A DNA stretch of 64,000 nt from Squalus acanthias (Eukaryota), in NCBI GenBank assembly GCA_030390025.1, contig CM059453.1, positions 7,502,001 through 7,566,000 on the forward strand, given 5' to 3'. The notes under the pieces were generated by a model. The model saw nothing but the letters and a program-made list of their open reading frames with translations, did no database searches and had not been told where the DNA came from. Positions 1 to 64,000 of the stretch are shown one piece after another. The translations under genes and the position numbers were made by a program. Positions within the stretch are counted from its first letter, which is position 1, and each line of letters opens with the position of its first letter.

Positions 1-1743
1 ATGAAAGGTAATGAAACTAGGGCGATTGCTAGAATGGGTGACTTATCTGGAATGAGAGTTTTGACCACGGCGGCCATTTCAAATTCTACTTCAGTCTGCT
101 TCTACCTCCTCTGTCCTGTTGCTTAATAAGTTTAAGCACTTCTGTCAAATCATCCCAAAGTCTGTTTTAGCCTTATAATATCTGCCCCAATTATTAAATA
201 CTTGCTTGGTGTTTATACATCCTCATACCAGCCAGAAACCACGCGAATCCGCCCTAAATCCTTCCTATAGTCTGGAGCCCAATACCCGCATTCTTACTCC
301 AACTGTGAACTGACTACTGCTCTCGTTAGAATCTCCACTATTCTCGAATTTATATTATTGATCTCTTGCCATTAAACCAGAGCTCCAGAAACATCTTCAT
401 ACACTTTCCACTGGAGGTGCCACTTTTACTCTCTCATGAACCTGACCCCAAATTCCTCTGCTGATTCCACATCTCCCAGCTTCCTACGGTTCAAATTAAC
501 ATCTACCACATCATATTTTCTGACCTTTAATTATATCTGCCCTTTATGTCCCCATTCTACTATATCTCCAGTATCTTTTTGTAACATCGCTTAGGTTTTC
601 TAGTTATCAACTGGGAGTTGTACTTGCAAGGTTGGCATGGGTTTCAAACTGGCGATATTGGATGCGCCTCTAATTGTACACCCCGCCCAATTTTCATTTT
701 GATGGAATCCAATTAATTCCTGCCGGGAAATTTTGACATTTTTCTCTTTAGCGCCTTCTCCAAATTATTGATGCACACAGTGAGTAGAAGCAATCCCACA
801 GGACAACCCTATGGGAAACCGTACTGGGATCCAACTATTCTGAACAACTGCGCTTAACAGCGACTCGCTGCATCGTCCCTTCTAAACAGTTTGTATTGCA
901 ATTTCTACCTTATCCTTAAATCCAAACCTCTTAATATCTTCTGCAATAATCTCCTCTGTTTACCGTCGGTAATGGCTGCTTGATTACATTTCAAGTTACT
1001 TTTTGGTGAAGCGTCTTTTGACGTCGCGAGGACTTAAAAGGCGTTGAATTAATGCAGTCTTTGTTCGTGCCTTTCCCTATCCAGCGCTCATTTACCCCGC
1101 TTTTAATTAGATCTTAATTAAAAATTAGATATTTCAGTAACGTGAAAATCAGTTCAAGCTATAATTTATTTGTTCATTCAAATCCCACGGCTACAAATAC
1201 TATTTCTGCTGAAGCCTTCTTCAGATTTACACTCAAGGAACCTGCTCTGCTTCTCCCACACACGGTGGTGTTTCCCGTCGTTTGTCTGGTCTGTCTACGT
1301 CTTGAGCATTATCGTTCTATGTTGACGTTTCTTGACAACAGAATCGAGATTTCTCTGGGTCTGCATTAATCACCATCACATAGGCAATTGCTGGTGCAGA
1401 ACAAGGTATACGAGAGGATGAAATATTCGTGACATTTGAGGAGTTAACGTTAATTCTAAGTCCAGCGTGCAAAATTTGTTCACTGGACAATATCCATGAT
1501 ACAAATAATTTGGATATATAACCTCGACTAATGGTTATTTAACTGGGCCCTTTTGTTACCCGATGAGGCATAAAACTGCATTACAACTTCGAGGAGTAAT
1601 TCAGAATGGTGACACACTTGCAACACGTGGCAGAGAAGAATGAACAAAATGTGATTTTCTTGTTATTTCATTCTCAGATTTAGTTGTAAGCCCATTTTAA
1701 TCTGAAATGTACCTAACAAGCTGGTTTTCTCCCGTTTTTATAG

Positions 1744-2055
1744 AAAAGCCAGAGATTTCACGTTATGGGGAATTGATCGCTGGACAAACTGCACGATTGA
1801 ACTGTTCCGTCACGCACAACTGCCCGGATGGCAACCTGAAACTGAAGTGGATTAATTACAATGTGTCCCGTTCTACCGCAATGGATACTCAAGATGGAGC
1901 AGAAATTAGCAATGAAAGTTCAGGTTCTCGGACAGTTTCATCCGTGATCACCTTTACACCATCATCTGCTCATGACGGGAAAATTCTGGGATGCACAATT
2001 CTAATTGATGGTATCCCAACTCCTTCAGCACAATATATTACCTTGGAGCTGAAAG
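1744..2055 (+). CDS. Copy A exon: first C2-set Ig domain (Siglec domain 2)
   Basis: ttttatag|AAAAGCC ... AAAG|gtaag, 312 bp, phase 1-1, open. EKPEI...RLNCSVTHNCPDG...W...SSVITFTPSSAHDGKILGC; the extra Cys (HNCP) is typical of Siglec domain 2. Confidence 0.92.
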
Positions 2056-2454
2056 GTAAGTGTCTGGTCGAAAGTAAACAGAGTTATCCTGACGGACAAC
2101 GGGCTCCAAATCTGCAATTTTAGCACAAGTAATTTATTAGGGTTTAGAACTGCATCAGAGGATGAATCATGAAAATCTCAGCCTCTGCACCAGGAGAGCT
2201 CACATCGATAATCAAACGTTCGGAATGGCTCTCATCTAATTCTCATCAGTCAGATTACATTAGAAACATTCATATCCATGAATCAATTATGGGGCCTACA
2301 ACAGATTTTTTGATGTGATTGTTAATCTTTATTCTATGAACTTCCAGTCAGGTTCTGAGTTTAGTCAATCATAAATGGAAGCAACAAAGGCCATGCCGAG
2401 TTCGGATCTGAAGCTATGACACCAGATCTCAGCTCTGGTTGGGCTTAATAAGAA

Positions 2455-2570
2455 CTTAAGAATTAGGAACAGGAGTGGGCCATACGGCCCTTCGAGCCTG
2501 CTCCGCCACTCCGGCAATCATGGCTGATAATCGAAGTTAACTCCAATTTCCCGCTTGATCCCCATACCCA
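2455..2570 (-). mobile_element. CR1 3' tail fragment (also in copy B at ~63535-63660)
   Basis: aagaattaggaacaggagtgggccatacggcccttcgagcctgctccgcc; its presence in both copies shows it predates the gene duplication. Confidence 0.75.
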
Positions 2571-2641
2571 ATATAATGAATTAATTAGGAGCTCAATTAT
2601 GCTTATTCGACCATCACGTTTTGCATTAACGTCTGATTCAG

Positions 2642-2899
2642 AGGGACTGGAAATCACAACCGTCAACTGCTCTATAGTCGCTGTGGAAGGAAGTTCATTG
2701 TTATTTTCCTGCACGGCCTGTGGGAAACCCCTGGTCAGTTTATAATGGGTGCAAAATGGGGAAGAGATCAGCAGGTCTTCCACTGGTGAGCTAAAGCAGA
2801 TATTGCGCAACATTCGTTCTGAGGACGGCGGTGAATATTGGTGCATAGCTGAAAATGCCCTGGGCACCACAAAACCTTCCACATAAATTTCTGTACATT
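2642..2899 (+). pseudogene. Copy A exon: second C2/I-set domain with two in-frame TAA stops
   Basis: gattcag|AGGG ... CATT|gtaag, 258 bp. TAA at 2743-2745 and 2884-2886, where copy B has AGA and CAG. EDGGEYWCIAEN motif resembles MAG domain 3. Confidence 0.9.
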
Positions 2900-3827
2900 G
2901 TAAGTATGTATTAATTTATCAATTAGACAGTAGCCTTTCATTTCACGAACTATGGATTAAATTCCAATTTTCTCTTGCCTGATTGCTGGAAGGCGCCCAT
3001 GTGCACGCGGTTGGTACAGGTTCACCCCTTCCCGCGGAAATAGCGGCAAACTACCTCGATGGCTTCAATAATGGAAACTGACCTGGCATCTCGCTCAGTA
3101 TGACAGGAGTGGAATATGGCACAATGTCTCATAAATGCAGCAGTTCTTTAATTTATGAGGTTGCGACACAAGCACATTTACTGGGACATTTACACTACAA
3201 CTAATTGTTCATAAGTTATACTCATCATCTGAAATAAACAATTTTCCAATCCTTAGAGCCGACTTGCAGCAATTTGATGATTACCAATTATTTCAAAAAA
3301 AAGTGTGATAAAATGGTGTTCAGACAACTCCTGTTACTTGTATTAGTGTTGAGTTAATAGTGTAATATTCTCGCGTCTTGGTTCTTTGAAATGTCGCCTT
3401 GTGAGCCGGACGTTTATTGAAAAATCACGTCAGTCCACCACAAATGAAGTTGTTTAAACAGTACACAAAGTGAAGACATTGAATTAAATTGACCTTTTAA
3501 AACATTGACTGGTGAGACACCTTTGTGGGCTATTATACATAATCAAATCTCTGAGCTAGCTCCGTCTGAGGGTCCCTCACCACATCTGTCATGAGATGCA
3601 TTGATGGACTGAACACTCATTGGATTTAATATGGAATTGTTCCTAACGAGCTCACCTGTTATAAGTAAAAATATAATAAGCCATGAACTGGTGCAACATA
3701 GACTGCTTCATCTTAAAATATAACAACCAGAACTATTATTGTTAGTTCAACTCATTACTTCATTGTATTTTGACACTACAACTGTTTTCATGATCATTTC
3801 CTATTGAAGTTTCCATATTTTTTTTAG

Positions 3828-4115
3828 GTAAACCCACAATTTTAGCAGGCCCGACATGCACCAACTCTGAGAATTGGACGGATTGCAGCTGCCGGATCAG
3901 AGCCAATCCCCCGGGAAACATCACGTGGGACCTCAATGGGAGAATCCTCACTGGGGACAGGTCAGATGTGGAAATCATCTCCTGGGCGGTGAATAGTCAC
4001 CGAATGGTGAGCTCCCTGAGACTGACTCACTCACCCGGAACCGGAAACCTGATCTCATGTGTTGTTGCAAACGAGCACGGTGAATCTGTCAGTATATATG
4101 ATCTCCACTCTAAGG
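3828..4115 (+). CDS. Copy A exon: membrane-proximal C2 domain
   Basis: tttttag|GTAAACCC ... AAGG|gtacg, 288 bp, open. KPTILAGPTCTNSENWTDCSCRIRANPPGNITW...ISCVVANEHG; the C-x8-CxC pattern matches the last Ig domain of MAG and CD33-related Siglecs. Confidence 0.9.
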
Positions 4116-4774
4116 GTACGTTTTTAATCTATCTGTAATGTAAAACTATAAGGGAGTTGGTACATCACTGGTCAGTCACTAACTGAACGGTGTTAGTGTC
4201 AGCAAATACCAGCTCCAGTCAGCAGGTCCACACGGAATCTAACTCGAATTAGTGTTAGGACCTATTTTCAATCAACAACTGAAAGGTGCGGTCGGCATTA
4301 TCCATTTAAACTTTCAGTCTTCTGAAACTGGCTCGGTTTATATTTTTAGATATGATGAAATTATCTGAACACCAGAAGTAGCCAGTGATCTTGGAAAACA
4401 AATTCTTCTGAATTAAGATAAACACTTTTGAAAATCCAAATTACTCTTAATACATGATAGCAAACTGCAATCTGCCCTAATTGTATGTACATGATCATTT
4501 CTATCTTGTTCAGACTCATTTAAGTATGTAAAGCCGATATTTAATAACCCATGTGAAACTGAATTATCTCTATAGATTATAAATCTTACCGCTGTAACTG
4601 GTGACCTTAGCGTTCCGGTATTATGATTGGTTTATGCCCCCTGTTTTTCCGAGGGTGGGTTTTCGCGCTAACTTCATTTTTCAATTATGATTTTTCCACC
4701 AGCGAATCTTAAATTATTTATTTCAAATTTACGCCAGGCCGCAACACAGGAATAAAATGCTTTTACGCAAGGCT

Positions 4775-7700
4775 GAGACAAGCACGATTTACCTTTTGTA
4801 AATCCATGTTGACTTTGTCCGATCCTGTCACTGTTTTTCAAATGCTCAGCTATTACATCCTTTATAATGGACTCTAGCATTTCCCCCACTACCGATGTCA
4901 GGCTTTCCGGTCTGTAATTCCCGCTTTATCTCTACCACCCTTTTTGAATAGTGGGGTAACATTAGCTACCCACCAATTCATGGGTACAGTTTCAGATTCC
5001 ATCGAATGTTGGAAGATGACCAGCAATGCATCTATTATTTCTAGGGCCACTTCCTTAAGTACGCTAGGATGTAGATTATCAGGCCCTGGGGATTTATCGG
5101 CCTTCAATCCCGTCAATTTCGCTCACACCATTTCCCTGCAAATACTGCTTAATTTCAGTTCCTCCCTTTCATCGGACCCTATGTTCTCTAACATCTCTGG
5201 GAGGTTATTTGTGTCCTCCTTTGTGAAGACAGAACCAAAATCTGCATTTACTTGGTCTTCCATTTCTTTGTTCCCCATTATAACTTCCCCTGCTTCTGAC
5301 TGCAAGGGACCTGCACTTGATTTCACTTAACTTTTTCTTTTCTCATATCTATAAAAGCTGGTACAGTCAGTTTTTATGTTCCCAGCAAGCTTACGTTCAT
5401 ATTCTATTTTCCCCATCTTAATAAATCCCTTTGTCCTCATTTGTTAAATCCTAAACTGCTCCCAATCCTCAAGATTACCGCTTTTTCCGGCCAATGTGTA
5501 TGCCCTCTCCTTGAACCTTATGCTATCCCTAATTTCCCTTGTTAGACACAGTTGAATCTCCCTTTTTGTTTTATTCTTATGCCACTCTCGGATGAACAAA
5601 TTCTGTAGTTCATCTATGCAGTCTTTGAATGTTTGCCATTGCCTATCCACCGTCAACCCCTTGAGTGAAATTCCCCAATCAATCCTACCAATTCGCGCCT
5701 CATACCATCGTAGTTTCCTTTATTTCAATTCAGGACCCTTGTCTCTGATTCAACTACTTCACTCTCCATCCTAATGAAGAATTCTATCATATTATGATCA
5801 CTCTGACCCAAGGGGCCTCGTGCAACAAGATGGCTAATTAATCCTTTCTCGTTACATAATACCCAGTCTAAGATGGCCTGATCTCTGGTTGGTTCCTCGA
5901 CATATTGTTCCAGAAAACCATCCCATAAACATTCTAGGAATTCCTCCTCCACAGTATTTTTACTAATTTGGTTAGCCCAATCTATATGCAAATTAAAGTC
6001 ACCCATGATGACTGCTGTGCCCTTACTGCATGCCTCTCTAATTTCACTTTTAATGCCGTCCCCGACCTCCGTATTACTATTTGGAGGTCTATATACCACT
6101 CCCACTGACGTTTTCTGCCCCTTGTTATTTCTCAGTTCTACCCATACAGATTCCGCATCATCAGAACTAATATCCTTCCTTTCCATGGTGTTAATCCCCT
6201 CTTTAACCAGCAATGCTACCCCAACTCCCTTTCTTTTTTGCCTATCTTTCTTAAATAACGAATAACCCTGGATTTTGAGTTCCCAGCCTTGTCCACCCTG
6301 GAGCCATGTTTCTGTAATCCCAATCAAATCATATTCATTTACCTCTATTGGCGCAGCTAATTCGACCACCTTGTTCCGAATGCTCCTTGCATTAAGACAC
6401 AAAGTCTTCAGACTTGTTTTTTTTAACGCTCTCAGACCTATATGAATTATTATTTACTGTGACCATGTTTGATTTAAACCGTTGAGTTCTTTGCCTTCTA
6501 CTTTAGTTATTCTCCTTCCTGTCTTTTGCTTTTATCCTTGTTTCCCTTTCCTCTGTCTCCCTGCTCTGGTTTCCAACCCGCTGCCACCTTAGTTTAAACC
6601 CTCCCCAACAGCACTAGCAAACACTCCCCCGAGGACATCGGTCCCGGCCCTGCCCAGGTGCAAACCGTCCCGTTTGTACTGGTCCCACCTCCCCCATACC
6701 CGTTTCCAATGTCCAAGGAATTTGAATCCCTCCCCCTTGCACCATTCCTCCAGCTATGTATTCATTTGAAACATCCTCCTATTACTACTCTGACTAGCAC
6801 GTGGCACTGGTAGCAATCCTAAGATTACTACCTTTGAGGTCCTATTTTTAAATTACGTCCTATCTCCCTCTATTCTGCTTTTAGGTCCTTATCCCGTTTT
6901 TTACCTATATCGTTGAAGCCAAAGTGCACCACAACAACTGGCTGGTCGCCCTCCCCCTCCAAAATGTTCTGTAGCCACTCCGAGACGTCCTTGAACCTTG
7001 CACCAGGGAGGCAACACACCATCCTGGAGTCTCGTTTGCGGCCGCAGAAACGCCTATCTATTCCCCTTACAATTGAATCGCCTATCACTATAGCTCTTCC
7101 ACACTTTTTGCTCCCAGCCTGTGCAGCAGAGCCACCTATGGTGCGAGGAAGTTGGCTGCTGCCGCCTACCCCTGCTAAGTCATCCCCCCCAACAGCATCC
7201 AAAGTGGTATATCTGTTTGAGAGGGGGAAGGCCACAGGGGAACCCTGCACTACTTGCCTGCAGCTCTTATTCTCGCTGGTGGTCACCCTTTCACTTCCTG
7301 CCTGTACACTCTTTACTTGCGGTGTGACCAACTCCCTAAACGTGTTATCCACGATGTTCTCAGCATCGCGAATGCTCCAATATGCATCCATCTGCAGCTC
7401 CAGCGCCGCAATGTGGTCCGTCAGTAGCTGCAGCTGGATACATTTCCCACACACATGGTCGTCAGGGATACAGGAAGCGTCGCTGATTTCCCACATATAG
7501 CAGGAGGAGCATATCACGGGGCAGAGCTCTCCTGCCATGATTTACCCTTTAATTAATTAATTACAATTAAACTGATTGAATGCCACCAATTTCAATTCAA
7601 TTAAATGATATACTCAAGAGCCTTTGCTTAACAGCCGTCCCCGCTACACCACAGAGACTCTAGAAACTATAAACCACAGAATTTAAGTATGGAAAAAAGG

Positions 7701-8255
7701 AGAAAGAGAGAAATACTCACCAACCAATCACTTACCTGCTTTCTGCTGATGTCACTCTTCGATTACTTTTTACTTCTTTACACTCACCGGTCCGTTGCAG
7801 CTCACCTTTGAAATCTCCCGAGGTTTGGCGCTCTCCAGCCGCTCTCGTTCACCTTTGAAATCTCCCGAGGTTTGGCGCTCTCCAGCCTCTCTCGCTCACC
7901 TTTGAAATCTCCCGAGGTTTGGCGCTCTCCAGCCGCTCTCGCTCACCTTTGAAATCTCCCGAGGTTTGGCGCTCTCCAGCCGCTCTCGCTCACCTTTGAA
8001 ATCTCCCGAGGTTTGGCGCTCTCCAGCCGCTCTCGCTCACCTTTGAAATCTCCCGAGGTTTGGCGCTCTCCAGCCGCTATCCGCTTTAATTAATTGAACT
8101 TAAATTAAATCAAATCAATCCCACCAATTATACTATAATTAAATGATATAGGGCCCTTGTTTACCAACTTTCCCCGCTACACCACAGAGACCCTAGAAAC
8201 TTTAAATCACAAAATTTAAGTTTGGAAAAAAGAGTTAAAGAGAAATACTCACCAA
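4775..8255 (-). mobile_element. CR1 LINE: 5'UTR, ORF1, endonuclease and start of RT; 3' end missing
   Basis: ORF1 6870-7538 has CxxC..CxxC, a coiled coil and GDS..GxND esterase motifs. APE domain 5725-6402 (CLNARS, ITETWL, GDFN, SDH). RT breaks off at QHGFTKGKSCL. Confidence 0.92.
7801..8080. repeat. 47-bp tandem repeat, 6 near-identical copies, in the CR1 5'UTR
   Basis: ctcacctttgaaatctcccgaggtttggcgctctccagccgctctcg starting at 7801, 7848, 7895, 7942, 7989, 8036. Confidence 0.95.
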
Positions 8256-8410
8256 CTTCTGTGTTTCTAAGCGGAGTGCCTCACTTTCCATTAGCTTTCT
8301 GATCCAAACATAAAGGAAACTTGATACCTCACACACAAAAATTTGCTTCGAAGATTGTTGTTTAAATCCAATTCCTTAAGGTACAGCAATGTTTCTTTCC
8401 AATTTTTTAG

Positions 8411-8504
8411 GAATATTCTCCAGGACAATTGTTCTCATCATAAGAGGAGGAGCCACTGGGATTTTTTTTCTAATTGCAGTCGTGCTCCTGCTGAAGATAC
8501 AAAG
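8411..8504 (+). CDS. Copy A transmembrane exon
   Basis: ttttttag|GAATA ... CAAAG|gtatga, phase 1-2. GIFSRTIVLIIRGGATGIFFLIAVVLLLKIQR. Confidence 0.85.
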
Positions 8505-9596
8505 GTATGAGTGATTCCTAATTACATAGAATGAAGTTTTAAAGGGGATCCTGCATCAGAAATTTCGTGTATAAAAAGGTCGTTGAAATTAATCTCCCGT
8601 GAGTAGAGTGAGCAAATGCCTGAATCGAAGCTGAAAGGAGGTGGGTCAATCGTCCCCTGACCAGTCGCTCGCATCTCCCAGCATCAGCTATGGAGTAATA
8701 TTAGTGTCTGCTTCAATGGGGCTATCTCTGCATTCTTCTTGTTATATTATTGCGATTTGTTTCCTTATAGTTAACTGACATTTTTGGACTTCTGATCGCT
8801 GTCGCGCTATGCGCCAGGGATTGTTTTCGCCTACCGTGTAATCTAGATAAAATTCGCAGTATGCTCAAAGAATGGACAGAGAAACCCTTCCAGTTAGTTT
8901 CTGCTGCTGGTTTTACGGGGCATCCTCACTCAAGCCTCCTTGCCATGTCAGGCTCCCAGCACAACACTAAACCAGATTGATATTAAGTTCTAACAATCAA
9001 GCAAGTCCAGCAAACAGTAAAACAACAAACAAATAGTCAAATTAACGTGACACATATGTTTACAGTAGTGGTTAAGTTTGTTTGGATCCAGGAGTAGAAT
9101 ATTATATTTCAAAATTGGGTGTGACTGATGTGCTAAAGTATGATATAAGGGATTATTTATGTTGGGCTTGTTATCTTATTCTTACCAGTGACTTAATATA
9201 TTTGGCATGACTAGCTCTCACTGAAAGATCTCGACAGAATCCCCGCTTATAATGGATATGCTGATAATTAGCTTCAAGGAGGTGAACGGCTCCAAGTGAA
9301 TTCCAATTATATCTATTCGGTTTACAATCTGCTGCAAACCAAAATTACTCTTCAACAAATCACAAACGATGTTTACAATTGAAATCAGTGACGGGCTCCT
9401 TAGATAGGCACCCTCCATAACAGATAATGATTCGGCAACAAAAATAACAAGATGAGTTCGAATACTCTTGTGAGTTTTGCTGGATTATAACCCTTCCTGT
9501 ACCATGCTAAGTAATATATAAATGCTTCTTTCAGTGATACTGAGGAAGGATCTCAAAGTGGTTATTGAGGAAAATTGATTTATTCCCCATTTCACA

Positions 9597-10395
9597 CTCA
9601 AATTTTGATATATATTAATAACTTGGACATGGGGGTACAGGGCACAATTTCGAAATTTGCAGATGACAGCGAACATGGAAGTGTAGTGAACAGTGAGGAA
9701 GATAGTAATAGAGTTCAAAGGGACAGAGACAGGCTTGTGGAGTATGTGGACACATGGCAGATGAAAGTCAACACAGAAAACTGTGAGGTGTTAGATTTGG
9801 GTAGGGAGAATGAGAAGAGACAAGACATGCGAAATGGTACAATTTTAAAGGGGGTGCAGTAACAGAGAGACGTGGTGCTGCTTGTGCACGACACTTTGTA
9901 ATTGGCAGGACAGGTTAATAAAGCATCAATAAAGATTATGGAAGCCTGGACTTTATAAATAGTTGCACAGAGTACAAAAGCCAGAAAGTTGTGCTCACCC
10001 GATAGAAAACATTGGTTCGGCCCCAGCTGGAGTATTGTGTACAATTCTGAGTACCACACTATCGGAAGGAGGTGAAGGCTTTGGAGAGGGTGCAGAAGAG
10101 ATTTACTAGAATGGTTCCAGGGATGAGGGATTACAGTTATGTGGATAGGCTGGAGAAGCAGGGCCTGTTCTCCTTAGAGCAGCGAAATAAATAGGAGATT
10201 TGATAGACCTGTTCAAAATCATGGAAGGTTTAGATAAAGTAAATAACGATAAATTGATTACAATGCCTGAAATTTCGTTAACCAGAGACACAGGTTTAAG
10301 GCGATTGGCGAATGAACCAGAGGCGACATGAGGACAAAATTAATTTAAGCAAAAAGTGGTTAGCATTTGAAATGCACTGACCGAAAGGGTTATAG
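9597..10395 (+). mobile_element. CR1 RT 3' fragment, degenerate
   Basis: IYINNLD..ISKFADD..WQMKVN and RPQLEYCVQF-type sequence with stops. Confidence 0.88.
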
Positions 10396-10750
10396 ATCTA
10401 GTAATCATAGATTGTAATGTGTTTGCACGTTGAAACTCTTCCATCTGCTACTTAATAAGTTGTTAAAATACTGAATGATCCTCCTATGTCCTATCAGCAC
10501 AATCAGCTTTCACCATGAGCAAGCAACTCCGCGCCATTAACCAGCTTCATTGATAAAGTCAACAGTTCCCTTTTGAAATGTAGGCAGATTGATAATTGAA
10601 AAGAATTGCAGAGCGGACGTGGTCTGTGCTAATCAGAAAACGTAAAAGATATAGGTCTCTCCTGACCTACGAACGTCCTTCACAGTATACATTAAGTAAA
10701 CATACCAGTTATCTATGAAATGTGCGTTATTGTTATTTGTTATTATTTAG

Positions 10751-10829
10751 GAAGAAGAGCAGTGAGACTGCATGCGTGCCGAAAACGACTAGTGGTGCGA
10801 TGGTGTACACTGGGGTTCTAAACGGCGAG
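10751..10829 (+). CDS. Copy A cytoplasmic exon 1
   Basis: tatttag|GAAGAAG ... GAG|gtaagt, phase 2-0. RKKSSETACVPKTTSGAMVYTGVLNGE: basic stop-transfer residues plus a Tyr motif. Confidence 0.82.
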
Positions 10830-11009
10830 GTAAGTGAAGCCAAGCTGGAGTGACAATTGTAGGATGTTTGGTGTGTTTTCAACCAGCGAGTGACCCAGAA
10901 CAGGCAAAGCCCAATAGATAAATGGGACTTTCAGAAATTTGGTCCCTAGTGTTTTAAGGGGGTAATAGCCACTAAGAGTGAAGTATATCGACGGACTCTA
11001 CAGATAGTT

Positions 11010-11490
11010 TTTTTTATTCGTTCTAGGGATGTGGGCGTGGCTGGCAAAGCCAGCATGTATTGCCTATCCCTAATTGCCCTTGAACATGTGGTGGTGAGCC
11101 GCCTTCTTGAACCGCTGCAGTCCGCGTTCTGAAGCTGCTCCCATAGTGCTGTTAGGGAGGGAGCTCCAGTATTTTGACCTAGCGACAATAAGGAATGGCG
11201 ATATATTTCCAAGTCAGGATGGTGTGTGACTTGGAGGGGAACTTGGAGGTAATGGTGTTCCCAAGCACCTGCTGGCCTTGCCCTTCTAGCTGGTAGAGGT
11301 TGCGGGTTTGGGAGTTGCTGCCGAAGAAGCCTTGGTGAGTTGCTGCAGTGCATTTTGTAGATGGCACACACTGCAGCCACGGTGCGCCGGTGGTGGAGGG
11401 AATGAATGTTAAATGTGGTGGATTGGGTGCCACTCAAGCGGGCTGCTTTGTCCTGGATGGTGTCGATTTTGTACAGTGTTGGGGCTGCAC
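11010..11490 (-). mobile_element. 3' end of a CR1/L2-group LINE
   Basis: LHHRRTVAAVCAIYKMHCSNSPRLLRQ. The same tail recurs at ~37590-37725 (-), ~48090-48155 (+) and ~48935-49030 (-). Confidence 0.75.
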
Positions 11491-12084
11491 TACCTGTAGA
11501 TAGCGCCTTCGTAAGTGGAATTAGGGTGTATTTCCCACGTTGCTATTTCTATTCAAAACAAACTCTTTCAAAAATAATGCGTTCCCCAACTTACCTTACC
11601 CAATTCCCGTTACCATTAGGTCACATGAGGTTAAATATTCAACGCAGTCACAGAAGCTGTCAGATGTATCAGAGGGATCCATATTACTCAGGATTATGTT
11701 CAATTTCCGAACTGCACCTCACTGTCGATGTGGCCCAATTGTCCATCACCTTTAAGGCGGAAGGATTTGGGTTTAAGCTTCACTCCGGCATTTGAACGGT
11801 CAGTGCAACACTGAGGGAGAGCTGCATTGCCAGTGGTACGTCTTTTGAGACTTTAAAACGCGCTCCCGTTTGCTTCTTCCTGTGGAGGGAAGCGAAATCA
11901 CGTTCTTATTGTGGAATCGGAAGAATGTTCTCCCCGTACCCTTGCAAGCATTTCTCCCAATAAACACAATCTAAAAAAGATTAATTCGCCATTTGTCTAA
12001 TTTACTGGTTGCTGCATGTTGCTCCAACAGTGATTATACTTTAAAAGTGATCCATTGACTAGCAACGCTTTGCTATTATTAAAC

Positions 12085-12720
12085 ATGGAATCACACAGCA
12101 CAGAAGAGGCCATTCAGGCCACCGTGTCAGTGTTGGATCATGGAAAGATCTAACCAAGTCTTCATGTGAGCCCTGCTCTTTCCCCATCGCCCCTGAAAAT
12201 GTTCCCCTTTTCAAGTATGTATCCAAGTCACCTTTGAAAGTTACAATTCAGTCTGCCTCTACCATTCTTGCAGGCAATACATTCCAGATCATACGAACTC
12301 GCAGCGTGAAAAAAGTCTCCCTCTCGTTATTTTGCCAATCAGCTTAAAATTGAGTCCTCTGGTAACCGACACTCCTGCCAGCGGAAACAGTTTCTCCGAT
12401 TTACTCCATCAAAAACATTCATAACTTTGAAATCCTCTTTTAAATCTCCCCAAACCTTTTCTGTTCTAAGAACATCAATCGCCGCTTCTCCAGTCTCTCC
12501 GCATAATTGAAGACCCGTAACCCTGGCAGGATTCTAGTAAATCTCCTCTGCAAATTCTGTATGTCTTGACATCTTTCCTAATGCGTGTACTTGACACAAT
12601 GCTCCAGCTGAGATCAAACCAGTGATTTTTACAGGTTTAGCGTAACTGCCTTGATTTTGTACTCGATGAATTTATTATAAATCTATGAGTCCCGAATGCA
12701 TTTAAACAGCCTCAGCAACT
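12085..12720 (-). mobile_element. Degenerate CR1 3' fragment
   Basis: acagcacagaagaggccattcaggcc tail followed by antisense RT C-terminal sequence similar to other copies in the window. Confidence 0.7.
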
Positions 12721-12917
12721 TCCTCTGATATAAATTTGGAAGATATTTATTTCTAGCATCAAGACCTCACAACGCATATCTCATGAATGAGCGCCATTAG
12801 AAAAGTTACCAGAGATTATATAGTTAGCTGTGCTCTGGTGCAGACAGCGCACTCCCATCGTGTTCAACTTTAAATCTGCAATAGCTCCATATCTAACACG
12901 AATTTCTTCCATTACAG

Positions 12918-13617
12918 AGGGACGATTACGTGAGCCCCGCAATCGATGCAACCAGCTCAGAATGAAGAGATTTTGTCCGTGACTGTCAATGTCTCACACA
13001 TCCGCAATCATGAACCATATAGCCCAAATGAGGAGACTTGCGAATATGCACCAATTAAACATAAGAAATAGGAGCGGGAGTAGGCCAATCGGCCCCTCGA
13101 GCCTGCTCCACCAATCAATAAGATCATGGCTGCTCTGATCTTGGCGTCAACTTCACTTTCCTGCCTGTTCCCCATAACCCTTGACTCCCCTATAGCTCAA
13201 ATATCTGTTTATCTCTGCCTTGAATATATTGAATGACTCAGCCTCCACAGTTCTCTGGGGCAGAGTATTCCAAAGATTCAGCACATTCTGAGAGAATAAA
13301 TTCCTCCAAAAAGCCACCTTAAATGGGCGACGCCTTATCCTGAATCTATGCCCCCTAGTTGTAGATTCCCCCGCGAGGGGAAACATCCTCTCAGCATCAA
13401 CCCTGTCAAACCCCCTCAGAATCTTAGATGTTTCATTAAGATCACCTCTCATTCTTCGAAACTCCAATGAGTATAGGCCCAACCTGCTCAATCTTTCCTC
13501 ATAAGACAATCCCTTCATCCCAGGAATCAACCTAGTGAACCATCTCTGAACTTCCTCCAATGTAAGTATATCCCTCCTGAAATAAGGAGACCAAAACTGT
13601 ACGCAGTACTCCAGTAC
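12918..13617 (+). pseudogene. Copy A cytoplasmic exon 2, frameshifted and split by a CR1 insertion
   Basis: attacag|AGG GAC GAT TAC... reaches TGA at 12963-12965. The +1 frame reads QNEEILSVTVNVSHIRNHEPYSPNEETCEYAPIK, then CR1, then TAC|gtaagt (13615-13623). Paralogous to exon 21238-21411. Confidence 0.72.
13060..13614 (-). mobile_element. 5'-truncated CR1
   Basis: ORF 13153-13560 (VQRWFTRLIPGMKGLSYEERL...) plus cataagaaataggagc tail. Confidence 0.92.
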
Positions 13618-15814
13618 GTAAGTGAAAGTTAACTGTTAGCGCGGATGGTCTTGAAACTGACAATGCCTGAACACACCTGATGTTATGAAGTAAAACAGAC
13701 TCCATTACAATACAATGAGGACTATGAGAATGGAGATCTTTCAGAAAATAAGTGGATTTTTTTGATTTATATTCACAATTTCGTTGTACCTGAAATAAAG
13801 TAGGGAGTGTGAATTTTTTGTCAATGTAATTGTTCAACATTTTACTCTATTCTGTGAAAATTACTATTTTACAAACTATTTCTAACATCGTCTTTGTCTG
13901 TTAATCTGCTGAATTGCATTGGCCCACAGTATGAACCCTTAAAACCGTGTAGCAGGTGTCAAAACAATTACAATTAAACATCCAGAAAATACACTTTATT
14001 TGCTACTGCGCCTGAAAATCAGGTGCGAATTTCAAGTGAAGCATGAATATGGGCGTAGATGGGTTCTGGCGAGAGTTCCAGATAATTGTCAATACTCATT
14101 CATCTGGACGTATTTGATTTGTGCCCCGATTGTGAACCTGAACAATTATTCCCAGGGCATTTCAGTCAGTTTTCCGCTCACCTAGCACAACACTCAAGTT
14201 CCTACTTGTTTCCCCTAGTTATATCAGCACAATTCAGGCAAATTGGCCGAATCAGAGCTAAAGAATTTTAAACGTAAGTGAGCTAGGTCCACGACCACTT
14301 ATGCTCAATTTTTTCCTTCATCTTGTACGCAGTTTCAAGTTTTAATTTTACCCAATCAGGTTCCGCCGACAAAGCTGGCCTTGCACCCAGGAAGTAATTG
14401 CAAGATTGCGCTGATTCTGAAAGGCTCATACAGTTGCGCTCATTTTCTTAGGTGCAAAGTCAGGAGTAGTCATATTTATTTTCCTCATATCAAAACAAAG
14501 TGAATTTCTAAGTCAGAGACTGCTGTACACCAATTGAACTATTAAATGTTTCAGTATCATACTTTTCGTCATTTTCTGTTATTTTAAATCAGTTTACTCA
14601 CAGGTGAAGGACTGGTCACCCTTAAGAAATAAGTTTTTTGCTGATTAATCCATTTAAAGCTATATGAATAAAACTGCACCAGGATACATTCTTAGAAGGA
14701 ATACATTTTAATGGTAAAAACGATACAATTCCATTCTGTTACGATGCCCGATTATACTGGTTCATGCACGATCTTACGTTTGTGATCTGCAAACGAATTT
14801 TAACGGAAATCTGAAGCCTAACGAAACCAGCGCAATTTCAAGCGCAACATTTCCTCTTTTGGGCGAAATCTGCGAATTGCAACCGAATACTTGAAATTGT
14901 TCCGATTAAGTTTGGTATTTCTATATTTCAATGGTAAATGCACATCTCCACCTATAAACCAGAAGTACTTTATGGAAATGTGACTCACTAATTATAACGT
15001 GCTTCGATTGGTGGAGCTGCATTGCTTCAACTTCCGGGAGGGTGTAATTACAGTTTGATCAGTTCACACAGACAGGTCCCTTTAGAAATAAGGGCACAGG
15101 AACTTACGATGGTGCATGTTTCAAATATTTTATTATTCGATCTCCCCTGTCACACCTCTCATGGCAGGTCAGAGAGTGTGGTCTCTCTTAACTCTCTCTG
15201 CGAACTTCTGGTTGCCAATTTGCACCCTCTATCGCCTCTTCCGCTTTGCTCTCCCTCTCTCGTTCAAACGTTCTCTGCTCTCTTTTGCTATTCCCCTATT
15301 AACTTTTTTTCACTTCCATTTCGCCCCCTTCCGATTCTCTATATTGTGGAATAATTTGTTTATTATTAATAGACATCCAAATATGTGGTTTTAAATCGCC
15401 TGGGCAACCGGAAACTCCAAATTTCACCCCGAGCTCAAGTTGAAAATCTACAACGATGCCTTTTAAACGTGCTGTTTAGAATTCCTACTCTTTATTTGAA
15501 CACAGTGACATTTGAAAACTAGTTTGTCGTTCGTACTGATTATCAGAGTGTCACTTCAAGTTGTGTATGTGTGTTCGAATGACACAAAATGTCATTTGAA
15601 GGCTAGTTTAGCACTCGCAAGTTATTATTACCCTAACAGTGTTACTCTGAGGCTAGTAAATTATTCATGCACAACTATCACCACAGTGCCATTTCAGAAT
15701 CAATCCTGTATTTGTACATCATTATCATACAATACAATATCATTTCACTGCTGGTAATGTTCCATTTCATATCATGCACTTATAACTCGGGGAACTAAAA
15801 GATGAACTCGGTCT

Positions 15815-17872
15815 AAGAACATAAGAACATAAGAAATAGGAGCAGGAGTAGACCAATCGGCCCCTCGAGCCTGCTCCGCCATTCAATGAGTTCATGGCTG
15901 ATCTGATCCAACCTCAACTCTAAAGAACACAACAAGCAGGAGTAGGACCAGGCCACTCGGCTCCGCCACCCACAGGGCCTTGACCGATTCGAACTCAATC
16001 TCATGTCCAATTTCCAGCCCGCTCCCCGTAACCCCTGATTCCCTTTACTTCTAGGAAACGGTCTATTTCTGTTTTAAATTTATTTAATGAAGTAGCTTCC
16101 ACAGCTTCCTGGGGTAGCAAATTCCAGAGACCCACTACCCTCTGAGTGAAAAAGTTTCTCCTCATCTCAGTTTTGAAAGAGGAGCCCCTTATTCTAAGAT
16201 TATGTCCCCTAGTTCTAGTGTCACCCATCATTGGGAACATCCTCAACGCGTCCACCCGATCAAGCCCCTTCACAATCTTATATGTTTCAATAAGATCGCC
16301 TCTCATTCTTCTGAACTCCAATGAGTAGAGTCCCAATCTACTCAACCTCTCCTCGTATGTCCACCCCCTCATCCCCGGAATTAACCGAGTGAACCTTCTT
16401 TGTACTGCCTTGAGAGCAAGTATGTCTTTTCTTAAGTATGGACACCAAAACTGGATGCAGTACTCCAGGTGCGGTCTCACCAATACCCTATACAACTGCA
16501 GCAATACCTCCCTGTTTTTATATTCTATCCCCCTAGCAATAAAAGCCAACATTCCATTGACTTTCTTGATCACCTGCTGCACCTGCATACTAACTTTTTG
16601 ATTTTCTTGCACCAATACCCCCAGATCCCTTTGTACTGCAGTACTTTCCAGTTTCTCGCCATTAAGATAATAACTTGCTCTCTGATTTTTCCTGCTAAAG
16701 TGCATAACCTCACATTTTCCAATATGGTATTGCATCTGCCAAATCTCTGCCCACTCTCCCAGCCTGTCTATAACCCCTTGTAGGTTTTTTATGTTCTCCT
16801 CACTCTCTACTTTCCCTCCCATCTTTGTATCATCTGCAAACTTTGATATGTTACACTCGGTCCCCTCCTCCAAATCGTTAATATAGATTTTAAAGAGTTC
16901 GGGACCCAGCAGCGACCCCTGCGGAACACCACTGGCTACTGGTTGCCAGTCTGAGAATGAAACATTTATCCCAACTCTCTGCTTCCTGTTAGATAACCAA
17001 TCCTCCACCCATGCCAGAATATTACCCCCAATCCAGTGATTTTTTATCTTGAGTAATAATCTTTTATGTGGCACCTTGTCGAATGCCTTCTGGAAGTCTA
17101 AATACAATACATCCACTGGTTCCCCTTTATCCACCCTGTACGTTATGTCCTCAAAGAACTCGAGCAAATTTGTCAGACATGACTTCCCCTTCATAAAGTC
17201 ATGCTGACTTTGTCCTATTAAATTATGTTTATCTAAATGTTCTGTTACTGTCTCCTTAATAATAGACTCCGAAATTTTACCCACCACAGATGGCTTACTG
17301 GTCTATAATTTCCAGCCTTCTGCCTACAACCCTTTTTAAGTAAGGGTGTTACATTTGCAGTTTTCCAATCTGCCGGGACCTTTGCTGAGTTCAGGGAGTT
17401 TTTGAAAATTATTACCAAAGCAACCACAATTCCTAATGCCTCTTCCCTCAAGACCCGAGGATGTAAGCCATCAGGTCCAGGGGATTTATTCGCCTTGAGT
17501 CCCATTATTTTACTGAGTACCAATTCCTTAGTAATTTTAATCTTATTTAGCTCCTCCCCCACTAGAGCCCCCTGTTTGTCCAGTGTTGGGATATTCTTAG
17601 TGTCCTCTACAGTAAAAACTGAAACAAAATATTTGTTCAGCATTTTTGCCATCTCCATGTTTCCCACCATTAATTTCCCGGTCTCATCCTCTACAGGACC
17701 TACGTTTGCCTTAACCACCCTTTTTCTTTTTATATAACTATAGAAACTCTTGCTATCTGTTTTTATATTTTTTGCTAATTTATTTTCATAGTCTATTTTC
17801 CATTCCTTAATCAATCCTTTAGTTACTTTTTGTTGTCTTTTGACGACTTCCCAATCTTCTATCCTCCCACTA
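15815..17872 (-). mobile_element. 5'-truncated CR1 with nearly intact RT
   Basis: 428-aa ORF 16001-17287 (LDFQKAFDKV, GVPQGS, KFADD); upstream ORF2 part 17245-17814; (taagaaca)n tail. Confidence 0.95.
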
Positions 17873-18079
17873 ACTGGGATGCACTGGGTGCTGTGTGCAT
17901 TGGCACCAGCAATGGTTCCTGAAGATTATCTCCAACTTGTATTCCCAGTGAAATCGAAATGAGTTGAACTTTAGACAATATTCCAGCCAAAACCATTCGC
18001 TAATGGATCCAATATAACAAATGCATTGTTTATAGAAAGTCAAAAGGACAGCGAAGTGTAGGTCATGGACTGAAATCTA

Positions 18080-19882
18080 ACGAAGAGATTTGAATGGCTC
18101 ATGTCTAAATTAACAGATACCCAACAATGACTTCGCGATTGGATTCTGATCTATTGTTTTGGGTGGTTTATATGTAAAATCACGGATACCCGGAAGTGAG
18201 TAACAGGCTGGAATCTAATCGAGGGGTTCGGGGTTTATATATAGAATAACAGATACCCAAGAATGAGTTACAGGCTGGAATCGAATCGAGGTGTTCGGGG
18301 GCTTATATATAGAATAACAGATACGCGAGAATGAGTTACAGGCTGGAATCGAATCGAGGTGTTACTGGGTTTAATATATAGAATAACAGATACCCGGGGG
18401 TGAGTTACAGTCTGGAATCTAATCGAGGGGTTCGGGGTGGTTTATATATAGAATAACAGGTATCCAGGAGTGAATTACAGGCTGGAACCTAATCGAACGG
18501 TTAGAGGGTTTATATGTAGAATAAAAGATACCTGGGAGTGAGTTACAGGCTGGACACTAATCGAGGGGTTCGGGTGGTTTATATATAGATTAACAGATAC
18601 CCAGGAGTGAATTAAAGGCTAGAATCTAATCGAGGGGTTCGGGGGTTTTATGTAGAATAAAATATACCTGGGAGTGAGTTACAGGCTGGAATCGAATCGA
18701 GGTGTCATGGGGTTTATATATAGAATAACAGATACCCGGGAGTGACTTACAGGCTGGAATCTAATCGAACGGATCGAGGGTTTATATGTAGAATTAAGGA
18801 TACCTGGGAGTGAGTTACAGGCTGGACTCTAATCGGGGGGTTCGGGTGGTTTATATATAGAATAACAGATACCCGGGGGAGAGTAACAGGCTGGACTCTA
18901 ATCGAGGAGTTCGGGGGGTTTATATATAGAATAACGGATATCCGGGAGTGAGTTGCAGAATCGATTCTAATCGAGTTGTTCGGGGTGATTAAAAATAGAA
19001 TAACAGATAACTGGGAGTGATTTACAGGCTGGAATCTAATCGAGTGGTTCGGGGGGATTATATATAGTTTTACAGATACCCGGAGTGAGTTGCAGACTGT
19101 AATCTAATCGAGAGCTTCGTGGTGTTAATATATAGAATAACGGAAACCCGCGATTGAGTTGCAGGCTGGAGTTTTATCGAGGGGATCGGGAGTTTATATA
19201 TAGAATAACATATACCCGGGAGTGAGTTACAGACTGGAATCTAATCGAGGGGTGCAGGGGTTTATATATAGAATAACAGATACCCGGGAGTGAGTTACAG
19301 GCTGGAATCTAATCGAGGTGTTCGGGGGGTTTATATCTAGAATAACAGATACCCGGGTGTGAGTTACGAGCTGGAATCTAATCCAGCGGTTCGCGCGGAG
19401 AAGGAAGTTGTTTATATATAGAATAACAGATACCCGGGAGTGAGTTACAGGCTGGAATCTAATTGAGGGGTTCGTGTGGTTAAATATATAGAATAACAGA
19501 CACCCAGGAGTAAGTTACAGACTGGAATCTAATCGAGGGGTTCGGGTGGTTTATATATAGAATTAGAGATACTCGGGAGTGAGTTACAGGCTGGAATCTA
19601 ATCGAGGGGTTTGGGGGTTTTATATGTAGAATAACAGACTCCCGGGAGTGAGGCACAGGCTGGAATCTAATCGAAGGGTTCGGGGGGTTTATATATAGAA
19701 TAACAGATAGCAGGGTGTGAGTTACAGGCTGGAATGTATTTCGAGGGGTTCGGGCGTTTATATATAGAATAACAGATACCTGGGACTGAGTTACAGGATG
19801 GAATCTAATCAAGAGATGCAGGTGGTTTATATATAGAGTAACAGATACCCGGGAGACAGACACAGGCTGGAATCTAATCGAA
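18080..19882. repeat. ~68-69-bp minisatellite, about 25-26 copies
   Basis: Unit gagtgagttacaggctggaatctaatcgaggggttcgggtggtttatatatagaataacagatacccgg. Confidence 0.95.
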
Positions 19883-20356
19883 GTGCCCAGTGGAATGGAA
19901 TGAAATAGCCACTGTTCCAATTCGTGATCACTGCCGAGTGACCCCTTCCCACCTGTTCACCGGGCCCGTATCTTGGCTGCGTAAGCCCAGGAATGGCACA
20001 CTGTGAGCAGGGAGCCCACAGGCAACCAGTGAGCTTACGTTAACAATGTCCACTGCATCCCAGAGAACAATTGAAAGCCCTATCACCGTGCGCTAGCCAG
20101 ATTAGAAATTCATCGCGGGCGATAGCGTAAAACTGTTGGTATCGCATCGCAGCGACTGAAATATTAAGAGGGGCCAATGACAGGCGGCTGTTCCGTTTTG
20201 CTCTTCTGTACAAGACAAATCCTACTCCAAAGTGTTCTGAAACGGAAGTTTACATTTAGATGGGACAAGAACATTCAGTTTACTGGTAAATAAAAACACT
20301 CTATTTTATCCCGTGTGCTGACAGTGTGTCCCGGGACTAAAATCAGTGGATCCACC

Positions 20357-20372
20357 GCGCCACCTACTGGCC
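20357..20372 (-). promoter_or_regulatory. Candidate CTCF site
   Basis: The minus strand reads GGCCAGTAGGTGGCGC, a close match to the CTCF core CCASYAGRKGGCRS. Confidence 0.55.
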
Positions 20373-20539
20373 GTGGCCAGAAACGACTCCTTCGTCAGAA
20401 CTCGCCCTCGTAACTATATTTACATTTCGCTAGCACACAGATTGAAAGGCATGGGAGACCAAAGTGAGTCTCCCTCTCACGTATTGTTTGCCAGCAATGA
20501 TTCTGTTTAAATCGAAGCAGAAATCATTCTTGTTATCGC

Positions 20540-21228
20540 CGTACCACTTGTTCTGTGTGTATCTATAACACGTGTTCTGTGTGTATCTTTACCAAGTGCT
20601 CTTTGTGTATCTGTAACACGTGCTCTTTGTGTATCTGTACCACGTGTTCTTTGTGTATCTGTAACATGTTTTCTTTGTGCAGCTGTACCACGTGTTCTTT
20701 GTTTATCTGTACGTCTTGTTCTGTTTTTATCCGCACCACGTGTTCTTTGTGTATCTGTACCACGTGTTATTTGTGTATCTGTACCAAGTGTTCTTTGTGT
20801 ATCTGCACCACGTGTTCTTTTTAAACATTCACCACGTGTTATGTGTGTATCTGAACCACGTGTTCTTTGTGTATCAGGAGCACGTATTCTGTGTGTATCT
20901 GTACCACGTGTTATTTGTGTATCTGTACTACGTGTTATTTTTGTATCAGTGTCACGTGTTCTTTGTGTATCTGTACGACGTGTTCTTAGTATATCGGTAA
21001 CCCGTGTTCTTTGTGCATCAGTACCACGTGTTCTTTGTATATCTGTTCTACGTGTTCTTTGTGTAACTGTACCACGTGATTTTTGTGTATCTGCAACACG
21101 TGTTCTCTGTGTATCTGTACCAGGTGTTAATTGTGTGTCTGTACCACGTGTTCTTTGTGTATCGGTCTCACGTGTTCTCTGTGTATCTGTACCACGTGTT
21201 AGTTGTTTATCTGTACCACGTGTTCTTT
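20540..21228. repeat. 24-bp minisatellite, about 28 copies, most with CACGTG
   Basis: Unit tgtgtatctgtaccacgtgttctt; the array ends at the acceptor of the last exon. Confidence 0.95.
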
Positions 21229-21237
21229 CTGTTGCAG

Positions 21238-21411
21238 AGGGAACATTATGAGAATGAACCCGACAATGAAGTTCGAAAAGTGATATCCAACTTGACGAAG
21301 CAGAACGAAGACATTAATTCCGCCACTCTGCACGTTTCAACTCTTCCTCAAGGGCACGGATATGTTCATTGCAAAGAAATGAGCGAATATGCAGATATGA
21401 AATTTACCTGA
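21238..21411 (+). CDS. Copy A terminal cytoplasmic exon with Siglec-type tail
   Basis: ctttctgttgcag|AGG, phase 0. REHYENE...QNEDINSATL...EMSEYADMKFT*, resembling the C-terminal EYxxI/V motif of MAG and CD33. Confidence 0.85.
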   Translation, partial: REHYENEPDNEVRKVISNLTKQNEDINSATLHVSTLPQGHGYVHCKEMSEYADMKFT

Positions 21412-21478
21412 AAAATACCAGAACTTGCACAGGCCGCATTTTCTGAATCCCAAAATGTCACTTTCTTGCTCTAAACGC

Positions 21479-21484
21479 AATAAA
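21479..21484 (+). terminator. Candidate polyadenylation signal of copy A
   Basis: AATAAA about 70 bp after the stop codon. Confidence 0.5.
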
Positions 21485-23089
21485 TCTTAAAACAACAGGA
21501 AAGAAGCTGCATTTTTACTATCATTGGAAACGCTCGCTGCTCATGTTTGCAGAATTTGCCCCAATATTCTCCTGTTCTAACTTGAACGCTTGACTGGAGT
21601 CAGGTTCCTCCACTCCCTCACTCAATCTGCTATTTTGCGAAAGGCCAATTAGCCTCGAGTCTGATCCTGTCCTCTCTGGATGCTCATATGGACACTTGCA
21701 GGGGCCACTGAACAAGGATAGGAACTATTGATGTCTTTCCGTTCCCTAACCCGGCGAACCGAGACAAGTTGGATTGCCTCGGCCAAGATTGATCAATGAG
21801 CGACTCTATTACTTTGCTCAGCTTCGTTGATTAACTTATTTGTTTGAAGCTGAGAGCGATAGTGCAATGAAGAGCACTACCACCCCGTGTAACCTAAAGC
21901 TGATTTATTACCTAAGGAGGAAGCGTACGCGAAGGAGAGAATGAGAAGGATTGGCACGCCGTGCACTCTGGGCTCCTGATGCTTCATCTCCGGGTGTCCA
22001 ACCGAATGATCGCGTCTAAGGAAAAGCTTACAGACATGTCACAGCCTTCCCATGTGATTCGATATCTTAAAACTCGTCTCGGCTCTGTACCAAAATGTAT
22101 TGCGTTAGACATGGAGCTACTGCCCGGGTGGGAGTGCACTTTCTGTAACAGCATAATCATCTTCATCCAATCTCTGATATCTTTACAATATTTTTCAGCT
22201 TTGGAATACACGACCGTAGGAAAAGATGATAAGGAAAAATCCAACTGGTCCATCGCGCCTGTCGCAAAAAGTCATGACCCATCATTGCTTTAGACTGCAG
22301 CATCCCCTCGCACCACCATGAAATCTCCTGGGAGCGATCTCAAAAGATTTAGCAAAAAAAATCTGGAAAATTCCTTTCCGACCCCGTCAGTGAACAAAAC
22401 GAGTGCCAGGAGATAACATTATCCATGAGGTACATTTCCCAACATCCCAAATTTCTCTTTGGGTAGATTGATAATAGCCACAGGAGGGAGCACTTCCATG
22501 TCCTGTTTGAACTGTTGCAGCCAATTTTCACACTTCACACGAGTTGCCAAGTTATTGCAAGTGCTGATGACTCTCTGGGTAAAGAAAACCTCCCGATATC
22601 TAACCTAGTTGTGTGTTTATATAGCATGACCGTTCTTTTCTTCATACCTATCTAATTCAAATAGTTTGTCGACACAACCACGGACTCGTTCCTTCGTAAT
22701 TTTAATAACTTCGATTAAATTGCTTCAAGTCTGCACTTTTCTCGAATTAAAGGAGTCAGCTCCTAAGAGTATGGACTGCTAAACTTCGGATCTTTCTAAT
22801 AGCCCTCCTCTGAACCTCCTTCCAGAGCCTCTATATCAACCACCATTTGAGGGGATCAAAACTGGACACAAATTTGCATATGAGGCCTAACTAATGTCTT
22901 CCACAAAGATCCAAAGCTATATTTTTATTTTGCTCTGGACCGCCCTTGCTATATAACCGAGTACTCAAATTCCCTTTGCAATCGCCTTTTGGCACTGGTC
23001 CTGCACGTTAAAAGACTTCTGTACTACAAGTGTTAACTCAAGAGCTTGTAAATATCCTCGCTGCATACTCGAATCAGTTCGCTTGCTAT

Positions 23090-23410
23090 CTGATAACCGA
23101 GGCCATATCTGCCCGCTCAGGTGAATTTAAAAATCCCCCGGACACTAGGTCAAAGAAGAGCAGGGGAGTCCTGGTGTCCTCGGCCAATACTTATTCCTGA
23201 ACCAAAATCGCTAATAAAAAAGGTGATTTGGTGATTCTTTCATTGCTGTTTGTGGCATCTTGCTGTGCGCAAATTGGCAGCCTAGTTTCCTACATTAAAG
23301 CAGTGACAGCATTTCAAAGAGTACTTTATTGTGTATGACGCGCTTTGAGACGCTAAAAGCATGTGAGTACTTTCTTTCTTTCCTTCTTTCTATCTTTCTT
23401 TCTTTCTTTC
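23090..23410 (+). mobile_element. Deu-type SINE fragment with (TTTC)n tail
   Basis: gaagagcaggggagtcctggtgtcc...cattgctgtttgtggcatcttgctgtgcgcaaattgg; same family as 24205, 37110 and 42330. Confidence 0.75.
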
Positions 23411-23816
23411 GTTCTGATATGGGGACCTGTGGGCGATTTCACCCAAGAAACCCCTCCAATGCTTAGACCATGTCCGTCTACCATCTCTTCAAAAGTACGG
23501 ACTGTAACCGATTTTTCTACTTCAATTAAGGATTGAATTTTGACCCACCGGTCTGTACGGTTCAATACAACATCTACAGTTGCACTTACAAACTGAAAAA
23601 TGGAGGGAGCTTCTGTAACTTACAAAAATTGCCAGCGCGCTATATCTGTACATGGCGAAACATAACAGACATTTGGAAATTTTTCAATGCTCCAGCCCTA
23701 ACCTGTAGCCTGTGAAGTAGGTCAAGTGTAACATGATATATTTGCATCTTAGGTTTCATTGGCACTGAGGAGATGGAATATAAATTAAAAAATAAACACC
23801 TTAAAAATAAACTTAC

Positions 23817-24186
23817 TTGAAATCGAAAGAGTGACCTGAGACATGGGCGAGTCTTGTTCTGCAGGATTCTTGGCGGTGGTGATCTTCAGTGTGATGTAAT
23901 AGTCACCTTCTTCGCTCTTCCTGATGTCCATTATCCGGAAGGAACATTGTTTCTTTGTGAATGCGCCGGTGAATTCAATTCGCCCTTTATATTTAAATTG
24001 CATCCCTGGAATTCTAGAAAAAAAATGACCCTTCGGGTATCTGAATCAGAACACCCTTTAAGAACTTAAACCGTGGATTACTGCAACTGAGGGGATGGTC
24101 AAATGTACACGGGACCTCTGCGCATGAACCGCTCACTGCCGACACAATCCATGACACCCTCACAGACCATCCTGAAGTACGGTCAA
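23817..24186 (-). pseudogene. Inverted Siglec-like V-set pseudo-exon
   Basis: ctctttcag| ... |gtaagt on minus, 370 bp (out of phase). GWSVRVSWIVSAVSGSCAEVPCTFD, then a frameshift, then YKGRIEFTGAFTKKQCSFRIMDIRKSEEGDYYITLKI...VTLSIS. Confidence 0.88.
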
Positions 24187-24204
24187 CTGAAAGAGGAATA
24201 TAAA

Positions 24205-24630
24205 TTAAACGCCCTGTCTACCCTCTCAGGTGGTCGAACAATATCTCATGGCATTCGAAGAAGAGCAGGGAAGTTCTCCTAGTGTCCGACCCAATAGTCA
24301 TCCCTCACCTAACATCACTGAAAACAGATGATCTGGTCATTATCATAGCGCTGTTTGTGGGAGCTTGCTGAGCGCAAATTCGCCGCCGTGCTTCCTACAT
24401 TACAACAGTGACTACACCTCAAAATACTTAATTTTCTTGAATTGCTTTAGGACGTCCTGAGGTTGTGAAAGGCGCTACAGACATGCAATTTCATTCTTTC
24501 TTTCTTTCTTTCCTTCTTTCTTTATTTCTTTCTTTCTTTAGTTCCTTCTTACTTTCGTTCTTTCTTTCTTACTTTCTTTCTTTCGTTCCTTCTTTCTTTC
24601 TTACATTCTTTCTTTCTCTCCTTCTTTCTT
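24205..24630 (+). mobile_element. Deu-type SINE with long (TTTC)n tail
   Basis: ccctctcaggtgg...gctgtttgtgggagcttgc...ggttgtgaaaggcgcta, followed by a TTTC microsatellite at ~24495-24630. Confidence 0.8.
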
Positions 24631-24843
24631 GATGCGGAGATGCCGGTGTTGGACTGGGGTGGACAAAAATGAGAAGTCGCACAACACCAGGTTATAGTCC
24701 AACAGTTTTATTTGAAATTACGAGCTTTCGGAGCTCCGCTCCTTCTTCAGGTGCCTGATGAAGGAGCAGAGCTCCGAAAGCTCGTAATTTCAAATAAAAC
24801 TGTTGGACTAAACCTGGTGTTGCGCGACTTCTCATTTTTGTCC
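24631..24843. mobile_element. Penelope-type palindromic element
   Basis: 24661-24843 is a near-perfect inverted repeat (~90-bp arms, centre 24752-24753) inserted in the TTTC tract. Confidence 0.8.
24752..24786 (+). ncRNA. Minimal hammerhead ribozyme motif (second copy on minus strand, ~24719-24753)
   Basis: CTGATGA, A, GGAGC/AGA/GCTCC stem II, GAAA, GCTC, with stem I TGC/GTA. The minus strand has CTGAAGA-A-GGAGC-GGA-GCTCC-GAAAGCTC. Confidence 0.7.
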
Positions 24844-25559
24844 TTCTTTCTTGATCAGCCATGATCTCATTAAATGGCGGAGCAGGATCGACGGGCCGAA
24901 TGGCCTACTCCTATCTTCTATGTTTCTATGTTTCGATCTTTCTTTCCTTATTTCTATCTCTCTTGCTTTCTTTCTTCAATCTTTCTCTCTTTCTTTCTTT
25001 CCTTCTTTCTTTCTTATTTTCGATCTTATATGGGGACCTGTAAGCGATCATCGTGAACGACCGAAAACTGATGAAGAAATAGACAGTAAACACACTTTGA
25101 AATCTCCAATAATATAACAATTAAAACATTGCCTGACCGCGACGTTAAATGCGATTAAATTAACCTTTAAACACCTACCAACACTTTCTTTAGTAAAGCT
25201 ATTAAAAATCGTGACATTTTTACTAAAACGCTTTAAAATACATAATAACTGCCGAATAAAATAAACATTAAATACCACATTGCTAATTTGCTGAGGAATA
25301 ACTAACCGTCTACACTTTCTATAACAAAGTACCTTGTTATTTTGCCACAAGATGGAAATTGCTTCTGACAGAAATTATTAAAACTAATATTTCAACTTTG
25401 CTAAATATCAGAATGGAAATAAATGTAATACTCTTCATGGCTGGAGACGTTTCACAGAGTCAAAATTATAAAACAGATTATCTCAGATTTCAGATGAATC
25501 ACGTTTCCTGATTCTGCTCCCGTGCAATACACTGAATTTCCGAGCTAATCGAAGCAGAA

Positions 25560-28500
25560 TTCGAGTGTTCAGTTCTCCAGCACCCACCAATCCACGAGAA
25601 AGATGTGTGCAGGCAGTGCCTCCAGTTTCTCGAACTCGAGCTCAGGTTTTCTAAACTTGACCTGCGACTGGAGTCACTGCAGGGCATACGGGAGGCTTAG
25701 ATTTTCTTGGAACCGAGGTTCCAGGAGGTGATCACCCTGCAGCTGCAGAGAGTTTCTGAGAATAGGAAGAGGGTGGCCATCGGGCAGGGTAGGTAGAGGC
25801 AGGCAATGCAGGAATCCTCAAGGAGTGTGGCACTCTGAAACCGATTTTCAGCACCGAATGCCAGTGAGGGTGATGATACCTTGTGGGACTGCAGTCTACG
25901 TAACGTCCACGGCACTGTGGGCCAAACGACTGAACTGGGGGCACAGCAAAGTGTAGAAATGCAATAGTCATCGGTGATAGTTCAATAGTCAGGGATATAG
26001 ACAGCCGTTTCTGCAACCGCCAACGTCAGTACCGCATGATGTGTTGCCTTCCTGGTGCCAGTTGAAAGGATATCACTTGGAAGGTGCAGAACATTTTGAG
26101 GAAGAAGGGAACACTCAGAAGTCGTGGTCCATGTGGGAACCAATGACATAGGAAGGAAAGAGTACGAGGTTCTGCAGTCAGAGATTCAGGAGCTAGGGAG
26201 CAAGTTAGAAAGCAGGACTTCAAAGGTAGTAATCTCTTGATTCATCCCAGTGCCAGGCTGTCCGTGAGCATCGGAATAGTGTAGGATAGAGTCTGTAGCT
26301 TTTAAAAGCTCTTTAGAATAATCTGCCCATGACTACACAAACCACTCTGTGTACAGGTATATTGTGTATAATTAAAACAGGTTTATTAAGCATTAAACAT
26401 CCAGTACAAAGATGCAATACTTAACCAGAAGATAGTCGCAGTCTGTTCATCGAACCCCGGCATTCCTTCCGAGTGATGGGGCACGGTCTCTTTATTCTCT
26501 TGCTGTGTTCTGTTGACTGAAGCTTCTTCTTCCTCCTCTGGCTTCGCGCTGCTTTTGGTGTACAATATCTGCATTTTTATACCCTTTTTCTCCCATTTTG
26601 CCTTTGTGGCAGTAACTAACTCTCTGACACCTGGTAATTGTCCCTCCTCTCCTTGCCAATCATCTTAATGACGTCTTTAATCCCACTAGGTCTCGTTCTG
26701 TGCATAAAAAGATACCCTTATCTAAGAATGCCACTTTACAGAACATCCTTCAGATGTTTTCTGAACAGTTTGTCCATTCTGCAGTTTCTAAAATGAACGA
26801 TGTCTCCAATACCTAGCCCTCTTCTCTAGATCTTATCTCTTTTCCATAACATTACCAATTCTAAGTCTCCGACAGTGTCCGTGTTTATTCAGCACCACAT
26901 TCCATTACTTCAGTAATTTAAAACACAGGTTTTTAGTCAGGTTGGCATAATTTCCCATCCTGCTTTGGTCTCAGCCATTCGCTATTTTGTACAGGTTTTT
27001 TAGGTTTTTAACATACAATTTCACATATTATATTTATAAAGAAATGGTTATAGAATCTCAATAATGTTTACTAAATCCTACAGTTACAATCTATCCTACA
27101 ATAGTAGGATAAAACAGGGTAGCACGTGGCTGGAGACATGGTGCAGGAGGGTGCCCTGCAGAATCCTAGGCCACTGGGACCAGTTCTGGGTCAGGAAGGA
27201 CCTGTTCAAGGTTGGCGAGTTGCTCATCAACAGAGCTGGGACCAATGTCCTCGAGGGAAATTTAACTTATAACCTCGGGGAGGTTTTAAACTAGTTTTGC
27301 GAGGGGGAGGGAACCAAGATAAAACATTAGAGAGGAGAAACAAGGTGCACAGGGAACTGGAAATGACAAATAGCACTAGCGTAAAGGACAGTTGAGAAAT
27401 ATGAGGGCTCAGACAGGAGACAAATGCGAAACAGACTAAAATGAGTTGGCGTGTATGCACGTAAATAGACGGCGCTTGGTAAATAAGGTTGGTGAGCGGC
27501 AGGCACAAATCGCCACGTGGGACGATGATATAGTGGCATGAAGAGAGATCCGGCTAAATGATGGGGAGGACTGGGAACATAGCATTCCTGGCTACAAGTT
27601 ATTCAGGACAGATAAAAAAAAGGAAACAAAAGGAATGGGTGGCAGAACTGATCAAATAAACTCTGAAAGCACTGGAGAAAGATGATGTAGTTTAAGGGGA
27701 ACAGGCAGAGTCTATCAGTATAGGATTAAGGAAAATAGAGGAGAAAATATGCGACTGGATGTATACTACAGGCCATCAAGCAGTGGGGAGGAGATGGAGG
27801 AGCAAATTTGCAGTCAAATTGCAGAAAGATCCAAGAGCTACAGATTAAAGATAATGGTGCTAATTTCTCCTGATGTAGACTCGGTTAGTAACACTGGATA
27901 AAAAATAGGGTGAGGAATTCCTGAAATGTTTACGAGAACTTTCTTGATCAGTGTACTTCCAGTCCGCCGAGGAAGGAAGCAGTCTAGGGAATGACGTGGG
28001 GCGAGTGGAGCGTTTTCATTGGGAGAACATTTGGCTAACAGTGATCATAATATATAGGTTTGGATTGATTATGGAAAAGGACAAGGTGCAATCAAGCGTA
28101 AAAAAGACTTAACTGGAAGCGGGCTAACTTCACTGAAATGGAAAGAGATCTAGCTCAGTTGGATTGGAATCAAAAATTGTTCGGCAAAACAGTAATTGAA
28201 CAATGGGAGGCCTTCAAAGTGGAGACGGTTCGGGTGCAGTTTATAGACACTACCACGAGGGGGAAAGGAAGAGCACGCGAAGCTCGAGCTCCCTGGATGA
28301 CTAAAGATATAGGAGTTAAAATGAGACAGAAAAAGAAGGCTTATAACAAATGTAAGGTTAATAATACAGAAGGGAACCAAGCTGAATAGGGAAATTAGAG
28401 AGAAGATATAAACAACGCGAATAAGAGGGGCAAACAGAGAGTATGAGAATAGATTAGCGGCGACTATAAAAGTGAAACCAAAAGTCATTTACCAACATTA

Positions 28501-30243
28501 AGTACTTAAAGTTTAGTCAAAGGAAAGGTTGACCCGATTAGCGAATACAAAGTGGATCTTGCCGAATCAGGTGGCATGGCTGAGGTAAAAAATCTGAATT
28601 TTGCATCTGGTGTCACGAGGGAAGAGGATGCTGCCAATGTAGCAATAAAGGAGGAGGCAGTAGCGATGCTGGAGAGGATACAAATTGATAAAGATGAGGT
28701 ATAAATAGGTTGTCAGTCCTCATAGGAGATGACTCTAAGTCTACCGAGAGAAGTAAGGGTGGAAATGCATGAAGCTGTGGCCACAATCTTCCAAACCTCC
28801 TAGGCTATGGGGGTGGTGCCAGAGGACTGGATGGAGGAAAGCAAATTTTACAGCACTGTTTAAAAAAGGGAAAGAAATAAACTCGACAGCTACAGGCCAG
28901 TCAGCCTAACTTCGGTTATCGGGAAACTTTTAGAGACAATGATCTGGGATAACGTTAATTGGCATTTGGAAAAGTATGGGGTAAACGTCAGCACGGTTTG
29001 GCTCAAATCAAATCGTGTTTGGTTAACTTGATCGATTTCTTTGATGAAGTAATGGAGAGGGTTGATCAGGGTAGTGCGGTGGATGTTGTGTACGTGGAAT
29101 TTCACAAGGTACTTGACAAAGTACTGCATAATAAACTTGTTAACAAAATTAAATTCCATGGGATTAAAGGGACAGTGGCTGCATGGATACGAAATTGATT
29201 ACCGGACAGAAAGCAAGGAGCAGTGGTGAACGGTTGTTATTCAGACTGGGAGGAAGTCTACAGTGGTGTACCCCCAGGGGTCGGATTTAGGACCACTGCA
29301 ATTTTTGATATATATTAATGACCTGGACATTATATGAGGCATTTTTAAATTTTTTGCAGAGGGTAACTAACTCAGAAATGTAGTAAACAATGAGGAGGAT
29401 AATAACAACGTCAGGAGGAAATAAACAGGCTGGTAAAATGAGCAGAAACAAGGCAGATGATATTTAACGCAGAGAATTGTGATGTGATACATTCTGGAAG
29501 GAAGCATGAGCAGATGTAGCATGAACTAAATGGTACAATTATAAAGGGAGTGCAGGAACAGAGAGACCTGGGATGTATGTGCACAAATCTTTGAAGGTCG
29601 CAGGATAAGTTCAGAAGGCTGCTAAAAAAAACATATGCAATCCTTGCCTCTATTAATAGAGGAATAGAGTACAAAAGCAAGGACGATTTTTTAAACCTTT
29701 ATGAAAAACTGGTTAGGCCCCAGCTGGAGTATTGTGTTCAATTCTGGGCACCACACTTTAGGAAGGATGCCTTGGAGAGGGTGACGAAGAGATTTATTGG
29801 AATGGTTCCAGGGATGAGGGACTTCATTTATGTGGAGAGACTGGAGAAGCTGGGGTTGTTCTCCTTGGAGCTGAGAAGTATAAGAGGGGGTTTAATAAAG
29901 CTGTTCAAAATCCGGAAGGGCTTTGATAGTGTAAATAAGTTACAACTGTTTCCAGCGGCAGAAGGGTCGGTAAAAAGAATACACAGATTTAAAATGATTG
30001 GCAAAAGAACCAACGATGATATGAGGAATTAATGTTACACAGAGAGTTGCTGTGATCTGGAATGCACTGCCTGAAACGGTGCTGAAGCAAATTCAATTAT
30101 AACAGTCAAAAGTGAATTGGATAAATACTTGAAAGAAAAAAAACTACAAAGAGAAGGAAAATGGTATTAATTCAATAAAGAGCCGGCACGGGCAAGATGG
30201 GCCGAATGGCCTCCTTCTTTTCTGTATCATTCTCTGATTCTAT
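25560..30243 (+). mobile_element. Old, near full-length CR1 (ORF1 esterase, EN, RT, 3' tail), interrupted by a solo LTR
   Basis: Degenerate IVIGDS and VHVGTND coding at 25960-26150, RT fragments at 28960-30030, and a ctgtatcattctctgattctat tail. Confidence 0.88.
26280..27100 (-). mobile_element. Solo LTR, 821 bp
   Basis: TGTAGGATAGA...TCTATCCTACA termini; ATAG TSD at 26276-26279 and 27101-27104; minus-strand TATAAAA (~26576-26582) and AATAAA (~26382-26387). Confidence 0.85.
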
Positions 30244-32159
30244 TGACCGGGTTATCTCGGGCAGCTTTCGACACTTCTCCACTGTTAGTGACCACAACTG
30301 TGAGCGTTGTGGAACAGTTCGAATATGACAATGTACATCAGTGTATGGCTAACAGTTACTGCTAAACACGCCTTAGCAGGGGTATAGCCAACCCCCCACA
30401 TTATCTGTACAGTTAGAGGTCAGTCGATGGCATTTTAGAATTCAAGCTCTAAAATAATTTTCTACGCCAACTTCAGACACCTCGACTCACACCTCCCACA
30501 TACTTAGCTATTTATGGGCCCTTGAACTATGTTTGAAATGCGCAGCTGTGGTTAGTTCTGCAGGCGCTGTCTGCAGACATGTGGGTTGATGACCTTTAGT
30601 GGTGCGGGGCACAGCACGTATCTGAAATGTCAAAGCTACAACAGAGTCTGTCAATAAACTTTTTCTCACGGGAAAACTGCCAGCTTCAGAAGTGACTTCA
30701 CTTGTTTATATTGACACTCCAGCGATATGAAATCTGCTGAAATTAACTCATTTATAATCTCGTTGCTACAATGACCCGTTTCTGATTTTCTGATTTCAGT
30801 TCTAGATCTGGGACGTGTGAAGTGGTCTTCTGGTTTTAGATTCGAATTTCAATGCTACAGGAATCAATACGGATTTTTTTTTAATCTAAGGGATGAAATC
30901 CCCTTTAATTGATCAAATCCTGGATCCATTCCGGACTCTCAGTAAAACACTGACCACATTCAAAATGGACACATTTAGGACTAGATTAAGAACAGAATCA
31001 GTTCAGACTAGTTGGCAGATAAGAGAACCGTATCACTGCTGCCATGGAAACGGGGTAAGTGATCAATCGCTACCTGACCTTATGGATCTCAGTAAAACAC
31101 CTCGGATGTGCCTCGTACAGTTTTCAGAACTCACTTTTCCGTTGTCTATTTCATAATTCTAAGCCCCAAATCCGTTTCACTTTCATAAGGAAATCCCTTA
31201 TTTCTGGCGCGCTCGCACGTTACCATGTTCCATTCATACTTATTGGACTTTTCAACAGGGGGAACAGAATTCATTTTCCGAGTTAACCCACACGCACAGG
31301 AAGAGGGGTAAGACAGCCACGCGAGTTAAGTCAAGACCGTTGGACATCCCGGGCACCCAAAGCCTTGTGGAAAATCATATAATTCAGCAATGACATAACA
31401 GGTCAGTCGTGATAAGTGTGGGGGATCTATATTAGTAAAAATGTTGGGTAAATAGTTCATCAGAATTGAAAACCAACGAAAAGCAAACTTTTTACTAAAG
31501 TGAGTAAAAGTCTCGACGGGACAACTGAGGCCGAAATTAGAGAATGATGATCAATCCCTTACTAACCGCTTAGTAGAAGGCTATTAGAAGATATAAAATA
31601 TCTTCGGGAGTGAATGGAAATGCAGTAATAGATCTGCATAATGTGCAAATAGTACAGCGGATGGATAGTTCCCCCGAGGAAAACACCAGGTGGTGCTTTG
31701 AATGTGATTTTATGTGACTTTACAGGATACATACGCACATGCAGTCCGGAGTGCCAGTTCCCCTGAAATATCTATGGGTTCCGGAATTCAGGAATGGGAG
31801 TGTTACATTCTCGCGAGTGCCCTATGATTATCCCAATCACTCAAGGATATTAAATGTGGTTGAGAGTCAGTGAGAGTGAATTGCACAGAGTCAAGGTGCG
31901 GCGACCATGGGACCAATAATCATTCCTCGATCAATATATTCCTCTTCTTACTAATGGTGCTGACACTAATTGCAGGAGGGATGGGACGGCCTTGTGTGTG
32001 TGATGTGTAACAAAAAGCGTTCTGTAGCAGCAGATGAATGAGTACCTTAATGCACAGTCCTGGCCACCATATTATTAACAACGGATAGACGCACTGGGGA
32101 AGGAACAACAAGAATTGCAAGATGGTACCAGTACTGAGGGGGTTATAACTATCAAGGAG

Positions 32160-34000
32160 GATTGAGCCCCCTTGTGCTCTTTTCTGTCGAAGATTTCTGG
32201 CTCAGAGGTGACCTTACAGAGGTCTTTAAAATTATAAAGGGATATAATATGTTTGACGAATGGAAGAGGTTTAAAAATGTTAGGGAGTCCTACACTAGTT
32301 GTCTTCAATATAATATATTTACTAATAAATCCAATAAGGCATTCAGGAGAATATATTTAAGAAGGAGATTGATAGATTTCCTGAAACAAGAGGCATCAAG
32401 GGGTATGGGGAGAGAGCGGGATATGTCATTGAGATAGAGGATCAGCCAATATCATATTGAATGGCGGAGCAGGCTGGAAGGGCCGAATGGCCTACTCCTG
32501 CTCCTATTTTTCTATGTTTCTATGAAACATGACAGTGGTTAGAATGTCGAACTTGCTGCCACATGGAATGGATGAGGCGAACAGCATAGATGCATTTAAG
32601 GGGATACTAGAGAGATACATGAGGGTAAGAGGAATAGTAGGTTATACTGATAGGGTTGGATGAAGTAGGATGGGAGGAGGCCCAAATAGACATGTTGTGC
32701 CAAATGGCCTGTTTCTGTGCCTTACATTGTAAGTAATTCTATGTAATTAACCTATTGCACGCAGGGAATCACTCCCCTAACTCAGTGGTATACATGATGT
32801 CTCAAAGAAAATCATCCCCCGCCCACAATATTGATGCTGGTGTCTTGGGAATAATCAGTAATCTCCGCACTATAGAACTGTTAGTCTCACATCTATTGTG
32901 GGAAATTTATTGGAATCCATTGTTAATGACAGAGTGACTGAGGACAACAGATATTAGAGCTGATGAGAGATCTCCAACTAGGATTTGTAAAGTGTAATTC
33001 ATGTCAAAAAACTCAATTGATTTCATTGAGGAATTTACTGCAATAGTAGACAAGGGAATGTTTATGGAAGTCGTCCATATGCACTTTTAGAAGGCAATCA
33101 ATAACCTTCCACCTAAGTGCTTGTAAGCTAAAATTAAAGTTCATGGCATTGAAGGCAAATTGTTGATGGTTCGGAGACTGGTTAGGCTTCATAAGACAGA
33201 GTGTTGGGATAATGGTTATGTACTCGAATTGGAAGAAAGTGAGTCGTGGGTTCCCACAAGCGTCTGTGCTGTGGCCTCACATTATTAGGAATGACTTAGA
33301 TAACATAATAGGGAGCCATATATCCACGTTTGCTGATGATATAAAGATTGGTGACATAGTTGGGAGTGCAGACGGGAGCATTACATTGCAACGTGACTTT
33401 GATATATTAAGTGGTTGGGCAAAACTGTGGCAGATGGATTGCAACACAGGATACATGTGAGGTCATCCATTTTGGAACAAAAATGATCGATCCGAGTATT
33501 TATTAAATGTTGAAAAACTAGGAAAAGTGGTGATCCAATGAGATTTAGGGATCCATGTACACAGACTCTAAAATGTCAGTTGCTAAACCTGATCTAAAAG
33601 GCTGATGAGATGTAAGCCTTTATAATTAGTTGGCTAGAATATATAGGGGCGGAAGTTTTGCTGCATCTAAAAAATTGCCCTGGTTAGACAACATCTGGAA
33701 TACTGGGCACTGTTCTGGGCAGCTCACCTTAGCAATGTTACATTTCGCTTGGAAGGAGTACAGCGCAATTTAAAAGGAATTGACAGGGTAGATAGAGAGA
33801 AACATTTTCCGCCAATGGGGGAGTCTAGTACAAGGGAACATAACTATAAAATCAGAGAGAGAGACCATTCAGGAGAGAAGTTAGAAAACACGTCATCACA
33901 GAATGTGTGGTAGCAGTGTGGAACTCGCTCCCACAAAAAGCAGTAGTTGCTAGCAAATTTATTAATCTTAATTCTGAGATCGATAGATTTTTGCTAGCTC
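32160..34000 (+). mobile_element. Cluster of degenerate CR1 fragments
   Basis: LRGDLTEVFKIIKG, a CR1 tail ending ~32523, and RT fragment ISTFADDIKIG (33212-33460). Confidence 0.8.
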
Positions 34001-34769
34001 TCAACTAACGCCCAGTTCGGTTTAGGCTGACTAGTTTAGGATTGTGTGTTCAGATTGGGAATCCAGTTTTTTTTAGACTGACCAGATCCAGGATTCATGC
34101 ACAGAGAGGGTACCCAGTTTCGTTTTGCTGACTATTTCAGAATCAAGGCATAGTTTGGTTTTACTGACTAGATTAAGAATGTGTGTTCAGATTAAGATTC
34201 CAATTTAATTTAGCGATGTTTGTTCGGACAGAAGTAAGGCGTTCAGGGGAATAGAAGGGATTCAGGAGGAAGAAATTGGACAGGTGGGGAGAAAGGGGTG
34301 CTGGGGGCAGGTTGCCGGTTCAGGCGGTGAAGGAGGAGCGGCAGGCAGGCTAACCCCGTTGGCCCGCGGTTTGAGTCTCCAGCTCGCGTCCCTGCCTGTC
34401 CCCCGATTCCAGGTGCCGGTTGAACGGAGGGGTGATGGCAGCCCCGCCTTCCCACAATGCAATTCGGCCGAAAAAAGTGCCAGATCGGACCACGCTGCAC
34501 TCTGGCAGGACGAATCACCTGACCCCGTGAACACCCAGGTTTGTCGACCAAGGCAGGGAAGTTTCAAATGGAGGTGAGGTCAATTCCGAGTATTGGCAAG
34601 GTGGCGGAGGAGGGGAGAGGCAGGCCAGCAGCGGCCCAGTTGGCTCTGACGTCTGCGTGTTGAGCTCACTTTCCGTCAGCCCACAGATCCCCTCGTCCAA
34701 ATTCTCCTTCATTTTAAAGCTCCCATTTTAACAAACATTTAAAATCCTCTTTGTAACCCCACTTCATTA

Positions 34770-35560
34770 ACTCCACATAAGAAATTAGCTTGCAAAGATA
34801 AAGCACATGGGCTTGGGGGTAAGGTACTGACTTGGATAGAGAACTGGTTGGCAGACAGGAAGCAACGAGTTGGAATAAACGGGTCTTTTCAGAGTGGCAG
34901 GCAGTGACTCGTGGGGTACCGCAGGGACCGGTGCGAGGACCCCAGCTATTCACAATATATATTAATGATCTGGACGAGGGAACTAGATGTAATATCTCCA
35001 AGTTTGCAGACGACACAAAGCAGGGTGGGCGTGTGTGCTGTGAGGAGAATGCAGCGAATCTCCAGTATGATTTGGACAGGTTGGGTGATTGGGCAGATGC
35101 ATGGCAGATGCAGTATAATGTGGATAAATGCGAGGTTATCCACTTTGGTGGCAAAAACAGGAAGGCAGATTAGTATCTGAACGGCAATAGATTGGGAAAA
35201 GGGGAAGTGCAACGAGACCTTGGTGTCCTTGTGCACCAGTCGCTGAAGTTAAGCATGCAGGTGCAGCAGGCGGTTAAGAAGGCATATGGTATGTTGGTCT
35301 TCATAGCAAGAGGATTCGAGTACAGGAGCAAGGATGTCTTGCTGCAGTTGCACAGGGCCTTGGTGAGACCACACCTTGAGTATTTTGTGCAGTTTGGTCG
35401 CTTTATCTGAGGAAGGATGTTCTTGCCATGGAGGGAGTGCAGCGAAGATTCACCAGACTGATACCTGGGATGTCAGGAATGACGTATGAAGAGAGATTGG
35501 GTCGACTGGGCTTATATTCGCTAGAGTTTAGAAGAATGAGAGGGGATCTCATTGAAACTT
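34770..35560 (+). mobile_element. CR1 RT fragment
   Basis: GVPQG..PQLFTIYINDLDEG..SKFADD..WQMQYNVDKC. Confidence 0.9.
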
Positions 35561-36197
35561 AGAAAAGTGTGTTTATGCTCCACACAAGCTTCCTGCCAAC
35601 CAGTTTATCTCACCCCATCAGCATATCCTTCTATTCCTTTCTCCCTCATGCACTTATCTAGCTTCCCATTACATGCATCTATGCTATTCGCCTCAACTAT
35701 TCCATGTGAGTTCCACGTTCGAACCATTCTCTAGGTAAAGCGTTTTATCATGTATTCACTGTTGTTGACTTTCTTATATTAAAGGCCCTTAATTTTCCAA
35801 TCCCCCCACAATTGTAAACATCATCTCTAGATATACCCTATCAATCCCCTTCATAATTTTAAAGGACTCTGTTAGCCTCCTGCACCATGTTGCCTTGGTT
35901 CAACCTGCTCATCCATCCTGCAGGCTTTTCCCTCATCCACCCAGGTAGCAAAAACCTCATAACTTCTGGACAAGGTTAAAGCCTGAGGCTCCACTAACTA
36001 TTAGCTGAGCCGTTCCTCTTCATTTATCTCGAGAAAAGAGAGTGAGAGCGTGTCGGTGACAGAGAGAGAAAGAGAGGGGGAGACGGTTGTGCACTCAGAC
36101 CAGGGCCCGATTTGTTTTTCCTATTTCCCCTGGTTTGGGGAAATGCGGTCAGATTGAGGGCCCAGTTGGTTTGGATTGACGAGCTAATGAATGTTTG

Positions 36198-36543
36198 TAG
36201 GGTAGATCCTGAGAGGTTGTTTCCTCTGGCTGGATTGTCTAGAACTAGAGGGCATAGTCTCAGGATAAGGGGTAGGCCATCTAGGACTGAGATGGGGAGG
36301 AATTTCTTCCCTCAGAGGGATGTGAATCTTTGGAATTCTCTGCCCCAGAGGCCTGTGACTGCTGAGTCTTTGAGTTTATTCACGGCTGAGATAGAAAGAT
36401 TTTTCGAATCTTGGTATATGGAGATCGGGCGGGGAAGTGGAGTTGAGGTCGATGATCAGCCATGATCTTATTGAATGGCGGAGCAGGCTCGAGGGGCCGT
36501 ATGTCTTACTCCTGCTCTTATTTTTTATGTTCTTATGTTCTTA
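36198..36543 (+). mobile_element. CR1 3' end
   Basis: RVDPERLFPLAGLSRTRGHSLRI plus (ttatgttc)n tail. Confidence 0.88.
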
Positions 36544-37109
36544 TTGAGGGTCAAGTTTGGTTTTACTGACTAGTTCACTGACGGGTGTTCAGGTCGAGGT
36601 TCCACTTTGTTTTAGACTGAAAGATTACGGATTTTGGTACTGATTCAGCCCAATTCTGGTATTTGACTAGTTCAGGGATATGTGTTTAGATTTGAGACCC
36701 AGTTTGGATTTAAGACTGCCGGTTCATATGAAGCATCTTCTGTGTCTCACACACTGCTCTATTTCGATGTGCCTGCTCCGAGGTGGTTTTATTTACCGCT
36801 AGTGCCAGTACAGCTCCAGAGCAGAGGCTTGAGCAGCTCGGTTCTATTTGGAGCCCAATTAGTTGTGGTGACAGCAGGCCATCGATGACGTTCTTGTGTG
36901 GAGATCATGTTGGGCAATTGAACGATACTCAGATTAATTGTTAATCAGGCAGCATCCGGTTATAGACTGTACTGCATTGTGAAAAGACACTTAGTGTTTC
37001 CAGCTGTATGTTTAAACTGCAAAGTATAGTAAGAGCTCAGATTATCCATATTAAAAATATATCCACGTAATAACTAATACTGGCTAATAATCATCAAGCT
37101 ATTCAGCTG

Positions 37110-37545
37110 TCAGCTGTCGTTCAATTGGTAGCACTCTCAGCTCTGAGTCGAAAGTTCGTACTCCAGAGAGGTGAGCAGAAAAACGAGGCTGGCACTCCCA
37201 GTGCAGAACGGGTGGAGATCTGCACTGTCGAAGGTCACCTTTTTCAATTGGGACGGTAAAACATGGCCCCGTCTTCTCTCTCTGGTGGACCTAACCAATC
37301 CGCTGCCTCTATTTAGAAGAAAAGCCACAGAGATCTACCCGGTGTCCTGGGCCAATATTTATCCCTCAATCACCCTCGCCAATAAAATAATATCACATTG
37401 CTGTTTGTGGGAGCTTGCTGTGCTCAATTGGCCGCCGCGTTTCCTACATTACAACACTGACTACACATCAAAAGTACTTCCTTGGCTGTAAAGCGCTTTA
37501 GGACGCCTTGAGTTCGTGAAAGGCGCTATAGAAATTCATTTTTTT
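37110..37545 (+). mobile_element. tRNA-headed Deu-type SINE (paralog at ~42330-42730)
   Basis: cagctgtcgttcaattggtagcactctc head, central domain, and aaaggcgctata tail. Confidence 0.8.
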
Positions 37546-38302
37546 TCTACTGTCTCCTCGAAGATGTTGCTTTGTAGCGTTATTTTTTTAATTTATTCGT
37601 TCATGGGATGTGGGCGTCGCTAGCAAGGCCAGCATTTATTGCCCATCCCTAATTGCCCCTTGAGAAGGTGGTGATGAGCCGCCTTCTTGAACCGCTGCAG
37701 TCCGTGTGGTGAAGGTACTCCCGCAATGACACACCTTTAACGTCCTTATCCCGAATTTCTCTACTCCAGTATTTCAAAATGTTATAAATCTCTTTGAAAT
37801 AAACGGATCATAAGCTCTCAATTCACTTTCAGATGCTGCCCGACCCGCGGTGTATTTCAACATTTTATCTCTTTTTTTATGAATGGATTGCCTCTGCTGG
37901 GATTGTAATATATTTCTTTCAAACAGAGACAAAAGCCATTTTTGTTTCCTTTATCAGACACTAAGCATTGCAAACAGACCCACTCCCACACAAAACATAT
38001 TCCACCAGCCATCTCTAACAGTCAACTGCAACCCACTAGGCCATGAGGTCACACGTTCCCGCACCCAATGGACAGGACAATACATCAAAACCACCAAGGC
38101 AGCGCAGTTCTGACTGATTCTCCAAATGCTGCAGGGAATGGCTTTAAGATGGTTCGGGTAGTATGTGGAATATGAACGGCATCTCTCACTCCCTGCATCC
38201 TCATTGTGTTGAATTTAAAGTTCCTCACATCAATTCCCACTTTAACTCTATCCTTTCGCAAGATCTCCAATCAGTGAAGCTCTACCGTATTCCCCCTCCC
38301 AA

Positions 38303-40390
38303 CCTAGAATCAAAGAATCATAGAATAGGTTACAGCACTGAAGGAGGACATTCGGCCCGTCGAGCCCGTGCCAGCTCTCTGCAAGAGCACTTCAGCTAGT
38401 CCCACTACCCCCGCCCTTTCCCCATAGCCCTGCAATTCTTTTTTCCTTAAGTTACTCAGTCAGTTCCCTTTTGAAAGCCACGTTTGAATCTTCCTCCACC
38501 ACCCTTTCAGGCAGTGCATTGCAGATCATAACCACTCACTGCGTATAAAAAGTTTTTCCGCATGTCGCCTTTGATTCTTCTGCCAATCACCTTGAATCTG
38601 TGTCTGCTGGTTCTCGACACCTTTCGCCAATGGGAACAGTTTTTCTCCATCTACTCGATCTAGACCCCTCATGATTTTGAACACCTCTATCAAATCTCCT
38701 CTCAACCCTCTCTGCTCTAAGTAACTGAAGGCCCCCATCCATGGAAGCCTTCTTCTCATCTTTCCTGCACCCTCTCTATGTCTTTCACATCCTTCCTAAA
38801 GTGCAGTGCCCAGAATTGGACACAATACCTCAGTTGAGGCCGAACCTGTGTTGTTTAAATCTTCAGCATGACTTCCTAGCATTTGAACTCTAAGACTCCA
38901 GTTATGAAGCCCAGGATCCCGTAGACTTTTTAATTATTTAAACAGGATTTGCCTTTAACATGCCATTGCTGGCTTTCCTTAATTATTCCACACTTGTCTT
39001 AGTGACTGTTAATTTTGTTCCAGATTATTGTTTCTAAAAGCTTCCCCACTACCGAGGTTAAACTGACTGGCATGTAGTTGCTGGGTTTATCCTCACATTC
39101 TTTTTTGAACAAGGGTGTAACATTTGCAATTCTCCAGTACTCTGGCACCACCCGCATATCCAAGGAGGATCGAAAGATTATGGACAGTACCTCCGTGATT
39201 TCCACTTTTCCTTCTCTCAGCATCTTAGGATGCATCCCATCCGGTCTTGTTGACTTATCTACTTTAAGTACAGCCAGCCTTTCTAGTACCTCCTCCTTAT
39301 CAATATTTATCCCATCCAATAGCTAACTACTTCCTCTTTTACAACGAATTTGGCAGCATCTTCTTCCTTGTTAAAGGCAGATGCAAAATACTCATTTAGT
39401 TCCTCAGACATGCCCTCTGCCTCCATGCGTAGGTTTCCATCTTGTTCCCTAATCGGCCCCACCCCTCCTCTTACTACCCGTTTACTATTTATATGCCTAT
39501 TCAACACTTTTGGATTACCTTTTATGTTAGCTGCCAAACTATTCACATACTCTCTCTTTGCCCCTCTTATTTCCTTTTTCACTTCCCCTCTGAACTTTCA
39601 ATATTCAACCTGGTTCTCACTTGTATTCTCAACCTGACAGCTGTTATACGTGTCCTTTTTCTGCTTCATCTTACTCACTGTCTCTTTCGTCACCCAGGGA
39701 GCTCTGGCTTTGGTCGATCTACCTTTCCCCCTCGTAGGAATGTACCTCGACAGTACCCGAACCACCTCCTCTTTAAAGGCAACCCATTGTTCGATTACAG
39801 TTTTGCTTGCCAATATTTGATTCCAATTTACCCGGGCCAGATCCATACTCAACCCACTGAAATTGGCCTTCCTCCAATTAAGTATTTTACTCTAGATTGC
39901 TCCCTGTCCTTTTCCATTGCTAATCTAAACCTTATGATACTGTGATCACTATTCCCTAAATGTCCCCCTACTGACACTTAATCTACTTGACCCACCTCAT
40001 TCCCCAGAACCAGATCCAGCCATGCCTCCTTCCTCGTTGGGCCGGAAACATACGGATTAAGAAAGTTTTACTGAACAGACTACAGATATTCTTGCCACTC
40101 TCTGCCCGTTACACTATTACTATCCCAGTCTATATTAGGAAAGTTGAAGTCCCCCTTTATCAATACACTATATTTCTGGCACCTCCCTGTAATTTCCCTG
40201 CAAAGTTGCTCCTCTATATATTTCCCACTACTTGGTGGCCAAAAGAATAAAGCTAGAAGTGCAATGGCACCTCTATTATCACTCAACTCTAATCAAATAT
40301 ATTCTGTCGTTGGCCCCTCCAGGATATCCTTTCTCTCCAGTACTGTTATATTCTCCTTGTGCAGTTCTGCCACCCACCTCCTTTTTTTCC
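38303..40390 (-). mobile_element. CR1 with internal deletion of most of the RT core
   Basis: EN and linker ORFs at 39000-40286 join at ~38935 to the RT C-terminus and agaatcatagaa tail. Absent from the duplicate unit at ~43360. Confidence 0.85.
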
Positions 40391-40589
40391 TTCCCTTCCT
40401 CTTACACTCTAGAGAAATGTAAAGCTCTAATCTGTCCAAAACTAACTGATTGAGTTGTCTCAGCTTCATTCCTACTTTTCCCTGCTTCAGCGGATTTCTC
40501 TCTGAAAACTAAAACTTCTCCTTAGCTACCCCAACTGTATAATTCCATTTCACAAGCTCATCTATTATTAGCGTTAATGTCTCTATTTT

Positions 40590-41380
40590 ATCTAAAAGGT
40601 AATGCATTTGGGGAGCGCTAACAAGGAAAGGGAATATACATTAAATATTAGGACACTGAATAGTGTAGAGGAACAAAGGGACCTTGGAGTGCATGTCCAC
40701 AGATCCCTGAAGGAAGCAGGCCAGGTAGATAAGGTGGTTAAGATGGGTAACGGAATGCTTGCCTTTATTAGCCGTGGCATAGAGCACAAGAGCAGGGGGG
40801 TTATGCTTCAACTGTACAAAACACTATTTAGGCCTCAGCTAGAGTACTGCGTGCAGTTCTGGTCACCACATTACAGGAAATATGTGATTGCACTCGAGAG
40901 GTTACAGAGGAGATGTACAAGGATGTTGCCAGGAGTAGAGAATCTTAGCAATGAGGAAAGACTGGATAGGCTGGGTCTGTTTTCCTTGTAACAGAGGAGG
41001 CTGACGGGAGACCTTACTGAGGTGTATAAAATTATGAGGGGCACAGATAAAGTGGATAGAAAGGACCTATTTCTCTTAGCAGAAGGGTCAAAAACCAGGG
41101 GACACAGATTTGAAGTAATTGGTGGAAGGTTTAGAGGGATTTGAGGGGAAATTTCTTCACCCAAAGGGTTGTGGGGGCCTGGAACTCACTGCCTGCAAGG
41201 GTGGTAGAGGCAGGAACACTAACCACCTTTAAAAAGTACTTGGGCTGCTGTAAACTTCAGCGCTACGGACCAAGAGCTGGGAAGTGGGATTAGGCTGGAT
41301 AGCTCTTTATTGGCCGGCGCGGACACGATTGGCCGAAATAGCCTCCTCCCGTGCTGTAACTTGCTATGATTCTATGATTC
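40590..41380 (+). mobile_element. CR1 3' fragment
   Basis: LYKTLFRPQLEYCVQFWSPHY; (ctatgatt)n tail. Confidence 0.9.
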
Positions 41381-43959
41381 TAAAAAGAAAGACATTGCAT
41401 TTATATCGCGCTTTTCACGACCACCGAACTTCCCAATGTGCTTTACAGCCAGTGAAGTTCTTTTGAATTGTAGCAATTTTGCAATGTAAGAAACGCGGCA
41501 TCCAATTAGCGCTCAGCAAGTTCCCACAAACAGCAACGTGTTGCCTAGGCCCTAAGCTCTGGAATTCCCTGCATAATCCTCTCCGCCTCGCTACCTCACT
41601 TTCCTCCTTTAAGACGCTCCTTAAAACCTACCTCTTTGATCAAGCTTTTGGTCACCTGCTCTAATTTATCCTTATGTGGCTCGGAGTCAATTTTTTTGTC
41701 TTAAAATACTCTTGTGCAGCGCCTTGGTTCGTTTTACGACGTTAAAGGCGCTATATCAATACAAGTTGTTGTTATTGATGTTGTTGAATAAATTAGGGAA
41801 TTTGGTACAGATTCATGCCCCAGTTTGGTTTTAGTGACTAGTTTAGGGACATTTTTTCTCACCCAGGTATCAGTTATGTTTTTGCCTAGTTTTGGGATGT
41901 GTGTTTAGTTCTGAGACCCAGTTTGTGTTTAATACTGCCGGTTCATATGAAGCATCTTCAGATTCTCACACACTGTTCTCTTTTGATGTGCTGCTCCGCG
42001 GTGGGTTTGTTTACGCCTAGTGCGTGTACCAGCTCCAGAGCAGAGGCGTGCAGACCTCGTTTCTATTTAGAGCCCAAATAGTTGTGGTGACTGCAGGCCA
42101 TCTGTGACGTCTTAGGGTGTAAATTATTTTGGACAATTGAACCAGAATGAGGTTAATTGTGGTCAGGCAGCATCCGGTTATACATTGTGCTGTATTGTGA
42201 AATGACCTATAATGTTTGCAGCTGCATGTTTAAGCTGTAATGTAAAGTGAGAGCCCACAGCATCCATATTAATAATATATCGACATAACAAATAATACCT
42301 GCTGATAATTATCTCGCTATTAATTAATCAGCTGTGACTGAAAGTCCAGAGACTTGAGCACACATTCTAGGTTGACACATCAGTGCAGTGCTGGACTGTC
42401 GGAGCTGCTGTGTTTAAGATGAAACGATAAAGCATGGCCCGGTCCGTCCTCTTAGGTCGCCCTAAAATGAAAGCCTGCCACTATTTCGAAGAAGAGCAGC
42501 AAAGATCTTGCCTTTGTCCTGGGCCAATACTAATCCTTCAACCAACATCACCATAACAAATTACCCGGCCATTATCAGATAGTTGTTTCTGGGAGCTTGC
42601 TGTGCTCAAATTGTTTGCCACGTTTCATACATTACAAAAGTGACTACACATCAAAAGTACTTCATTGGCTGTAAAATGTTTTGGGTCGTCCTGAGGTGAT
42701 GAAAGGCTCAATATAAATATAACTTGTTTCTTCCATTGTATGTTCCACGTTCTCCACTTAGATGTTGCTGCTTGAGATGTTATTAACAAATCGATAACAT
42801 CTTTATGCCATAATTACAACCTCTCCTGTACTAATACAAGGTGCAAATTTATTCGATTAAACAGATGAAAAACTTTGTATTCACTTTCAGGCGCTGGCCG
42901 ACCCGCGGTGTTTTTCAATATTTTATATATTTTTTTATGAATTTATTGCCTCTTCTGGGATCGTAAATTTGTTTTCAAACAGAGACAAAAGGCATATCTG
43001 GTTCTTTAATCAGATTCTAAGTATTGGAAACTGGCCCACTCCCACCCACAACATATTCCACCGCCCACCTCTTAGCAGTCTACTGCAACCCATTAGGCAA
43101 TGAGGTCAGACATTGCATTTCACATTGGACTAGGCATACATTAATACCAGTAAGGCAGCGTTTTTCTGAATAATTTGCACAATGTTGCAGGAAAGGGCGG
43201 TTAAGATGGCTTGGGTAGGATGTGGAATATTAATGGGTATCTCTTGCGCCCTGCACCCTCATCGTGGTGAATTCAGGGTTCGTCACATCACCTCCCACTC
43301 CAACCCTGTTGTTACACAAGTTCTCAAAACAGTGAAGCTCTTCCATACGCCCCTCTCCAATCTTCCCTTCCTCTTACAATCTAGAGATATTTAAAGCCAT
43401 AAACTGTACTAATCAAACTGCTTGAGTTGTCTCAACTTCATTCCTACTTCACTGGGTTTCTCAGTGAAAAGTAAAACGTCTGCTTATCTATCCAGAATGA
43501 CATCCTTCCTTTCGCAAGTTCAATTCTTTCTACAATTACTTTCCCTATTTGTTTCTTATCTTTTCCTGTTCACTGAGGCTTTTGTTTACTCTCTCTCGCA
43601 CGCTGTCTTCCTCTCCCTTTCTCTCTCTCTCACTCTCCGTATCTGTCTCAGTTTAGTAACGATGGCATGGAGTTTGCGCTAGGGGCGCAATCAGGAAAAT
43701 GCGCCCAGAATGCGCTGGACACTGCATCGGCTTTGCCGAGGTGAAGTTACGATCAAGAGTACACGAGAACTCATTAGCATATGCCCAGGCATAAACTTCC
43801 CCATGAATCAGCGAGCAGCGTAATTGATCAGAATCGACTTGTGACTGGAACAGGGACATTTCTACAGCATCACAAAGCGGATCAGCTATCCGAGGAAATA
43901 AGCCTCTCTGATTGGTCAATGAGGGTGACGTCTCACCAGTGAAATTCAAATGGCCAAAA

Positions 43960-44580
43960 GTGCTCCCTTTTTAAAGACGCACGAACAATATACTACAAAT
44001 TGTCAGTGATTGACAGGAAAAACATTGTTACATTATAACATTACTGGCCGGGTCGACTATGCACTCCAGTCCCTCCATTACCCACTGGTCGCGGAATGCC
44101 TCAACCGTACCTGCGAACACCGCGTGTTCCCTCTTCAATAACACCTGGCTGCGGACAATGCTGCGGAGGCAGGCATTCGGACCGAATGATCGCCTCGACC
44201 ACGTTCTGAATGGATCTGTTAATGGCCATCTTGGTAAGGCCGAGGATCACACCCACGGGAGTTCCACCGACCAGCCCGCCCACCCACTCACCGTCTGGAC
44301 AAAGATCAGGAACGTGGGACACAAGTGCAGCCGGAAATTGGCGACCAGCTCCTTCAAACAGTGGCAGAAAGGCTGCAACCTTTCACACTGCAGATTGATG
44401 TGAAACACGGACTCTTCCATGCCGCGAAAATGCAGGCAACCTGGGAGACCGCGAATCTGTTTCGATACCTGTTCAGCTGACTGCCCCGTGCATTACTCTC
44501 CACGCCAGATCCCAGATGGAACAGCGAAGATCTCCCACGTGGAGAGATCTCCGCCGGCTACCTGTTCCTCCGCCGAATAG
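43960..44580 (-). mobile_element. Tx1/L1-clade non-LTR element, 3' end
   Basis: Minus frames give EESVFHINLQCERLQPF (CCHC-knuckle region), LGLTKMAINRS and REHAVFAGTVEAFRDQW..GLECIVDP. Confidence 0.7.
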
Positions 44581-45219
44581 CAAAACGAGCCAAATTTCTA
44601 ACTGATTTAATGCTCTTGTCTTCAATTGACTGCTGGTACGTCTTGGTACATAAGACCTGTGACCGGCAGTCTCTTGGAATCACACTCGTGTGCCCTGCTC
44701 TCTTCTAAGTGAATGAATGTAGATGCATTTAAAAGGAATGTATCGTAATAGCATCAGAAGGAGAAAGACAACAGTGCCCAGCTTCATTGTTTGCTGGTCC
44801 TGGCAGATACACTTCAATAACGCTGGATTGCTGTGACCACCGTTGCCTGCACGCCCAAGTTTCTGGGCACAATCTGATGAACATCTCCAAACGGATGCAC
44901 TCTGCTGAAACAGGCCCAATTTTGTCAGCTGGTCTCCTTCTGTCGAATGGCGAATGGGGAGGAGACGATGGTTGTGGAAGAAGGGCAGGGTTGAGAAGTA
45001 GTTGAAAGGGAGAGGGGATCGCGATGTTGGTGTGGGGGGAAGAACACATACAGAATAAGGGACCCACAAAGTGATCCGATGCAGAACAGGAGCTAAATAA
45101 ATGGCGGAAGTTAAAATAGTGTAAACCGAAAGAGAAAAGAGCTCTAGCCCGTTCAATTTTTCCTGATAGATATAACCTTCCGATTCCACCCAGATTTTGC
45201 TGATATCTGTGCGTAAGTC

Positions 45220-45485
45220 ATGGGAAGGGGAGGGCGGGACTGGGGAGGGGAGAAGGGGAAGGGGAGGAATGGGCTGGAGGTGAGGGAGGTGGGGAAGTGT
45301 GTGGACCAGATTTGAAAGAGAGGAGTGGGAGGGGAGAATGTGATGGGGAGTTGGGGGATAGGGAGGAGGGGAGGAGAGGAGATTGGGTGGAGGGGAAGGG
45401 TGAAAGGGAAAGGAAGGTGGAAAGAGGCGGAGAGGAGGGGAGAAGGAAAGTGTGGGGCCGAGGGGAGGGGGATGGAGTAGGGAAA
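45220..45485 (+). repeat. G/A-rich low-complexity tract
   Basis: Dense GGG/GGGG runs, almost all purine. Confidence 0.85.
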
Positions 45486-45515
45486 GACCACATACAGATA
45501 AAATGACCTGTGAAG

Positions 45516-46869
45516 TGCAAGGTTTCCAAAATTTGCAGATCCCCAAAACCTAAGGAAAAAGGACTTTGGACCAACCCCAGAGTGATAAAAATGCATGTGG
45601 GCCTAACAGAATTAATTGAAGACCAAAAACCAAGTTTTGGCATTTTAAAAACATGTCTGGGCCTGTAAAGGGAGAAAAGGCTGTGAAGGAATTTGAGGTC
45701 AAAACCTCAGTTTTGGACATTTTTAAGGATCAGGGAAGAAAAGCCCTGAGGAAAAATGACTTTGGATGAAACCCTGCAGTCACAGAATCAATATAGGCTG
45801 CGGGGAGGGGGTGGTGAGGCAGTGACAGCTTTTGGTTATTGGGGCCCAGTCAAGCTGTCTGGAAGATTTTTGCACTGCAATCCAACAAAGGAGGATGAGC
45901 CTCATCCAAAACCTCACAAACACATTCAAAAATGAATAATCCAAGACCCCTTTTGAATTCCCCAGGCCCAAACAGAATGCTAGAAGCATGAAAATAATCG
46001 GAAGCCATCAGGACAAGTTAACACCAAGTTAAAATCATCAAACTTAACGAGCCCGACAAAACCTAAGAAAATAGAATGAACAGGCCTCAACTGAAACCTA
46101 AATCACTTCAACACAAAACCGGTTTAGTAAAGCGGTTTTGGCGCGAAAAACACAATAAGGCCACTTCAATTTAGTATAATTGAAGGCCCATCAAACAGTT
46201 ACAGTTCATGTTCAACACAAGGCAGTTCTGCAGTTCAATCAAAAAGCCTGTTTTCAGCAAGAAGTCAGGGCTGGAGTTACAGAGTTCAGTTTAAGCAGGC
46301 AGAAGGCAGTTTCCACAGTTCTGCAAGAAGGCAGTTCCACAGCTCGGAAGAAGACAGTTTAAACAGAGGCAGAGTTACAGCAAGAAGTTCAACAAAGAAG
46401 GCCAACAACTTCACAAGCAGACTGACACGCAAGAAGAAACCCGAGCGAGTGCCTCAGTGACCATCGGACACCTCGCGGCAACAAGGGCCTTACGAAACCT
46501 TTTACTCAAAATACTCTAAACCCTAACTCTCAACTGTCAAGGATTAATTTGGTGAGCATTATCCCTGGTTCTCCAGAGTCCAACCTAGCTCGTGAAGTGG
46601 GATTGGGAGGGGCGAAGTATTCTTCTATTGTTATTTCCCTCGCCTGTACTGCGTGTTCCCCAACCTGTGTTTAAGTGTTAAGTGTGTTTTAACTTTGTTA
46701 CCTTTTTCTTTTAATAAAGTCAAAATTCTTTCATCAGAGCCTGTTGCCTGCTGCATCTTTGTTCACAACCCCTAAATAAGTCCAAGGTCTAGAACCAGGG
46801 GCGAAGGAGTGATTCGAACCGCTCACTGAGTCAGAGGTGGGGCTGACCCCTACCACAAAACCCCCTACA
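45516..46869 (+). mobile_element. Solo LTR, ~1.35 kb (ERV- or Gypsy-like)
   Basis: TG...CCCCTACA termini; GAAG TSD at 45512-45515 and 46870-46873; AATAAA ~46713. The rejoined flanks match the uninterrupted paralog at ~45040-45150. Confidence 0.75.
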
Positions 46870-49586
46870 GAAGTGATTAGGTGGAGAACAGGAGCGGATT
46901 TAATGACAGAAGTTATAGTAGCGTAAAATGAAAGTAGAAATAAGTAGACCAAAGGGAATCTTCCCATTAAATGTTCCCTGGGTAAATTTATTTCCTAGAA
47001 AGTGGCTTGAAAGTGGAAGTCGCTACCACATGGAGTAGTTGAGGGGCATTGCATAGATTAATTTAAGGGGGAGCTAGATAAGCTCAAGAGGGAAAAAAAG
47101 AATATTAGGTTATGCTAATAGCCTGAAAGGAAGAGCGTTGGAAGGAGGCTCGTGTGAGCCATGTACTAGTTGGTCAGTATGGCCGCTTTCGGTGCTGTGA
47201 ACACAATGTAAATGGACACTGTCAGTAACACACAGAGATAATCTTCCCACTATAGTAGTACCATCAGGAACACATAAATCATGCGCTTAGTATGAAATGA
47301 AATTATATAAACTACACCCGTTGCAAATGACATTGCTGGATTGGTCGACATGACAACACCCGGGTCCGGTATGACTCTGCCAGTATTGATCAGTTGGACT
47401 GATGTCAGGTGGTGGAGCATACTGCCCGCAGAATTTATTTCATTACCCGCTGGATTTACCCTTTGAACTGAAATGAAAATGACAAACCAATGCAATGGGG
47501 TGTAATTTTCTGGTGTTGGAACTGAAACATTTAGAGCTGTGACAAGGAACCAGATTGCAAAAATGTTTCATTCAGGCATTACATTTACAAAATGCGAATA
47601 CAATACAAATTGTCCATTACTCCAATGGATTCCTATCCCTGTCCTCAGTACCTTTGGCACGAGAATATTTTGCACACCGCCACACGTGCTTTCTGAAGGG
47701 TGCATTCTAATCCTACCTCCTATCCCTTTCTAATCAATTGTGCATTTGCGAAATATGCCTACATGTCGCAAAGTCACCTCAGGAAGTGATAAAGTCAAAC
47801 AATTTATTAAGTAAATCAGCGAAGTTCGCTGGGAAGAGAACTGCTGGGAGCTGGGATTAGACCAACACTTCTTCCAACAACCTCACAACAACAAAGTAAA
47901 AAACTTGCTTTTATATATCGCCTTTTACGACCTCAAGACATCCCAAATCGCTTTACAGCCAATGAAATACGTTTGAAGTGTGGTCACTGTTGTAGTGTAT
48001 GGAAATTGTCAGTCATATTGCACGGAGCAAATCCCACATACCAACAGCGTGATAATGTCCAGAAGTCTGCTTTAGTGATTTTTGATTGAGGCAATTAGGG
48101 ACGGGCAATAAATGCTGGCCTTGCTAGAGACTCCCACCTCCCAGGAACGAATAAACAATAAATTTTTAAAAATATTGAATGTAAGTATTTGTGAGTGGCT
48201 GAAAATAACTTGGATACAGCGAACAGCTCACCAGAGATTTCTGTAGAATGTTAGTGATGCATGTTTTTTCCAATTAGATAGTTGCATTTCATTTCCTGGA
48301 ATCGGCGTTAAAATATAACTTTCCCTTGACTGTTTGGAGTAAATCTGTAATGTGAAAGCAAATCGAGACTGTCTAGTCAACCCACAGCAAACAACCTCGA
48401 TGTCTCCAATCACACAAAGTAAATTGGGCGACTCGCTCAGGGTGACAGGGGCTCCAGATGGAAGAAAGTAATAGCAATCCAGCAGTTGGCGCTTTTCTCA
48501 AATTGGTTCAGTAGCACCTTTACTGCGAACCTCAATCTCCATCGAACACTAACATTAATAATATTGCATTCCCCAGAACTGAACTCTAAAACTTTCAAGA
48601 TTACAGATTCCACACAAACATCCAAAATATTGTGGGAAACCCAATCAATGTTATGTGTGTAAATACTAAGTTCACAATTTAATAATCAGAGGCTCCATCA
48701 TTTGCACTATATATATATATGTTCGGTGCACATCTTTTGAAGTAACGCATCCGTCCAGCACAAAGGGAAGATATTTAAAAAAATACATCTCGTAAAGAAA
48801 GTGAAATTGGTTGTCCTTTCTTGCAGATTGAAAGGTGAGGCTCATTGCTCGGTATATTATATACAGATACCAGTCTGAGCCTCCACCCATTCTGAAAACT
48901 CCACAAGTTCTGCCAGGAGAAGTATGGTTTTGTTTTTTGTTTCTGGGATGTCACCGGCAAGGCCAGCATTTATTGACCATCCCTAATTGTCCTTGAGAAG
49001 GTGGTGGTGAGCCGACTTCTTGAACCGCTGTTCTTTACAACTGAGTGGCTTGCCAGGTAATTTCAGAGGGCAGTTAAGAGTCAACCACATTGCTGTGAGT
49101 CAGGAGTCACATATTGGCCAGACCAGGTAAGGACGGCAGGTTTTCTTTCCGAAAGGATATTAGTGAACCAGATGGGTTTTTACAACAACCTGATAGTTTC
49201 AGGGTCACCATTATCTGATACTAGCTTTTACATTCTCGATTTATTTTTTAACTGTTAAAATTCCACAGCTGCAGTGGTGCGATTTGTACTCACGTCTTCT
49301 AGATCATTAACCAGACTTTAGCATTACTAGTTCAGTAACAAAACCACTATGCTACCGTTCCCGATTAAATTATGCATTCATTGGATTGATTATAAAGGTG
49401 CAGCTAACGCGCTGAATTGTTAACTGTGGAATAAGTAATAAGCTACTAAACTGCAGTAACATCGGCTGCTTAATATTTAACTGGACTGTGACAGGATCTC
49501 CTTGAGAGTGTAACACCAAACACATATGTTTCCATACATCGCAACTGATTGATACAAACTCGTTTCATACAGGAATGTTTTTTTAG

Positions 49587-49880
49587 ATAAACCCGGAATA
49601 TTATCAAGTCCGAGCTGTACCAGCGCTGAGAATTAGACTGATTGTATCTGCAGCGTTTGAAGCAACCATTCCCGCCCAGCAAACCTCACTTTGGTCCATA
49701 ATGGGAGAGTCATCACTGGAAACAGGTCAGATGTCGAATGCATCTCCTGGGCAGTGAACAGTCACGTGGTGCAGCGTTCCCTAAGAATGGGTCACTCAAC
49801 TGAAACAGTAAAACTGATCTCATGTGTTGCAGTTAACGAGCACAATGTTAGTGTCAGCAAATATCTGCTACATTCAGCAG
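49587..49880 (+). pseudogene. Orphan membrane-proximal C2 pseudo-exon
   Basis: ttttag|ATAAACCC; homologous to 3828-4115 (NGRVITGNRSDVECISWAVNSH). TAG at 49634, TGA at 49658, and the donor is mutated to GG. Confidence 0.88.
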
Positions 49881-50289
49881 GGAAATTCTGAGTTCACCTG
49901 TAATTCAGATCATGTATAGATCTGGTCCATCACGAACAGACACTACCTGAATGGTATTATTGGCAGCAAAAAACAACTCAATTCAGCAGGAAAATATTGA
50001 GTTTATCTGGAATTTAGATACTTGAAGGGGAGCTGGTCCATTAATGGCCGCTCACAGACTGAAGGCTGTGATCGGAATGATCCCTTTCAAATTTTAGTTT
50101 CCCATCTGTTTGTAATTCTTAATATAGGAAGAACGTAATTAAACAACTGGGAGAGCCTCTGACCTTTAATAACATACACCGTTCTGAATTAAGTTAAAAC
50201 CTTAAGAAAATCAGGTTTTCTCCTACGATAATGTTGGAAAAAAAATGCAATCTATCGATTCATTGCTAAGTAGTGAAGTCACCAATTCC

Positions 50290-51068
50290 AGATGGGATGC
50301 ATAAAATTTTTAAATACTGAGAAACAACTAAATGTTGGTGTTCATAGAGATTTAGTTATCCTCGTACAGTAAAAACAGAGAGTTAGCAAGCAGGTACAGC
50401 AAGCAATTAGGAAGGCAAATGGCATGTTGGCATTTATTGCAAGGGCTTGGATTACAATGGTAAGGAGGTCTTGCTACAATTGTACAGGGATTAGGTGAGA
50501 CCACATCTGGAGTATTGAGCACAGTTTTGGTCTCCCTATCTGAGGAAGGATATACTTACATTTGAGGCAGTGCAAAGAAGAATCACTAAATTGATTCCTG
50601 GGATGAGAGGGTTGTCCTCTGTGGAGAGATTGAGTAGATTGGGCCTATATTTCTGGAATTTAGAAGAATGAGAGGTGATCTAATTGAAACATATACGTTT
50701 CTGAGGGGGATTGTCAGGGAAGATGATCAGAGATTGTTTCTCCTTACTGGGGAGTCTAGAACTTGGAGGCACAGTCTTAGGATAAGGGGTCGGCCATTTC
50801 AGACTGAGATAAGGAGACATTTCTTAACTCAGATGGCTGTGAATCTTTGGAATTCTCTACCCCAGAGTTCTGTGAATGCTGAAACGTTGAATATATTCAA
50901 GGCTGAGATCCATCGAATTTTTAAACTCAAGGGGTATCAAGGGATATGGGGGATCAGGCTGGAAAATGGAGTTAAGGTCAAAGATCAGCCATGGTCTTAT
51001 TGAATGGCAGAGCAGGCTCGAGGGGCCGTATGGCCTACTGCTGCTCCTATTTCTTTTCTTCTTATGTA
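50290..51068 (+). mobile_element. CR1 3' fragment
   Basis: MRGDLIETYTFLRG..NLWNSLPQ plus 3' tail. Confidence 0.9.
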
Positions 51069-51914
51069 TTTGAAATATTTCCTCTTGTCTCTGTGTTTTA
51101 CAGAGTGTGGAAATATTGGAAAATTCCTTCTAATGTATGTGATTTAAGGGAGCTGCAGATATAGTTGGAAGATTAACTCTGGTACATGTGTTGCAGTGGC
51201 AGTGTCCATTTAGTAGGAAGATTCTCGCTGCATTATATTTTGGTGAACAATCTCCTGATCAGCCTTAGTCTTCACACAAATTGCTACACTATTTGGGGCA
51301 CGTGACTGCTTGTGACTGCAACTTAGTCACCAGGGCTGCTATTTATTGCAGGTGCTATAATTTTCTATGAGGATTTCATCCCTTTTTATCTCTTTGTTCT
51401 ATTGAACACTACTACCCGTCTCACTGGTTGTCATTTTATAGTACAGACTGATGATCATAGCACTTAACAATCAGAGCCAAAAGTCATTATTTTCTTTTTT
51501 ATCACGGAGTAGAATCCAAAGACCAAAGAGAACTGCACAAGCTACACTAATTCTATGTGGCCCATTGTCCGCCTATTTATATCATCAATGTTCTTTAATT
51601 TTCACAGCATTGGCGATTTCATAAGGAAGAATGCCAGTCTCATTTATAAAGAGACATTCAGTTATTAATGGTGAAGAGGACACAGAAAACCAAACACACC
51701 TGGTGACTTACAGCATTGACTTCAACTGGAGGCCTGCTGAGCGGTCCTGGTGTCCTCTGCAAGAAAAAACGACGAATGGCAGAGGAGGACACTCGTAGTG
51801 GTGATACAGTTGACTAACTCAATAAACTGCCTGATGTTTGTACTGACTTATTGGGCTGGAAATTGTGGTTGCAGTCTTCTCAATGGTGAAAGCCTCCCAA
51901 CAGCAAGTAATCTC

Positions 51915-52320
51915 TGATCTCGCTGTCCTCGGCATCTTACAATGAAGCTCAACATAAGCTCAAGGAACAGCACCTCATTATTCGATTAGGCACTTTACAG
52001 CATTCTGCACTCAACATTGGTTTCCACAGTTTCAGGCTATAAGCCCTGCTAGCATTTTGCAGGCTGTTTATGATTCTGCCATCCCCCTTTGCAATATTTA
52101 ATCTTTCCTTCCTCCTACCTTAGCACATAGTATACATTTAGTTCCTTCCTCCTCTCCCCTCCTCCTTTCCCTGCCTCTGCACCTGCTTAAAATCTGTTAC
52201 ATCTCTCGCCTCTTCCTGTTCTGATGAAAGGTCCCAGACCGGAACCGTTAACTCTGTTTCTCTCTCCACGGATGCTGCCTGGCCTGTTGAGTGCTTCCAG
52301 CATTTCCTGTTGTTATTTTA
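51915..52320 (+). mobile_element. Penelope-like element 3' end with decayed hammerhead motif
   Basis: EAQHKLKEQHLIIRLGTLQHSALNI (resembles the GIY-YIG C-terminus); CTGATGA..GGTC/GACC..GAACC at 52221-52246. Confidence 0.7.
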
Positions 52321-53466
52321 AACTCTGCACCTACCTGGTGCCTCAGCACCTTCCGACTCTTGCGGCCCTGGGCCTGCAGGCGTCCGCCTGCATAAAGGCC
52401 CACCTGTCCCAGGAGCGCTTGCGGTTCATAAGCCTCCCTGGGATCAGGTGGGTTAGCCCAACCTATCAAAATGGGGCTTTCCCATTTTGCTTAAAGAATT
52501 CCATTTACGTACAGAATCCCCTTAAGCATCTTATAAATCACCTAAAAAACACACTGAAATAAAAATACATCATCTCATGGTCAAAATCAGTTGAAATACA
52601 ATTTAATTAAATATTTGAAACAGAAATGTATTTTTGGAAAAATAAATTTAAACATTTTCAAGGGGCAAAAATAACCTAAGCTAACTTTAAAGATTTTTCT
52701 GCAGTTAAATAACTGAAAAACATTTATTTTAATATATATTTAAGCCCTTATGCTTGTTAAAGAATGTGTTACACCTTTTTTTTTCTAGGCGTATGGGTTC
52801 CGTGGGCATTCGCTGAGCAGCAGTTGGGCAAATAACCCTACACTGTGCAAGCGAATGTCCATTTCCTGCGGATGGGGACGATCTGACAAGGACAATTTTG
52901 ACAGATCGCAAGTTCTGTGTTTTAGCCCATGGTCATTGCACGTGGAAACCCAGAACTTGCGGGGCACTCACGGTCGCGTATGCTGTGTGTATCTAGTCAT
53001 AGGCCCTGGAAAGTCCGGGCCATTTTATTTGTGTCGCGATTTGAACTAAAGCTTGTGATATTCCAAGGCTAAACCTAGCTAATCGTGATAATAGCCGGTG
53101 GGAATTATGGGGGATTCATGTAACGTTTGATCAGGAGTGTAAAAAATGTGATATTGGATCGGCCGCCTGTTACACGCCTCCAGGTTTGTACCTCACTGAT
53201 CAGTTTGCAGGACCAGTTGTTTCAATCACTTTAAGCTGTGTATTTCTAGCGGCGTTTGCATTTATGACAGAAACCTCTCGTTCTTTTCCCACGTCCCAGA
53301 CCGAATGTCAAAATTTCCAACAAAAAATAGTACTGCTGGAAATAGAGATGAATTTTTAGTTAATTTCGATAATTTAGAGAGCTTGTACGTGAATGTAAAG
53401 AGTTAATTCAATTGGAAACAAGTCTGTTTACCACAGAGTCAAACGGTTTACTGTCAAACAGCTCCT

Positions 53467-53690
53467 ATCTGTGACGTCACAGATGCATGTTGGAGCGCTT
53501 ATTATTGAAGGTTACGAAACCACACGGCTACAGACTGCAGCAAGCTAACTAACTGAAGTTACACCTCTGCAACATTCAGCTCGTATTAGCTGCCAGAAAG
53601 CTGAATGTGTGTGAAATGTGAGTCAGAGGCGCCTGCAAGCGTGGGCGGTGCCAATCTGTCGCAGACTCCAATTATTTATATCATAAATAA
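53467..53690 (+). promoter_or_regulatory. Candidate promoter of copy B
   Basis: CRE within an 18-bp palindrome (53467-53484), AP-1 TGAGTCA (53619-53625), GGGCGG (53643), CCAAT (53651), and a TATA-like tract ~53673-53690. Confidence 0.5.
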
Positions 53691-54031
53691 CAGTACCTTT
53701 GTGTGTTTGTGCGTGAGAAAGTGAGATGTTATTTCTGTAGTAAGTATTCTTCAGCAACTGTTAGACATGCTATAACATCATATTCAGGAACAGTCGGTCA
53801 CAAGCAGCCCATGTACATGATGTGCTGGCTGCCTACCTCACCAACGGAGCTGAGTGAGTGAGCAGTGTTCCGACACATCGGTAGGAACCGAATCGGACTT
53901 CCCCGAAAGTCTGATGCTGATTATCAAAGCAATCCAAGATGTGACTGGAAAGAAGAATGCAAAAGCCTGAATGGTCTTAATTGTGAAACAGCTTCTTCAT
54001 TTTGAGAGTGACATCGGCGGCTTTTCCAGCC

Positions 54032-54074
54032 ATGAGGACTTGCGTGTTGGTTTATCTCATGGTATTGACCGAAG
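54032..54074 (+). CDS. Copy B signal-peptide exon
   Basis: gccATG Kozak context; MRTCVLVYLMVLTE then G|gtac, phase 1, in frame with the V exon (AFCSA...). Confidence 0.82.
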
Positions 54075-54696
54075 GTACATTTCTTACGTTTTTACTAATT
54101 TCTAAAACAGCTGATTAATATCTGGTGGGAAAAGAACCGGACAGTACCTAATATAATTTTTTTAATTGATTGTAGCAATGGTGAGTTGGTATTCCATGAG
54201 TGTGTTATTGCATGTGATTGCCTATTCAAACAATATTTAAATATAGGGCTTTTCAAGTTATATTTAATGAGAATCGTAATGCACATTTAATAGCATGCTA
54301 ATTCATATTGATTGAGTAATTCAAGGGAGAGTCAATAGAAGTGTAATGCTTATTCTAATTAATGTTAATTTTAATTTATATTTAATGAAGGTTTTATAGG
54401 GCATTCACTTGCTTCTTAGTGGATATGTGTTCGGTTTTTAGATGAGTATTAAATATGCATATTATTTGTTGATAAAACTACTATCAAATATATATTCCAA
54501 TGAACATGTCAATAATTTTTGCGATTGGTATTTAGTCATTATTTTACTTGATTTTGAATAGTCTTTAACTGATATTTAAATTGCTAATGTGCTGGGAGGC
54601 TTTTAGTCAATCAACAAGCAATTTTATGGATGCTTAAGAAATTGCAATACATTTTGAATGGATATTTAAAGGCCGTCGTTTCTTTTATTTTCTCAG

Positions 54697-55077
54697 CCTT
54701 TTGTAGTGCTCAATGTTCTGTGGTGATGCCAAAAGTTGTGTCGGCGGTGTTGGGTTCTTGTGCAGAGATCCCGTGTAAATTTGATAACATGGGTTACATC
54801 GCCAACCTGAACGGGAGATGGATAAAGAGGGAACCTGGTCCTGGAAAACCCAATGAATCCATTATCTATGATTCGAATGGTCCATTCCGGCAGCATTATA
54901 ATTATAGTGGCAGAGCTGAGTTCAAGGGCAACATTGAAAAAAGACAATGCTCCCTCCTGATAAAGGAAATCCGAAAGAGTGATGAGGGTATATATCAGTT
55001 CATCATAAGCATCACCTCGGGCAGAAATTATATTACACATCGCATTGACCGTTCTGACGTCTTTCTTTCTGTTTTAG
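54697..55077 (+). CDS. Copy B V-set Ig exon, Siglec/MAG-like
   Basis: ttttctcag|CC ... TTAG|gtaag, 381 bp, open. MPKVVSAVLGSCAEIPCKFD..W..YSGRAEFKGNIEKRQCSLLIKEIRKSDEGIYQF. Confidence 0.93.
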
Positions 55078-55134
55078 GTAAGTTTACCATTTATTGTTCT
55101 TAGACATTTTTATTCCATTGTTTTAGTATGAATC

Positions 55135-55650
55135 AACATAGAGTCATAGAGTTATAACGGCACAGAGGGAGGTTGTTCGGCACATCTAGTTCCTGCCTGG
55201 TCTTATTAAAGTAATCCAGTCAGTCCCATTTCCCCGCTCTATCCCCGTAGCCCTGCAAGTTTATTTTCCTCAAGAGCCTATCCAGTGTCCCCGTGAAAAC
55301 ATTGAGTGTCTCCGCTTCCACCAGTTCCGTCAGCAGCGAGTTCCAGGACCTCACCACTCGCTGCATAAAAAAGTTTTTACTCACAGGCCCCCTGTATCTG
55401 TTTCCCAAAACGTTAATCTCCGTTTCCTGGTCCTTGTACCATCAACTAGTGGGAACAGCTTTTCCCCGTCTAGCCTATCCAAACCCGTCATAATATTGTA
55501 CACCTCTATCAAATCACCCCTCAAACTCCTTTGCTCTAATGAAAACAAATCCTGATTCTCCAACCTGTCCTATTAGCTAAGATCCCCCATCCGCCGGAAC
55601 CATTCTGGTAAATCTCCTCTGCACCCTCGCCAGGGCCTTCACATCCTATT
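55135..55650 (-). mobile_element. CR1 3' fragment
   Basis: LFSLEQRSLRGDLIEVY; (catagagt)n tail. Confidence 0.85.
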
Positions 55651-57758
55651 TGTAAAGTGGCCATTTTTTTGATTTCTCTGGCCGAACATTAATGTTAGTG
55701 GAAACATATGGGGCAGGGGTACTGATAAGAGACGCAGGCATTAATATCTTAAACACAGAGGTATATAGAAACTACAGCAGTAAATCAGGCCGTTCGGTCC
55801 AGCCAGCCCGTGTTGCTGTTTGTCCTTCATATGAGCAACACTCCGAATGGCATGTGCCTGCTCAGTTCCCATATCCCTTTATAACAATTCCGTTCCAACA
55901 CCTGTCGAGCCTATTCTGAAATGTCCACATGAGGATAGATTTACTAAGTGTTGACTGAACCTAAAGCTGACATTGCTGGTCGTACTTACAATACATCAAC
56001 CAGCAGCTCATTAGTTACAATGAAATGAAAGGTAATGGAACTAGGTTGGTTGCTAGAATGGGTGACTTGTCTGGAATGACAGTTTTAACCAGGGCGACCA
56101 TTTGAAATTCTATCTCAGTCTGCTTCTTTCTCCTCTGTCCCGTTGCTTAATAAGTTTAAGCACTTCTGTCATATCATCCCAAAATCTGTTTTAGCCCAAT
56201 AAAATCTGCCTCAATTTTTAAATACTTTCTTGTTAATTGTACTTCCTCATACCAGACAGAAACTACTCGAATCAGCCCTGTAGCCTTCCTGTAGACTGGC
56301 GCCCAATACCCGTATTCTTACTCCAACTGTGAACTAACCACTGTTCTCTTTAGAATCTCCACTAATCTCGAATTTATATTATAGATCTCCTGCCATTAAA
56401 CTCAGAGCTCCAGAAACATTTTCAAACACTTTTCCACTGGAGGTGCTGCTTTTACTGTCTTTTGAATCTGACCCGAGTTCCTCTGCACTTCCACATCTCC
56501 CAGCTTCCTACGGTTCAAAATAACATCTACCACCTCATATTTTCTGACCTTGAATTATATCTGCCTCTTAAGTGCCCATTCTACTATATCTCCAGTATCC
56601 GTTTGTAACTCCTATTAGTTCTCTAGTTATTTCCTGGGAGTTGTACTTGCAACGTTGGCATGGGTGTCAAACTGGCGATATTGGATGCGCCTCTCATTGT
56701 ACACACCGCCCAATTTTCATTTTGATGGAATCCAATTAACTCCTAACGGGAAATTTGGACATCAGTCTCTTTAGTGCCTTCTCCAAATTATTGATGCAGA
56801 CAGGGAGTAAAAACAATCCCACAGGACAGCCCTGTTGGACACCGTACTCAGATCCAACCATTCTGAGCAACTGCACTTAACGGCGACTCACTGCATCGTC
56901 ACTTCTAAACATTTTCTTTTGCAATTTCTACCTTATTCTTAATTCCAAATTTCTTAATATCTTCTCCAATTATACCCTGTGTTTACCGTCGTCAATGGCA
57001 AGCTGATTACATTTCAAGTTACTTTTTGGTGAAGCGTCTTTTGACGTCGCCAGGAGTTAAAAGGCGCTGAATTAATGCAGTCTTTGTTCGTGCCTTTCGC
57101 TATCCAGCGCTCATTTACCACGCTTTTAATCATATCTTAAATAAAAATTTGATATTTTAGTAATGTGAAAATCAGATCAAGTTACAATTTATTTGTTCTT
57201 TCTAATCCATCCAAAACAAATGCTAGTTCTGCTGAAGCCTTCATGAGATTTACAAGCGAGGAACCTGCTCTGGTTCTCCCACACAAGGCGGTGTTATCCG
57301 CCCTTTGTCTGGTCTGTCCATTTCTTGAGCATTGTCGTTCTCCATTGACGTTTCTTGGCAACAGAATCGAGATCTCTCTGGGTCTGCATTAGTCACCATC
57401 ATATTGGCAAGTAGTGGTGCAGAAGGAAGCATAGGAGAGGATGAAATATTCGTGACATTTGAAGAGTTAACGTTGATTCTAGGTCCAGTCTGCAAGGTCC
57501 ATGATACAAATAATTTAGGAGATATAACGACTAATGTTTAATTAAGTGGGGCCATATGTTACCCGATGAGGCATAAAACTACATTACATCTGCGAGGAGT
57601 AATTCAGAATGGAGAACGCACTTGCAACACGTAGCAGAGAGAAATGAACAAAAAAATGATTTTCTTGTTACTTCTTTCTCAGATTTAGTTGTAAGACATC
57701 AGTCGCCCGTTTTAACATTGAAATGTACCTAACAAGCTGGTTTTCCCCGTTTTTATAG

Positions 57759-58070
57759 AAAAGCCAGAGATTTCAGGTTATGGGGAATTGATCGCTGGAC
57801 AAACTGCACGATTGACTTGTTCTGTCACCGACAGCTGCCCGGATGGCAACCTGAAACTGAATTGGATTAATTACAATGTGTCCCTTCCTCCCGCAATGGA
57901 TACTCAAGATGGAGCAGAAATTAGCAATGAAAGTTCAGGTTCTCGGACAGTTTCATCCGTGATCATCTTCACACCATCATCTGCTCATGACGGGAAAATT
58001 CTAGGATGCACAATTCTAATTGATGGTATGCCAACTCCATCAGCACAAAATCTTACCTTGGAGATTAAAT
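57759..58070 (+). CDS. Copy B first C2-set exon
   Basis: ttttatag|AA ... AAAT|gtaag, 312 bp, open, paralog of 1744-2055. Confidence 0.93.
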
Positions 58071-58075
58071 GTAAG

Positions 58076-61000
58076 CTATGGAGTCATAGAGTTATACAGC
58101 ACAGAAAGAGGCCCTCCGGCCTATCGTGTCCTCGCCGGCCATCAAGCCCTGTCTATTCTAATCCCATTTTCCAGCACTTGGTCCGTAGCCTTGTATGCTA
58201 TGGCTTTTCAAGTGCTCATCTAAATGCTTCTTGAATATTGTGAGGGTTCCTGCTTCTACCATCCATTCAGGCAGTGAGTTCCAGATTCCAAACACCCTCT
58301 GGGTGAAAACGTTTTTCCTCAAATCCGCTCTAAAACTCCTGCCCCTTACTTTGAGACTATGCCCCCTGGTTATTGGCCCCTCCACTAAGGGGAAAAGTTC
58401 CTTTCTATTGACCCTATCTATGCCCCTCATAATTTTGCACACCTCAATCAGTTCCCCCCTCAGCCTTCTCTGCTCGAAGGAAAACAACCCCAGCCTGTCC
58501 AGTCTCTCTTCATAGCTGAGGCGCTCCAGCCCAGGTAACATCCTGGTGAATCTCCTCTGCACCCTCTCCAATGCAATCACATCCTTCCTATAGTGTGGCG
58601 ACCAGAACTGCACACAGTATTCCAGCTGTGGCCTAAATAGCGTTTTGTACAGCTCCATCATAACCTCCCTGCTCTTATATTCTATGACTCGGCTAATGAA
58701 GGCAAGTATCCCATATGCCTTTTTAACCACCTTATCTACCTGACCTGCTGCCTTCAGGGATATATGTACATGCACACCAAGGTCCCTCTGATCCTCTGTC
58801 CTTCCTAGCGTCTTACCATTCATTGTGTATTCCTTGCCTTGTTAGTCCTCCCAAATTTGATGGCTTGCTGCAGTTGTACTGGGCCTTGGTGAGACCACAT
58901 CTTAAGTATTGTGCGCAGTTTTGGTCGCCTTCTCTGAGGAAAGATGTTCTTGCCATGGAGGTTGTGCAGCGAAGATTCACCAGGCTGATACCTGGGATGG
59001 CAGGAATGACGTATGAGGAGAGATTGGGTCGATTGGGCCTATACTCGCTGGAGTTTCGAAGAATGAGTAGGGATCTCATTCAAACTTATAAAATTATAAC
59101 AGGACTAGACAGACTAGATGCAGGAAGGATGTTCCCGATGGCCGGGGAGTCCAGAACCAGGGCTCACAGTCGAAGGATAAGGGGTAAGCCATTTAGGACT
59201 GAGATGAGGAGGAATTTCTTCACCCAGAGAGTGGTGAAACTGTGGAATTCTCCACCACAGAAGGCAGCCAATTCATTAAATATATTCAAGAAGGAGTTAG
59301 ATATATTTCTTAAAGCTAAAGGGATCAAGGGATATGGAGAGAAGGCAGTGACAGGGCACTAAATTTGGATGATCAGCCATGATTTCATTGAATGGCAGAG
59401 CAGGCTCGAGGGGCTGAATGGCATACTCCTGCTCCTATCTTCTATTTTTCTATGTTTCTAAATGCATTACCCCACACGTTTCAGGGTTAAATTCATGTTG
59501 CCACTGTTGTGCCCATCTAACCAACCCTTCTATACCGTCCTGTAGCCTAAGGCTTTCCTCCTCGTTATTTACCACTACACCAATGTTCGTGTCATCTGGG
59601 AATTTACTCCTCATACCTCGTACATTCATATGGAAATCATTACTGTACACTACAACCAGCAAAGGACCCAGCACCGATCCCTGCGGTACACCACTGGACA
59701 CATGCGTACTGTCACAAAAACAACCTTCGATCATCATCATCTGCCTCCTGCCACTAAGCCAATTTTGGATCCAATGTGCCAAATTGCGCTGGATCCCATG
59801 GGCTCTTATCTTCTTGACCAGTCTCCCATGAGGGACTTTGTCAAAATCCTTACTGAAGTCCATGTAGACTACAGCAACTGCACAACCCTCATCCGCACAC
59901 CTAATGACCCCCTCGAAAAATTCAATCAAATTGGTCAGACATGATCTCCCCCTGATACAGCCATGCAGATTATCCTTGATTAATCCTTGCCTCTTCAAGT
60001 GGAGACTAATTCTGTCCCTCAGAATTTTTTCCAATAACTTCCCTACCACCGATGTTAGGCTCAGTGACCTATATTTCCCTGGTTCATCCCTACTAGCCTT
60101 CTTGAATAATGGTACTACGTTAGCTTTTCTCCAGTCCTCTGGCACCTCCCCTGTGGCCAGAGAGGTTCTGAAAATTTGTGTCAGTGCCCCTGCAATCTCT
60201 TCCCTTGCCTCACACAGCAGCCTGGGATACATCCCGTCAGGGCCTGGGGAGTTATCCACATGTAAGTCCGCTAAAAACGTTAGTACTTCCTCCATCTCAA
60301 TACTAATTTGTTCAAGTATATCCCCCTGCCTGATTGCTTTATCTACATCACCCTTCTCCATCGTAAACACTTCTGCAAAATATTCATTTAAAACCTCACC
60401 TACATCTTCCGGCTCTACATTCAGATTGCCACGTTGGTCCCTAATGGGCCCTGCTCTTTGCCGCGTTATCCTCCTGCCCTTAATATACTTAGAAAACATC
60501 TTGGGATTTTCCATTATTTTGCCCGCCAGTGTTTTTTCATGCCCCAGCTTCGCTCTCCTAAATTATATTTTTAAGTACCCCCTGCGCATTATATACTCCT
60601 TTTGGGCTTCCACTGTTTTTAGCCCTTTGTGTCTGCCAAAAGCCTCCCTCTTGTATCTAATCCATTCTTGTATGTCCCTTGTCATCCAGGGTTCCCTCGG
60701 CTTTTTGGTCCCACCCTTGACCTTGACGGGAACATGTTGGTGTTGTACTCTCTCTATTTCCTTTCTGAAAGACTCCCACTGCTCTGATGTGGATTTTCCT
60801 GCAAGTAGCTGATCCCAGTCCACTTTGGCCAGATCCTGCCTTAACATATTAAAATCGGCCTTCCCCCAATTTAGAACCTTTATTTCCGGTCCATCTTTAT
60901 TCTTTTCCATAACTACCTTAAATCTCACCGAATTATGGTCACTGTCACCAAAATGAACTCCTACTGACACTTCTACCACTTGCACGGCTAAATCCCCTAG

Positions 61001-63144
61001 AATTAGATCCAGTACCGCCCACTCTCTTGTAGGACTTTCTACATGATGGCTCAAAAAGCTCTCAAGGATGCACTTTAAGAATTCTGAATCCCTCTAAGCC
61101 TTTCACACTGTGACTATTCCAGTTAATACTCGGGTAGTTGAAATCCCCTACTATTATTACCCTATTATTTCTACACTTCTCTGAGATTTGCCTACATATC
61201 TGTTCCACTTCTCCCCCTGAATGTATGGGGTCCTATAGTACACTCCCAGCAAAGTGCTTGCACCCTTTTTTGTTTTTAAGTTCTACCCATATGGCCTCAT
61301 TAGAGGAACCTGCTCAGATATCATCCCAGTTTACAGCATTAATTGTCTCCTTGATTAATATTGCGGCACCCCCTCCACATTTACAGCCCCCTCTCTCTCG
61401 CCTGAAGATTATACACCTCGGAATATTGAGCTGCTAGTCCTGCCCCTCCCTCAACCATGTCTCTGTGATAGTAACAATATCATACTCCCATGCGTTCATC
61501 AACAACTTCAATTCATCTGCCTTACTCACAAGAATCCTTGTATTAAAATAAATGACATCCAGCCTTGCCATACTACTTTGTGCCGTTATATATTTGCTCT
61601 GCCTTCCAGGCTGACTTGTTTTTTCCTGTATATTTGGCTGAGCATCACCTCCTACTATAGCTCCACTCCTTATCCCATCCCCCTGCCAAGTCAGTTTAAT
61701 GCCCCCCCCCCCCACCCCAAAAGTACTAGCAAACCTCCCCGCAAGTATGTTGGACCAGTCCCGGTTCAGGTGCAATCCGTCCGAGTTGTACAGGTCCCAC
61801 CTTCCCCAGAAGCAGACCCAGTGATCCAGGAAACTATAGCCATCACTCCTGCACAAGCTCTTTTGCAACATATTCATCTGCTCCACCCTCCTATTCCTAT
61901 ACTCACTAGCACGTGGCACCGGGAGTAATCCAGAGATTACAACCTTTGAGGTCTTGCTTTTTAATCTTCTACCGAGCTCCCTAAATTTTGGTTGCAGGCC
62001 CTCATCCCTCTTTCTACCCATGTCGTTGGTACCAATGTGAACCACGACCTCTGACCTTCAGAAGGCCTTCAGTCGTTCAGTGACATCCTTGACCCTGGCA
62101 CCAGAGAGGCAACATACGACCCTGGAGTCACGTCTGCGGCCACAGAAACGTCTATCTGTTCCACGTACGTTAGAATCCCCTATCACTATTGCTCTCCCAC
62201 TCTTTTTCCTCCCCTCCTGTGCAGCTGAGCCACGACCAGTGCCACGGACTTGGCTCTTGTTGCATTCCCCTGGGCAACCTTCTCCCCCATCAGTATCCAA
62301 AATGGAAAATCTGTTGGAGAGTGAGATGTTCCCAGGGGACTCCTGCACTATGTTCCTCGTTCTTTTACTCTGTCTGGTGGTCACCCATTTCCTGTCTGCC
62401 TGCGCACTCTTTACCTGCGGTGTGACTACCTCGTTAAACGTGCTATCCACGAAGATCTCTGCTTCGCAGATGCTCCACAGCGACTCCAGCCACAGCTCCA
62501 GCTCCGAAACGCAGATTTCGAGTAGCTGCAGCTGGAGAAACTTCCTGCACACCTGTTCGCCCTGGACACCGAAAGTGTCCCTGACTCCCACAGAACACAG
62601 GAGGAGCACTCCACGCTGCCGACCTGCCCTGCCATGTCCTACCCGTAATTTAATACATTTACTTCCTTTAATTTAACGAATATTAATTACACTAGGGACT
62701 TTACTTCCCTTTAAACACTACTTAATCTGAACTAGAGACCTTACTTTTACTTTAACAACTGGACTGTAGAAATACTCACCAGCTCCTACTTACCAATCAG
62801 CTCCTTCCCAGGTTATGACGTCACTTTAGCGGTTTCGCAGTTGTTGTTGTTTGACTGCACCCGCTCTCGGACTCTTTCCTTGGTGTAAAGTAAGAACCAA
62901 TTCCCAACTCACAGCACTCTGTTTAAACCGCACTTTTATTTTTCTCCAGATGCGGTTGCGGGATGTCACAGAGCCGAACTCCCGCTGGTTCTCTGTCCGC
63001 TCTTGTGCAGCTTTTTAGCTCCTGCTATCATGGAAGCTGAGAAAGACAGAAAAAGAAAGGAACACCTCCCTCCCCGAACTCCCTCACTAACCAAACTCGC
63101 AGCTTAACACTCTGTTCCGAGCTGCACTACGTGACAAACTGCAC
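58076..63144 (-). mobile_element. Full-length CR1 (5'UTR, esterase ORF1, EN, RT, tail) with TAAG TSD
   Basis: ORFs 62058-62609, 61434-62045, 60563-61054, 59450-60514 and 58158-58823; TAAG at 58072-58075 and 63145-63148. Confidence 0.92.
58857..59459 (+). mobile_element. Nested 5'-truncated CR1 in opposite orientation
   Basis: ORF 58823-59362 plus ctatgtttct tail; splits the host RT, with a possible AAAT TSD. Confidence 0.88.
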
Positions 63145-63729
63145 TAAGTGTCCGGTCTAAAGTAAACAGGCTTATCCTGTCGGCCAACGGGCACAACATT
63201 TGCACTTTTGCCAAAAGTAATTTATCAGGGATTAGAACTTCATCAAAGAATGCATCATGAAAAGCTCAGGCTCTGTAGCAGGGGAGCTCACTTCGATAAT
63301 AAATGGTTCGGAATGGCTCTCATCTAATTCGCATCAGTCATATTACATTAGAAACATTCATAACCATGAATCAATGATGGTGCCTCCAACAGATTTTTTA
63401 ATGTGATTGTTAATCTTTATTCTATGAACTTCCAGTCAGGTTCTGAGTTTAGTCAGTCATAAATGGAAGCAACAAAGGCCATGCCGAGTTAGTATCTGAA
63501 TCTATGGCACCAGGTCTCAGCTCTGCTTGGGCTTAATAAGAACTTAAGAATTAAGAAAAGTAGTAGGCCATACGGCTCTTCGAGCCTGCTCCGCCAATCC
63601 GGCAATCATGGCTGATCATGGAACTCAACTCCAATTTCCCGCCCGATCCCCATACCCAATATAGTGAATTAATTAGGAGCTTAATTATGCTTATTCAGCA
63701 ATCACGTTTTTCTTTAACGCCTGTTTCAG

Positions 63730-63987
63730 ATGGACTGGAAATCCCAACCGTCAACTCCTCTATAGCAGCTGTGGAAGGAAGTTCATTATTATTATACTGC
63801 AAGGCCTGGGGGAAACCCCTGGTCAGTTTAAGATGGGTGAAAAATGGTGAAGAGACCAGCAGGTCTTCCACTGGTGAACTAAAGCAGATATTCCACAACA
63901 TTCGTTCTGAGGACGAAGGTGAATATTGGTGCATAGCTGAAAATGTCCTGGGCACCGCCAACCGATCCACACAGATTTTAGTACAGT
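63730..63987 (+). CDS. Copy B second C2/I-set exon; gene continues beyond the window
   Basis: gtttcag|AT ... CAGT|gtaag, 258 bp, open. YGLEIPTVNSSIAAVEGSSLLLYCKAWGKPLVSLRWVKNG...EDEGEYWCIAENVLGTANRST. Confidence 0.93.
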
Positions 63988-64000
63988 GTAAGTATGTATG

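Follow-up and report, generated by a model that had tools for sequence, protein, structure and literature searches.

An arginine-less Siglec-like gene of Squalus acanthias and its branch of Siglec-fold receptors in sharks and rays

The window, a 64-kb stretch of Squalus acanthias DNA, carries close to its right end the first part of a gene on the forward strand, here called the main gene, together with parts of three other copies. Four exons of the main gene are visible: a signal-peptide exon at 54032-54074 (phase 1, with a GT donor), the V-set exon with the Siglec fold at 54697-55077 (381 nt, with AG/GT ends), a C2-set domain 2 exon at 57759-58070 and an open exon for an Ig domain 3 at 63730-63987. 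The remainder of the gene, the TM and tail included, lies beyond the window edge. When all positions of the window were scored against 8 signal peptides of the family, the signal exon reached 31.0 and the next candidate 22.1. None of the four visible exons is interrupted, their splice sites are intact, and the joined frame runs for 331 codons without a stop. Residues are numbered here along the V domain of the main gene (P0001), with the mature protein offset by 4 given its putative cleavage site. The closest proteins come from Heterodontus (61% and 59%) and Heptranchias (56%). The public annotation of related proteins uses names no more specific than MAG-like or Siglec-like, and an Atlas search gave CD22/CD33-like clusters only.

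All three of the other copies in the window are broken. The upstream paralog (1743-13071, forward strand, ends approximate) consists of domains 2-4, a TM and two tail exons, its V exon preceding the window. It is 87% identical to the main gene across domain 2 and the preceding intron, and its domain 3 contains two stops; in-frame skipping of this domain is conceivable given that several relatives have no domain 3. The TM of this copy (8410-8506, forward strand) carries an Arg, reading IIRGGA where relatives read IIGGGA, and in its last exon (12880-13071, forward strand) both plausible frames end ahead of the distal tyrosine motif. The TM Arg and short tail resemble an activating partner, but the stops in domain 3 tell against this. 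The inverted paralog lies on the reverse strand, with a frameshifted V exon of 370 nt at 23817-24186 and a signal-peptide-like exon at 25396-25438 (3' end approximate), which has a degraded-looking donor and resembles the signal exon of the Arg-keeping relative P0011. No domain 2 was found on that strand anywhere in the window. Between the two exons, at 24661-24843, there is a near-perfect 184-base inverted repeat (94.6%). The remnants of a further copy on the forward strand, a domain-3 fragment at 48162-48248 and a domain-4 exon at 49586-49888, both contain stops. Two tandem-repeat arrays with units about 80% identical occupy 18050-19885 and 20500-21250, and the introns are filled with many reverse-transcriptase fragments that we take to be LINE-like.

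The V domain of the main gene matches Pfam V-set (E 3e-12) and Ig_CD22 (E 2e-8), so the match is not due to chance. Its AlphaFold2 model, built from 17 sequences (pLDDT 86), has sialoadhesin as the top structural match (Z 18.0, rmsd 1.6 over 111 residues) and also matches MAG (Z 17.3). By sequence, sialoadhesin is again the best solved relative, with 25-27% identity to sialoadhesin and MAG. The B- and E-strand cysteines are present (Cys26 and Cys84, bond predicted), the F-strand Cys position is Phe101, and both candidates for the inter-domain pair are found, Cys21 in the GSC motif of domain 1 and the Cys in the SCP motif of domain 2. C2-set domains follow the V domain, as expected of a Siglec. 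The residues of the sugar pocket are different. The F-strand motif GIYQFI aligns with GTYNFR of sialoadhesin, putting Ile102 (ATC, 55002-55004, forward strand) in place of the essential Arg97. Model residues 1-122 superpose on sialoadhesin chain residues 1-117, residue 1 on residue 1, which places Cys6 (TGT, 54714-54716, forward strand) on Trp2; none of the three visible domains offers this cysteine a canonical partner. The second aromatic contact, Trp106, would be replaced by Arg115 (CGC, 55041-55043, forward strand) according to the C-terminal register, with an offset of 5, although a short local sequence alignment puts Tyr111 against Trp106 and makes the G-strand assignment less sure. The initial annotation had described a Siglec-pattern V domain with an Arg-less F strand and a Cys for the A-strand Trp, and had proposed superposing it on domain 1 of Siglec-1 or MAG; the comparison bears out the described features.

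Both replaced codons are reproduced by contigs from DNA runs with no other letters (X2 records 2 and 6; X3 record 14), and an assembly error at these codons is unlikely for that reason, though the assembly may have been made from that very sample. Both individuals also carry a second, closely similar version of the V exon (54833-55058; runs X2, X3 and X5), either an allele or a paralog. Its changes, among those listed, include positions 54833, 54847, 54857, 55006, 55008-9, 55030, 55048 and 55058; all listed changes alter amino acids and several fall in the FG loop and G strand.

With sialoadhesin (Siglec-1) and MAG (Siglec-4) the main gene shares the fold, the B-E Cys pair, the inter-domain Cys and the V-then-C2 order, and among solved structures MAG matches the full-length relative P0011 best, its last domain included (E 4e-46). 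In contrast to both, the shark gene has replaced Arg97, Trp2 and, by register, Trp106, and it sits in a multi-copy cluster with broken copies whose relatives have about four Ig domains. A MAG orthologue would be expected to be a highly conserved single gene with five Ig domains, which does not describe a multi-copy gene at 25% identity with three or four domains in its closest relatives. We class the main gene as Siglec-like, since it has the build of a Siglec-type receptor but not the defining arginine.

For the family survey 366 V domains were extracted from 168 stored proteins and 28 were taken as the family, including the two of the window; these rows are cluster representatives and not a census. 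The second V domain of P0002 (Thr at the Arg position, on a long branch), P0005 (Ile, without homology in its N-terminal half) and P0114 (Glu, groups with the outgroup) were excluded, and P0057 (Arg, from a ray) served as outgroup. A motif search of the 168 stored proteins gave nothing beyond four distant matches, and a protein search with the V domain alone yielded 4 rows, all of them known already. Across the 28 V domains the critical position is Arg in 7, Lys in 1 and neither in 20. Branch A, formed by the main gene and 15 others, has no Arg at all (Ile 12, Ser 2, Phe 1 and Thr 1), and the other branch keeps Arg in 7 of its 12 rows and Trp in 9 of the 9 rows with data. The family as a whole had been proposed to be without the arginine; this stands for the whole of branch A but not for the whole family, of which a minority of paralogs retain it. 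Branch A has a support of 100/92 on the V domain with the two trait columns, 89/88 (not starred) without them and 94/86 on the V domain plus domain 2, and domain 2 alone splits the two branches at 100/100 (24 rows, with a long-branch warning for two rays).

Within the other branch the arginine was lost separately, in P0013, P0014, P0019 and the inverted paralog, so that it has been lost at least twice within the family. Forcing all 20 Arg-less rows together is rejected (AU p 0.007), which rules out a single origin of all losses, and forcing the inverted paralog into branch A is rejected weakly (AU p 0.041), both p values being somewhat generous because the groups were named after the first tree was seen. 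The inverted paralog falls within the Arg-keeping branch in the V and the V plus domain 2 trees. Its F strand does read GDYYIT, with Thr at the Arg position as had been noted, but it is poor support for an Arg-less family, being frameshifted, placed in the other branch and still in possession of the Trp. It is a frameshifted copy with an Arg loss of its own, and only the main gene among the two V domains of the window is without both Arg and Trp.

Branch A includes the sharks Heptranchias, Heterodontus, Scyliorhinus, Carcharodon, Cetorhinus, Stegostoma and Chiloscyllium and the rays Narcine and Hypanus. Given these seven shark genera and two rays, its Arg loss probably predates the shark-ray split. 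One contig, X6 from organism B, agrees with 54858-54994 at about 83%, and the residues Y-Q-L-R-I-E in its loose end mark it as an Arg-keeping close relative, which could mean several losses rather than one old loss; loose ends of organism A at the same site read Y-E-L-S. Within the branch, 12 of 16 rows retain Ile and 10 of 16 retain Gln at position 100, whereas neighbouring loop positions are highly variable, a pattern more in line with a maintained new surface than with drift. Tails with ITIM-like motifs are found in 9 of the 15 database rows of branch A, a count that discounts P0002 (a fused model) and P0006 (a match within the TM). The public model of P0002, from Heptranchias, joins two Siglec-like genes and an intervening GPCR (PF00001) and is likely an annotation artefact.

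The A-strand Cys occurs in 8 of the 14 branch-A rows with data, versus 0 of 9 in the other branch and 2 of 214 Siglec-pattern V domains outside the family. It is carried by the main gene, Heterodontus twice, Carcharodon, Cetorhinus, Stegostoma and two Chiloscyllium species, thus by the main gene and five other shark genera, which rules out that it is private to the main gene. A single origin of the Cys is possible (p 0.062 and 0.050), the tree requires a minimum of 2 changes, and the A-strand position takes six residues over the branch (C, W, F, L, Y and I). Pairing with a Cys four residues upstream can be set aside, the latter being present in 2 of the 8 Cys-bearing rows and in several rows without the A-strand Cys. 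Other members have gained paired extra cysteines in their V domains (P0002, P0003, P0014 and P0017, joining the CC' loop to the F strand, the BC to the FG loop, or C to C'), indicating that the family often rewires its disulfides.

Arg loss in single mammalian Siglecs is already known, and the following comparisons draw on the accessible parts of the papers cited. A 2025 review describes the arginine as essential, and the term 'cartilaginous' is absent from its accessible text (PMC13358205). Four Siglecs are described as regularly present in fish in a paper whose accessible text does not contain the term 'shark' (PMC7226832). Our literature search, with most subscription journals and supplements outside its scope, found none that deals with this shark branch. 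In human Siglec-XII (R122C) and in great-ape Siglec-5/14 the essential Arg is mutated, as in the shark gene, and sialic-acid recognition is lost (PMC6288428); Siglec-XII has another role, in membrane rupture (PMC12779560), and human Siglec-5/14 bind the beta protein of group B Streptococcus without sialic acid (PMC6288428). These are recent losses in single lineages, whereas the shark loss characterises a branch of several genes and is accompanied by other changes to the pocket. Rodent Siglec-H is similar in that no sialic-acid binding was detected, that domain 1 has an extra unpaired Cys and that the Arg is replaced (Ser in rat), and it is a proposed pathogen sensor of unknown ligand (PMC4986536). 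Siglec-H is, however, one rodent gene that signals through DAP12 and has two extra cysteines which may pair within the domain (PMC4986536), while the shark gene has one lone Cys and its branch spans sharks and rays with ITIM-type tails. The shark branch represents a known type of loss that is unusual in its apparent age and breadth and is accompanied by a shared lone Cys.

The explanation we put first, with about even confidence, is that the main gene encodes an inhibitory immune receptor of a branch without the canonical sialic-acid site, reading a non-sialic ligand on a rebuilt face. The branch of sharks and rays would have lost the canonical site, with Ile, Cys and, by register, Arg taking the places of Arg97, Trp2 and Trp106. 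The face so rebuilt may read a non-sialic ligand, for example a host or microbial protein; the main gene presumably has a TM and an ITIM tail like its relatives, and the A-strand Cys would sit at the membrane-distal tip as a thiol that is either free or bonded to another chain. This explanation is supported by the Siglec fold match, the supported Arg-less branch, the kept Ile and Gln, the ITIM-like tails and the precedent of Siglec-5/14. It is weakened by the arginines at positions 40 and 115, the precedent of Siglec-6, the 89/88 support, the Y-Q-L-R-I-E relative and the broken copies in the window.

The main competitor, to which we give a clearly smaller but still appreciable weight, is that the receptor still binds an acidic glycan (a sialoside or a sulfated glycan) through Arg40, Arg115 or a non-canonical pocket. 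Arg40 (AGA, 54816-54818, forward strand), a C-strand residue that the usual strand pairing of V domains would make a cross-strand neighbour of Ile102, and Arg115 on the G strand flank Ile102 by strand register, an arrangement with which acidic-glycan binding by the main-gene protein may be compatible. Both positions are Arg in P0001 and its two closest relatives P0010 and P0008; over branch A, 8 of 16 rows are basic (Arg/Lys) at position 40 and 10 of 16 have Arg, Lys or His at the G-strand position. The D-strand Arg72, to which Arg92 of Siglec-6 may correspond, is kept in 15 of 16. Outside the family, 12 of 65 Arg-less versus 2 of 148 Arg-keeping Siglec-pattern V domains have a basic residue at position 40, as raw counts in which kin are not independent, but so do 2 of 6 Arg-keeping rows of the shark family, and an independent-pairs test of Arg40 against Arg loss finds at most 3 pairs and has no power. 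In a six-member Cys subclade, position 40 is Ile or Val and the G position is His or Val; with neither Arg nor Lys at either site there, compensation is possible for the main-gene protein but would not be general across branch A. The loss of both aromatic contacts also speaks against retained glycan binding. Siglec-6 binds sialylated glycolipids independently of its canonical Arg (PMC10122656), though unlike the shark gene it keeps that Arg. It is unlikely, we think, that the V domain binds no ligand itself and serves as a decoy or a cis-acting spacer, or is a decaying copy in a birth-and-death cluster with the Cys as tolerated drift. The three broken copies, the varied A-strand position, the repeated loss of Arg and the single step from TGG to TGT would suit such a history, but the open exons and intact splice sites of the main gene do not, nor does the sharing of this Ile and Cys by species from several shark orders.

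Covalent pairing as the main new function, with the A-strand Cys joining two receptor tips or a partner chain and closing the old sugar pocket, appears the least probable of these explanations. Nine cysteines are found in the three visible mature domains of the main gene and 8 have canonical partners, in 7 of the 8 V domains that carry the A-strand Cys it is the only spare Cys of the mature domain, and P0010 and P0007, a sister pair and the two closest relatives without the A-strand Cys, have a lone G-strand Cys instead (both have also lost the GSC Cys and have no domain 2). Relatives thus repeatedly have a spare thiol close to the old pocket. Against this, 6 of the 14 branch-A members have no such Cys, so the branch does not need it, and a lone Cys may be buried, capped by a small thiol or a cause of ER retention. 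Siglec-E does dimerise by a disulfide through Cys298, but this residue lies outside domain 1 (PMC12167017). Whatever the ligand, that the A-strand Cys forms some interchain bond is possible, though we would lean against it. We consider it improbable that this is an old elasmobranch branch of Siglec-fold inhibitory receptors which made the pocket into a new site and in which the lone Cys of a subgroup gives tip-to-tip dimers or a redox-sensitive or covalent ligand site; the literature examined yielded no Siglec instance of either mode.

Mammalian Arg-less Siglecs are recent losses in single genes that are often interpreted as pathogen escape. If the Arg-less face has been kept in sharks and rays by a multi-gene branch, this would point to a stable second use of the Siglec scaffold. 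The sister branch, with its Arg and Trp, offers matched natural controls for finding the non-sialic ligands.
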